DNA of 64,000 nt from Eledone cirrhosa (taxonomy: Eukaryota). This document shows, in pieces, positions 1-64,000 of the stretch (positions within the stretch are counted from its first letter, which is position 1; every line of letters starts with the position of its first letter). The notes under the pieces were generated by a model. It worked only from the letters and a program-made list of their open reading frames with translations, had not been told where the DNA came from and did no database searches. The DNA lies in contig OZ024744.1 in the NCBI GenBank assembly GCA_964016885.1, positions 92,070,001 to 92,134,000 of the forward strand, written 5' to 3'. The position numbers were made by a program, and so were the translations under genes.

Positions 1-152
1 GCTGTCGAAATGGCCGGAGCTCAGCCGTCCGGGTCCGGGTCCTGACTCTTTTCTTATATATATATATGAATGGACCTTTTTTTTTTTATCCAAAGATATT
101 TTTTCCAATTCCACCCCACCCGTCCCCTCTATCTATCTTATTCCTCATTCTT

Positions 153-188
153 TCTTCTGATGAAGGACTAGCGTCCGAAACGTTAAGA
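153..188 (+). ncRNA. Minimal type I hammerhead ribozyme
   Basis: TCTT-CTGATGA-aGGAC tagc GTCC-GAAA-CG-TT-AAGA; helix I TCTT/AAGA, palindromic ACGT helix III. Confidence 0.8.
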
Positions 189-270
189 CCCGCTTCCTGC
201 TATATCAAGCGTTAAACTTAATATATCCCTTCCATATACTGTACCGATTATGTTGTTATTTCTGTTTACC

Positions 271-375
<105 letters not shown>

Positions 376-387
376 AATATATATATA

Positions 388-434
<47 letters not shown>

Positions 435-438
435 ATAT

Positions 439-618
439 AGGGGTGGATTGGCAGTATCGGTGGAGGGTCGGACGCCATGCTTTCCAGCATAGTTACGTCC
501 CTTTACGATCTGAGTTCAAATCCCGCCGAGGTTGACTTTGCCTTTCATCCTTACGGGGTCGATAAAATAAAGTACCAGTAATGCACTGGGTAATTGCTGG
601 CCTTGTGCCTAAAGTAGA

Positions 619-622
<4 letters not shown>
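439..622 (+). mobile_element. tRNA-derived SINE (Meta-domain-like core)
   Basis: B-box GAGTTCAAATCC, central GCCTTTCATCCTTACGGGGTCGATAAAATAAAGTACCAG, tail GTAGAAACAAT; more than 10 copies in the window. Confidence 0.9.
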
Positions 623-697
<75 letters not shown>

Positions 698-798
698 TTT
701 ACACATACATATATATATACATACATACATATACGTGTTTTGCAACGGGTCACTTTGTGACTCAATGAAAACTTAATAAATTAAATAATCAGAGCTGT

Positions 799-1699
799 AT
801 ATCATAAAACATGTCTATAGAATCACCAGATAAAATATATACCATTTCCTCTCCCAATTAGCACAATTAACTATATAAAAAATCGAATAGACCAGGCTAT
901 AAGAATAAGGCTTCTATGAAGAAATCTCCAACAAATAACCGAAATTAGCCCTTCGCGTCGGCCGCAACGGAATATTTATCGAATATTTCGACAGCGTAAT
1001 CGCCCAGATACAGTCAATTAAACAGAATTAGGTGTAAAATAAACTATTAGAAAATAGAATACATTTAAATACCTCTACCATGGTTTCGTCCGTATTTTGA
1101 GATTTCCAATGGTATGTATGTATGTATATATAGATATATGTATGTGTAAACTTTTATATGTAATAATTTCCCATTAGGTTGAGATACAAATTTTGCTGTA
1201 TTGTGCTGTGCTTTCTAGCAAAAAAGCCACCAGCCGTAAGCAACTACCACACCCTTCCAACCTGACCGCGGCTACGTCACGATTCTTAGCCATTTTGAAT
1301 GAATTCTTGGCGCGATCACTTTGGAAAATTTAGTGTCTGGATCAGAGCAAATTTCCTGAAGAGTCCGATGCTCGAGTTACATAATCATTGGAAATCTCAA
1401 AATACGGACGAAACCATGGTAGAGGTATTTAAATGTATTCTATTTTCTCCTAGTTTATTTTACACCTAATTCTGTTTAATTGACTATATCTGGGCGATTA
1501 CGCTGTCGAAATATTCGATAAATATTCCGTTGCGGCCGACACGAAGGGCTAGTTTCGGTTATTTGTTGGAGATTTCTTCATAGAAGCCTTATTCTTATAG
1601 CCTGGTCTATTCGATTTTTTATATAGTTGATTGTGCTAATTGGGAGAGGAAATGGTATATATTTTATCTGGTGATTCTATAGACATGTTTTATGATATA
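799..1699. repeat. Inverted repeat (arms ~799-1111 and ~1386-1699), pLTR-like HHR module
   Basis: Arms are near-perfect reverse complements; the left arm stops inside HHR helix II. Confidence 0.9.
1351..1426 (+). ncRNA. Hammerhead ribozyme
   Basis: ATTTC-CTGAAGA-GTCCG...CGGAC-GAAA-CCATGG-TA-GAGGT. Confidence 0.85.
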
Positions 1700-2254
1700 T
1701 ATATATATATATATCACAAAAAGAAAGAGAATCTGTTGCGACGAATGGAATTTATTGGACATATTACAATTGTTTCTCTGGCGACCAGCTAGAGGTACGA
1801 TCGATGTGATGATCGAACCTGACTCTGAAAATCGCAAGGTCCTCTACGGAGCAGATTTTCTAAATTTCCTTTTACATCGATATCCTTCGCCTGTCTGCTT
1901 AGATCCTGTTGTTGTCATTCTACGAGTGGTCAAGAAATGTACACGTCATCGATATTTCTAGCCACTCATGGTTGTCCACTATTTGGTTCTTTTCATTCCC
2001 CCACCTGTCAATCAAAGTTGTTTCTTAGATCGGAATTACTACTGTAGTAGGTAAGGGGTTGTATGCTTGAACTGTTGGCGTCCTTTCGGCGTCTTCGCTG
2101 TCTGTAGGCGCCCTCGCCCACTCCGATCACGCACAACCCGCAGTTGTATTAGATGCAACAATCACCGTAAATAATACTTGGAGGGAATTTTAAAAAAAAA
2201 TAGAGAAATATTTAGCATAACGTTTCAAGAACACAGCCTCGGAATACCTTAAAG

Positions 2255-2568
2255 CAGTGCTTCACAAACTATCTGATGTGGCGGACCGGCATTTATTTTT
2301 TGTTCAATGTGCCACGTACCGCTAATATTTCGTAGTAATATTAATTTATACCGGAAATGATATATATAATGAATATAATAATAGTTGACCATTTTTTTAT
2401 CTTCTATTTATTTTGTAAACAAATAATACAATATCAAAACATATAAAAAAAGTAATAAAAAAATTCCTTAAATGATTCCTTAGCATGGCCTGGACACTGG
2501 CCGCATACCGGTAGCTGATGGCTCGCGTACCGGCACCGGTCCGCGGACCACCACTTTGAGTAGCACTG
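2255..2568. mobile_element. hAT (Charlie-like) MITE
   Basis: TIRs CAGTGCTTCACAAACT / ACTTTGAGTAGCACTG; 8-bp TSD CCTTAAAG on both sides. Confidence 0.9.
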
Positions 2569-3004
2569 CCTTAAAGCATACATATTTCAAAAAGAAAAAA
2601 AAACTCTGTACAAAGAACGTTTTTAAATGAATGCTTGGAACAGCCTTTCAAAAAAAGGTTATTTCGAAGGTATTTTTGATAAATATACACATATCTACAC
2701 TCACATACTGTACTCAGGGAAGTGTGTACAGTTAAGACGCTGCACATATATACACAGATGAAAAATAGAAAGATCTACACATAGGTATTCATACCCTCAC
2801 ACAGACATGTTCATACAAATACATCCACCCAGTCTCGTTACACACGTGCGCATGCATATTTGCATGGACACACATACATACATGCACCGGCGTGTGTTCA
2901 TGCTTGTACATTACCGAAGGCACATACTTGATGAATACCCTCCCATCCGTACACACACGCGCAGCTGTGCACATGGTGCATGCACAATATGCATAAATGG
3001 TATA

Positions 3005-3108
<104 letters not shown>

Positions 3109-3147
3109 AAGGAAAAGCGAAGTAGTTTCAAATGTTCAGGTCCTTTA

Positions 3148-3318
3148 ATAATAATTGTTTCTACTTTTGGCACAAGGCCAGCAATTACCCAGTAGATTAC
3201 TGGTACTTTATTTTATCGACCCCATAAGGATGAAAGGCAAAGTTAACCTCGGCGGGATTTGAACTCAGACCGTAAAGGGACGTAACTATGCTGGAAAGCA
3301 TGGTGTCCGACTCTCTAC
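3148..3318 (-). mobile_element. tRNA-SINE copy
   Basis: Reverse complement of the 439-622 family. Confidence 0.85.
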
Positions 3319-3332
3319 GTCCGAATAATAAT

Positions 3333-3407
3333 GCTGTGATATATATTTCAATGAAGACACTGGCCACAACTGTTCTGTGTGCGAGTGTCGTGACATCATC
3401 AGACAGC
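3333..3407 (-). ncRNA. Hammerhead ribozyme
   Basis: Minus strand GCTGT-CTGATGA-...GACACT...AGTGTC...-GAAA-TATATA-TC-ACAGC. Confidence 0.85.
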
Positions 3408-3835
3408 TTGTTACATAATAAGGTTATGTTTCCGAGGCAATCCAAGTTGAATCGACATGGGAACGGACGAAGTGTGTGCTTTGGGGTTCTTCATCCGTTC
3501 CCCTGTGAGTACCAATTCACCCCCACCGGTCTGCGCAGGCGCATGTCCGAAAGAAGTTGACCATTAGCTACCGCAGATATCAACGAAATTCGCTTAGTCA
3601 GTTCACCCTCTCAGCCAAACAATGACCCATCTAGGCCTGTACCATAGTTTACTGCTACCCGTCCCGTCTGTGGCAGTCAGCCGAAAGCCAGAGGGGATGG
3701 GAGAGTATATATATATATATATAAAGATAAAGAGAGGGGGAGAGAAAGAAAGAGAGTTGCTAAGGTGATTCCATAGAAAAAGAAAGACACTATCGTGATT
3801 CAATATATTGATTCAATAAGTTTAATATAGAAATG

Positions 3836-3898
3836 GCTTTAACAGGACTAGAACTGTTTCATTCAAAAGAAATCATGATGATGATTTCTTTTGAATGA
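3836..3898 (-). ncRNA. Truncated fold-back hammerhead (family of 18179)
   Basis: Minus strand ATGA-TTTCTTTTGAAT-GAAA-CAGTTCTAGTCCTG-TT; palindrome apex at the core box. Confidence 0.6.
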
Positions 3899-4196
3899 TC
3901 CCGTGGTTGGTGCAGGAACGGAGTGAAATATTCGTTAAAGACAACAATAAAGGCCGGACTGGAAACTTTATAAATTTTAGTTCCGCGAAAACACTATATA
4001 TAAATTTTAATGACCCAGATTCATTATTCTAAAATGATGCGAGACCCAGACGATTTCATCAGGTGTTAATTGCAGAATTAGTTATATAAGAGAAACAGGA
4101 TTACAGCGAACACAAACAGAGAATAGAAAATAGAGAATTGATTTTCTTTGCTCAGTATGAATCTGTCAGTTACATTGTCATGTTATATCTTAACTA

Positions 4197-4391
4197 TAAT
4201 AAAGTAAGGAGTGCGGGACAGCGTCCAGAATATATTTTTTAATCCAGTTTGTAAAATAAATTGGATTACTTTGAATAAATAATGAATGCATCCAAATTAT
4301 AATAAAGTAAGGACTGCGGGACTGCGTACGGTTTATTTCTTTTAATCCAGTTAGTAAAATAAGTTGGATTACTTTGAATAAATAATGAATG
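4197..4391. repeat. ~102-bp tandem duplication
   Basis: Two copies of TAATAAAGTAAGGA..GCGGGAC...TTGGATTACTTTGAATAAATAATGAATG. Confidence 0.8.
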
Positions 4392-5029
4392 AATATTACA
4401 TAATTTATGTACTAAATTTCGTAACTAAATTTCGTAAACATAAATAATTTAAAATTTACTTCTTTTCAAAGTTTCAAACGCCTACACTTCCGGTATATCG
4501 TCGCCACCATCACCACTTCAACTACCTAATATATAGAAAGAGAGAGTGTGTGATAAGAGAGATAGAGAGATTATGATTTTCTACACACTGACGCGTATGA
4601 GTGTGCACATACATAAATCTATATGTATGAGTATATAACTATTATGAGTATATAACTATATTCGCGCAAACACAAACTTATAAAAATACATGCTCATGGA
4701 CATACATTCACACACATACACATACATTCACACATACTTTCACACAAACATACATTTACACAAACACACACATACAGTCATGATAGCGTCCGGTGAATTG
4801 GAAATGGGAGGGTAAAACAAGTATAACGTTTTATTTATTTATTAACTCTTTATTTATATATTAACTCTTTTTTTTAAAAACAAATTTAATGTAATGGTTA
4901 CAGAAGGCAAACACTAACAAATATAATATATACAAAGTAAAGGGAAAGGAAAGAAAGAGAAAATATACACAAGCAGATAATACACACATCTTAGACCACA
5001 CAGAACAAAATGCAGGCGAAAGAGTGGTT

Positions 5030-5500
5030 AATGAGACGCTACCAGAGCAAAAGATAACAATATAGCGAGGAGCACTGGGAAACCTCTATAATAATTTTTG
5101 AGGCAGGCCAGCACGCTCGCAGCGTTACCTAGGGTGATGGCGACGCTGAGGTGATGGAACAACCAAGTGTCCTCATGAGCATCACCAGTTACCTCTGTTT
5201 GGCGAGCCGCCAGTGAAGATAAGAACCTCGCTGTCAGTAGCCCGACTCCCTCGAACGCCACAGGCTGGATAATGTAAGTTAGCTGAGAATACGGTATTTT
5301 AGGATTTTGTTCCGTTCAGCTGCGGATGCTGTAGGTCGCGCCCTTACCTCTGCATCCAGAATGTAGGGAGAAGTAAGAGTCAGTAACAGTGACGTCCCAG
5401 GTAAGGCACCTGCCTCTTGACCAGGAGCACAGAGCAAGACCATCAATTCAGGACAACCCAGACGGTTCCAAAATTGAGGGGATGTTTGGCCGGGCCAAAG
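5030..5500 (-). pseudogene. 3' fragment of an RLE-type non-LTR retrotransposon (CRE-like)
   Basis: LEPSGLS*IDGLALCSWSRGRCLTWDVTVTD ... TGD...LSVAITLGNAASVL, a restriction-like endonuclease C-terminus with stops and frameshifts. Confidence 0.7.
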
Positions 5501-5644
5501 CTCTTGAGTGGTAATAGGACAGTGTGTGTATGTGCGCGCGCGTGAGTTTGTCGGCGTTCTTAAATTAGAGACACGTGTGTGTGTTTTTAAGTTAGACATA
5601 TATATGTGTGTATCCCTTTTACACACACATACATTCACATTTAT

Positions 5645-6296
5645 ATACATGTGAATGGAGTTCTACTGAAGCAGTTAGAGAAGTTCAAGTATCTTGGAAC
5701 CGTGTTCATGAGTGATGGAATGCAGGAGGCTGAATTAAGTGCAAGAATTGCAAAAGCTGATGCAGTAATGCGCCAGCCTCAGCATTCAGCAATCAGAAGA
5801 AGGGGGTAGGTTTAAAAGCCAAACTCGCTGTCTTCCTGGTATTCCTGCCAACTCTTACCGAGGATCATGAATCTTGAGTAATGACCAAAAGAATATAATT
5901 GCAAATGAAAGCGGCAGAAATGGGATTCCTCCGAAGGGTCTTTGGAGTAGCGTTACTCGATAAAGTTCATATCTCAGAGACCAGAGTGTCACTCCTGGTA
6001 GAACCACTACTTCTCCGAATTGAGAGATCACAACTCCGATATTATGAGCATGTAGTTAGAATGTCTCAGTAAAGAATCGCTGGACACATTTTACAGGCAA
6101 AACCAGCCGGAAAGAGTCCCAGAGGTAGACCCTGAGCAAGATAGTTGGATAACATCCATGAGCTTGGCTGGTCACACTTTGGGATCCAGCTGGATCAGTT
6201 AGAGATGTTTGCTACTGACAGACTCGCTGGAAGGAGTGTTTGAGAAGGACTCTGCCCCCACGACCCTCTCAGAAATAAGTGGGTGAAGAAGAAGAT
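5645..6296 (+). pseudogene. RTE-type LINE 3' fragment
   Basis: LKQLEKFKYLGTVFMSDG...ARIAKA; later RPRGRP-like motif; (GAA)n tail; degraded. Confidence 0.75.
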
Positions 6297-6367
6297 ATTG
6301 TCAATTTACTTTTCAATTTACATATACCTATATGCATATATATTTGCGTATAATACCAATATGCACA

Positions 6368-6798
6368 CTAGATATGCTAGCAGAAAACCACACGAAGGGC
6401 GGTTTTTCTGCTAGTATTACATAATTTATCTACTAAATTTCGTAACTCTTGATTAAATATATTTTATTGTTCATTTAAAGCTTCACTTCTTTAAAATGTT
6501 CAAATGTCAACACTTCCGGTTAGCGATCGCTTAAATAAACATTCATCTATTTCCGTCACTAATTTTCTCCTAATGCAGTTTATATATAATATCGTCTTTT
6601 TTAAATGTATCATGGATTACGTTACTGATTACATAAGACAGTGTAACGCAGTCTTCGTTCAATTTCTGTGTAAATTGTCATTTACGATTTTATTTGATGT
6701 ATCATATCTACATATATATATTTTTTTTTAATATAATATCAATATGCACACTACACATGCTAGCAGAAAAACTACCCGAGGGTGGTTTTTCTGCTAGT
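6368..6798 (+). mobile_element. Helitron-like non-autonomous fragments (two hairpin+CTAG ends)
   Basis: GCTAGCAGAAAA...TTTTCTGCTAGT hairpins at ~6377-6415 and ~6759-6798; internal sequence resembles 4395-4500. Confidence 0.45.
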
Positions 6799-7321
6799 GT
6801 ATGTAATGGAGCCCCGTAAACTCCTGATAGGGTTATAGAGAGGTGCTGTAGTGATGACATTAGCATGTCATGTTCTGGGCATTTTAAAATCTGTTGGTAT
6901 CCGTCCATTGCCTCTCTCCTTTCCAGCTTTCCACATATCCTCAGCACAGTTAGTTTCGTCCAGTGAATGTCAGAGAGATAGCGGGGGTGTTGGGGGTGAG
7001 GAAGTGTGAGAGAGAGAGACAGTGGGGGGGGGATATAGAGAGGAATCCATCTCCTCCTTTCCACATCCAAGTATTGTTGATTTCTTCCAGTGAAGGTTAG
7101 AGAAAGAGAGAGAGAGAAAAGAGAAAGAGAGGGTGGAAGAAACGATCTCAGTTTTATCAGTTTTTGACTGGTACTGTTTTATCGATCTGAAAAGGATAAA
7201 AGCTAAAGCTGACCCGACAGGATTTCATCTGAGGATAGCCCAGAAGGTCGGAACGAATTCCACAAAACATAGCCGATGTTCTAACGATTCTGCCAATTCA
7301 CTGCTTGGTTATATATATATA

Positions 7322-7533
7322 CAGGGTGGCCCAAAAGTCACACAAGGGTTTTAGTTTTTATTAACTTCCTGAATTGTACAGATTGATGTATGAAATTTTG
7401 ATACAACTTAAAGGACACAATGGAAATTATTTTGCACTTGTCAATTCTTGTCACACCTCTACATTACTTAAGCAAAAATTATATCTTTCAAATGGCGGCC
7501 ATGCGACCCCTGTGTGACTTTTGGGTCACCCTG
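7322..7533. mobile_element. Tc1/mariner MITE
   Basis: TIRs CAGGGTGGCCCAAAAGTCACAC / GTGTGACTTTTGGGTCACCCTG, flanked by TA. Confidence 0.9.
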
Positions 7534-7825
7534 TACAAGCCTTCCGGCGCTGGGGCTTTTGGATCTTAAGCCCCTCCAATAATGTAGAAACATGTTGAAT
7601 GATTTTAAAGTTTCGTTAGTTAAAAAAATATGTATCAAAGTTGAAATAAGTAACTAGTACAAATAAACACAATAGAAAGTGAGTTATTGCTGTACCATCA
7701 AAATGTAAATAGCTGTGAATGCCATTATATTTAACGTCTATATATAAATTTGAGTTATTTCCGTCCATCCGCCACAATATGTGTGTGGTGTGTATGTGTG
7801 TGTTTGTGTGTGTTTGTGTGAACAT

Positions 7826-7905
<80 letters not shown>

Positions 7906-8591
7906 AAGAGAGAGAGAGAAAGAGAGAGAGGGAGAGAGAGAGAGAGAGAGGGGGGAGAAAGAGAGAGAGAGAAAGTAACGTCCGATAAAAGTATCAGTTG
8001 AAGGTTTAACAATATTTTGTTAGCTTTTATAAAGTTGTTTTACAGTCTTTGATTTTTACAGAACAAAGAAAAATTGATACTATTTGAAATTAATCTACCC
8101 TCCAGCTTTTATCCATATACTACTTACAGTCCGTACTAACGAAACTAAACACTCCAGAAGCAATGTTATGCACTATATTGCTGTGTTTGGAGCTGAAAAA
8201 GATCATATTGACTATGGTTATTTCACAACATTTAAAATCCAAGACCAATGCTAAATATATTTAATCGGCAGTTTATTTCCCCCAGCCTAATAAGGAAGTT
8301 TTATTATTATTGTTTTATTATGTCTCTCTCTCTCTCACACACACACACACATTACGGTCTCACCTCATACCAGACAACACATTCAATACAGTCGTTTTCT
8401 CTTTTATCCATCTTCTCTTAACTGTTCTCCCGGGCGAAGCCGCGTACCTCAGCTAGTTACTAATATAATAAGGTCTTTTCATGATGTTATTAACTCTATA
8501 ATATATATCCTTTATTTTTGTCATCACTTTAATGATACTTTTATATAAAATTTTGTACTCTTATTTTGTGTGTGTGTGTGTGTGTGTGTGC

Positions 8592-8747
<156 letters not shown>

Positions 8748-8948
8748 AAAAATATAACCCCTACTACCTGAAAATAAGCCCTAATACCTTTTTTTTTAAA
8801 AGAAAAAATAATATAAGAGGAACCATGGTATAAATAGAATTTGTTTTATTTATTTATTATGTGAAGTTTTTAGTGCCGTAGGAGTGAAGATATTGTCCTT
8901 ATCCTGATGTTAACAGTAATAGAAAAATATATGAAACGGAGTGAATTA

Positions 8949-9272
8949 CAGAAGTCCCCCGGTATTCGCGGTAGTTATGTTCCTAAAGTGAAATCCCGCG
9001 AATATTGGGCGTGGTCCATAAAAATGCCTATAAACGTCAAAATATAAATAAAAAAAAGCGAAGGGTCGTCCAATAGGCCTGCAAATACGGTATATCGTTA
9101 TTAATGATTTAGCGTTAAAAAATATATATTGCTATGAAAAAAAAGCCATTAAAAAATCGCAGAAGATATTTACGATTCCGCGAATATTCGGTGATTTCAA
9201 CGAACAATTATTAGTTAGGTTCTAAGTAAAATTCTTCGAATAACCGTGACCGCGAATGTCGGGCGTACACTG
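8949..9272. mobile_element. Tigger/pogo-like MITE, degenerate
   Basis: CAGAAGTCCCCCGGTATTCGCGGT ... ACCGCGAATGTCGGGCGTACACTG imperfect TIRs, internal CGCGAATA repeats. Confidence 0.6.
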
Positions 9273-9293
9273 TGTATATATATTGTTTTGGTG

Positions 9294-9341
<48 letters not shown>

Positions 9342-9644
9342 GTGTGAGTGTTTGAAACTAGTTAGGCCATTACTCAACAGAGTACTCGAGTACATGATAT
9401 ATATATATAGTAATAATAATAAATGTGAAAACTAAAAACCGTAGAGCAAATATATATTAAAATAACAGATTAAAATTTAATCTCATTGCTGACAATTGTT
9501 TCTCTGAACTGGTAGGTCTAGAGATCGCTACCCGCTTGTGAGAATGAAAGTAATATACAGGCATATATAGTAGTAATATATAGTACTATATATAGTACTA
9601 CTCTATATACTACCCATGCCTGTATATTACTTTCATTCTCACAA

Positions 9645-9750
9645 GCTCCGATGAATTGACTGGTTATAACTTTGTATTGGTGATCGAATGACGTGAAAAC
9701 AAGCGGGTAGCGATCTCTAGACCTACCAGTTCAGAGAAACAATTGTCAGC
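9645..9750 (+). ncRNA. Hammerhead with CCGATGA core and long helix II
   Basis: GCT-CCGATGA-..TGACTGG...CCAGTTCA..-GAAA-CAATTG-TC-AGC; partial inverted copy at 9476-9570. Confidence 0.65.
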
Positions 9751-9976
9751 AATGAGATTAAAAACCTTTTTTGTATAGCAAACCGTGTCACTCTTCTTTC
9801 CTGATTTATCATTACTCCAAGTGTTAACAACATAGGAATTACCGCGTACTCGCAGCATCACTATGGAAACGCCTTGTTGAGTCAAACTTAGCCAAGCGTT
9901 GATATCATCCACTACCCGTTGTACCATAACTGGACTACACCTAAGTGGACTACCTACAACAATAATCTGTTACCCC

Positions 9977-10034
<58 letters not shown>

Positions 10035-10040
<6 letters not shown>

Positions 10041-10885
10041 TTATAAAGTTGTAGTTCTTGTCTGTTTGTTTGTTTGTTCACGAACTGCTCCTATGGTTTT
10101 GGAGATAGACTCACATAACCATATATATTCTGAAACTACATTGCCCATTGTACTTGTATAAGTATATTTCATTTAAATCAAAGGGTTCCCCGAGACACAG
10201 ACCCCCGCTTAACATTTTTCCCTTCGATTTATATGAAATTTAAACCATAGGTAAATGACAAGATATGATGTCTATTCACAAAATTTCAGCAAATTTCAAT
10301 AATATTAAGACACCCTAATGTGGGTTAAACCCCCTATTAGGGTTCCCCGGAGGCTCAAACCCCCGCTGAAAATGTTTCCCCTTCGATTTATATGAAATTT
10401 TAACCATAGGTAAATCACAAGATATGATGCCTATTCATAAAAGTTTTGAATTGTTATTTTGGAAAAAATTATTTACAAGAAACAAAATAAGAATAAGATT
10501 TAATAATGTAATTTTAATTTGATATATTAAAAATATAATTGTTTCTACTTTTGGCACAAGTCCAGCAAATACCCAGTTCATTACTGGTACTTTATTTTAT
10601 CGACCCCGTAAGGATGAAAGGCAAAGTTAACCTCGGCAGGATTTGAACTCAGATCGTAAAGGGACGTAACTACGCTGGAAAGCATGTCCGACCCTATACC
10701 GATACTGCCAATCCACCGCCCTTATAATATAATGTTTTCCAATTTTTCATGCATTACATTTTACATTGAGTAATATTGAAATGCAGATTTTTTCTCCATA
10801 AATTATATCACTGATTTAAAATCAATCATCATTTTCTTACAAAATAAATGTGTGAAACGCAGCAAGGCGCGGGTTATTCGGCTAT
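10035..10885 (+). mobile_element. Helitron/Helentron-like non-autonomous element with nested SINE (10537-10722, minus)
   Basis: 5' GTCTGTTTGTTTGTTTGTTC repeat, internal tandem duplication, GC-rich 3' end GCAGCAAGGCGCGGGTTATTCGGCTA resembling 8428-8457. Confidence 0.5.
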
Positions 10886-11016
10886 CATATATATTTTGTA
10901 AGAAAATGATGATTGATTTTAAATCAGTGATATAATTTATGGAGAAAAAATCTGCATTTCAATATTACTCAATGTAAAATGTAATGCATGAAAAATTGGA
11001 AAACATTATATTATAA

Positions 11017-11398
11017 GGGCGGTGGATTGGCAGTATCGGTAGAGGGTCGGACACCATACTTTGAAGCATAGAGTTACGTCCCTTTATGATCTGAGTTCAA
11101 ATCCCGCCGAGGTTAAATTTGCCTTTCATCCTTACGGGGTCGATAAAATAAAGTACCAGTAATGTACTGGGTAATTGCTGGCCTTGTGCCTAAAATAGAA
11201 ACAATTATATTATAAGGGCGGTGAATTGGCCGTATCGGTAGAGGGTCGGACATGCTTTCCAGCGTAGTTAGGTCCCTTTACGAACTGAGTTCAAATCCCG
11301 CCGAGGTTAACTTTGCCTTTCATCCTTACGGGGTCGATAAAATAAAGTACCAGTAATGCAATGGGTAATTGCTGGCCTTGTGCTAAAAGTAGAAACAA
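11017..11398 (+). mobile_element. Two tandem tRNA-SINE copies
   Basis: Copies at ~11017-11205 and ~11216-11398. Confidence 0.9.
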
Positions 11399-11429
<31 letters not shown>

Positions 11430-11555
11430 CGCGTGCGCGCGTGTGTGTGTGTATCAAATATTACACACACACATATATAAATATATAATATTACAAACAC
11501 ATACACACATACACACACACACAGACACTCACACACACACACTCACACACACACG

Positions 11556-11601
<46 letters not shown>

Positions 11602-12021
11602 CTCAATTGAAGTACTAGAACTTATTGTGTAAAGTTTAATAATTATACAAAAACAAACCACAATTAAAGAGACCCCCCCCCCCCAAAAAAAAACCCAGCA
11701 AAAACCAACAAAAAAACAAACAAAGAAACAAAACAGATAAAAAGATGAAGAGAAGAAAAAGAAAACAGTTACTATAGTAATAACGATATTGACAATCCTG
11801 TTTAATTATTTTTAGTATAATTAATTATCTAATAGAAATTAGGCAGTTTTGCTAGCCTGGATTATTCTAGTGGAAGGAATCAGAACTTCAACATTTGTCT
11901 AGACATTCATTATTATTACTAATTAGCGTTATTACTTAAATTTTTAACATATTTTGTTTTTAAACTTACAATGTGTTGACCCGGTTACTAATTTTTACAA
12001 AAAAAAAAAAAAATAAATAAA

Positions 12022-12425
12022 ATAATTGTTTCTACTTTAGGCACAAGGCCAGCAATTATCCAGTGCATTACTGGTACTTTATTTTATCGACCCCGTAAGG
12101 ATGAAAGGCAAAGTCAACCTCGGCGGGATTTGAACTCAGATCGTAAAGGGACGTAACTATGCTGGAAAGCATGGTGCCCGACCCCCTACCGATACTGCCA
12201 ATCCAAATAATGCAAATGAGCTAATTAGCGTGGTTAGTCAAAGTTTAAACTCTTTCTGTTAGTAATAATTGTTTCTACTTTTGGTAAAATAAAGTACCAG
12301 TGCATTACTGGTACTTTATTTTATCGACGCCGTAAGGATGAAAGGCAAAGTTAACCTCGGCGGGACTTGAACTATGCTGCAAAGCATGGCGTCAGACCCT
12401 CTACTGATACTGCCACTCCATCCCT
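12022..12425 (-). mobile_element. Two tRNA-SINE copies (second rearranged)
   Basis: Reverse complement of the SINE family. Confidence 0.85.
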
Positions 12426-12561
12426 GTTCTGTTAGTAATAACGTGTTGAATTAGTTCTGTACGAGCAGAACACGGTCATTTCATCTGGCTTATCTGAAAA
12501 CGTCAGGACAACTCGTCTAACCCATGCTAGCGTGGAAAAATGGACATTAAACGGTGATGAT

Positions 12562-12637
<76 letters not shown>

Positions 12638-12814
12638 CGCATATATATATGTATATACGCATATATATATATATGTATATGTATATACGCATATACATAT
12701 ACATGTATACATATATATACATATACATATATATATATGTACATGTATATATATGTATACATGTATATGTATATGCGTATATACATATACATACATATAT
12801 ATATAATATATATA

Positions 12815-12901
<87 letters not shown>

Positions 12902-13044
12902 TTGGGTTTGTTGGTTCACCACCGGATAGAACTGGTCATTCCGTATGGTCAACCTCGATGTAATATTAGGGAGAGCACTCAATGTAATGCAACTCACCCG
13001 TCTTCGTTTGTGTTGTTGGTGGTGCGAGTACGAAGTTAATTGTT

Positions 13045-13332
13045 ATAAAATAACAGGAGACTGGACTGGTGTAAATCCTTGAAAGATTTATTATACTATG
13101 ATCATTTCAATGACCGGGTTCAGTATGAATCCGGTGACATCATCAGGTAATTCAAAATATAACGAAGGAATATAACAGATAAAATCCATAGATTTTATCT
13201 GTTATATTCCTTCGTTATATTTTGAATTACCTGATGATGTCACCGGATTCATACTGAACCCGGTCATTGAAATGATCATAGTATAATAAATCTTTCAAGG
13301 ATTTACACCAGTCCAGTCACCTGTTATTTTAT
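13045..13332. ncRNA. Palindrome with two opposed hammerheads (13094-13149 minus; 13228-13283 plus)
   Basis: TAC-CTGATGA-..ACCGG...CCGGT..-GAAA-TGATCA-TA-GTA on each arm; apex at ~13188. Confidence 0.85.
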
Positions 13333-13335
13333 AGT

Positions 13336-13381
<46 letters not shown>

Positions 13382-13384
13382 GCA

Positions 13385-13900
13385 CTGCACCGATGAAGGG
13401 TAATCACCCAGAAACATTAGTGTCTGCAGTTCTGTTTAGATGCCAACACAAGAGCAAGAATGAGGGGCCCATTCTACTGACATGGCTTAAAAGAGGCTGT
13501 TTGCATAATTGCAACCGAATCGAATATTATTGCTGATATTTGAAAAACTCAGATTACATTTATTGTATTCAGCCATGTAGAGCAATAAACTATTTGTTAG
13601 TTATTTGAATATGGCAAAGCCGGCCATTAATCGCTCGTATACAGGAAACTGACTGGCCTGTCTGCTGATATGCAAATGTGGCTGATCAGTGGATCTGCTA
13701 ATATGCAGATCTGACTGATCAGCCAGTCTGCTAATATGCAAATCAGGCCGTTCAGTCACTGTAAACTGCACTGATGAAGGGTAATCACCAGAAACATTAG
13801 TTCTGTTTACATGCCAACACAAGAGCAACATTGAGGAGCTCATTCTACCGACTTGGCTTAAAAGAGGGTGTTTGCATAATTGTAAACGAATCGAATATTA
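13385..13900 (+). ncRNA. Tandem HHR module (hammerheads at 13385-13429 and 13766-13800), 381-nt period
   Basis: CTGCA-C(C/T)GATGA-AGGGTAATCACCCA-GAAA-CATTAGTG-TC-TGCAG; second copy has a deletion at the cleavage site. Confidence 0.75.
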
Positions 13901-13904
13901 TTTT

Positions 13905-14080
13905 TGGCAGTATCGTAGAGGGTTGGACGCCATGCTTTCTAGCATAGTTACGTCCCTTTACGGTCTGAGTTCAAATCCCGCCAAGATTAACTTTGCCTTT
14001 CATCCTTATGGGGTCGATAAAATAAAGTACCAGTAATGCACTGGGTAATAGCTCGCCTTGTGCCTAAAGTAGAAACAATT
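13905..14080 (+). mobile_element. tRNA-SINE copy
   Basis: Same family; interrupts the HHR module. Confidence 0.85.
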
Positions 14081-14140
14081 ATTAATATTAGAAAAACTCA
14101 GACTACATATATATATATATATGTATGTAGTATATATGTA

Positions 14141-14204
<64 letters not shown>

Positions 14205-14271
14205 ACGTAGTCTGAGTTTTTCTAATATTAATAATAATATTCGATTCGTTTGCAATATATATATATTTATA

Positions 14272-14654
14272 TTAGAATCTCTGGCCCCTCTGCTAATGAA
14301 GATATTTTTAACGCCTCTGCCTCCTACTACAATGACGCCCTCGCCCGCAGCGGATTTAAAGAAGAGATAACTCACCTAGAAACCACCGCAAGACTGCAGA
14401 GGAGGAATAAGCATAGGCAGATTAGCTGGTACAACCCTCCCTTCAATAGAGAGGTCTCTACACCTATAGCCAGGATTTTCTTCACTTTGCTGAACACACA
14501 CTTCCCCATACAACATAGGTACTACGCCATCTTTAAAACGAACACAATAAGACTTTCCTACTCCACCACACCTAACCTAGCTAGGAATATAGCCAATCAC
14601 AATTCTAAAAAATTAAATAAGTCAACCACCTCCGAACCCTCGGCAGCTTGTTGA
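14272..14654 (+). pseudogene. Penelope-like element fragment (thumb/linker)
   Basis: IFN..ASYYNDALARSGF...WYNPPFN...IRLSYSTTPNL, homologous to the other PLE ORFs in the window. Confidence 0.85.
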
Positions 14655-14699
14655 AGAGTTGAGGGCCCTTGAATCCCAGGCTATTGCAATACCTGCTCC

Positions 14700-15552
14700 T
14701 TATTCTAGATGTCGAAGACGAGACCTTTGGCACCACACAGTGACGTCCTGTTCGACCTGTTTGGTGCTAGTCCCTCCAGGATTTTCCACATGTAGATCAC
14801 TGCGTATCTCTCCTGTCTTCGTTCCAAGGAGTAGAGGTTCAGTTCCTTTAGCCTCTCCCAGTAGCTTGTCTCCTTCATCGTGGCAATCCTCTTGGTGGAG
14901 CTTCGCTGGATTGCCTCAAGCTCCGTGGTTAGTTTGACACTATGGGGTGACCACAACTGGGAGCAGTAGTCCAGGCGACTTAGGACAAATGTCCTCCAGA
15001 GTGTCAACATGGTGTCTCGGTCTCTTGTCCAGAAAGACCTCAAGATCCAGCCAGAGAGTCGTCTGCACATTGTCGCCACTTTCATGATGTGTGAAGAAAA
15101 AGATGTATCATCGCTCATGTCTATGCCCAGGTCTCGTATCGATTTTGACACGGGATATCGGTCGCTCCTGGTCCTGTGTAGTTGTGTTGTACTATATTTG
15201 TGTTTGCAGGTTTGTTTGGAGGTTTGTATTGTAGGGCTTGGAATTTGCCAGCATTAAACTGCATGTTGTTTTCTTCCGCCCATTTGTATATGGCATCCAG
15301 ATCTTGTTGTAAAAGGGCAGCGTCAGCCGGCTTTTTGATTGCCTGTGCTACCTTATTGTCATAGCTAGTGAGGGATGTTGTTGTATGTACTACAGAGGGC
15401 ATGTCTGAGAGAGCCACCAAAAACAGTAGTGGTGCCAGGACTGTCCCCTGGGGCACCCCATTTGTTATTGGTGTTTCCTTTGAGAGGGCCCCTTGCTGCG
15501 ACTGTCTGGCTTCTGTCCTTTAGGAAGTCATGCAGCCACTCACCTACTTTTC
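14700..15552 (-). pseudogene. CR1/L2-group LINE RT fragment
   Basis: [46 protein letters not shown]; frameshifted. Confidence 0.85.
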
Positions 15553-15553
15553 C

Positions 15554-15591
<38 letters not shown>

Positions 15592-15603
15592 ATATGTGTG
15601 TAT

Positions 15604-15653
<50 letters not shown>

Positions 15654-15674
15654 ATATATATATATATACGTATG

Positions 15675-15721
<47 letters not shown>

Positions 15722-15744
15722 AAATATATATATATATGTATATA

Positions 15745-15787
<43 letters not shown>

Positions 15788-15901
15788 ATATATTTATATA
15801 TATGTATATGTATGTATATATGTATGTATGTGCGTGTATGTATATATATATGTGTGTATGTGTATATGTGTATATGTATCTGTATATATATATATATGTG
15901 G

Positions 15902-15996
<95 letters not shown>

Positions 15997-15997
15997 A

Positions 15998-16866
15998 AGA
16001 TAAGCAGAACAAGTAAAATTCAACCAATTTTTCAAAATAAATCAAAATTAATTTAAAATTAAAATTAATCAAAATTAAAAAATATAATATAAATATTTAC
16101 CTATTCAAATGGCCCTTACTGTACAGTTTCACTTTGCAAAACATTAGATATCACATGGATATTAATGGAAAAACAAAGATCATCAGAGAAGCATTTTCCC
16201 TTCCTAGGGTTAAAAACCTCAGGAACGATAAAATATATGACATTAAGTTCTGGTATATCAAATTATTACCATAGAACCACCTTGAACAACCTATGTATTT
16301 CTGGGGGTACCTTGTACCCTTAGACATATTAACTTTATTCATTATTCTCCGTTATGTAGAGAACAAATCTGTCGTTCTATCTAGCTGGTATTTTTTTTTT
16401 TTTAGTGGCGACTATAGACAACAAGTCTGTGATTTCCCGCCTTCACTTCACACCAGCGAACATACGGGTCACTTTTACGACCTTTCAGACCCATGTTAGC
16501 TGGGGAAGAGGTCATATATTTTATCGTTCCTGAGGTTTTTAACCATAGGAAAGGAAAATGCTTCTCTGATGATCTTTGTTTTTCCATTAATATCCATGTG
16601 ATATCTAATGTTTTGCAAAGTGAAACTGTACAGTAAAAGCCATTCAAATAGGTAAATATTTATATTATATTTTTTAATTTTGATTAATTTTAATTTTAAA
16701 TTAATTTTGATTTATTTTGAAAAATTGGTTGAATTTTACTTGTTCTGCTTATCTTGATATTAAGTTCTGGTATATCAAATTATTACCATAGAACCACCTT
16801 GAATCATAGACAACCTATGTATTTCTGGGGGTACCTTGTACCCTTAGACATATTAACTTTATTCAT
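15998..16866. ncRNA. Inverted-repeat module with two hammerheads (16111-16192 minus; 16560-16640 plus)
   Basis: GCTTCT-CTGATGA-TCTTTG...CAAAGT-GAAA-CTGTACAG-TA-A(G/A)(G/A)GC; arms ~15998-16240 and ~16514-16755; direct repeat 16243-16342 / 16759-16866. Confidence 0.85.
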
Positions 16867-16914
16867 ATATATATATATATATATATATCTAAGGCGGGTA
16901 AAATTCCCGAGATC

Positions 16915-17045
16915 CATGGACGAGTTCTCTCCAGCGGTCTCTGTCCCTCATTATCGCTGCCATGTCCTGCGTCTCCAACAGACCAGTGTCTGTCCTTAGG
17001 GCATCAACATACGTTAACCTTGGTCTTCCTCTTCTAGTGTGTCCA
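16915..17045 (-). pseudogene. RTE LINE extreme 3' fragment
   Basis: Minus strand [13 protein letters not shown]...MRDRDRWRELV. Confidence 0.6.
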
Positions 17046-17789
17046 TGTATGTATGTGTATTTGTATGTATGTGTGTGTGTATGTGTACATATATATATAT
17101 ATATGTGTATATGTGTGTATATATATATGTGTATATATATATATATATATATGTATATGTGTATATATATATATGTATATATATATATGTATGTGTATAT
17201 CTATATGTGTATGTATATATGTGTGTGTGTGTATATATATATATTTATATATATGTAAGAGTATATGTATATATATATGTATATGTGTGTGTATGTGCAT
17301 ATGTTTATCTTTGTGTGTATATATATGTGTATATGTATATGTATGTATATGTATGTATATATGTGTATATATGTATATATGTATATATGTATATATATAT
17401 ATGTATGTTTGTATATGTATATATATATATATGTCTGTGTGTGTGTGTGTGTGTGTATGTGTATTTGTATGTATGTATGTGTGTGTATGTGTATATATAT
17501 ATATGTATATGTGTGTGTATGTGTGTATATATATGTGTGTATATATGTATATATATGTGTATATGTATATGTATGTATATGTATGTATATATGTGTATAT
17601 ATGTATATATGTATATATATGTATGTGTGTATATGTATATATATATATATATGTGTGTGTGCGTGTGTGTGTGTGTGTGTATGTATGTGTATGTATATAT
17701 ATGTGTGAATATATATATGTATATATATATATGTATATGTGTGTATATATGTATGTATATTTGTATATATGTATGTGTATATGTATGTA

Positions 17790-17835
<46 letters not shown>

Positions 17836-18178
17836 CGTGTGTATGTATATATATATATATATGTATATATATGTGTATATGTGTGTGTGTGTAATGTGTG
17901 TGTGTGCGTGTGTGTGTGCGTGCATGTCTGCGTGTGTGTGTGTATGTGTGTATGTGAATATGTCTGTCGACACCTGGAATATAGCTTAAGAGAAATTTGA
18001 AGATAATGATATGATAGGCACCCAATATTTTGAACTGGTTTATAGAATTCTCTAGGCCTTTGTCACTCTAAGTAGAACTTTAAAGAATTAGCTTTTAATG
18101 ACCTCCACCCATTCCACTCCCCACCCTCTCCTACCACCTGAAAAGAGCTATAAATACAACATTTATTTTTGGAAAGCC

Positions 18179-18229
18179 AGATTCCTGATGATTTCTAAAG
18201 AAGGAAACAGTTCTAGTCCTGTAGAATCT
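18179..18229 (+). ncRNA. Canonical type I hammerhead ribozyme
   Basis: AGATTC-CTGATGA-TTTCT AA AGAAG-GAAA-CAG TTCTAGTC CTG-TA-GAATCT. Confidence 0.9.
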
Positions 18230-18394
18230 CATCTATATTAAAACTTTTATACTCTGCTATGTATTGAGTACCTTACTTACTGTGGTTACCTCCGATTCAA
18301 CCCGGAATAACGTATATATATATATATATATTGCAAACGAATCGAATATTATTATTGATATTAGAAAAACTTAGACTACATATATATATATATA

Positions 18395-18650
18395 TATGCA
18401 AAAGTTCTATTTAAAATTGTTGGGATACAACAAGTAAATATTTTTATAACTGATATAAAGCACTCGACAAATTTTTGGAGTAGATATACGATATTAATAA
18501 ATGGAAACTATATTTATAAAACCATATTTATTTCATTATACATATTTCAGGGATACCACATTAAATTATGGTATGCCTTCATCAGACAAAATACAATATA
18601 TAACAGTTTTACAAATAGGTTTGACGTACCCTTTAAATACAGCCATTTAT
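18395..18650 (-). mobile_element. Solo PLE pseudo-LTR with hammerhead (18530-18592)
   Basis: CTGATGA-AGGCATACCA...TGGTATCCCT-GAAA-TATG-TA; homologous to the 3' end of the PLE at 30720-31150. Confidence 0.8.
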
Positions 18651-18655
18651 GTATG

Positions 18656-18759
<104 letters not shown>

Positions 18760-19254
18760 AATATAAATTAGCGAGAATCGTTTTCAGCTCAGGAATTAAC
18801 GAAAATCAACGTCCGATATGTGTGGCAAGCGCTCGATGAATCATATGAATCAGAGCTACAACATACGTTAAGGGCGAAACACACTGAGATGATGGTTAAA
18901 CATATCATCCGCACAGCCAAAATCAAAACGACCAAGTAATTCGGGTCAAACAATAAAAATATATGTGTTGATACTTTCCCGGACCCTGGACTGATGGTAA
19001 AATCCAGTATTGGTTTCTGCGACTCCATATATATATATGTATGTATATATATATATATATGTATGTATGTATATATATATATATATACATAATGATTTGA
19101 ACATAACTTTGATAATTGTGTAATTTATATGTATATAAATATATATATATATAAAAGGAACAATCGACTTTCGTCAAATCGGACCGAGGAAACAATGTTT
19201 TCATCGGTCTTTCCAGTTGCTAGTACTATCTAGCGGTCGCAACTCCAGGTAGAA

Positions 19255-19371
19255 GGAGCAACGTGAAATAAAGTGTCTTGCTCAAAGACATAACGTATCG
19301 CCCGGTCCAGGAATCGAACTCACAACCTCAAGATTGTGAATCCAATTCTCTAAGCACTCAGCCACACGCCT
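19255..19371 (-). mobile_element. Second tRNA-SINE family, 5' head
   Basis: Minus strand GGCGTGTGGCTGAGTG...GAGTTCGATTCC...TTGAGCAAGACACTTTATTTCAC. Confidence 0.7.
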
Positions 19372-19374
19372 TTA

Positions 19375-19479
<105 letters not shown>

Positions 19480-19484
19480 ATATG

Positions 19485-19529
<45 letters not shown>

Positions 19530-20784
19530 GTACAAACATTAGATACATATATAGATACATATATATTGATGTTGGGAGCAACAGTTTCGTATTTACAGGG
19601 TGTAATGTATGCGACATATATTATACGAGAATTGTACAAAAATTCAAATTCAAATTAAAAGGACAGAGTGGAATACATGCGACAGATAATACAAGAGAAT
19701 AGTCTAATAATTAAAGAGGCATTGAGAAATAATGAAGACATTAGCAGTACATATGCAAGCGTGTAGAAAGTGCACATGCGTTAGTCATATATATGAGAAG
19801 GAAATAAGTAAAGGTATTAGGCGTATATAGATAAATAAATAAATACTGTATGGCAAGCAAATGTGTTAATGTATTAAAAATTTATGGTGGATGTAATATG
19901 ATGATAGTGTTCAAATTTGTGTGTGTTGAGAAAATCAAAGTTATTGTAGTCTTTTCCATTACATATGTTAAATTATATTTTAGTTAATGTTTATATTGAA
20001 TGTTTTAAGTTAGTTACAGCAATGGATTGTAAATTGGTCTTATTGTATTCTTATTCATGGATTAGAGTTGTTCAAAAGGTAGTTTTTCCAACGGTTTAAT
20101 TTCTGGAAGTGAGTATGAGATCTAAGATTAAGGGGACCTAATGCGTAAGGGGAGGTAACTAGCTAATTAAATTAAATTCAGTTATTTAAATTCTTTGCTC
20201 TAATACACATTATACTGTGATACAAGTGAATCTCTATTACATAATGTTATATAGTTATACTTAATTTTAAATACAGTCTGTTTTCCTATAATACATTAAA
20301 GGTCTCATTAGATTGTTATCTATCCATTACTGGACAAGATATAAGTTATGGAAAAATGTATAGCTGTTTATATTTCCAAATAGTTAGATCATGTGTGTAA
20401 TAATATACATTATATTGCGTTAAAAGTTAATCCCTTATATACAATACTATTAATTTATATATTTAATTATAAATGTATATATAATTTATTATTATTATAT
20501 TGTGTTAAAAGTAAATCCCTTATATACAATGCTATTAATTTAAATATTTAATTATAAATGTGTATATAATTTATTATCACATATTACATTAAATGTCTCT
20601 ATATTATATATCCATTACTGTATATAATATAATTAAGCTATAGTAGTTATATTAAAAGGTGGTAATTTTATGTTTATTTCTAATAGTTATTGTTGAGTAT
20701 AATTTTAGACATAAATAGGATTTGTGTAGAGGAAAGAGCTGATCAAAGAGTGTGTTGTTGTGGGGGCTGATAAGTCATAGAGTC

Positions 20785-22745
20785 CTAGAGGTGAAGTGTT
20801 AATGGTGGTGAGGAATTCAAATCTGACATTGTTATATACTGGCAGCTAGGTTTAAAGTTATGGAACGAGTGTCGGTAGTGGTGCGGACATGAGGAAAATA
20901 CCACTGATTTTCTATTTAGGAGGTCTAGTTTCGAAAAGATTATAGTACGGGTCTCTAGAAGACAGAGATTACACAATTTATTCGGTGGTTTATACGATGT
21001 GGCCCTACCTACTACTTCCCATTGAAGTGTAAATGGTATATTCCTAGTTTTCAGAGAGTGTACGTGGCTAGATAAAGAAGTGGAGTTGGCTAGATTGTGT
21101 TTTTTGAAAGAGTGGAGGTGCGAGTTGTATCTCGTCTTGAAGCAGTTCGAAGTAGAGCCAATATATGTTTTAGAAGAGTTGTTTGCGTTGACCGTGCATT
21201 AGTAAATGATGTCTTTGATTAAGCAATTATTACCTAAGGAGCAAGTTCTATTAGTTCTATAGTTACATTTATTCTGGATGTTTGCTTGCCGGTTACTATG
21301 TTGTGTAGAAGTCTGGTTTCTAGGGATAGCATTAGGGTAATGATGGTTGTCATTCCTATTGTTATTGATTTCATTAGTGCTATTACCATTATTATTATTG
21401 TTACTACTAGGATTTAGAGGTACTAAGTTTACCTCCTGTTGTGTTTTAATTAGTTGGAAATAATTATTAATCTTCCTTTTATTACTACTAGCTATATGGT
21501 ACGCGATGTTAGGTGTGGTAGAGTAAGAGATTTTAATGGTATTTTTATTGATAAGATTATGGTATTTGTGGCCGGATGGGAAGTTTTTTTATAAGATTGA
21601 GAAGAAAGCCTTAGGCAAGTTGGTAGAGACGTTTAGATTGAAATGGGGATTGAAGAATGTATTAGTTCTTCTATTTTTGTTTTTTGTAATGTTTTTTGAG
21701 GTATTTGTATTCCTGTTTATATTATTATTGTGGTGTTTACTTTGGTATTACCCTTCGTATTAGTGTTATAGTGGCTAGTACTTTTATTATTTTTCCTCAT
21801 GGCCATATTGTGAGAAATAATGTTGTAACTATGTGATTTTATAGGTAGGAATTCAATTCCATTCTTATGTCCTGATTTAGCTAAGGCCTCATTATAGTAT
21901 TGAGAATTATTGTTAAATATGGTTTCGTTGTATGATAGATTAGAGATTCTATTAGATATTCCTTTAGTAATCGAGTTTAATATGGATTTAGGGTGGTTAG
22001 AATTGGTATCTACATAAAGTAGTTTTTCGTTTGGTTTATGAAAGGGTGTATATATTTTAGAGTCTAGGTAAAGGGTAGCATCAAGGAAGTTAACGTTTTT
22101 AGTGTTTTTATCTAAGGTGATACCTAAGTTGAAGTTTTTGAAAATGTAATGTAATTGTTTCCTAGTTCTTTCTATATTAAGTTTTTTATAGTCTATAAGG
22201 AGTAGTGCATCATCGCGGTATAAACCACCATTGAGGTAGGGTAGGTTCTTATGAATTCCATTTAGTAGATATAGGCCCACTAAATCTGTGACCTGCACCG
22301 AGTCACTAGATCCCATAGTTATGTCAAAGTTGTTATGCGTATCTTCAAATGTAATTATGGTTTTTAGGGCCGCAAGTATGACATCAATTTGGGATCTAGT
22401 CAGGTCACTATTGTTCATGGCCATAATTAAAGCCTTATTTAATAGGATAGGGGAAATAGAGGTGTAGTATAAATTGATATCAAATTGTATAAATTTTTTA
22501 AAATTCTTTTTAATATCCTTGAATCATTCAATAACTTCACCTGTATTTCCCCATTGGTTAAGATATAATTTGTGCTTAAATTGTGGAATGATTGTGTCTA
22601 ATATTTTCATGCTGATAATACCAATGTCAGATTTGGAAGGGCAAATTAGTCTTATCGAAGGGTACCTAATGAAGTCTTCTTTATGGTCCTTCAGAGAGAA
22701 TCTTGGGGGCTTAGAGGTGTATGGCTGTGTATGTCTCTGAAGTCC
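20785..22745 (-). mobile_element. Degenerate Penelope-like element (RT + GIY-YIG)
   Basis: [48 protein letters not shown]; stops and frameshifts; abuts (TA)n. Confidence 0.9.
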
Positions 22746-22774
22746 CAATTTACACACTATACTACAGCCTTCTA

Positions 22775-22890
<116 letters not shown>

Positions 22891-22899
22891 TATATATAT

Positions 22900-23212
22900 A
22901 TGTAGATAAATCTACCAAAATATACGGTAGTGTCCAATCCGTATGAAGAACTCAATGTGATCCAAATATCATGAAAAGAGAAGATGCATTCAAAGATTTT
23001 CGATGAAAATCATAGGAAAACAGAGTCAAGATAAATTAATAAAAACAATGAAATAAAAACAAAGAACAAGTTCATTATATTAAAAATGTCATCATTTTAC
23101 GATCGTTTCTAGGATGTATATGTGTGTTATATCATATAGATCTATGTAAAAATATTACAAATTATCAGAGGAAATATACATACCTTCACATATACATGCT
23201 GTTTTCAGAAAT
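22900..23212 (-). ncRNA. HHR module (decayed core CTGAAAA); sister copies at 53938-54251 and 55645-55790
   Basis: Minus strand ...GAAA-CGATCG-TA-AAAT. Confidence 0.55.
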
Positions 23213-23344
23213 ATATATATATCAGGAACGATCGCCTTTCGTCAAATCGGACCGAGGAAACAATGTTTCCAATGGTCTTTCCAGTTGCTAATACTATCTA
23301 TCGGTCGCAACTCTGGAAGCCTTTTCTAACTCCAACCATATTTG

Positions 23345-23422
<78 letters not shown>

Positions 23423-23449
23423 CATATATATATATATATACATACAAAT

Positions 23450-24047
23450 ATGGTTGGAGTTAGAAAAGGCTTCCAGCCAGAAACCAACCCAGAAAAAGTT
23501 CTGTATGAGCAAGACATGATCACCTGACCTAACTTACCTCAGAACGTCAGGACAACAGGTCTAACCCATGCTAGCGTGAAAAATGGACGTTAAACGATGA
23601 TCATGATGATGATGATTTACAAATTAGCGTAATTAAAGTTAAATGTTTAGCTGGTTCTGTTAGTTACAAGGTGTTGCCAAGTTTTACAAACATTTATGCT
23701 AATGAGTTAATTAGAGTGGTTAGTTAGTTAAAGTTTTATCTGGTTCTGTTAGTTTTAATGTGCTGACCTAGTTGCCAAGTTTTACAAAAAATGTATGCTT
23801 CGGTGCCACGACAAAAAGCACCTAGTCCTTACTGTAAAAGTGGTCGTGTTGGTGAACGATAAAAAGGATCCAGCAAATAGTGTAAATATTGTTGGTGTTA
23901 TGAAGGGCATCCAGCCGTAGAAATCAAGCCCAAAACAGTTCTGTATGAGCAAGACATGATCACCTCGTCTTTCAGCATGAGGACAACACTTCTAACCCAT
24001 GCTACCGTAGAAAATGGTCATTAAACGGTGGTGATGATGATGATGCT
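23450..24047 (+). mobile_element. Two RTE-LINE 3' UTR fragments
   Basis: GAAGGGCATCCAGCCGTAGAAA...AACCCATGCTA..GT.GAAA(A)TGG..(GAT)n; matches 63800-64000 and 12455-12562. Confidence 0.7.
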
Positions 24048-24112
<65 letters not shown>

Positions 24113-24117
24113 TATAT

Positions 24118-24186
<69 letters not shown>

Positions 24187-24194
<8 letters not shown>

Positions 24195-24313
24195 GTACAG
24201 ATTAAAGTTTAAGCAAAGAGTCGCTGCTTTCACCCTTAACAGGATCTTCAGAAGATCCCGTTAAGGGTGAAAGCAGCGATTCTTTGCTTAAACTTGAGTC
24301 TGTTCTTATAATA
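24187..24313. ncRNA. Fold-back palindrome of a hammerhead; apex at the core box
   Basis: Minus strand CTGAAGA-TCCTGTTAAGGGT-GAAA-GCAG..TTGC-TT; apex TCTTC-A-GAAGA at 24250; related copy at 53458-53530. Confidence 0.7.
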
Positions 24314-24337
24314 AATATTTTCTCTACGGGTTTATAA

Positions 24338-24492
<155 letters not shown>

Positions 24493-25664
24493 GTCTATGC
24501 GTGTGTGTGTGTATATATATATATACATATGGATTATATTAGAGTTTTTAAATTTCTTTTACACTAAACATGTAGGCCTGAAATTTCTTTTACACCAAAC
24601 ATGTAGGCTTGACATTTTTTTTTTACACCAAAAATGTGGACCTGAAAATGGGTTACAAAGTAGAAAGGAAAAAAAAGTTGCAAAATATCTATGGTTTATA
24701 TCACCTGTGATAGAAAGATAGATAGAAAGCTAGCTCTCTATATATATATATATATTCAGGTTTGAGGTTCACCACTGTATAGAGCTGGTCTATTCCGTAT
24801 GGTCAATCGTAATGCAATAATATAGAGAGTACTCAACGTAAAGCAGTTCAACCGTCTTTGTTTTTGTAGTTGATGGTGCTATTACGGAGTTAAATATTAT
24901 AATGAAATGACAGGAGGCTGGATTTGAATCAATATTCACGCGGCCGGTGTTTTAACCGCCACATAGTACCTTTAAATTACAGAACAAATCGGAACTATTA
25001 TATAATTAAATGTTAAACTGTTGAACTTTAAATTTTCTAACCTCTTTAATATTGAATATTGATTATTAATTTTTTTAACTTCATCCTAGAAGTCTAAACA
25101 CTGTAACACACTGACTCCCAATATATTCACCTCTGCTAAGATGCGGGTCCCTGTGAACATTTTCTCGCGCCACTCCTGGCTTGACTGTGGTCTGACATTA
25201 ATATCGACCTTTCTTCCTCTTTCTTTCTATCTTCCTTCTTGTAGCCATCAACCCTTACTTTTCTACTTCTCTCTTCCCTTCCTTCTCTTCTCCCCTCCTC
25301 CTGTCTTCCTCCCGCAGACCTATCTTCCTTCCCCCTCTTGCTTGCCTATATCTGACCGGTAGTAGTTGCCTTTCTTCTTTTAGCTGACATTAACCCTGGC
25401 TTCTCTTCTTCTTTCTTCCCCTTCTTCTCTCTCCTTCCTTTCTTTCTTTCTTTCTTTTACCTTGTGTCATGAGATCGACGTTAACTTATGCTCCCATCCC
25501 TTTCTGTTTTCGTTTATCTGACCGGTAGTAGCATACTATAAACTTTAGCCACGTCACTCCAGGGCGACCGGCTGAGGTTGAAGGAACAGAATAGCGGCCG
25601 CCCTCGGGTCTCGATTTTCAGCCCCATGGATTTTACCTATTACATTCACGTATTATATTTCGAA

Positions 25665-25720
25665 TATCTGATGATATCACCGGATTCATACGGAACCCGG
25701 TCATTGAAATGATCATAGTA
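25665..25720 (+). ncRNA. Hammerhead (family of 13228)
   Basis: CTGATGA-TATCACCGG...CCGGTCATT-GAAA-TGATCA-TA. Confidence 0.8.
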
Positions 25721-25771
25721 TAATAAACCTTTCAAGGGTTTACACAAATCCAGCCTCCTGTCATTTCATTA

Positions 25772-25828
<57 letters not shown>

Positions 25829-25863
25829 CTAGCCATATATATATATATATATATATAAAGCTA

Positions 25864-25965
<102 letters not shown>

Positions 25966-25995
25966 CAAGTATTGTACCAAGAAAAATAAAGCGTC

Positions 25996-26108
25996 GGCTT
26001 TAATGTATGTTTCTATGTCTATTATAATTGTCTACATGTGCTGACTGCAATATATATTGTTCAATCATATGCAATGCTTAATTATTTATTACACTTCATC
26101 AGAAAGCC
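25996..26108 (-). ncRNA. Hammerhead, helix III decayed
   Basis: GGCTTT-CTGATGA-...-GAAA-CATACA-TT-AAAGCC; helix III probably a CpG-decayed ACGTACGT. Confidence 0.65.
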
Positions 26109-26171
26109 TATAATAGTGGATGTCAGCTATTCACTACGCAGTAGAATTCAGAAATGAATATATATATATAT

Positions 26172-27660
26172 ATAAATCAGGAAAGAAGGTTGACATGGTT
26201 TGCAATACAAAAAAGGTTTTTAATCTCATAGCTGACAATTGTTTCTCTGAACTGGTAGGTCTAGAGATCGCTATTCGCTTGTTTTCACGTTACTCGATCG
26301 CCAATACAAAATTATAACCAGTCAGTTCTTCGGAGCATGCGAGAATGAAGAGAATATACAGGCATGAAAGGAATATACAGGCTACTATATGAAGTAGTAA
26401 TGGCATTCAGTTAAAACAATAACAACAATTACAACAATGCTAGTAATAAATTATTTGAGGAGACCCTGACATTACATTAGGTGGGGGGTATAGTGTATCT
26501 AAGATTTCGGCGTGTAAAACTAGCTGACATGAAGCAGAAGTATAAGTTTGGCATGTCGTAGGGTGTATTGTATCAATTTTAAAGATAAGCCGGTGTTTAT
26601 CACCAATATAGGTCAGGTGGCCGTAATGTTCAGTATTTATCTGACCGACGAAGTATTTATCATTGAGTAGAATTTGTGTGGTCTACATTAGATGAGAATA
26701 CAGTCTTTCTTTTCATCTTCAATAACATACATGTATGGGACAACACTGTCAAAGCTAGATAATACAGAGGTTAAGGAGGTAATACATATATATATATATA
26801 CACATATATACACACACACATATATATATACACACGCGTGGGTACATAGACACATACATACACATCAATATACACTCGTACAAAAATATACATACATGCA
26901 AAGAGATAAGCGTGCTGATTGTAATTATGGCAAAAGGAAGGTAAAGTTACATTGTAGAAGTGATTTGAGACTGTATTCTCATCTAATGTAGACCACACAA
27001 ATTCTACTCAATGATAAATACTTCGTCGGTCAGATAAATACTGAACATTACGGCCACCTGACCTATATTGGTGATAAACACCGGCTTATCTTTAAAATTG
27101 ATACAATACACCCTACGACATGCCCTACTTCTGCTTCATGTCAGCTAGTTTTACACGCCGAAATCTTAGATACACTATACCCCCCACCTAATGTAATGTC
27201 AGGGTCTCCTCAAATAATTTATTACTAGCATTGTTGTAATTGTTGTTATTGTTCTAACTGAATGCCATTACTACTTCATATAGTAGCCTGTATATTCTTT
27301 TCATGCCTGTATATTCTCTTCATTCTCGCATGCTCCGAAGAACTGACTGGTTATAATTTTGTATTGGCGATCGAGTAACGTGAAAACAAGCGAATAGCGA
27401 TCTCTAGACCTACCAGTTCAGAGAAACAATTGTCAGCAATGAGATTAAAAATCTTTTTTGTATTGCAAACCATGTCCATCTTCTTTCCTGATTTATTATT
27501 ACTCCAAGTGTTTACAACATAGGAATTACAGCATACCGCAGCATCACTATGAAAACGCCTTGTTGAGTCAAACCTAGCCTAGCGTTGATATCATCCACTA
27601 CCCGGAATACCATAACTGGACTACACCTAAGGGGACTGGATATAACTATTATTTGTTATC
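26172..27660. repeat. ~535-bp-arm inverted repeat with two hammerheads (26231-26337 minus; 27331-27438 plus)
   Basis: Arms ~26172-26706 and ~26968-27496; TGCT-CCGAAGA...GAAA-CAATTG-TC-AGCA; same family as 9645. Confidence 0.85.
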
Positions 27661-27662
27661 CC

Positions 27663-27713
<51 letters not shown>

Positions 27714-27815
27714 AAATGAAAAAAAAAACGAGACGTCCTGCACGAGTGAAACTATAAGGAAAAAGATGAAGTCGAAAATGCAACTGGAGTCTTTTTAAGA
27801 ATATTTATTTGGTTC

Positions 27816-27851
27816 CTTTACCGGTTTCGCAGTTCTTGTGCTTTTCAAAAG
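27816..27851 (-). ncRNA. Minimal hammerhead, U3-A8 core variant
   Basis: CTT-TTGAAAA-GCA CAAGAAC TGC-GAAA-CCGG-TA-AAG. Confidence 0.7.
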
Positions 27852-27907
27852 TAGAATTGAGATGGAGGGTTTGTGGTTTTTGTCGCATATATATATACAA
27901 TATATTA

Positions 27908-30900
27908 ATAAATGGAAACTATATTTATAAAACCATATTTATTTTATTATACATATTTCAAGGGCAACCAAGGCAAATTATGGTGCGCTTTCATCAGATA
28001 AAATACAGATTTGTTTTATAAATAAATATTGACATACCCGGAAAAAAAGACAACCTTAACGGTTGGAGCTTCCTGGATAGTGGAGATATTAGATTTATTG
28101 AGGGTGTTACAAAATTATGAGTGAGTATGCAAATGAGTGTCCGAAAGGTTGAAAATACTTTACATAGGAAAATACCGGAGATGACCGGTGGTTTATATCG
28201 TGACGATATGCTATTACTTATTGAAAATAATAATTGTTTCTACTTTAGGCACAAGGCCAGCAATTATCCAGTACATTACTGGTACTTTATTTTATCGACC
28301 CCGTAAGGATGAAAGGCAAATAATAATTGTGAAATAAATAGGAAAAGAAAAGAAATTATACAACTTTTTAATAGCGTTAATCTTAAAGTAGAAGTAGAGA
28401 ATAATTATAAAATAGTTAATTCTTTAGATGTAACTTTAAACCTTAACACTGGTCTTTATTATCCATTTCATAAAAGAAATGAGAATTTAAACTATGTTAA
28501 CTTTAATTCCAATCACCCCAGATCCGTTGAAAACACTATTGTAAATTCTGTGCAGCAACGTATTTTTAGAATTTCAGCTAATAAAAAATATTTGAAGATA
28601 AGGCACAATATTATAACGAAGCGTTAGGTAGAGCAGGCTATAGCAATAAAATTAAATACTTTGATAATAAGGATGTGCCAACTAACCATAACTATAAATA
28701 TTATAATAGAAAACCTTACACTAACTCGAAAACCAAAAGAAAAAATAGAACTAGAAATATATTATGGTTCGCTCCCCCTTTCTCATTAAGTATTAAAACT
28801 CCTATTGCTAAATTATTCTTTAAAGCTCTAGATAGGTGCTTTCCTAGGACACACAGGTATTACTCAATATTTAATAGACATACTATTAAACTCTCATATT
28901 CCACCACTATGAATTTAGCGCAGAATATTAATAGAATGAATAATAGAAACTTAAAACCTAACCAGAATAGCATTAATACCTCTAGCAATATCCAATATAA
29001 TGTTACGGCTCCCAATAATATAAATTTAGATAAATGTAATTGTAGAAATAAATCTAACTGTCCTCTAAATAATAATTGTTTAGTTAAAAATATATTATAC
29101 AATTGTAATGTCAAAACTCCTGTGTCGGCTCTACTCCCACAGACTTCAAATCTCGTTTTAATAACCATAAATGTTCTTTTACGAATATTGGTAAAAAATC
29201 TTCAACTTCTCTTTCTAACTTATTATGGGATTTGAAATCCAAGAACATTAACTATTCTTTACTTTGGAAAATTATTTCCAAAGCTCCTTCATACACGGCT
29301 TTATCCCAAAATTGCTCCCTTTGTGCTGAAGAAATATTCTTTATACTAAAAAGTAAGAACTCTATTAATTTGCGAAATAATTTATTCAGTTCCTGCAAAC
29401 ATCGTTTAAACTCAACTTTTAAATATATATATAAAATGTAATATATGATTTATCTCTTTTACATAATGTCTTCTATATCTATATATGATTCATATATTTA
29501 ATTTACTTTCTATTATCTCTACTTCACATATATACTATTACATCTATCGATAGATTATAACATTTCTTTATATGACTGCTTGAAACTCCTTTAAGGAAAA
29601 TTTTTTCTTGAAAAACTTACGGAAGGTTTTAAGAAAATCTTTTGAAAATTCCTTTGAAAGATATAGAAAAAACATTATTTTCATACCTTCCAATATTTTT
29701 ATATTGTTATATTTTTATATTATATTTTCAAACGTTTTCAATATATATATCCAAATGTTTATATATATGTGGAAAAATATGATTTTTTTTATATATATGT
29801 GGAGTAACCTATGGTTTATGCTTTAAATATATTCTTAAGATAAATTTTTTTAATGTTTTAACTTTATAGCAAGTAAATTTATGACTTCATATAAAATAAC
29901 ATATGGTTCATATTTTAATTATATTCTTAAGATAAAATTTTTTAACTTTTTAACTTTATAATATTTAATCCTTAGAGCCATCTGAGTTCTTAAAAAATCA
30001 CTTCTAACTTCCTTTACACTTCCTTACTGTTTTTATAATATAACTAAGTGGTTATTCTTTTGTAAACTCTCGAAAATCTTTCATAAATTTAGAATTATTT
30101 GAATGTTTAAAATTTTTGACTTACAACTTTTAATAAAATAAACTATACTAGATTTGCTCTAATGTAAAATAATATATATTTATTGAAATAATTTATAATC
30201 CTTAACATACACATTTAAACTAATTATTAAATTATTAAATTAAATCTTTAATATTAAGGTAAATTTTGATCTTTAATTTTGATTTCTAATTTTTTAATTT
30301 TAATTTAATTTTAATCTAATTTTTCAACCTATCATTATAAATATTATAATCAAAACATAATGCATCCTGCATTATAAATATTATTCTTCCACGTTATTCT
30401 CATTTCTTAATTTCTTCTCACTTAAATATACTTACGCTGTGTATTTATCCTTTGAAACTCATCTCTTCATGCACGCTATTTTCACTGTCAATATATATAA
30501 TCGTTCTTTCTTTCCTCTTCTATCTTTCTTATTTCTTCTTTTTTTCTTATTTCTTTTTTTCTCTCTCTCCCTCACATATCACCTTCTTCCAACAGTTTAA
30601 TTTAAATAAACCGTTATCTTTTCAACCTTTCGGACACTCATTTGTATACTCACTCATAATTTTGTATCACCCTCAATAAATCTAATATCTCCACTATCCA
30701 GGAAGCTCCAACCGTTAAGGTTGTCTTTTTTTCCGGGTATGTCAATATTTATTTATAAAACAAATCTGTATTTTATCTGATGACAGCGCACCATAATTTG
30801 CCTTGGTTGCCCTTGAAATATGTATAATAAAATAAATATGGTTTTATAAATATAGTTTCCATTTCGGTGGATTGGCAGTATCGGTAGAGGGTCGGACGCC

Positions 30901-31148
30901 ATGCTTTCCAGCATAGTTACGTCCCTTTACGATCTGAGTTCAAATCCCGCCGAGGTTGACTTTGCCTTTCATCCTTACGGGGTCGATAAAATAAAGTACC
31001 AGTAATGCACTGGATAATTGCTGGCCTTGTGCCTAAAGTAGAAACAATTAATATATTGTGCATTTACTCCACTAAATTGTTGAGTGCTTTATATCAGTTA
31101 TAAACAATTTTTAAGCTTGTTGAATCCCAACAAATTAAATATAACCTC

Positions 31149-31152
<4 letters not shown>
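27908..31152 (+). mobile_element. 5'-truncated Penelope-like element with inverted pLTR (27908-28155) and 3' pLTR hammerhead (30770-30833)
   Basis: GGLYRDD, NSLDVTL, WFAPPFS, CNCRNKSNCPL, CSLC..CKH; SINE insertions at ~28230-28320 and 30864-31050; inverted HHR copy at 27941-28004. Confidence 0.9.
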
Positions 31153-31187
<35 letters not shown>

Positions 31188-31189
31188 CT

Positions 31190-31335
31190 GCATCCAGTGG
31201 CAAGGCTCCAGTTCGGGAGTTCAGGGACAGTGGGAAATGTGGATTTACCCCTAGTTGTTATCATTCCCAGGTCTGCTCTGGCCCGGACTAGCTAGTAGTA
31301 CCTGTTAGAGTCCCATTTATGGGTTAAATAATTAC
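31190..31335 (+). mobile_element. Third SINE-like family fragment
   Basis: GGCTCCAGTTCGGGAG...CCCAGGTCTGCTCTGGCCCGGA..GTAGTACCTGTTAGAGTCCCATTTATGGG resembles an abundant octopus short repeat (recalled, not searched). Confidence 0.45.
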
Positions 31336-31727
31336 CTTACTCGAGTGGCGCCGGTAAGGTATCATTAGCAACTGAAAATAAATCTCGGGAATTTTACCCG
31401 CCCTAGATATATATATATAAATGTAATCTGAGTTTATCGAATATCAACAATAATATTTGATTCGTTTTCAATTATGCAAACAGCCTCTGCAAAGCCATGT
31501 CAGTAGAATGAGTCGTCATTCATGTTCTCGTGTTGGCATGTATACATGAAACTGACTGACCAGTCTGCTGCTGATATGCAAATCAGGCTGAACGGAGAGT
31601 CTGCTAATAGGCAGATCTGATTGATCAACCAGTCTGCTAATATGCAAATCAGGCCGATCAGTCACTGTATATTTTAGAAAATAGCATATATTTTCACTAG
31701 CCCTGACAGTTTGGCAGGTGAACAGTG

Positions 31728-31775
31728 AACTGCACTGATGAAGGGTGATACCCAGAAACATTATTGTTTGCAGTT
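31728..31775 (+). ncRNA. Hammerhead (family of 13385) in module 31420-31940 with short 5' inversion
   Basis: AACTGCA-CTGATGA-AGGGTGATACCCA-GAAA-CATTATTG-TT-TGCAGTT. Confidence 0.8.
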
Positions 31776-32069
31776 CTGTTTACATGCGAACACAAGAGCA
31801 AGAATGACGATGTTATTCTACTGATTTGGCTTTGAAGACGCTGTTTGCATAATTGCAAACGAATCGAATATTATTATTAATATTTGATATACTCAGATTA
31901 CATTTATTGTATTCATCCATGTAGAGCGATAAACCATTTGTTTGATACACACACGCACACACACACACACATACACAGACACACACACTCAAAAACACAG
32001 ACACACACACACTCACAAACACAAACACACACACACACACTCACAAAGACCCCCCCACACACACACATA

Positions 32070-32235
<166 letters not shown>

Positions 32236-32309
32236 ACAAGGAAAATGTGGTAATAAACCAGGTGGACCAGTTCGGATCAAGCTGTCGGAAAAGCCAGAGC
32301 TCAGCCGTC

Positions 32310-32345
<36 letters not shown>

Positions 32346-32540
32346 GTAGAACACTGGAAGGGTTATATCCGTAGTATTAGATCACTCAGTCCATTGGACG
32401 AGTTTGGTAGAAGTAGTAAGACGACAGTTAGTTCACCATTATTCGGATCCTCAGCTCGATCTCAGACCGAGCTGAGAATCCGAATAAGGTGAAACATTTG
32501 TTCTTCTTATGGTGAACTAACTGTTGTAGAACTACTTATA

Positions 32541-32657
<117 letters not shown>

Positions 32658-32658
32658 G

Positions 32659-32693
<35 letters not shown>

Positions 32694-32924
32694 TGTAATA
32701 AACAACATAAGGCAATTATTCCATTTACCAGTGGTTTCTTAAAAGCAAAAGATTTTGCTTTCAAACTTCAGAATGAAAAAGTCCTGGTCTGTTTATTGAA
32801 TTTGGATTTTAAAAACAAAAATGCAATCTATATGAAAGTGAGGCTGGAGAAGGAAGAAGGAAAGGAAAAATAAAATAAAACTACACATGCAAACACACAC
32901 ACACAAACACAAAAGCATATATAT

Positions 32925-32969
<45 letters not shown>

Positions 32970-32974
<5 letters not shown>

Positions 32975-35900
32975 TATAAGATCAAAAGATGGTTAAAGGA
33001 GTTCCATGTATTTTATTATGCGCATTTCAAAAACAAACATCATCATGCAATAATATTTGTGTTTTCATCAGATAAAACAGGAGAACATGATATGAAGGCT
33101 AAAAAACACCTGTGGACAGTGCAGTTTTAAATCAACATATGAAAAGTGGTTTTAGATTGATGTGTGATATTGGGAAAAATATTTTATTTAGAGAGGGGGG
33201 GTGGAAAGGATGAAAAGGGAAGGAGATGAGAGGGAGAGATGGGTGATAGAGAGAAAGAGATAGTTTTTATAACAGAGAGTAGATATATAGTGTTACATAG
33301 AGAGGTTGAAAACCGTTGGAAGATAATGTATAAATTAAAAATTTTGAAAATTAACGAAGGGAGGATATGTACGAGGAAAAAAAATATTTTATTTAGGGAT
33401 TGGGGGGGAAGGATGAAAAAAGGGGGAGGAGATGAGAGTGAAGGTGGAGAGGGAGAGATGGGTGATAGAGAGAAAGAGATAGTTTTTATAACTGAGAAAA
33501 AGATATATTGTTTTAACATAGAGAGGTTGGGAACCGTTGGAAGATAATGTATAAATTAAAGGAATTTGAAAAAAAATAACGAAGGGAATTTATGTATGAA
33601 GATAGAGAGAAAAAAATAATAATTGTGGATGAATATTCTAACGTCAAAAAAAGAAATGTATGTATTGTGGCAATTTCAAAATTAACGAAGAGAAAAATTA
33701 TTGAGGTTTGTGTGTAGAAGGATTTGAGAAGAAATGTGAAGTTAAAGTTTGTATATTGAAAGGATTGATAATATATGCGAATAAAGAGTTAATATGTATT
33801 AATAATGAGTTCGTTGATGGGGAGAAAAAAATAATAAATTAAGGATGAAATTGAGATTAAAAAAATTTATGATAGAGAGAAAAAATAATAATGATTGCGG
33901 ATGAATATTCAAACGTCAAAAACAAGAAATGTATGTTATGATTTTTATAAGGTGAAGATAGAATGAGGGTAATGAGTAAACAAGTATTATCGAGTGTATA
34001 ATGCCCTTTAAAGTAAGGTAGATGGGTATATTTTAAAGAGGTGTATGTATAAGTGCCTTTGAGAAAAGATTCTAAATTGATAAAGAATTGAATATTAACT
34101 GTATACCTTGTGAAAAGTTCTATGGAATTTATGCAGGCAGATAGAAAACAAATCTGTACGGCTGTTTATTATAGAATCTAGGTTAGAGATAATGGTAAAT
34201 TTTTCATTTAGGCAGAGATTACAGATTTTAGATAGAGAGCTGTTCAAGTATGAGGATGCAGAAGAAATCTTCTTCCAAAAGATGGTATATTTAATGTTTT
34301 TGTCTTTTAAGGGCCATATGAGTTCTGAGAGAGCAGTGTTGGTTCTTTTAAGTTTGTATTTGAAAGATGAATGATGATTATAGAGACGAGCTTTAAAAGA
34401 GGTGGAAGTGGAGCCAAAATAGGTGAAGGAATTGGTGCTAGTTATAATTTTACATTCATAAATTAAGTTTTTATCGAGACAATGGTTGTTGAGAGGACAT
34501 TTATTTTTAATGCGGCAGTTGCAATTAGAGAGATTATTAATGAGTGATCTAGTGTTATCTATAGAAGGAATTGGATTGGAGAAGTTGTTTGCGATAGGAA
34601 TAATAGGAATAATAGTTTCTTGATTTAGAGTTGGATTATGAACATTTAGCGAAGTTGTGTTTGACGTTGTATTTGGGTTTACAGAAGTTAGCCTAGGGTT
34701 TACAATGACGTCGGGAGTACTATTACTGTTATTATGAAATTCAATATTGGAAGGAAGAGATTTAGTATTTAGTATTTTATTGTTGTGTTTAGAGATGATG
34801 TTGGAAATATTGGAGGATGTAGAATACGAAAATTTGATGGTGTGTTTGTTAAATATTTTACTATAGATATGTGAGGGAGGGAAGCATTTATTTAAGGCAC
34901 TAAAAAAATAATTTAGGAATATTGTTATTAATAGAGATGGAGAAAGGAGCATTATACCAGATTATGTTTTTGTATCTAGGTCTTTTATTAAAATTATTGG
35001 AATGGTCATGATTAATTATTCTACTGTAAGTTTTACTAGAATTTGTTTCTTTACTATATTTGATTTTATCTGGATAGCCGGCTTTAGAAAGTGCGTTATT
35101 ATAGTAATTGGCGTTAGCATCAAATATGTTTTTATTAGAAGATATGTTAGATATTCTTTTTCCAATATTATTAACTATAGCATTCTTGATATTGGTAGGA
35201 TGGTTAGATTTAAAGTTAACATAATTAAGGTTCTCATTGTTTTTATGGTAAGGGTAATATAGGCCAGTGTCAAGATTAAGAGATACATCCAAGAAATTAG
35301 CTAGTTTGATACTATTATCAAATTCAATTTTTAGGTTATGTTGGTTAAAGAGATTACGTATATTGTTCTTAATAATATTAAGGTTAACTATATTGCAATT
35401 TAGGATAGTAAAGAGTCCATCGTCACGATAAATTCCACCGCGAAGTTGAGGAATTTTCCGACTCAAAGAGTTCAAAATGAAGATACCAATTAAATCAGTC
35501 AATTGGGATGAATCGGATGCTCCCATTGTGATGTCGAAGTTGTTAGAGGTATCGGCTCTGGTCCAATATTCGTTGTTGAACTCTAGGATGGTTTTACGTG
35601 CGGTGAGGATGATGTGAAGTTCATCTGTGGTGATGTCAGAATATTTAAGTGCGAAAGATAGAGCATTATTGAGAAGTGAAGGCGAAATGGAGGAATAGTA
35701 GCTGGCAATATCAAATTGAATAAATTTTAGTTTGTTTTTATTATCCAATTTGTTGAACCAGCCAATCACTTCAGAAGTAACAAACCATAAATTTAGGTTC
35801 AAAGAAGAGCAATTAGAACTAACCTGTGGGATAATTCTATCCAAGATGGCTTTACTAACAACCCCCAGATCGGATTTAGAGGGGGCGATTAATCTAACAG

Positions 35901-36450
35901 GTAGTTCAGTGCGAAAATTGTTTTTGTGATCCTTGAGATTTATCCTCGGAGTTCTTGGGAGGAATGGTTCGGTCTTTTTTTCAATGCCAAGTTTTGACAT
36001 AATCTCATAGGCTTCAAGGTTTATGCATTCTAAATTTTCATGGTTGGTTTTACGATACTTTTTCCTAAGTTCCTTTAGGATAAGGTTGTTATAATTATCC
36101 TTGGAAATACCATATAGGTTATTGGTTTTGTCAGAGTGGACTAAAACATCTTTTGAGGAATTTAGGTTAGAGATTGTGTTCTTGAGATTTACAAGGTGCT
36201 CTTGTCCTTTGTAAGGGTATCTCTTGAATTTAAGATTTTTTATTATTTTAGTTAATTCTTCCTCGAATTGTACTAGATTTTTGTTGGAAGGAGGATTTCG
36301 TCTAGAATTAAAAAGATGATCGAGGAAGTTATGTTCTTTGGTATGAAAGTTCCCTTTTAGGCGCTGGTCATAGAAATAGGCTGTCCATCTAAGTCTTCTT
36401 ACGAAGGAGTCAGTTTTTTCAATAAGAAGTTTGGTGAATTCAGATTTACA
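32970..36450 (-). mobile_element. Penelope-like element family B, near full-length, one frameshift (~34905), 3' hammerhead 33011-33077
   Basis: RT (QFDIASYY, ITMGA, GIYRDD, NFLDV) plus CNC-x5-C and GIY-YIG (IYECKI...YFGST..FKARLYNH), CNLC, CLH; HHR GAAA-TGCGCA-TA. Confidence 0.95.
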
Positions 36451-36479
36451 TATATATATATATACATATACATACATAT

Positions 36480-36710
36480 ATATGGTGGCTGCCAACTCGT
36501 TTTCGAGTACGGCCACTACTTTATATCCATGTAGAACTCCTACCGATTCGCTGAACAAATGTAACTTTAGTCCAGCCAGCGACTTGAAAACTCTGGTACA
36601 AACACTACACTTGTGACAATTATTGACACATAGTGCTAGGCCCATGGTACCATGTGACGACAAGTGCAGAGAGATCTCCAGATACAAAGCAATACCTGTG
36701 CCGTGAAGCT
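36480..36710 (-). pseudogene. Probable RTE 3'-end fragment with C2H2-like finger
   Basis: CSVCTRVFKSLAGLKLH ending GCAGCCACC-(TA)n. Confidence 0.5.
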
Positions 36711-36935
36711 TATATATATATACACATACATACACTCATACATACACACGCGCACACATATATACACACATATATGTGTATATAAATACACACAAACACA
36801 TATATACATACGCACATAAATATCAACCCATCCATACATACAAATACATATATACAACCACACACACATATATACACACATACATACACATAGAAACATA
36901 AATATAAATACATATACATACACACATATACATAC

Positions 36936-36966
<31 letters not shown>

Positions 36967-37529
36967 TATATATATATATATGTGTACAAGCATACACATA
37001 CACAAACATAGCCATACACACATACATATACATACATACATGCACACAATCATACATATATACACACGAACATACATACACATAGATAGATGCACTCCTC
37101 TACATATTCACACACGCAAATAAATATAAGATAAAATATATATATATATATATAAAAAAATTTTTGACAGCGATACAGAACGCAGCTAACTGGACAGACA
37201 CGCGTGGTAAGTAATACACACGAATGCACGTATACATACGTACGAAATATTAAATACATACACACACTCTCGCACATAAATATACATATACAAATACATA
37301 AACACATACATACACATACATGCACAAACACGCACACGTATACAATTATACACACACATATGTATATGTAATTATACACACACACACATATATATACATA
37401 AATATAAACATACACACACACACAATTATGTATACATACACACATACAAATACATACATAGCTATACAATTATACACATACAAATACGTACATATCATAA
37501 ACACGCACAACCAAATACAAACACACACT

Positions 37530-37605
<76 letters not shown>

Positions 37606-37879
37606 TATACATACACACACATACACATATACATGTGTGTGTGTGTGTGTAAAACTCAGTCTTAGATAATTCATATGAACCTTACATATACATATATATA
37701 GTAGTAAAGTAATAAAGTAATAAGCAACATAAGGCAATTATTCCATTCATCAATGGTTTCTTAAGAGCAAAAAATTTTTCCTTCAATCTTCAGAATGAAA
37801 AAACCTGGTCTATCTACATATACATACATATACACACACAAATATATATATATATACATATATATACACACATATATAC

Positions 37880-37910
<31 letters not shown>

Positions 37911-38083
37911 AACATACATACACATAGGTATGTGAAGGGCAAGGCAAAAAGAATATGGGGGGGGGGCATAGGAAAAGGTGAAATATAGGGGAGGTAAAGG
38001 AGAAAAAAATAAATATACAAGAGTACAGAACGTAGAATCAGCAAAAAAAACCGTAGCAGAAGTAAAGAGCAGGAAAGGAGTTC

Positions 38084-39775
38084 AAGGCGGTTGATTTATC
38101 ATAGGAGTGTTAATCCAGTTACAGATCAGATGCGATTTCAGATGAGAACAGCATCTGAAGATCTCAGTCTTTGAGTTAAGGCAAGCGGAAGTGGCTCTCA
38201 AGTTTAGCAAAATCCTATACTTTTCTGTGGTACACAAAGAACAATTCTTTGTGCCCCTTTAGTACTCCCTCGAATGGTCTAATATAGACCAATTAATAGA
38301 GTACGGGATGTTACTATCCTTGAGTTCCCACACCTTACTTGCGAGGGCCGTTGATGTTCGTTTATCGGAGTGCTTAAAAGAAGCGACATGTGAGTAAAAT
38401 CTGGTTTTAAACCTGTCCTGAGTCATACCGACATATCGCTCACTCCTGGCTGGCTGGTTGTTGATTACCGGTGTTATCTTAGCCTCATAAACAACAGATT
38501 TGGTGTTACATTTACCCTGCAATGGGCATTCATCCGGCTTCCTGCAACTGCATCCTGGATTTATTCTCGTATGGTTTGAACTGGTGTATATACCTAAGAT
38601 TTTCATTAGGTTTATGATAGGGTTTAAAAGAGGCGGTAAGTAGATCAAGATTAATATCAAGAAAGTTAGCATTAGTAAGGTTCGTATCTATAGTGATTTT
38701 AAGGTTAAGATTAGCAAAAGTATTGATTAAATCTTTACGGAATTTATCAAGGTTATGGCCGTTGGTGGTATGAGAAACTGCTAATCCGTCATCACGGTAT
38801 AAACCGATATTATGGGACGGAAATTTCTCTTTGAGGGTGTGGAGAAGGAATAATCCTACTAAGTCACACACATCCGCACTGTCATATGAACCCATTGCAA
38901 CATCAAAAGAGTTTTCAGGGTTTGACTTTTTAACCCAAATATTATCATTAGTAAAGAGTAAAGTTTTTCTAGCATGAAAGATAATGTCTTCTTCTAATTT
39001 AGAAATATTAATGAAGGGTCTTGCAAAATCTAAGGTATTAGTTAATAAGGAAACAGTAATAGATGGGTAAAAATCGACAATATCAAATTGGGTAAATCTA
39101 CACTTATTTTTACCTTGTATATTATTGAACCAAGAAATAACAGAGGAAGTATTTAGCCACTGTGATAGGTCAGTATTAGATCTAATTTGGAGAATTATTT
39201 TTCTTAAGATTTTCTTATTTGCAAGGCCAACCTCGGATTTAGCCGCGTTAATCAATCTACAACTAGGTCGATTAGTAAAGCCTAATTTATGGTCTTTAAG
39301 GGTAATATATGCTTTACACTTAGCTAGGCTTTCAATCCGGTTATCTATTTGTAAAGAACTAGCTAGTTCTTTAGCTTCTTTATTGATAGTATTGTAGGCA
39401 TTATTATTAGTTAATTGATATTTATTGGTAATACTATTAGTTAAAAGTTGGTTATACAAAGTACTATTAACTTCAAAGAGATTTTTAGTTTTATCAGAAA
39501 GAACAAAAGTGTTTGTAGAATTTCTAAAATTAGAAATATCGTTAGATAGTTTAGTTTGAAAGTTATTATTGTACTTACGAAATTTGATATCACTAATTAG
39601 ATTAACAAGGTCTAATTCGAAGCTGGCCATGTCTTTAATTCTAGGTGGATATTTACGGGATTTGATGTCAAAACAATCTTTAGTATCAGCACTGAATAGT
39701 CCATCGTGAACCATTGCCTTCCATCTCATTCTTTTAACGACTTGTTCGATTTTATCTATGAGGATTTTGGTATAA
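38084..39775 (-). mobile_element. Penelope-like element family C, 5'-truncated inverted copy
   Basis: Near-identical to 42020-43709; hammerheads at 37742-37799 and 32720-32777 lie on the same arm. Confidence 0.95.
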
Positions 39776-39834
39776 GTATATATATATATATTTGTGTGTG
39801 TATATGTATGTATATGTAGATAGACCAGGTTTTT

Positions 39835-39892
39835 TTCATTCTGAAGATTGAAGGAAAAATTGTTTGCTTTTAAGAAACCATTGGTGAATGGA
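39835..39892 (+). ncRNA. Hammerhead variant 1 of the family C pLTR (GUG triplet; also 44096-44153)
   Basis: TTCATT-CTGAAGA-TTGAAG...CTTTTAA-GAAA-CCATTGG-TG-AATGGA. Confidence 0.7.
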
Positions 39893-40008
39893 ATAATTGC
39901 CTTATGTTGCTTATTACTTTATTACTTTACTACTATATATATGTATATGTAAGGTTCATATGAATTATCTAAGACTGAGTTTTACACACACACACATGTA
40001 TATGTGTA

Positions 40009-40067
<59 letters not shown>

Positions 40068-40141
40068 CGAAGGAAATGTGGTAAGGAACCAGGTGGACCA
40101 TAACGCACCAAAGTACTCAATACTTGAGGTAGTAGAGTGGG

Positions 40142-40261
40142 TAATAGGAACCAGTAAGACCCCGACAGCTGAGCTCAAGCCGTTTCGACGGCTAATTCTG
40201 GAGTCAGAATTAGCCGTCGAAACGGCTTGAGCTCAGCTGTCGGGGTCTTACTGGTTCCTAT

Positions 40262-40263
<2 letters not shown>
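40142..40263. repeat. Perfect 59-bp hairpin made of hammerhead 3' halves
   Basis: Arm contains GAAA-CGGCT..AGCTG-TC-GGGGTC; loop GAGT. Confidence 0.9.
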
Positions 40264-40292
<29 letters not shown>

Positions 40293-40663
40293 GTGTGTTT
40301 GTATTTGGTTGTGCGTGTTTATGATATGTACGTATTTGTATGTGTATAATTGTATAGCTATGTATGTATTTGTATGTGTGTATGTATACATAATTGTGTG
40401 TGTGTGTATGTTTATATTTATGTATATATGTATATATATGTGTGTGTGTATAATTACATATACATATGTGTGTGTATAATTGTATACGTGTGCGTGTGCG
40501 TGCATGTATGTGTATGTATGTGTTTATGTATTTGTATATGTATATTTATGTGCGAGAGTGTGTGTATGTATTTACTATTTCGTACGTATGTATACGTGCA
40601 TTTGTGTGTATTACTTACCACGCGTGTCTGTCCAGTTAGATGCGTTCTGTATCGCTGTCAAAC

Positions 40664-40694
<31 letters not shown>

Positions 40695-40877
40695 ATGTAT
40701 AAATTATAATTTTGCTCTGATACTTACATAGAGCACTCTTCATTTCTATGACCTCTTCTGTTTCCAACGGAAATTTCAATACTTATATATATATAGACTA
40801 TCCAGACAGCTTCCAAAAATAATGGTCGCATCTAATAGGGTACGTCAAAATTATTTATAAAACTGTTTATATATTGT

Positions 40878-40940
40878 ATTTTGTCTGATGAAGGCATACC
40901 ATATTTTAATTTGGTATCCCTGAAATATGTATAATGAAAT
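40878..40940 (+). ncRNA. Hammerhead (family of 18530/30770)
   Basis: CTGATGA-AGGCATACCA...TGGTATCCCT-GAAA-TATG-TA. Confidence 0.8.
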
Positions 40941-41491
40941 AAATATGGTTTTATAAATATAGTTTCCATTTATTTAATATCGTATATAGATATATATATT
41001 TTTTTTTCTTATATTTATTTGCGTGTGTGAATATGTAGAGGAGTGCATTTATGTATGTGTATGTATGTACGTGTGTATATATGTATGATTGTGTGCATGT
41101 ATGTATGTATGTATGTATGTATGTATGTATGTATGTATGTATATGTATGTGTGTATGGCTATGTTTGTGTATGTGTATGCTTGTACACACATATATATAT
41201 ATATATATGTATATGTGTGTATATATATATATATATGTATGTATATGTGTGTATGTATATGTATTTATATTTATGTTTCTATGTGTATGTATGTGTGTAT
41301 ATATGTGTGTGTGGTTGTATATATGTATGTGTATGTATGGATGTGTTGATATTTATGTGCGTATGTATATATGTGTTTGTGTGTATTTATATACACATAT
41401 ATGTGTGTATATATGTGTACGTGTGTGTATGTATGAGTGTATGTATGTGTATATATATATGTATGTATATATATATATATGTATATATGTA

Positions 41492-41552
<61 letters not shown>

Positions 41553-41696
41553 ATATATGCTTTTGTGTTTTTGTGTGTGTGTTTGCATGTGTAGTTTTAT
41601 TTTATTTTTCCTTTCCTTCTTCCTTCTCCAGCCTCACTTTCATATAGATTGCATTTTTGTTCTACAATCCTAATTCAATAAACAGACCAGGATTTT

Positions 41697-41752
41697 TTCA
41701 TTCTGAGGATTGAAAGCAAAATCTTTTGTTTTTAAGAAACCACTGGTAAATG
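41697..41752 (+). ncRNA. Hammerhead variant 2 of the family C pLTR (also 47012-47069)
   Basis: CATT-CTGAGGA-TTGAAAGC...TTTTAA-GAAA-CCACTGG-TA-AATG. Confidence 0.85.
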
Positions 41753-41959
41753 CTTTATGTTGTTTATTACATAACTATTAAGCTCTGTTACCTACATAGA
41801 GCACTCTTTTTTCCTGGACTTTTCCGACGGAATTACTTCATTTATACAGCTCCAACTGGGATTGATTGAAGCATATTCTATATTACATATACGATTGGCA
41901 CTTTCCAGCCCTATTAGTTGAGCACTCTACAGTTTTCAGGAATTCAACCAACATACACC

Positions 41960-43709
41960 ATGGATCTTTATGAATTGGATTATTCAATCAAAAATATACC
42001 CACTCCTTCCAACACAACTTATACCAAAATCCTCATAGATAAAATCGAGCAAGTCGTTAAAAGAATGAGATGGAAGGCAATGGTTTACGATGGACTATTC
42101 AGTGCTGATACTAAAGATTGTTTTGACATCAAATCCCGTAAATATCCACCTAGAATTAAAGACATGGCCAGCTTCGAATTAGACCTTGTTAATCTAATTA
42201 GTGATATCAAATTTCGTAAGTACAATAATAACTTTCAAACTAAACTATCTAACGATATTTCTAATTTTAGAAATTCTACAAACACTTTTGTTCTTTCTGA
42301 TAAAACTAAAAATCTCTTTGAAGTTAATAGTACTTTGTATAACCAACTTTTAACTAATAGTATTACCAATAAATATCAATTAACTAATAATAATACCTAC
42401 AATACTATCAATAAAGAAGCTAAAGAACTAGCTAGTTCTTTACAAATAGATAAGCGGATTGATAGCCTAGCTAAGCGTAAAGCATATATTACCCTTAAAG
42501 ACCATAAATTGGACTTTACTAATCGACCTAGTTGTAGACTGATTAACCCGGCTAAATCCGAGGTTGGCCTTGCAAGTAAGAAAATCTTAAGAAAAATAAT
42601 TCTCCAAATTAAATCTAACACTGACCTATCACAGTGGCTAAATACTTCCTCTGTTATTTCTTGGTTCAATAATATACGAGGTAAAAATAAGTGTAGATTT
42701 ACCCAATTTGATATTGTCGATTTTTACCCATCTATTACTGTTTCCTTATTAACTAATGCCTTAGATTTTGTAATACCCTTCATTAATATTTCTAAATTAG
42801 AAGAAATTATCTTTCATGCTAGAAAAACTTTACTCTTTACTAATGATAATATTTGGGTTAAAAAGTCAAACCCTGAAAACTCTTTTGATGTTGCAATGGG
42901 TTCATATGACAGTGCGGATGTGTGTGACTTAGTAGGATTATTCCTTCTCCACACCCTCAAAGAGAAATTTCCGTCCCATAATATCGGTTTATACCGTGAT
43001 GACGGATTAGCAGTTTCTCATACCACCAACGGCCATAACCTTGATAAATTCCGTAAAGATTTAATCAATACTTTTGCTAATCTTAACCTTAAAATCACTA
43101 TAGATACGAACCTTACTAATGCTAACTTTCTTGATATTAATCTTGATCTACTTACCGCCTCTTTTAAACCCTATCATAAACCTAATGAAACTCTTAGGTA
43201 TATACACCAGTTCAAACCATACGAGAATAAATCCAGGATGCAGTTGCAGGAAGCCGGATGAATGCCCATTGCAGGGTAAATGTAACACCAAATCTGTTGT
43301 TTATGAGGCTAAGATAACACCGGTAATCAACAACCAGCCAGCCAGGAGTGAGCGATATGTCGGTATGACCCAGGACAGGTTTAAAACCAGATTTTACTCA
43401 CATGTCGCTTCTTTTAAGCATTCCGATAAACGAACATCAACGGCCCTCGCAAGTAAGGTGTGGGAACTCAAGGATAGTAACATCCCGTACTCTATTAATT
43501 GGTCTATATTAGACCATTCGAGGGAGTACCAAAGGGGCACAAAGAATTGTTCTTTGTGTACCACAGAAAAGTATAGGATTTTGCTAAACTTGAGAGCCAC
43601 TTCCGCTTGCCTTAACTCAAAGACTGAGATCTTCAGATGCTGTTCTCATCTGAAATCGCATCTGATCTATAACTGGATTAACACTCCTATGATAAATCAA
43701 CCGCCTTGA
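41960..43709 (+). mobile_element. Penelope-like element family C ORF (RT + GIY-YIG) with frameshift and internal deletion at ~43210
   Basis: YSIKNIP N-terminus, QFDIVDFYP, VAMGSYD, GLYRDD; then CSCRKPDECPL, VVYEAKI..YVGMT..FKTRFYSH, CSLC, CCSH. Confidence 0.95.
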
Positions 43710-43882
43710 ACTCCTTTCCTGCTCTTTACTTCTGCTACGGTTTTTTTTTGCTGATTCTACGTTCTGTACTCTTGTATATATATTTTTCTCTCCCTTACCT
43801 CCCCTATATTTCACCTTTTCCTATGTCCCCCCCCATATTCTTTTTGCCTTGCCCTTCACATACCTATGTGTATGTATGTTTG

Positions 43883-43924
<42 letters not shown>

Positions 43925-43933
43925 AACATATAT

Positions 43934-44023
<90 letters not shown>

Positions 44024-44277
44024 GTGTGTATATATATGTATATATATATATATTTGTGTGTGTATATGTATGTATATGTAGATAGACCAGGTTTTTTCAT
44101 TCTGAAGATTGAAGGAAAAATTGTTTGCTTTTAAGAAACCATTGGTGAATGGAATAATTGCCTTATGTTGCTTATTACTTTATTACTTTACTACTATATA
44201 TATGTATATGTAAGGTTCATATGAATTATCTAAGACTGAGTTTTACACACACACACATGTATATGTGTATGTGTGTG

Positions 44278-44326
<49 letters not shown>

Positions 44327-44699
44327 GTGTGTTTGTATTTGGTTGTGCGCGTTTATGATATGTACGTATTTGTATGTGTATAATTGTATAGCTATGTATG
44401 TATTTGTATGTGTGTATGTATACATAATTGTGTGTGTGTGTATGTTTATATTTATGTATATATATATATATATATGTGTGTGTATAATTACATATACATA
44501 TGTGTGTGTATAATTCTATACGTGTGCGTGTGCGTACATGTATGTGTATGTATGCGTTTATGTATTTGTATATGTATATTTATGTGTGCCAGTGTATGTA
44601 TGTATTTACTATTTCGCACGTATGTATACGTGCATTTGTGTGTATTACTTACCACGCGTGTCTGTCCATTTAGATGCCTTCTGTATCGCCGTCAAAATT

Positions 44700-44729
<30 letters not shown>

Positions 44730-44737
<8 letters not shown>

Positions 44738-46320
44738 AGATCAAAAGATGGTTAAATGAGTTCCATGTATTTTATTATGCGCATTTCAAAAACAAATATC
44801 ATCATGCAATAACATTTGTGTTTTCATCAGATAAAATAGGACATGATATGAAGGTTAAAAAACACTTGTGGATAGTGCAGTTTTAAATCAACATATGAAA
44901 AGTAGTTTTAGATTGATGTGTGATATTGGGAAAAAAATTTTTTTATGAGGGGGGGGGGGGGGATGAAAAGTAGGAGATGAGCGTAAAAAGAGGAGGGGGA
45001 GGAGTATAGTGAGGAAGGATGAGATAGGAGGAGAGATGGGTGATAGAGAGAGAGAGATAGCTTTTATAACTGAGAAAAATATATTGTTTTACATAGAGAG
45101 GTTGAAAAAACCGTTGGAAGATAATGTATAAATTAAAAGAATTTGAAAATTTACGAAGAGAAAAATAATGTAAAGTTAAGGTTTGTATATTGAAGGGTTT
45201 AATAATATGTGTGATGAAAAGAAATTGCTAATATGTATTAAGAATAATATTTAAGGGTTTAATAATATGTGCGATGGAAAGAAAATGTTAATGTGTATTA
45301 AGAATAATTTTAAGGGTTTAATAATATGTGCGATGGAAAGAAAATGTTGATATGTATTATTAAAAAAAACAGAAGTGATGTAAGTAAGGATATATTGTGA
45401 GATGGGCATGAATAAGTTAGATGAAAGGGAGAAAAAATAATGAATAGTGGATGAATAATCTAACGTCAAAAAATGTTTATGTTTACGAAGGATTTTTTCA
45501 AGGTGATATGAAGTAAGAATATAGTGTATGTGTAATAATTGTTTCTGTGTTAGGCACAGTGAGAAAAGGTACAGATTAGGGGTTAGAAATTAGGAGTGAT
45601 GTAGAATATAATAAATATAATAAATAACTTTGAAATAAGGTAGAAAGATGGGTATATTTTTAAAGAAGTATATATATATATATGTGCCTTTGAGAAAAGG
45701 ATTCTGAATTGATAAAGTTTATCATATTAGCTGTATACTTTGTGGAAAGTTCTGTGGAATTTATGCAAGCAGATAGAAAACAAGTCAGTGCGTCTATTTA
45801 TTATAGAATCTAAATTAGAAATAATGGTAATTTTTTCATTTAGACAGAGATTGCAAGTCTTAGATAGAGAAATGTTCAAGTATGGAGAAGCAGAAGAAAC
45901 CTTTTTCCAAGAGATGTTATATTTAATATTTTTGTCTTTCAAGGACCATATGAGTTCTGAGAGAGCCGTGTTGGTTCTTTTAAGTTTATATTTAAAAGAC
46001 GAATGATGATTATAGAGACGAGCTTTAAAGGAGGTGGAAGTGGAGCCAAAATAGGTGAAGGAATTGGTGTCAGTTATAACTTTACATTCATAAATTAATT
46101 TTTATCAAGACAATGTTTTTTATCCTTCATATCATGTCCTCCTATTTTATCTGATGAAAACACAAATGTTATTGCATGATGATATTTGTTTATACATGGA
46201 ACTCATTTAACCATCTTTTGATCTTATATATTATGTATACTCCAGTCCTACAAACTGTAGAGTGCTTCTTATCCGATATCTGCATTGCTTTATTGTACTA
46301 CAATAAAACTCACCTCCTAT
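44730..46320 (-). mobile_element. Family B-related PLE 3' fragment with inverted pLTR piece
   Basis: GIY-YIG C-terminus at 45727-46115; HHR at 44770-44837; inversion at 46115-46320. Confidence 0.85.
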
Positions 46321-46765
46321 ATATATATATATTTTTTCTTATATTTATTTGCGTGTGTGAATATGTAGAGGAGTGCATTTATGTATGTGTATGTATGTAC
46401 GTGTGTATATATGTATGATTGTGTGCATGTATGTATGTATGTATATGTATGTGTGTATGGCTATGTTTGTGTATGTGTATGCTTGTACACATATATACAT
46501 ACATATGTATATGTGTATATATATATATATGTATGTATATGTGTGTATGTATATGTATTTATATTTATGTTTCTATGTGTATATATGTGTGTATATATGT
46601 GTGTGTGGTTGTATATATGTATGTGTATGTATGGATGTGTTGATATTTATGTGCGTATGTATATATGTGTTTGTGTGTATTTATATACACATATATGTGT
46701 GTATATATGTGTGCGTGTGTGTATGTATGAGTGTATGTATGTGTATATATATATGTATGTATATG

Positions 46766-46873
<108 letters not shown>

Positions 46874-47105
46874 CTTTTGTGTTTTTGTGTGTGTGTTTGC
46901 ATGTGTAGTTTTATTTTATTTTTCCTTTCCTTCTTCCTTCTCCAGCTTCACTTTCATATAGATTGCATTTTTGTTTTTAAAATCCAAATTCAATAAACAG
47001 ACCAGGATTTTTTCATTCTGAGGATTGAAAGCAAAATCTTTTGCTTTTAAGAAACCACTGGTAAATGGAATAATTGCCCTATGTTGTTTATTACATAACT
47101 TCATT

Positions 47106-47238
<133 letters not shown>

Positions 47239-47262
47239 GTATATATATGTATATATATATAC

Positions 47263-47299
<37 letters not shown>

Positions 47300-47302
47300 C
47301 AT

Positions 47303-47420
47303 ATAGGAAAAAGTATGACCCCGACTGCAGAGCTCAAGCCATTTCGACGGCTATTTCTGGGTCCAGAAATAGCCGTCGAAACGGCTTGAGCTCTGCCGTC
47401 GGGGTCATACTTCTTTCTAT
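47303..47420. repeat. Fold-back hairpin of hammerhead 3' halves
   Basis: Same family as 40142 and 50581; apex at ~47361. Confidence 0.85.
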
Positions 47421-47515
47421 TACCCACTCTACTACCCTAAGTATTGAGTACTCTAGTGCGTTATGGTCCATCTGGTTCCTTACCACATTTCCTTCGCTTT
47501 ATATATATATATATA

Positions 47516-50200
47516 TGTACAGCCAGCGGAAATAACATCTGTGAAATAAACAGCTCCATCTATCTGCTTAGCTAGCTACCTCACCGTGAAACAAACAACT
47601 CTTAAAGCCACCAAAATAAAACGCCTACGCAGCGGCTAAACATCAAACGATTATTTTTGTATAAATAGAGTGATTCCAAACACTTTCGCCAGTCGACCTT
47701 TGGCAGAATCAGCTAGCGTATCGTTGTTCCTCTCCTCTGCCACGCTTATCACTCACACACACCTTGTACCTCTGTATCGTCGCTTCATGTATGAAAACAA
47801 ATAGCTGACCGAAACTACATCTCTCGCTTTGCTCGTACTTTCAACTTGCGCTTTCGTCTATTCATCCTTATCGTATGAGACAACAGTCTTTTTAAGGGCT
47901 ACCCTCAGATCCGATCAGACCGTATGCGATAACAGTCCTTTTAAGGGATATTCTCGGATCTGATCAGAAGTAGTGACAAGACTGACTAACCACGTTGCTA
48001 CAATTGGTGACCCCGACGTGATTCGAACACGCAACCAGACATCATCCTAACAAGATACCAGCATGGACATGTCACAACCAACGTCAGAGGCCGAGATTTC
48101 AGAGTTGCGGGCTATGATCCGAGAGCGGATTGGTCAAATTAAAGCCCTCTCAAATCAAGTAGAGAACCTGACCTTTCAAACACACCGGCGACGCAACAAC
48201 AGTCGATCCAGGCCTTTTCACAGTCGAAGATCCAGAAGTCCCAGTCAAAATCGTGTGTCTGGCAACCTCTGCTGGTATCACACAGAATTCGGCGCACAGG
48301 CATCTAAGTGTAGAGCCCCGTGCTCTTTCCAGAATACCACCCAGGGAAACGGGCAAACCAGGGCCTAGCGACGACATTCACCCCTGGTACTGAGAAGAAA
48401 AGTCGTCTATTTTTTATCAACGACCAAGCGACAGGCATCCGTTACCTCGTGGATACAGGAGCCCAGGTTAGTGTTATTCCTGTTTCACTAGTCTCGGGCA
48501 AAAGATATCTAACACCGTCCTTTCTGCAGGCAGTGAACCGATCGTCAATTCCGACTTTCGGGGCGAAATCACTAACCCTCAATTTAGGCCTGAGGCGTCG
48601 TTTTCAATGGGTGTTTGTCATGGCAGACCTGCCGCCCCTTATCTTAGGAGCCGATTTTCTCCACCACTTCAACCTTCTGGTGGACATGAAGAACCGGAGG
48701 CTTATTGACACCACCACAAACCTCACTGTGAGAGGTATATTTACGACGCAATCCAGTGAGCCCTGTAATTTGCCAGTCAGAGCCTTCGCGGTACAACGGC
48801 ATTCTCCAGAAATACCCAGACATCACTCGCCCGGTATTTAAGGATGGTCCCATTAAGCATAGTCGCACGCTCCACATCGAGAGAAGGGGACCACCCACAG
48901 CTGCCAGACCAAGGAGACTGCCTCCAGACCGATTGAGAATCGTCAAACAGGAGTTTCAACACATGCTGGACCTCGGAATCATTCGCCAGCAACTGGTCTG
49001 CACCCCTACACCTTGTTCCTAAAAAAACGAGAATGATTGGCGACCATGTGGGGATTATCGTGCACTCAACAATTCTATAGTACCCGATAATTACCCTGTA
49101 CCTCACTTGCACGACTTTTCTGCCTCTCTGCAAGGCGCGCGCATCTTTTCCAAGATAGATTTGGTACGGGCATATAACCAGATACCTATGGAGCCTGCAG
49201 ATATTCCGAAGACCGCAATCACAACACCGTTCGGTTTATTTGAATTCTTGCGAATGCCGTTCGGTCTGCGCAATGCTGCACAAACTTTCCACGGTTTATT
49301 GACACCGTGTTACGTGATCTACCCTTTGTATACGCGTATATCGACGACGTGCTGGTAGCAAGTACTTCCGAGCAAGAACACGAGAAGCACTTAGATCTTC
49401 TTTTCCAACGTTTGGACGAGTACGGTATTATCATCAACTCCAGCAAGTGCCTTCTCGGCGTTCCTTCACTGTCCTTTCTCGGGCACATCATTGATAAAGA
49501 CGGCATTCGTCCACTTCCCGAGAAAGTAAAAGCTATCCGCAATTTTCCCGCACCTACATCACTTCGGAAACTGCGTGAATTCCTCGGTTTGGTGAATTTT
49601 TATAGGCGTTTCATCCCTCATTGTGCCGACGCAACCAGACTCCTTACGGACCTTCTTCGCAACCGGACTCGCAAAAACGAAGAGATCACTCTGAACGAGG
49701 AAGAATTAACATCTTTTAACCGCCTGAAGGAAATGTTGGCAAACGCTTCCATGCTCGTTTTCCCCAGATCTGGCGCTCCTCTTTCGCTGCTAGTGGACGC
49801 ATCAGACACGGGGGTTGGAGGTGTTTTACAACAACATGTCGACGGCGTTTGGCAACCCTTATCCTTCTTTTCTAAGCGGTTGCAACCTGCAGAAACCAAA
49901 TACAGAACGTTTAGCCGCGAACTCTTGGCAACCCACCTTTCGGTTAAACATTTTCGTCACATGCTCAAAGGATCGGATTTCGCGATCTACAAGGACCATA
50001 AACCACTAGTTTACGCATTCCGTACCAAACCTGATCGACATTTACCGAGAGAACTCCGACACCTGGATTTTGTCTCCCAATATTCAACTGATATTCGGCA
50101 TATCAAGGGATCAGACAACGTAGCAGCCGACGCCCTGTCCCGAACCCAGCTGAACATAATACATGCGCATTCAGGCTTCGACCTTCAACAGATCGCAGCT
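47516..50200 (+). mobile_element. Ty3/Gypsy LTR retrotransposon, CsRn1-like, decayed (5' LTR 47516-48002; no integrase or 3' LTR)
   Basis: TG..CA LTR, tRNA-Trp PBS, gag CWYH..C..PC (CHCC), GGGAAAC slip site at 48344, protease LVDTGA, RT YIDD, RNase H DAS..ADALSR. Confidence 0.92.
48005..48036 (+). promoter_or_regulatory. Primer-binding site complementary to tRNA-Trp (32 nt)
   Basis: TGGTGACCCCGACGTGATTCGAACACGCAACC. Confidence 0.85.
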
Positions 50201-50580
50201 TTGATACTACTCAATTTCTACAAGTTTTTTCTATTTTCAACTTATTACCCTGTAATTGTAAGATAGCATTGTGATTTTTCTTTTTTCATTTCTCACTATC
50301 TAATTTTATATATTTTTTATTTCTTTCTATTATCTTTTATTATCTCCTACTCTCATTCGATTTACCTATTCTATAACCTCCCTCCTCCACTTCATACACT
50401 ATCCTTAGAATCTGCTGTATACATATGACTTTCAATGCTTGACCGCTCCACTCACTCCCCTATTGTTCTATAGGCAAGTTCAGCCACCCCTACCTCCCAC
50501 CAAATGCCATGATAGACTTATTTGTGTTTGCAACAAATTTTAACCAATCCTCCTGACAACTACAATCATCCCATATAAGG

Positions 50581-50688
50581 AAGTACCCCCTTGACAAGTT
50601 CGGCTATTTATTCACCAGGCTAAAAATTCTAATTTAGTCCAGAAATAGTCGTCGAAACGGCTTGAGCTCTGCCGTCGGAGTCATACTT
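50581..50688 (+). ncRNA. Hammerhead, U3-A8 core variant, branched helix II
   Basis: AAGTACCCCC-TTGACAA-G..CGGCTATTT...AAATAGTCGTC-GAAA-CGGC..GCCG-TC-GGAGTCATACTT. Confidence 0.65.
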
Positions 50689-50691
50689 TTT

Positions 50692-50772
<81 letters not shown>

Positions 50773-50779
50773 TTAAAAT

Positions 50780-52243
50780 ATATATATACATTTAAAATAT
50801 ATGATAAACACGAAATGTGTTTACATTGCAACAGACAAAGTTAGCTATTAATGAAATAAACTAATTAAAGTGAATACAATTTGTCTGTCGCGATATAAGT
50901 CAATAAAGACAAGATTATATTGGCAACGGCCATGATTCCTGGACAGATTCAGATTTCAAAATTCAAACCTGTTCTGTAGACGAATTTGAACCTCGAAACC
51001 TAAATAAGTTTCGCAACGGTGGTATGTAAATTGAAAAATAAAGAGAATCGAAATGGAATAGAAATAAAAAAGTGAAATATCCAAATCTTCTGTGCTTATC
51101 AACTGGAATCCAGTAAAATTAGTATATCTCACATCAAAAATTTTGCAGGTCTGACTACACGTGTGTAGGCAGGCCAAAACTAGCCGTCCCACATTCACGG
51201 TGCTAGAAATAACAGCCGCTTATGCAGGATTAAGGATCAGCTCTACAATAAAGGAGCCATACATTATATTATATTTTGAGAATAAACTCTCAGTCGTTTA
51301 CAATAATTAAGCTCCAGGAAAAGGGGCTCTTCCGAGCAGTTAAATACATTTAAAATATATGATAAACACGAAATGTGTTTACATTGCAACAGACAAAGTT
51401 AGCTATTAATGAAATACAATTTGTCTGTCTCGATATAAGTCAATAAAGACAAGCTTATATTGGCAACGGCCATGATTCCTGGACAGATTCAGATTTCAAA
51501 ATTCAAACCTGTTCTGTAGACGAATTTGAACCTCGAAACCTAAATAAGTTTCGCAACGGTGGAATGTAAATTGAAAAATAAAGAGAATCGAAATGGAATA
51601 GAAATAAAAAAGTGAAATATCCAAATCTTCTGTGCTTATCAACAGGAATCCAGTAAAATTAGTATATCTCACATCTCAAAATATAATATAATGTATGGCT
51701 CCTTTATTGTAGAGCTGATCCTTAATCCTGCATAAGCGGCTGTTATTTCTAGCACCGTGAATGTGGGACGGCTAGTTTTGGCCTGCCTACACACGTGTAG
51801 TCAGACCTGCAAAATTTTTGATGTGAGATATACTAATTTTACTGGATTCCTGTTGATAAGCACAGAAGATTTGGATATTTTACTTTTTTATTTCTATTCC
51901 ATTTCGATTCTCTTTATTTTTCAATTCACATTCCACCGTTGCGAAACTTATTTAGGTTTCGAGGTTCAAATTCGTCTACAGAACAGGTTTGAATTTTGAA
52001 ATCTGAATCTGTCCAGGAATCATGGCCGTTGCCAATATAAGCTTGTCTTTATTGACTTATATCGAGACAGACAAATTGTATTCACTTTAATTAGTTTATT
52101 TCATTAATAGCTAACTTTGTCTGTTGCAATGTAAACACATTTCGTGTTTATCATATATTTTAAATGTATTTAACTGCTCGGAAGAGCCCCTTTTCCTGGA
52201 GCTTAATTATTGTAAACGACTGAGAGTTTATTCTCAAAATATA

Positions 52244-52248
<5 letters not shown>
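50780..52248. repeat. Tandem (540-nt period) plus inverted repeat carrying three large U3-A8 hammerheads
   Basis: Copies at 50934-51110 (minus), 51474-51650 (minus) and 51845-52021 (plus). Confidence 0.85.
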
Positions 52249-52307
<59 letters not shown>

Positions 52308-52312
<5 letters not shown>

Positions 52313-52495
52313 TGTTTCTACTTTCTACAAGGCCATCAATTACCCAGTGCATTACTGGTACTTTATTTTATCGACCCCGTAAGGATGAAAGGCAAAGTTA
52401 ACCTCGGTGGGATTTGAACTCAGACCGCAAAGGGAGGTAACTATGCTGGAAAGCATGGCGTCCGACCCTCTACTGATACTGCCAAGCCACCACCC

Positions 52496-52497
<2 letters not shown>
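52308..52497 (-). mobile_element. tRNA-SINE copy in (AAT)n
   Basis: SINE family match. Confidence 0.85.
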
Positions 52498-52560
<63 letters not shown>

Positions 52561-53340
52561 CCACAGACAAAGATAAAGATCCACAGACATGGAACTGGTT
52601 GAGAAGAGGAGACCTCAAAAAGGCTACAGAAGGAATGCTAATGGCTGCGCAGGAGCAGACCCTCAAAACGAAGTGGTTGAAGCACCATATCTACAAGGAG
52701 GAGGCTAGCCCACTGTGCAGGATCTGTGGAGAGAGAGAGGAGACTGTGGCTCACATTGTGTCCGAGTGTAAACACCTAGCCCAGACCCACTATAAGGGCT
52801 GGAGACACGATGTGATGGGCAGGGTGATCCACTGGCACCTGTGCAAAGTAAACAATTTACCACATTCTGAGAAATGGTATGAGCATAGGCCAGAGGCGGT
52901 GATGGAGAACAATCAGGTGAAGGTGCTGTGGGATTTTAGGATACAGACGGACAAAAAACTGGAACACAATAGACCTGACCTGGTGGTTGTGGACAAAGAA
53001 AAAAGATCGTGTCTGATTGTGGATGTGGCCTGCCCGTTCGACACGAGAGTGCAAGAGAAGGAGAGGGAGAAAATTAACCGATACCAGGACCTAAAGTGGG
53101 AGGTGAAAAGGATCCCGATTGTCATAGGCGCACTGGGGACTATCTCCAAAAGTTTCCAGGGATGGTTAAAGAAAATCGGCCCCTTCACGCTTTTTGGAAC
53201 GCTTCAAAAGGCATGCTTGCTTGGAACAGCAAGAACCCTCCGATACGTCCTGAATATCTGAGGCTGCAGGTAGTGGCTTGATATTCAATCCAACGGACTT
53301 TCCAGTTAACCAACATCAATTACTGAGATTCAAGGAATAA
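52561..53340 (+). mobile_element. R4/Dong-clade non-LTR retrotransposon, 5'-truncated
   Basis: AAQEQ, CRIC..ETVAHIVSEC knuckle, RHD, RPDLVV..D..K RLE motif; (AAT)n on both sides. Confidence 0.9.
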
Positions 53341-53909
53341 CAACAATAATAATAATAATAATAATAATAAATGTGAAGACTAAAATCCAAAGATAGCTTG
53401 ATAAGGATAAATATATATCAAATATATAAGAACCCTAGGGCAAATATTTATTAAAATAACAGATTAAAGTTTAAGCAAAGAATCGTTAAGGGTGAATGCA
53501 GCGATTCTTTGCTTAAACTTTAATCTGTTATCTTAATAAATAAATATATATAGATAGATAGTGAAATTCATGGGAGCCAATGTTTTTCTATTGTTTCTGA
53601 CAAATTACCCTTTAGCGTTTTCTTCCTTATATAATCAAGAAAATCATAGAGATAATGTGCATATTTTCATTTCGTTAATTTTGCACTGAGTAAAAAAAAG
53701 AACCGAAGTCATTTTTTTTCAAGATATCACATAAATTTTACTGATTATATATATATATATATATATATATGTATTTATATATCTATATATCTATATATAT
53801 AGTAATAATTGTTTCTACTTTTGGCACAAGGCCACCAATTATCCCAGTTTAATATAGTAATAATAATAATAAATGTGAAGATTAGAATCGGAAGAGGCCT
53901 CGACAAGGA

Positions 53910-53941
<32 letters not shown>

Positions 53942-54123
53942 ATAAATCTACCAAAATATGCGGTAGTGTCCAATCCGTATGAAGAACTCACTGTAATCCA
54001 AATATCATGAAAAGAGATGTATTCAAAAATATTTTATCGATGAAAATCACAGGAAAACAGAGTCAAGATAAATTAATAAAAACAATGAACAAAGAAACAG
54101 TTCCTTATATTAAAAAATTCATC

Positions 54124-54251
54124 ATTTTACGATCGTTTCTAGGATATATATGTGTGTGTTGGTATGTATATCATTTAGATCTATGTAAACATTTTACAAA
54201 CTATCAGAGGAAATATACATACCTTCACATATATATGCTGTCTTCAGAAAT
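54124..54251 (-). ncRNA. Hammerhead with ~100-nt helix II
   Basis: ATTT-CTGAAGA-...-GAAA-CGATCG-TA-AAAT. Confidence 0.65.
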
Positions 54252-54708
54252 AATTGTTTCTATTTTTGGCACAAGGCCAGCAATTACCCAGTACATTACT
54301 GGTACTTTATTTTATTGACCCCCGTAAGGATGAAAGGCAAAGTTAACCTCGGCGGGAGAAATAATGATATTTGTTTATTGAAAAAAAAACAGTAAAGATT
54401 TAATATAATAGGTCTGTTTGGGAACAGATTTTGAATTGACCAATAGAAAAGTAGTAAGTGGTCAAGTTGATAGAATAGTAGTAGTAGAAATTTAATTTAA
54501 AGGTAGAGGAATGCGTACTGATGAAATAGTTCAGTACCTCTGAAATATGTATAATAAAATATGTTTGATCACATGAATGTCATAATTTATTAATATTTTG
54601 AAGTAATATTAATAACTCCAGAAAACCTCTCAATTTTTGGTTATATATATATATATATATATATGAAAAAGAACACAAGAGCGTCTACAACATCAAAAGA
54701 TTTGTATT

Positions 54709-54755
54709 GGCTTACAATGTTTCTTCCTTACGTAACCGTAGGATTCGTCAGAGCT
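54709..54755 (-). ncRNA. Hammerhead ribozyme
   Basis: GCT-CTGACGA-ATCCTACG GTTA CGTAAGGAA-GAAA-CATTG-TA-AGC. Confidence 0.8.
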
Positions 54756-54788
54756 ATAAAAGGGGTTTGATTGGTGTTATGGACTCTA

Positions 54789-54860
<72 letters not shown>

Positions 54861-54957
54861 CCAAAAGTTTAACAAGGTTCATTGATTAATCAATGAATAA
54901 AGTTTTACAATAGATTAGAAGCACTCAATTGAGAGGTTTTCTGGAGTTACTAATATT

Positions 54958-55241
54958 ACTTCAAAATATTAATAAATATAGACATTCATGTGATCAAATA
55001 TATTTTATTATATATATTTCAGAGGTACTGAACTATTTCATCAGTACGTCCTCATCAGATATAATAAATTGATGTCTGACATACCTCAACTGTGCTGATT
55101 GTTCAATTCCAGTCTTGCCAAGACTGGAATTTATTTTATCTGATGAGGACGTACTGAAGAAATAGCTAAGTACCTCTGAAATATGTATAATAAAATATAT
55201 TTGATCACATGAATGTCTATATTTATTAATATTTTGAAGTA

Positions 55242-55243
<2 letters not shown>
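54958..55243. ncRNA. Inverted pair of hammerheads (55003-55066 minus; 55133-55195 plus); truncated third copy at 54515
   Basis: CTGATGA-GGACGTACT...AGTACCTCT-GAAA-TAT(G/A)-TA. Confidence 0.8.
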
Positions 55244-55324
<81 letters not shown>

Positions 55325-55433
55325 TGTGTGTGCATGTGTGTGTGTATGTATGTGTATACGTAAATCAACGAAACAAGAAATGAACGAACGAAAGTATGCA
55401 ATCAATAAAATTAAGTGTATTAATTTCACGCTT

Positions 55434-55528
<95 letters not shown>

Positions 55529-55569
55529 ATATTTATATATATATTTATATATATAAATATATATATATA

Positions 55570-55603
<34 letters not shown>

Positions 55604-55869
55604 AATATATATATATATAAATATATATATATATAAATATATATGTAGATAAATCTACCAAGAGTTTACGGTAGTGTCCAATCCGTATGAAGAACTCAAT
55701 GTAATCCGGATATCATGGAAAGAAGAGATGCATTCAAAAATCACTTTCGGTGAAAGATAAACGGAATACAGAGTCAAGATAAAGTATACTTTATATAAAT
55801 ATATATATATTTACATATATATATATATATATTTATATATATATTTACATATATATATATATATATATA

Positions 55870-59838
<3,969 letters not shown>

Positions 59839-59970
59839 ATTTATATATATATATATATTTATATATATATTTATATATATATTTATATATATATTTATAT
59901 ATATATTTATATATATATATATATATAAATATATATATATATAAATATATATAGATATATATTTATATAA

Positions 59971-60063
<93 letters not shown>

Positions 60064-60399
60064 TATATATATGCTATTTTTCTTTACTCTTCTCTCCATT
60101 TTTTCCCCGCTCCATTCATCTATCTGTATCATTTCGTCCAGAATCCAATCTTTGCTTTTTCAATGCTATTCGATAATTCTGTCTGATTGTTCAAAACAAT
60201 CTTCTTGTATTTTTAAATTCCCATAATTCTTCTCTTATTACTATTATATATGCTTGTTCAATTATGCCCAAAATTCGAGGATTTTATTTAAACCTTCTCG
60301 CTAACTACCCCATATCCCTCCCACCCGCCCCCACTCACCAACATTATTACGTGGACCAATCATAAGTCAGCGGCCTATGCTATCACTTCTTAAGTTTAG

Positions 60400-63300
60400 A
60401 CATGGTTGCCTTTCGATATGATGGATGGACTACGGAATTCTGGAGAGTTTGAAAAGAAAAAATCTGGACACTCAGTGACAATGCCAAAGATAAAGACAAA
60501 TTCACCTCATGCTGCCGGACGAGAATGCAAGGACTCCTCCTCTTTATTTCGGCCGCGGATGGCTAACATAACCCCCCCCCCCCCTGCACCCCACCGTTCC
60601 CACCCTCCAAACGCAATCCAAAACTTTAGAGTTGATACCATGAATGTAGGCACCTTAAAGGCTCGCTCTAACGAGGTCGTAGAAATGCTTGGACGTAAGG
60701 AGGTCGATGTTTGCTGTATTCAAGAGACCAGGTGGAGGGGTGGGTCTCTGCTAGATTCATTGTGGGTAAAAACTATGCTATAAGCTTTTCTGGGTGGGAA
60801 ATGACAACGGGCTGGGTGGATTAGGAATCATGGTAGCAAAAAAGTGGGCAGATAAGATAATAGACGTAAATAGAGTGAACGACAGAATAATTAAAATAAG
60901 ACTTGTCCTCGATAGAACTACTGTGACAATAATATCTGCATATGCACCCCATTCCGGACTGTCTGGCACTATAAAAGACAGATTCTATGAGTCGTTAATG
61001 CTCACTACCTCCCAAATAACCGACAGTGACTACATAATTATCGCTGGCGACCTAAATGGTCATGTTGGACAACATTGTGATGGCTATGCCGGAATCCATG
61101 GAGGCTATGGGTTTGGTACTAGAAATGAGGAAGGCTCCAGAATCCTGGAATTCTGTGACGCAAATAACCTAACTATCTGTAACACTAACTTCAAAAAACG
61201 AGACAATCACTTGATCACCTATAGATCAGGGGAACACACAAGCCAGGTAGATTATATCCTTACCAGGAGACGTGACAGAGTGTCTGTTGTAAACACTAAA
61301 TCCCTCCCCCATGAAGAATGCACCTCCCAACATAGACTCATAGTCAGCGACCTCGTAGTCAGGACAAGACGTACTCGACAACAGAGGAGGACTATCTTCA
61401 GGAGAATAATATGGAAACTAAAGGACCCCACAGCCAGAAATAAATTTAAAAGCATATTACTTGATGCTTTTGACAGTAAGAAGAGCAATTGGAGTCGTAC
61501 AATATAGAGGAACAGTGGTAATTCCTGAAAGCTAACCTGCTGAACGCGGCAGATGAAGTCTGTGGCTGGGGCAGGCTTATAGGCAGGAGGAGAGTTACAT
61601 GGTGGTGGAACAGTAAGGTGGAAGAGACAATCAAGGCCAAGAAGCAGGCTTGGAAATAATGGCGGGATGGGGGCAGTAGAGAACACTATCAAGTGGCCAG
61701 GAGGGAAGCTAGGAGACAAGTGTACTTCGCAAGAAGAGAAGCAGAGGAAAGAAAGTTCAAGCATGTTCTACAACGCGAGGACCAAAAACGTGAGGTGTTC
61801 AGGATTGCTAGGCAATGTGTCAAGGAAAACCGTGATATTGTCGGGGAGAAGTGTGTACGTAATGATGATGGTATACTTACCATCACTGATACTGATAAGA
61901 TGGTAGCTTGGAAGTGTCACTACGAGAGGCTACTAAATGAGGAGAATAAATGGGAGAAAGACAGTCTCCCCCACATCGATCCAATAGAGGGACGAGCAGT
62001 GTTAGTCAAAGGTAGTATAATAAGTAAGGCAATCAAAGATATGAAGACGGGTAAGGCAGCTGGGCCTTCGGAAATAGTGGCTGAAATGCTGAAAGCATCT
62101 GGAACGGTGGGACACACTATGGTCACCCGGATAGTAAACCAAGTCATACAGAATGGGGTCGTTCCGAAGGACTGGCGTAGCAGCATCATCATTAACTGTT
62201 ACAAGGGTAAAGTGATGCCCTAGATAGGGGGAACTATAAAGGCATTAAATTAATTGACCAGGTCATGAAGGTCTCAGAAAAAGTAATAGCGCAACTAATC
62301 AGAGAGCGAATTGATCTAGATAAAATGCAGTTCGGGTTTGTGTCAGGTAAAAGTACCACAGTCGCTCTTTTCATTGTACGACAACTACAGGAGAAGTACC
62401 TAGCTAAAAGTAAACCCCTATATTTAGCTTTTGTTGACTTGGAGAAAGCCTTTGACAGAGTCCCCCGCTCCATTATCTGGTGAGCTCTTAGAAAACTAGG
62501 TGTTGATGAATGGCTTGTGAGAGCTATACAAGCCATGTATAAAGAAACAGTCAGCAAAGTTAGAATTAACAACGAATATAGTGAAGAGTTTAGCGTAAAA
62601 GTTGGTGTTCATCAGGGCTCCGTTCTCAGCCCCCTACTATTTATTATTGCCCTTCAGGCTATAACAGAGGAGTTCAAGACCGGCTGTCCATGGGAACTCC
62701 GATACGCAGATGATCTAACGCTCATAGCTGAATCAATGGCTGAACTAGAGAAGAAATTCCAAACCTGGAAGCATGGCCTAGAATCAAAAGGCCTTAAAAT
62801 TAACCTGTCTAAGACTAAAGTTCTAGTTTGTAGGAAGGAAAATAGGGCACTCATCCCATCTGGGAAATGGCCATGCTCAGTGTGTAGGAAAGGAGTAGGC
62901 AGAAACTCCATTTTATGTCCCAAATGCAAAGTATGGGTGCATAAAAGATGTAGTGGGATCACAGGTAAGCTAACTAAGAATATAGATTTTATATGTGGCC
63001 GGTGCTCTGGTGCAATAAGTAGCAGCAAGTGCCCGCAGAAAACTAGCTCATTCCATTGCACAGATGGTTCTATAGAAATAGTGGACACCTTCCGTTACCT
63101 GGGTGACAAAATCAGCAGTGATGGAGGGTGCTCTGAAAGTACAGTAGCTAGAGTCAGAACGGGATGGAAAAAGTTCAGAGAGCTTATACCACTATTGGTC
63201 GCTAAAGGGTTCTCTCTAAAAATGAAAGGCAGGTTGTATGATGCCTGCATACGAACAGCAATGTTACATGGCAGTGAGACTTGGGCATTGTGTGCAGAGG

Positions 63301-64000
63301 ATATACGCAGACTGGAGAGGACCGAAGCTTGCATGCTCCGCTGGATGTGTAATAGTAATATACGTGAACGGCAAAGCATAAATGAACTAAGGGAGAAATT
63401 AGGAATAAGAGGGATCAGATGTGGTTTACTCGAGAGAAGACTATGTTGGTATGGTCCCGTGATGCGCATGAAAGACGACAGCTGTATAACAAAGTGCAGG
63501 GCGATAAAAATAGACGGTAGCCACGGAGTAGGCAGACCCATAAAAACCTGGGACGACTTGATAAATTCCGACCTCACACACTTACACCTCTCCAAGACAA
63601 TATCACTGGACCGAGATCTTTGGCGCTACACAGTAATACAGAAGACCCACCTTGCCTAAGTACAAAGCGAAACCTACAGTCAGTAGGCACCTCTTAACAA
63701 AAATACACCCCATTCCACTATCCCCACCCCATCCACACCACCCCTTTCGATGTAAAGTTAAAGTTAGTACCACAACATCCAGTTCGAAATAAATGAGGTC
63801 GTGTAGGTGTCACGACAAAAAAAAACACACAGTCCACACTGTAATGTGGCCGTGTATGTAACACGGTAAAAACCTCCAAGTCCACACTGTAAACGTGGTT
63901 GGTGTTAGGAAGGGCATCCAGCCGTAGAAAACCCGCCAGACAGTCCTATACGAGGAAGACAACCAATCTTGCCTCAAGTGGGAAAATGCTAGCGTGGAAG
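60400..64000 (+). mobile_element. RTE-like LINE (APE + RT with inserted PHD finger), decayed
   Basis: MNVGTL, CIQETRW, SAYAP, GDLNGH, QVDYIL; QFGF, FVDLEKAFD, GVHQGSVLSP, YADD; several stops and frameshifts; 3' UTR runs off the window. Confidence 0.92.

Follow-up and report, generated by a model that had tools for sequence, protein, structure and literature searches.

Hammerhead cores with U3-A8 pairs and an amplified C3·A8 state in mobile elements of Eledone cirrhosa

Replacement of the C3-G8 core pair of hammerhead ribozymes by U3-A8 is an ordinary change that has already been published. In several natural hammerheads C3-G8 covaries to U3-A8, and the variant is reported to be active in vitro (Perreault et al. 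2011, PMC3088659). A high-copy case is provided by the Cercyon Penelope-like elements of Schistosoma mansoni, whose minimal U3-A8 hammerheads gave about 1,300 matches (Cervera and De la Peña 2014, PMC4209133). Self-cleavage of tandem transcripts was proposed there as the role of Penelope-like hammerheads, and the minimal forms cleaved poorly in vitro (PMC4209133). The Hydra clade of Penelope-like elements is characterized by RWK and DKT motifs, a CxCX5C linker, a C-terminal endonuclease, a short single ORF and a (TA)n target; its published hammerhead rows came from a canonical descriptor blind to other cores, and Naiad elements are described in the cited portion of the same source as having no canonical hammerheads (Craig et al. 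2021, PMC8557442). Outside this group, metazoan non-LTR retrozymes are short, low-GC repeats that lack an ORF, hold a single type-I hammerhead in each unit and frequently occur in tandem (Cervera and de la Peña 2020, PMC7229834; Li et al., preprint 10.64898/2026.07.22.740005).

Here, we analyzed a 64-kb stretch of the Eledone cirrhosa genome (the window) together with genome-wide copies of three hammerhead groups found in it, referred to as family A, lineage B and family C. As in Cercyon, type-I hammerheads with U3-A8 occur as high-copy families in Penelope-like terminal repeats, and family A also shares with Cercyon a palindromic helix III and a need for dimerization, the latter predicted in A. 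In contrast to Cercyon, the swap is found here in a Neptune/Nematis-like element, a Hydra element and a retrozyme-like repeat, the hammerheads of B and C carry long hairpin helices, and one lineage includes an amplified C3·A8 state, which is not described in the cited part of the Cercyon work (PMC4209133). The variants of Perreault et al. are scattered examples, and the corresponding part of that paper describes neither a within-lineage series nor a mismatch stage. What is new is the series in lineage B with its amplified C3·A8 stage; an amplified state of this kind was not found described in open-licence PubMed Central and bioRxiv texts and a minority of their supplements. The series bears on whether Penelope-like elements depend on hammerhead cleavage for their mobility and on how a paired change crosses an unpaired intermediate, and it offers natural, age-ordered variants one core base apart.

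Hammerhead cores in the window and the chance level

The host genome is 3.0 Gb in size, has a GC content of about 33% and contains many (TA)n microsatellites. Fragments of Penelope-like elements are numerous within the window, and a first look with the reverse transcriptase (RT) segment of one of them as the query returned 47,061 candidates genome-wide. The preliminary description had placed a TTGANAA heptamer at the exact core position of three hammerheads, and the full helix layouts bear this out. The family A motif is a minimal type-I hammerhead on the minus strand (27816..27851; U3 at 27848, A8 at 27843), and those of lineage B (50587..50680; U3 at 50591, A8 at 50596) and family C (51845..52021; U3 at 51853, A8 at 51858) lie on the plus strand. 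In each, the heptamer sits between helix I and helix II in a type-I layout with helix I open, the core elements U4 G5 A6 N7, A9, G12 A13 A14, A15.1-U16.1 and H17 are present around the three helices, and the Watson-Crick 3-8 pair is U-A. In the B and C alignments 85% and 96.5% of cells, respectively, were paired, compared with at most 58% once the partners were slid.

The heptamer alone says little, as it occurs 83 times in the window. With the helices required and positions 3 and 8 left free, 664 kb of DNA (the window and 60 stretches of 10 kb) yielded 67 matches, namely 42 C-G, 10 U-A, 3 C-A and 12 others, while five shuffles gave 86 matches in total, including 1 C-G, 9 U-A and 4 C-A. Of 25 cores in the window, 5 were U3-A8 and 20 were C3-G8 (one with A9 changed). 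The latter, at 157, 1356, 16186, 16566, 18585, 27997, 30777, 32771, 33071, 37793, 39841, 40885, 41703, 44102, 44830, 47018, 55058, 55140, 55969 and 59486, belong to several families and often form inverted pairs. In 1.7 Mb of DNA (overlaps included), a sample enriched for A, B and C by the design of the search, there were 16 real multi-copy clusters, of which 11 were C3-G8, 4 U3-A8 and 1 mixed, and none was fixed for any other 3-8 combination. Two of an original 18 clusters had been dropped, one consisting of inverted B fragments and the other of a minisatellite of about 27 bp (L064, 1768-3022) that contains TTGAAAA and accounted for 19 false descriptor matches. Additional U3-A8 hammerheads of other families were seen in L200 (minus strand, 1917) and L112 (plus strand, 6641), in L294 (minus strand, 783 and 1374) and in L322 (minus strand, 2240). 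A lone well-formed hammerhead in L113 (plus strand, 4763) carries C3·A8 with C at N7 and possibly represents CpG decay of a canonical core. The window also holds a young Hydra-type family on the minus strand (56999-59215 and 34095-36735), whose best 150 RT matches are 97-100% identical; many of these matches are in open frames of about 820 amino acids, and the hammerhead of the family is canonical C3-G8.

To establish the state of each family, we relied on genome-wide counts of exact patterns with positions 3, 7 and 8 left free, because best-hit copy rows overlap and are biased toward the query; reversed-pattern controls gave zero matches each time. Family A yielded 12,775 matches, with U3-A8 in all of the first 100 listed; C3 was present in 40 of the 12,775 (0.3%) and G8 in none of these 40. 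Family C gave 413 matches, again with U3-A8 in each of the first 100 listed, and the window's own subfamily of B gave 575, with U3-A8 in 98 of the first 100 listed. The best-hit rows agreed (U3 in 43/43 and A8 in 42/43 for A, both bases in 41/41 for B and in 50/50 for C). U3-A8 is thus the state of the family, and not a product of decay, in A, in C and in B's own subfamily. Fixation across a family reflects copying of master elements and is not by itself a sign of selection.

These counts leave practically no room for the view that the motifs match by chance or are random double mutants within families with a CTGANGA consensus. The abundance of TTGANAA in the window would be in its favor, as would the lack of an Rfam hammerhead model among the 150 of 204 window matches listed and among the 18 of 18 for two loci. 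However, hundreds to thousands of exact family matches carry both U3 and A8 and the controls carry none, and the C3 copies of A are devoid of G8.

Families A and C

The family A hammerhead consists of a 3-bp helix I, a 3-bp helix II and a palindromic helix III, with GUA as the cleavage triplet. It lies within the 5′-truncated 3′ end of a Penelope-like element (27712..27888, minus strand) that ends at a (TA)n run (27664-27711). At 8 loci, A hammerheads were found approximately 0.9-1.4 kb downstream of an ORF of one and the same family encoding RT plus a GIY-YIG endonuclease. Pfam detected GIY-YIG above and RVT_1 just under the cut-off, the CX4CxxC linker and the CCHH-type endonuclease motifs are present, and a Hydra-type query did not match this ORF. 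From these motifs we assign A to a Neptune/Nematis-like type, a label under which Neptune and Nematis are not told apart. A neighboring Hydra-type ORF (28154-29432) was considered as a partner of the A motif and rejected; the hammerheads on either side of this ORF, at 27997 and 30777, belong to one family and are C3-G8.

According to folding predictions, the A motif does not form a hammerhead as a monomer, and a dimer would be required, with the cut expected after position 27819. For the copy L090, the predicted energy was -26.1 kcal/mol for the dimer and -9.3 kcal/mol for the monomer. A copy with a 4-bp helix II was predicted to form a complete double hammerhead in the dimer fold; in the dimer fold of the window copy helix III alone pairs.

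Family C was found in an insertion flanked by (TA)n runs and without an ORF (50783..52254), made up of two tandem minus-strand units with cores 540 bp apart and an inverted partial unit. The hammerhead at 51845..52021 has an 8-bp helix I, an 83-nt helix II arm, a 65-nt hairpin helix III arm and GUC. Two others lie on the minus strand, one at 51474..51650 (U3 at 51642) and one at 50934..51110 (U3 at 51102), in which one helix-I pair is broken. C is predicted to fold as a hammerhead three-way junction (z of -3.14). Of 12 locus rows, among which overlapping loci were counted, 10 had same-strand cores spaced by 540-558 bp and 2 were duplications of about 2.5 kb. These features suggest that C is a retrozyme-like, ORF-less unit of about 550 bp with one type-I hammerhead each, arranged in tandem or inverted between (TA)n runs. 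It thereby resembles the metazoan non-LTR retrozymes as portrayed in the cited portions of PMC7229834 and the preprint 10.64898/2026.07.22.740005, yet its unit is longer (540-558 bp versus the 150-450 bp described), its helix II arm and its helix III are very long, and its core is U3-A8. Candidate links of C to an ORF in L289 or L290 were rejected, as (TA)n or unrelated DNA lies between. Across copies, the helix II arm of C measures about 42, 57 or 83 nt with three closing pairs fixed (L260, L267, L276 and L289 versus 51860-51942 in the window).

Between C and A, the likeness amounts to 15 nt at the core (E of 4-8), and beyond these 15 nt no shared sequence of C with A or B was detectable among the comparison rows listed. 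The three groups had been called independent families. For A and B this holds, since their motifs place them in different Penelope-like clades and so point to at least two independent origins of U3-A8; C is neither tied to A nor proven separate.

Two amplified core states in lineage B

The lineage B hammerhead has a helix II that opens with a G-C pair followed by an internal loop and continues into a long arm, a hairpin helix III, GAAA at 50654-50657 and GUC at 50674-50676. A helix-I mismatch at 50679 is private to the window copy, which was for this reason missed by a strict helix scan. The motif is part of the 5′-truncated 3′ end of a Penelope-like element (50196..50692, plus strand; subfamily U-I) followed by (TA)n (50694-50788), and B copies in general terminate at (TA)n. 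The B hammerhead is located 0.7-1.3 kb downstream of a single 719-aa ORF that carries RW(K/R), with RWR here in place of RWK, DKT, the CxCX5C linker and a C-terminal endonuclease; a Pfam scan of the Hydra-type ORFs gave no match. The motifs, the single ORF, the (TA)n insertion and the 3′ hammerhead are those of the Hydra clade (PMC8557442), to which we assign B on its motifs rather than on a tree of named references. In the core, B departs from that clade, as all 26 of 26 published rows in File S2 are C3-G8, whereas B is C3·A8 and U3-A8. Adjoining the window copy are fragments with protease, RT and RNase H (48314-50266, plus strand), which from their motifs we take to be Ty3/gypsy-like; they were rejected as a part of B, a similar match being present at 1 of 29 other B loci.

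The wider B lineage comprised 5,749 genome-wide matches with positions 3, 7 and 8 free. C3·A8 accounted for 1,498 of them (26%), about 80 times the C3 rate of A. Given this 26% versus 0.3% in A, C3 in B was amplified and is not a decay product, and B thus possesses two amplified core states, C3·A8 and U3-A8. In contigs from run X1, which may be the source of the assembly, C at this position made up 25% of depth over 41 contigs. Runs X5 and X6 contained a few pieces at low depth, uninformative about other species, and no RNA run was listed. CpG decay was rejected as a source of the change from C3 to U3, since the C precedes a T. G8 was at background level, in 25 of 5,749 matches (8 with C3, 16 with U3 and 1 with A3). 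A looser canonical-core search ahead of the B helix III revealed no C3-G8 subfamily of B; of its 83 matches, 11 were true B copies and the remainder junctions with other DNA.

The preliminary description had regarded the double change from C3-G8 to U3-A8 as compensatory and as an argument for function. With G8 at background level, no double change is visible inside any family; what stands is a stepwise repair in B by way of C3·A8. The further step from compensation to function is weakened, since masters of three mismatch subfamilies transposed without the 3-8 pair while the remaining fold stayed conserved. A mismatch at 3-8 strongly slows hammerhead cleavage. The stepwise change through an amplified C3·A8 state supports selection for the pair, yet the pair was not strictly needed for transposition, and the unpaired C-A state is likely to have been the stepping stone to U3-A8.

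The reading that we consider probable is that the three motifs are type-I hammerheads, located 3′-terminally in two Penelope-like retroelements and one retrozyme-like repeat, with U3-A8 fixed in their masters, and that the core of B changed stepwise under selection for better self-cleavage. The hammerheads would likely cut the tandem transcript of the element, A acting as a dimer only and B and C being predicted to fold as monomers. In B, a first step from C3-G8 to C3·A8 may be supposed from the outgroup families; C3·A8 masters then gave rise to at least 1,498 copies in three subfamilies, and a C-to-U change at position 3 would have restored the pair, at least once by the tree and probably twice depending on the root. 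The likely driver would be selection on masters for better self-cleavage, with a weak mismatch ribozyme being tolerated. C3-G8 as the earlier state of B is suggested by the other Hydra families of the same genome, which are C3-G8, and by the 26 of 26 published rows; no such ancestor was seen among the genome copies.

Order of the changes and conservation of the fold in lineage B

We built trees from ORF DNA with the hammerhead excluded, using 29 of 142 copies with at least 600 ORF bases and, in a second tree, 42 of 162 copies with at least 330. In the 29-copy tree, 13 C3·A8 copies formed a grade between two U3-A8 clades of 9 and 7 copies (UFBoot of 100 and 100), and the 42-copy tree had the same shape. 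The U3-A8 clade that includes the window copy, U-I, marks one end of the grade; nested at the opposite end is U-II, a young U3-A8 clade with terminal branches of 0.002-0.015 in a FastTree protein tree (there, the placement of rows L336, L223p4214 and L330, which are partial or mixed projections, was left aside). Under any root outside this youngest clade, the tree implies a C-to-U restoration into U-II, that is, at least one. A second restoration, into U-I, would require a root in the C grade, and two gains are the likelier outcome. On either side of the core, the majority flanks differ between U-I and U-II, so that recombination could have moved the core only within a very short tract.

A root in the C grade is favored by the outgroup residues and by the higher divergence of the C3·A8 subfamily C1. 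Compared with 120 outgroup proteins, C1 was ancestral at 4 of 13 sites versus U-I and at 0 the other way (1 of the 4 depends on a single outgroup row), and at 3 of 10 sites versus C2 and again 0 the other way; C2 and U-II split 3 to 4. C1 had a divergence of 0.069 (23 copies), the highest among the well-sampled subfamilies, and one C3·A8 copy was sister to U-I in the 29-copy tree with a support of 99. These observations speak against the alternative, which we regard as unlikely, that B had U3-A8 from the start, that a master changed to C3·A8 and spread, and that U3 came back once, in U-II. The root is nevertheless soft, and part of the data suits such a loss and regain: U-I holds old copies (the terminal branch of L374 is 0.089 in the 42-copy tree), a 4-copy U3 group has a median divergence of 0.13, the local outgroups are divided, with position 513 and a few weak sites favoring U-I, and no outgroup of B was found closer than the nearest ones, which are at most 54% identical.

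Conservation was compared among the majority sequences of 10 B subfamilies. Variation was seen in 2 of the 38 core and stem columns but in 83 of the 174 flank and loop columns (p of 2.5e-7), and in 1 of 25 core and stem columns beyond the search anchor (p of 1.4e-5); in the three C3·A8 subfamilies alone, 0 of 38 core and stem columns varied versus 29 of 174 (p of 0.003), and 0 of 25 beyond the anchor (p of 0.029), all these p values being guides only because alignment columns are not independent. The fold of B was thus retained during the stage at which positions 3 and 8 were unpaired, and conservation of this kind is better evidence of constraint than fixation across a family. All 15 scored core columns were invariant over the 10 subfamilies, and the free N7 takes four states. 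Neutral C-to-T rates on the two repair branches were about 2-8% and 4-5% per C, which puts the chance of two position-3 hits by drift at roughly 0.1-0.4%.

Reverse transcriptase binding, and not catalysis, could also account for the conserved fold. If the fold were kept as a structural signal, cutting would be irrelevant and U3-A8 would stem from a bias toward C-to-T and G-to-A changes in a genome rich in AT, which we consider improbable. The good amplification of the mismatch masters, the GC content of about 33% and the success of Naiad elements without canonical hammerheads fit such a signal. So does the lack of helix covariation above shuffles, with no two-sided changes within B and 1 pair within C, whose score was reached by 203 of 500 shuffles, the copies being very close in both. 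Against the main reading, the folding energies of A and B, the youngest B subfamily included, were no better than those of shuffled sequences (z of 0.14 to -1.14). A mere structural signal is opposed by the 15 invariant columns beside a variable N7, the restriction of the 16 multi-copy clusters to C-G, U-A and one mixed case, and the low chance that drift hit position 3 twice.

Another possibility concerns the register of the mismatch core. CUGAGAA could have arisen by loss of N7 from a canonical bulged-A core, so that C3 paired with G7 throughout and the later U3 restored the normal register and freed N7. The pattern at N7 is suggestive only: of the first 100 C3·A8 matches listed, 94 have G there, as do 3 of 3 C3·A8 subfamilies, but the 7 U3 subfamilies show four states, and bulged-A cores exist in a Hydra family of the same genome. 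However, the lineage-level events are too few for the constancy of N7 within the C grade to be significant; moreover, no hammerhead with N7 deleted was found among the papers listed from the open-licence PubMed Central and bioRxiv literature, which concerned other RNAs, and families A and C would be left unexplained. All told, we give a shifted register little credence.

Returning to stepwise change under selection for self-cleavage, B could be read more specifically as a dated fossil series, in which C3·A8, or a shifted C3-G7, stayed competent through three successive masters and about 1,500 insertions before U3-A8 was repaired independently in two daughter lineages. This narrower reading is tentative, falling somewhat short of an even chance. 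The youngest lineage would also have repaired helix II, as the youngest B subfamily has gained a basal A-U pair in helix II and is predicted to fold into the hammerhead junction. Were C3·A8 catalytically dead, self-cleavage would be helpful to these elements yet optional; were it active, CUGAGAA would be a natural core missed by standard descriptors, and hammerhead censuses would undercount.

Several individual B insertions deserve mention. The old insertion L374 has U3·G8 in both of its repeats, and in L219 one repeat carries U3 and two carry C3. Many 5′-truncated copies (L302-L326) start within loop II, directly next to CUGANGA cores that belong to other families, and these junctions produce chimeric cores without a matching helix II.

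Follow-up and report, generated by a model that had tools for sequence, protein, structure and literature searches.

The segment at 50694-52289 of the window (the whole 64,000-nt stretch of Eledone cirrhosa DNA analysed here) holds an element without open reading frames (ORFs). Judged from its sequence, it is most likely a non-LTR retrozyme, i.e., a non-autonomous Penelope-like element (PLE), of a known class, with an unusually large predicted hammerhead ribozyme. That the hammerhead motif is real and that the ORF-less element is mobilised by PLEs is highly probable. In the full proposal, one insertion of a 558-nt unit is seen here, whose RNA would cut itself, be circularised and be reverse transcribed by a PLE protein into a (TA)n microsatellite. 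For this whole chain, including the circular template, the evidence tips the balance slightly in favour. The original prediction recognised the motif. It missed that the inverted third copy and the fixed ends form a Penelope-like insertion footprint and that the unit is a dispersed high-copy retroelement.

As shown in Table 1, comparison of the locus with itself gives the order (TA)n, inverted arm (unit positions 499 to 1, then 567 to 147), direct arm (1 to 567) and (TA)n. The unit is 558 nt long. A period of 540 nt had been proposed, which is the spacing of copies that results because the middle copy lacks 18 nt. Two head-to-tail copies with an inverted third had also been described; the arrangement is correct, with the strands exchanged, as the head-to-tail pair lies on the - strand and the single copy on the + strand. 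The unit is indeed ORF-less: the longest stop-to-stop frame in the element is 87 aa and has no Met. Self-comparison reveals no LTR pair in the element. Its GC content is 34%, below 50% as for a non-LTR retrozyme. Four variants are common to all three copies in the window, and one more is present in both inverted copies and absent elsewhere in the sample. In this single case, such sharing is as expected for one molecule copied 1.6 times. From the self-comparison of the arms, a read-through transcript of the locus is expected to form a 499-bp inverted-repeat duplex. Because of this duplex, and because two cut sites are found on the - strand only, one of them with a helix I mismatch, the locus at 50780-52248 is probably a poor source of RNA.

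Table 1. Features of the insertion and of its hammerhead motif (window positions)
Feature	Position	Strand	Remark
(TA)n target microsatellite, left flank	50694-50782	.	
15-nt duplicate of the element's tail-less end	~50770-50784		within left flank
Inverted arm, outer copy, unit positions 1-499	50783-51281	-	stops at fixed tail-less 3' end
Hammerhead copy 1	50934-51110	-	helix I mismatch at 51104; predicted cut between 50942 and 50941
Inverted arm, inner 5'-truncated copy, unit positions 147-567	51273-51675	-	18-nt deletion near 51415
Hammerhead copy 2, intact	51474-51650	-	predicted cut between 51482 and 51481
Direct arm, one complete 558-nt ORF-less unit + 9 nt	51674-52240	+	stops at fixed tailed 3' end
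Outer helix closing a junction around hammerhead and two hairpins	51823-52104 (51823-51838 with 52089-52104)	+	prediction; also predicted in the other four families
Type I hammerhead motif, 177 nt	51845-52021	+	predicted cut after C52013
Helix I, 8 bp, GATTCCTG with CAGGAATC	51845-51852 / 52014-52021	+	
Core TTGATAA (UUGAUAA, U3-A8)	51853-51859	+	
Helix II, 3 bp, GCA / TGC	51860-51862 / 51940-51942	+	
Loop II, 77 nt	51863-51939	+	pyrimidine-rich
GAAAC	51943-51947	+	
Helix III extension, 23 bp	51950-51972 / 51986-52008	+	
GTC (GUC)	52011-52013	+	
Small hairpin directly 3' of helix I	52023-52034	+	retained in families D and E with altered base pairs
68-nt tail	52173-52240	+	on direct arm, missing from inverted arm
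(TA)n target microsatellite, right flank	52239-52289	.	

Other repeats are found around the insertion. At 50600-50693 and 47305-47430, a different and often palindromic repeat ends with GAAAC, a short hairpin, GTC and about 18 nt, followed by (TA)n or other sequence. It resembles the 3' half of a further PLE end that carries a hammerhead; in 17 distinct copies, no hammerhead 5' core is seen in the preceding 70 nt. A SINE-like repeat lies between (TAA)n runs at 52313-52497 (-) and is also present in loci L063 and L112. At 52560-53261 (+), after a (TAA)n run, there is a 233-aa open frame with a CxxC motif and a PD-like motif, which we take to resemble the C-terminus of an R4/Dong-type non-LTR element. 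The frameshifted gag/protease/RT/RNase H remnant at ~48050-50270 (+) is presumably Gypsy-like. Pieces of an A-rich element (44700-46530 and 55840-59880) are duplicated ~11 kb apart, one of them also inverted.

All parts of the predicted motif are found on the + strand at 51845-52021, in the places originally assigned to them. Helix III consists of 2 bp, a 2x2 internal loop and 23 uninterrupted pairs, seven of which are G-U. The G-U pairs had been taken as a sign of selection on the RNA of this strand, and comparison of copies agrees: in 13 of 25 helix III pairs, one side varies between copies, giving either Watson-Crick or G-U, and pairing is kept. In the helix III extension, no pair changes on both sides among 12 copies of families A-D (described below). 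As a source of the G-U pairs, A-to-I editing is disfavoured by the pattern of variation, which is A/G in 8 pairs and C/U in 5. The folding energy of the + strand at 51843-52023 is -43.4 kcal/mol. This strand beats all 200 of 200 shuffles (z -3.6) and the - strand does not (z -1.0), in line with the strand-specific structure that had been proposed. In the copy at 50934-51110, the change at 51104 breaks the second pair of helix I. It had also been anticipated that standard models would miss the motif; Rfam gives no hammerhead match at the gathering score over the window, nor at E<=10 over 50700-52300. The RNA model run over the window gives three strong matches. Because Rfam does not detect this 177-nt form, animal genomes may contain more hammerheads than are counted.

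The thermodynamic ensemble gives helix II (GCA/UGC) a probability close to zero, and its assignment is therefore based on covariation. Imposing the active secondary structure costs 4.9 kcal/mol of ensemble energy in family A and 3.3-8.8 across the five families (model without tertiary contacts or Mg), because the core pairs elsewhere, mostly with loop II. This cost may indicate slow, assisted or switched cleavage, or it may be an artefact of a model without tertiary contacts. A 3' long-range helix is predicted across the families beside the outer helix and two hairpins. A candidate contact between loops I and II, picked by eye, is a possible match of 3-5 bp that would join the start of loop II to the 5' flank of helix I (CUG/CAG in A, C, and D); it is inconsistent in E. 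The region at 51725-51745 and its equivalents in B-D contain a CATATAAA-like motif, a possible TATA box. In B and C it precedes the hammerhead by ~110-130 nt, and its counterparts are CATATATA in D and GCATAAG in A.

The unit is a young and abundant repeat of the 3.0-Gb genome. Its 40 best-scoring places show 96-100% identity and are distributed among many contigs. Genome-wide, a 21-mer that covers helix I and the core is matched exactly 452 times, while its reversed control has no match; the 452 matches include short-loop subfamilies and are a lower bound on hammerhead-bearing copies. Contigs from sequencing of one sample (three runs) also contain the unit with variants, including a short-loop-II form. 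Five homologous ORF-less families, A to E, have units of ~558, 549, 559, 531, and 512 nt, respectively, and are 56-78% identical when one natural unit of each is compared end to end. Family B was found through a 74% neighbour in one locus, and C, D, and E through scans of other loci; a further D-like subfamily was also found. The core is UUGAUAA in A and C, CUGAGGA in B and D, and CUGAUGA in E, so that A and C have U-A as their 3-8 pair, and B, D, and E have C-G. The cleavage triplet is GUC (GUA in D). The helix I sequence differs in all five families, yet it is paired in each. The motif lengths in A-E are 177, 128, 135, 137, and 80 nt, and domain III has 66-67 nt in A-D and 15 in E.

A failure of genomic copies to conserve TTGANAA, GAAAC, and GUC had been named as a refutation. 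It is not seen: the core is intact in 31/35 copies of family A, and in the four other families it is kept with covariation of the 3-8 pair (27/34 in B, 19/21 in C, 17/17 in D, and 17/23 in E; some duplicates remain in these counts). The covariation that had been proposed as a check is also found. In 12 natural copies, three hand-chosen from each of families A-D, 97.9% of cells pair, compared with 15-55% in slid-partner controls. Changes on both sides are seen in 8 of 37 pairs, a value reached by 41 of 500 shuffles in a control that ignores relatedness. They include five of the eight helix I pairs and two of the three helix II pairs. G10.1-C11.1 and A15.1-U16.1 are present in 12/12 copies. Judged by these comparisons, the type I hammerhead motif at 51845-52021 is genuine, specific to its strand and under selection, and it is predicted to cleave.

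Loop II exists in the genome in forms of 35/36, 49/50, 66, and 77 nt, always between GCA and UGC, and the 50-nt form is a plain 14-nt duplication. These forms come from 19 copies parsed from 25 loci by a pattern that itself required the core and helix II. At least seven of the eight helix I pairs are present in 17 of the 19, and all have GUC. As far as can be read from these forms, loop II has grown stepwise by duplication, from 35 to 77 nt. Within families, core changes number 4/385 (vs. 200/10456 in the rest) in A and 12/374 (vs. 199/10378) in B, with no clear excess of conservation in the core. Mutations are spread about evenly within families, which would be expected of dead copies and implies that most copies are decaying, but lends the ribozyme no support.

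The ends of the insertions follow a strict pattern. Of 67 family-A arms, 60 stop at one or the other of two exact positions that lie 68 nt from each other. Both 3' ends occur in all five families, with tails of 65-82 nt, while 5' ends are scattered and the usual flank is (TA)n. In tandem arrays, the 3' end is followed directly by the next unit, at a fixed period. Partial tandems, inverted truncated copies, an optional tail, and a (TA)n bias are known from PLEs (Craig et al., PMC8557442), and the insertion pattern is likewise described by Arkhipova et al. (PMC3846280). The PLE tail is reported to be the distance between two internal RT start sites, both target strands being nicked and extended (Frangieh et al., PMC11167929). 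By analogy, the partial tandems, the tail-less inverted arm, the two fixed 3' ends and the (TA)n targets of the Eledone unit are marks of PLE insertion.

Autonomous PLEs are present in the same genome. A GIY-YIG search gave 10,596 candidates, of which 150 were scored, and 36 loci from these were examined. Among them are autonomous elements with both RVT_1 and GIY-YIG domains. RVT_1 is present in long ORFs (938 and 1096 aa), and a direct scan also finds GIY-YIG in the 938-aa ORF. Intact PLE ORFs lie at C1:145.87 Mb and C1:83.81 Mb. These elements may be called Neptune-like on the basis of domain order and a CxxC linker, without a tree. Their ends carry minimal hammerheads, many with U3-A8 and a GCA/UGC helix II, and one locus (L093) has tailed and tail-less autonomous PLE arms in (TA)n. 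By its kind, the mobiliser of the unit is likely a PLE. At the PLE 3' ends of L069, L071, L087, and L095, the minimal hammerhead has GCAA in place of GAAA, together with U3-A8; its core is possibly inactive or unusual. Among the 36 sampled PLE loci, nhmmer, local alignment, and end profiles detect no homology between the unit and autonomous PLE ends; only separate copies of the unit family are found. Resemblances around 'TTGTAAA' at one PLE end, considered as a link to the unit, scored nothing. No PLE ORF is joined to a unit in 166 sequences (165 family loci and the window). ORF matches near units are found in 7 of the 166; among five examined closely, four are separated from the unit by TA runs and one is an insertion into the ORF. 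In L183 (1875-2200), a family-C unit directly adjoins a PLE ORF in its GIY-YIG part and seems to have inserted there.

Two other identities of the unit can be weighed against these results. A satellite or MITE-like repeat could carry a chance look-alike of a hammerhead, since helix II has only 2-4 bp and the loose descriptor alone also matches unrelated AT-rich loci by chance. For the latter reason, the proof that the motif is not due to chance comes from covariation: between families, helix I, helix II and the 3-8 pair change in a compensatory way, which largely refutes such a repeat. Fixed 3' ends with scattered 5' ends and dispersal over many contigs speak against it too, so that it is very hard to credit. 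The unit could also be the pseudo-LTR (pLTR) of an autonomous PLE whose ORF-bearing copies lie outside the sample. Its end pattern is shared with autonomous PLEs and its hammerhead lies 159-227 nt upstream of the 3' ends; in addition, the unit copies sampled are the top-scoring ones, and the PLE loci examined are 36 from the 150 scored GIY-YIG candidates. Yet the 3' end in tandems runs straight into the next unit, joined ORFs are absent from all 166 sequences, and the autonomous PLEs in the sample differ from the unit in their ends and carry minimal hammerheads. A pseudo-LTR is improbable.

For the ORF-less retrozyme itself, the following steps are proposed. Tandem copies would be transcribed. 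Owing to its long helix III, every ribozyme would be able to act as a monomer and cleave after GUC, whereas the minimal hammerheads of PLEs depend on dimers; the cut monomers would be ligated to circles. A PLE protein would nick both (TA)n strands and start cDNA at unit positions 567 and 499. Each cDNA would run round the template, often beyond one unit, and the two cDNAs would be joined at their truncated ends, giving tandem and inverted arms.

Some of the arms bear on the form of the template. At least one predicted cut site is crossed by 129 of 176 arms, a count inflated by locus selection, and 21 of 176 cross two to four. Since arms cross up to four predicted cut sites, the template would be either a religated circle or an uncut multimer. 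The circle is favoured because selection keeps the ribozyme and cDNAs nevertheless cross its cut site repeatedly. None of 171 arms stops within -3 to +4 of the predicted cut (2.3 expected). Between 5 and 22 nt downstream of it, there is a modest excess of truncations, 13 vs. 4.9 expected (nominal P 0.002; the interval was set after seeing family A, and one duplicated pair is included), which suggests some linear cut templates or a structural block. A strong excess of truncations is also found at the TA-like unit junction (22/171). Shared variants number 4.9 per kb within an insertion vs. 1.2 between insertions, inverted arms included (92 segments, 42 insertions).

The same element and the same PLE mobiliser could also work with a linear template, a partly cut or uncut multimer. 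A slow or protein-assisted ribozyme would then only free the RNA from upstream read-through, and circles would play no part. The folding model disfavours the active fold, truncations are in excess just downstream of the cut site, and a tandem donor equally explains the multi-site arms and the variants shared within insertions. It is reported that the hammerhead of an anole PLE is not needed for insertion in vitro, where uncut RNA is the main substrate (PMC11167929). In Xenopus, one of nine predicted retrozymes cleaved in vitro and eight did not (Li et al. 2026, bioRxiv 10.64898/2026.07.22.740005). Against a linear multimer, the core is strongly conserved between families, the long helix III suits monomer cleavage, no arm stops at the cut itself, and other animal retrozymes are expressed as circles, which are the rule in those studied (PMC7229834). 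The linear multimer is a real possibility, if not a probable one. At the other extreme, the circular template can be extended to a parasite of PLEs in which the host's minimal dimer-type hammerhead was swapped for a giant monomer-acting one. It would replicate as a circular RNA of ~550 nt, its expanding loop II would fold back on the core against re-cutting, and two rolling cDNAs would start from two fixed sites of the circle. As a whole this is rather unlikely; if true, it would be genomic proof that retrozyme circles are PLE templates.

The enzyme that moves animal retrozymes, and whether circle or uncut multimer is its template, are stated to be open questions (PMC7229834; Li et al. 2026). 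In E. cirrhosa, an ORF-less hammerhead unit bears a PLE tail and an inverted arm, its start sites are defined, and the same genome encodes candidate RT/GIY-YIG proteins, making the question testable with the published in vitro PLE assay. Families A-E also provide a natural series of hammerheads of 80-177 nt, with loop II of 32-77 nt and with both C3-G8 and U3-A8. A literature search that covered few subscription papers and did not include Repbase found no published account of families A-E or of a retrozyme hammerhead of such size. U3-A8 is not a novelty. It is described in Perreault 2011 (PMC3088659) and Cervera 2014 (PMC4209133), the latter with about 1,300 Schistosoma PLE hammerheads.

According to Cervera and de la Pena 2020 (PMC7229834), non-LTR retrozymes lack ORFs, form tandem units with type I hammerheads and are expressed as circles, and PLEs are suspected of mobilising them; those of Xenopus are linked to pLTRs (Li et al. 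2026). The Eledone unit resembles those described in metazoans in being an ORF-less low-GC tandem unit with one type I hammerhead, few copies per locus, and co-occurring PLEs. At 558 nt it is larger than the 170-400 nt given in PMC7229834 and within the 51-972 bp of Li et al. 2026. While metazoan non-LTR retrozymes have a helix III of 1-2 bp, families A-D have hammerheads of 128-177 nt with a domain III of 66-67 nt. The PLE tail and inverted arms, directly visible in the Eledone unit, are not mentioned for retrozymes in the text consulted of PMC7229834 and Li et al. 2026. The pLTRs of EN+ (Neptune-like) PLEs share the partial tandems, inverted 5'-truncated arm, optional tail, and (TA)n targets (PMC8557442, PMC3846280, PMC11167929, PMC4209133), as well as a type I hammerhead upstream of the 3' ends and the U3-A8 variant. 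The Eledone unit differs from them in having no ORF, a tail of 65-82 nt rather than 30-40, a large hammerhead instead of a minimal dimer-type one, and no homology to the sampled pLTRs. Fungal and protist PLEs also have type I hammerheads with a large helix III, in which no loop-loop contact is recognisable, and the Serpula PLE hammerhead cleaves as a monomer (PMC4209133). These hammerheads, however, are found in EN-deficient telomeric PLEs, whereas that of Eledone is found in an animal ORF-less element and has a loop II of up to 77 nt. Very large insertions are also tolerated by the discontinuous Clec2 hammerhead (PMC6765202), which is a single-copy mRNA element, while the Eledone hammerhead is part of a mobile tandem unit.
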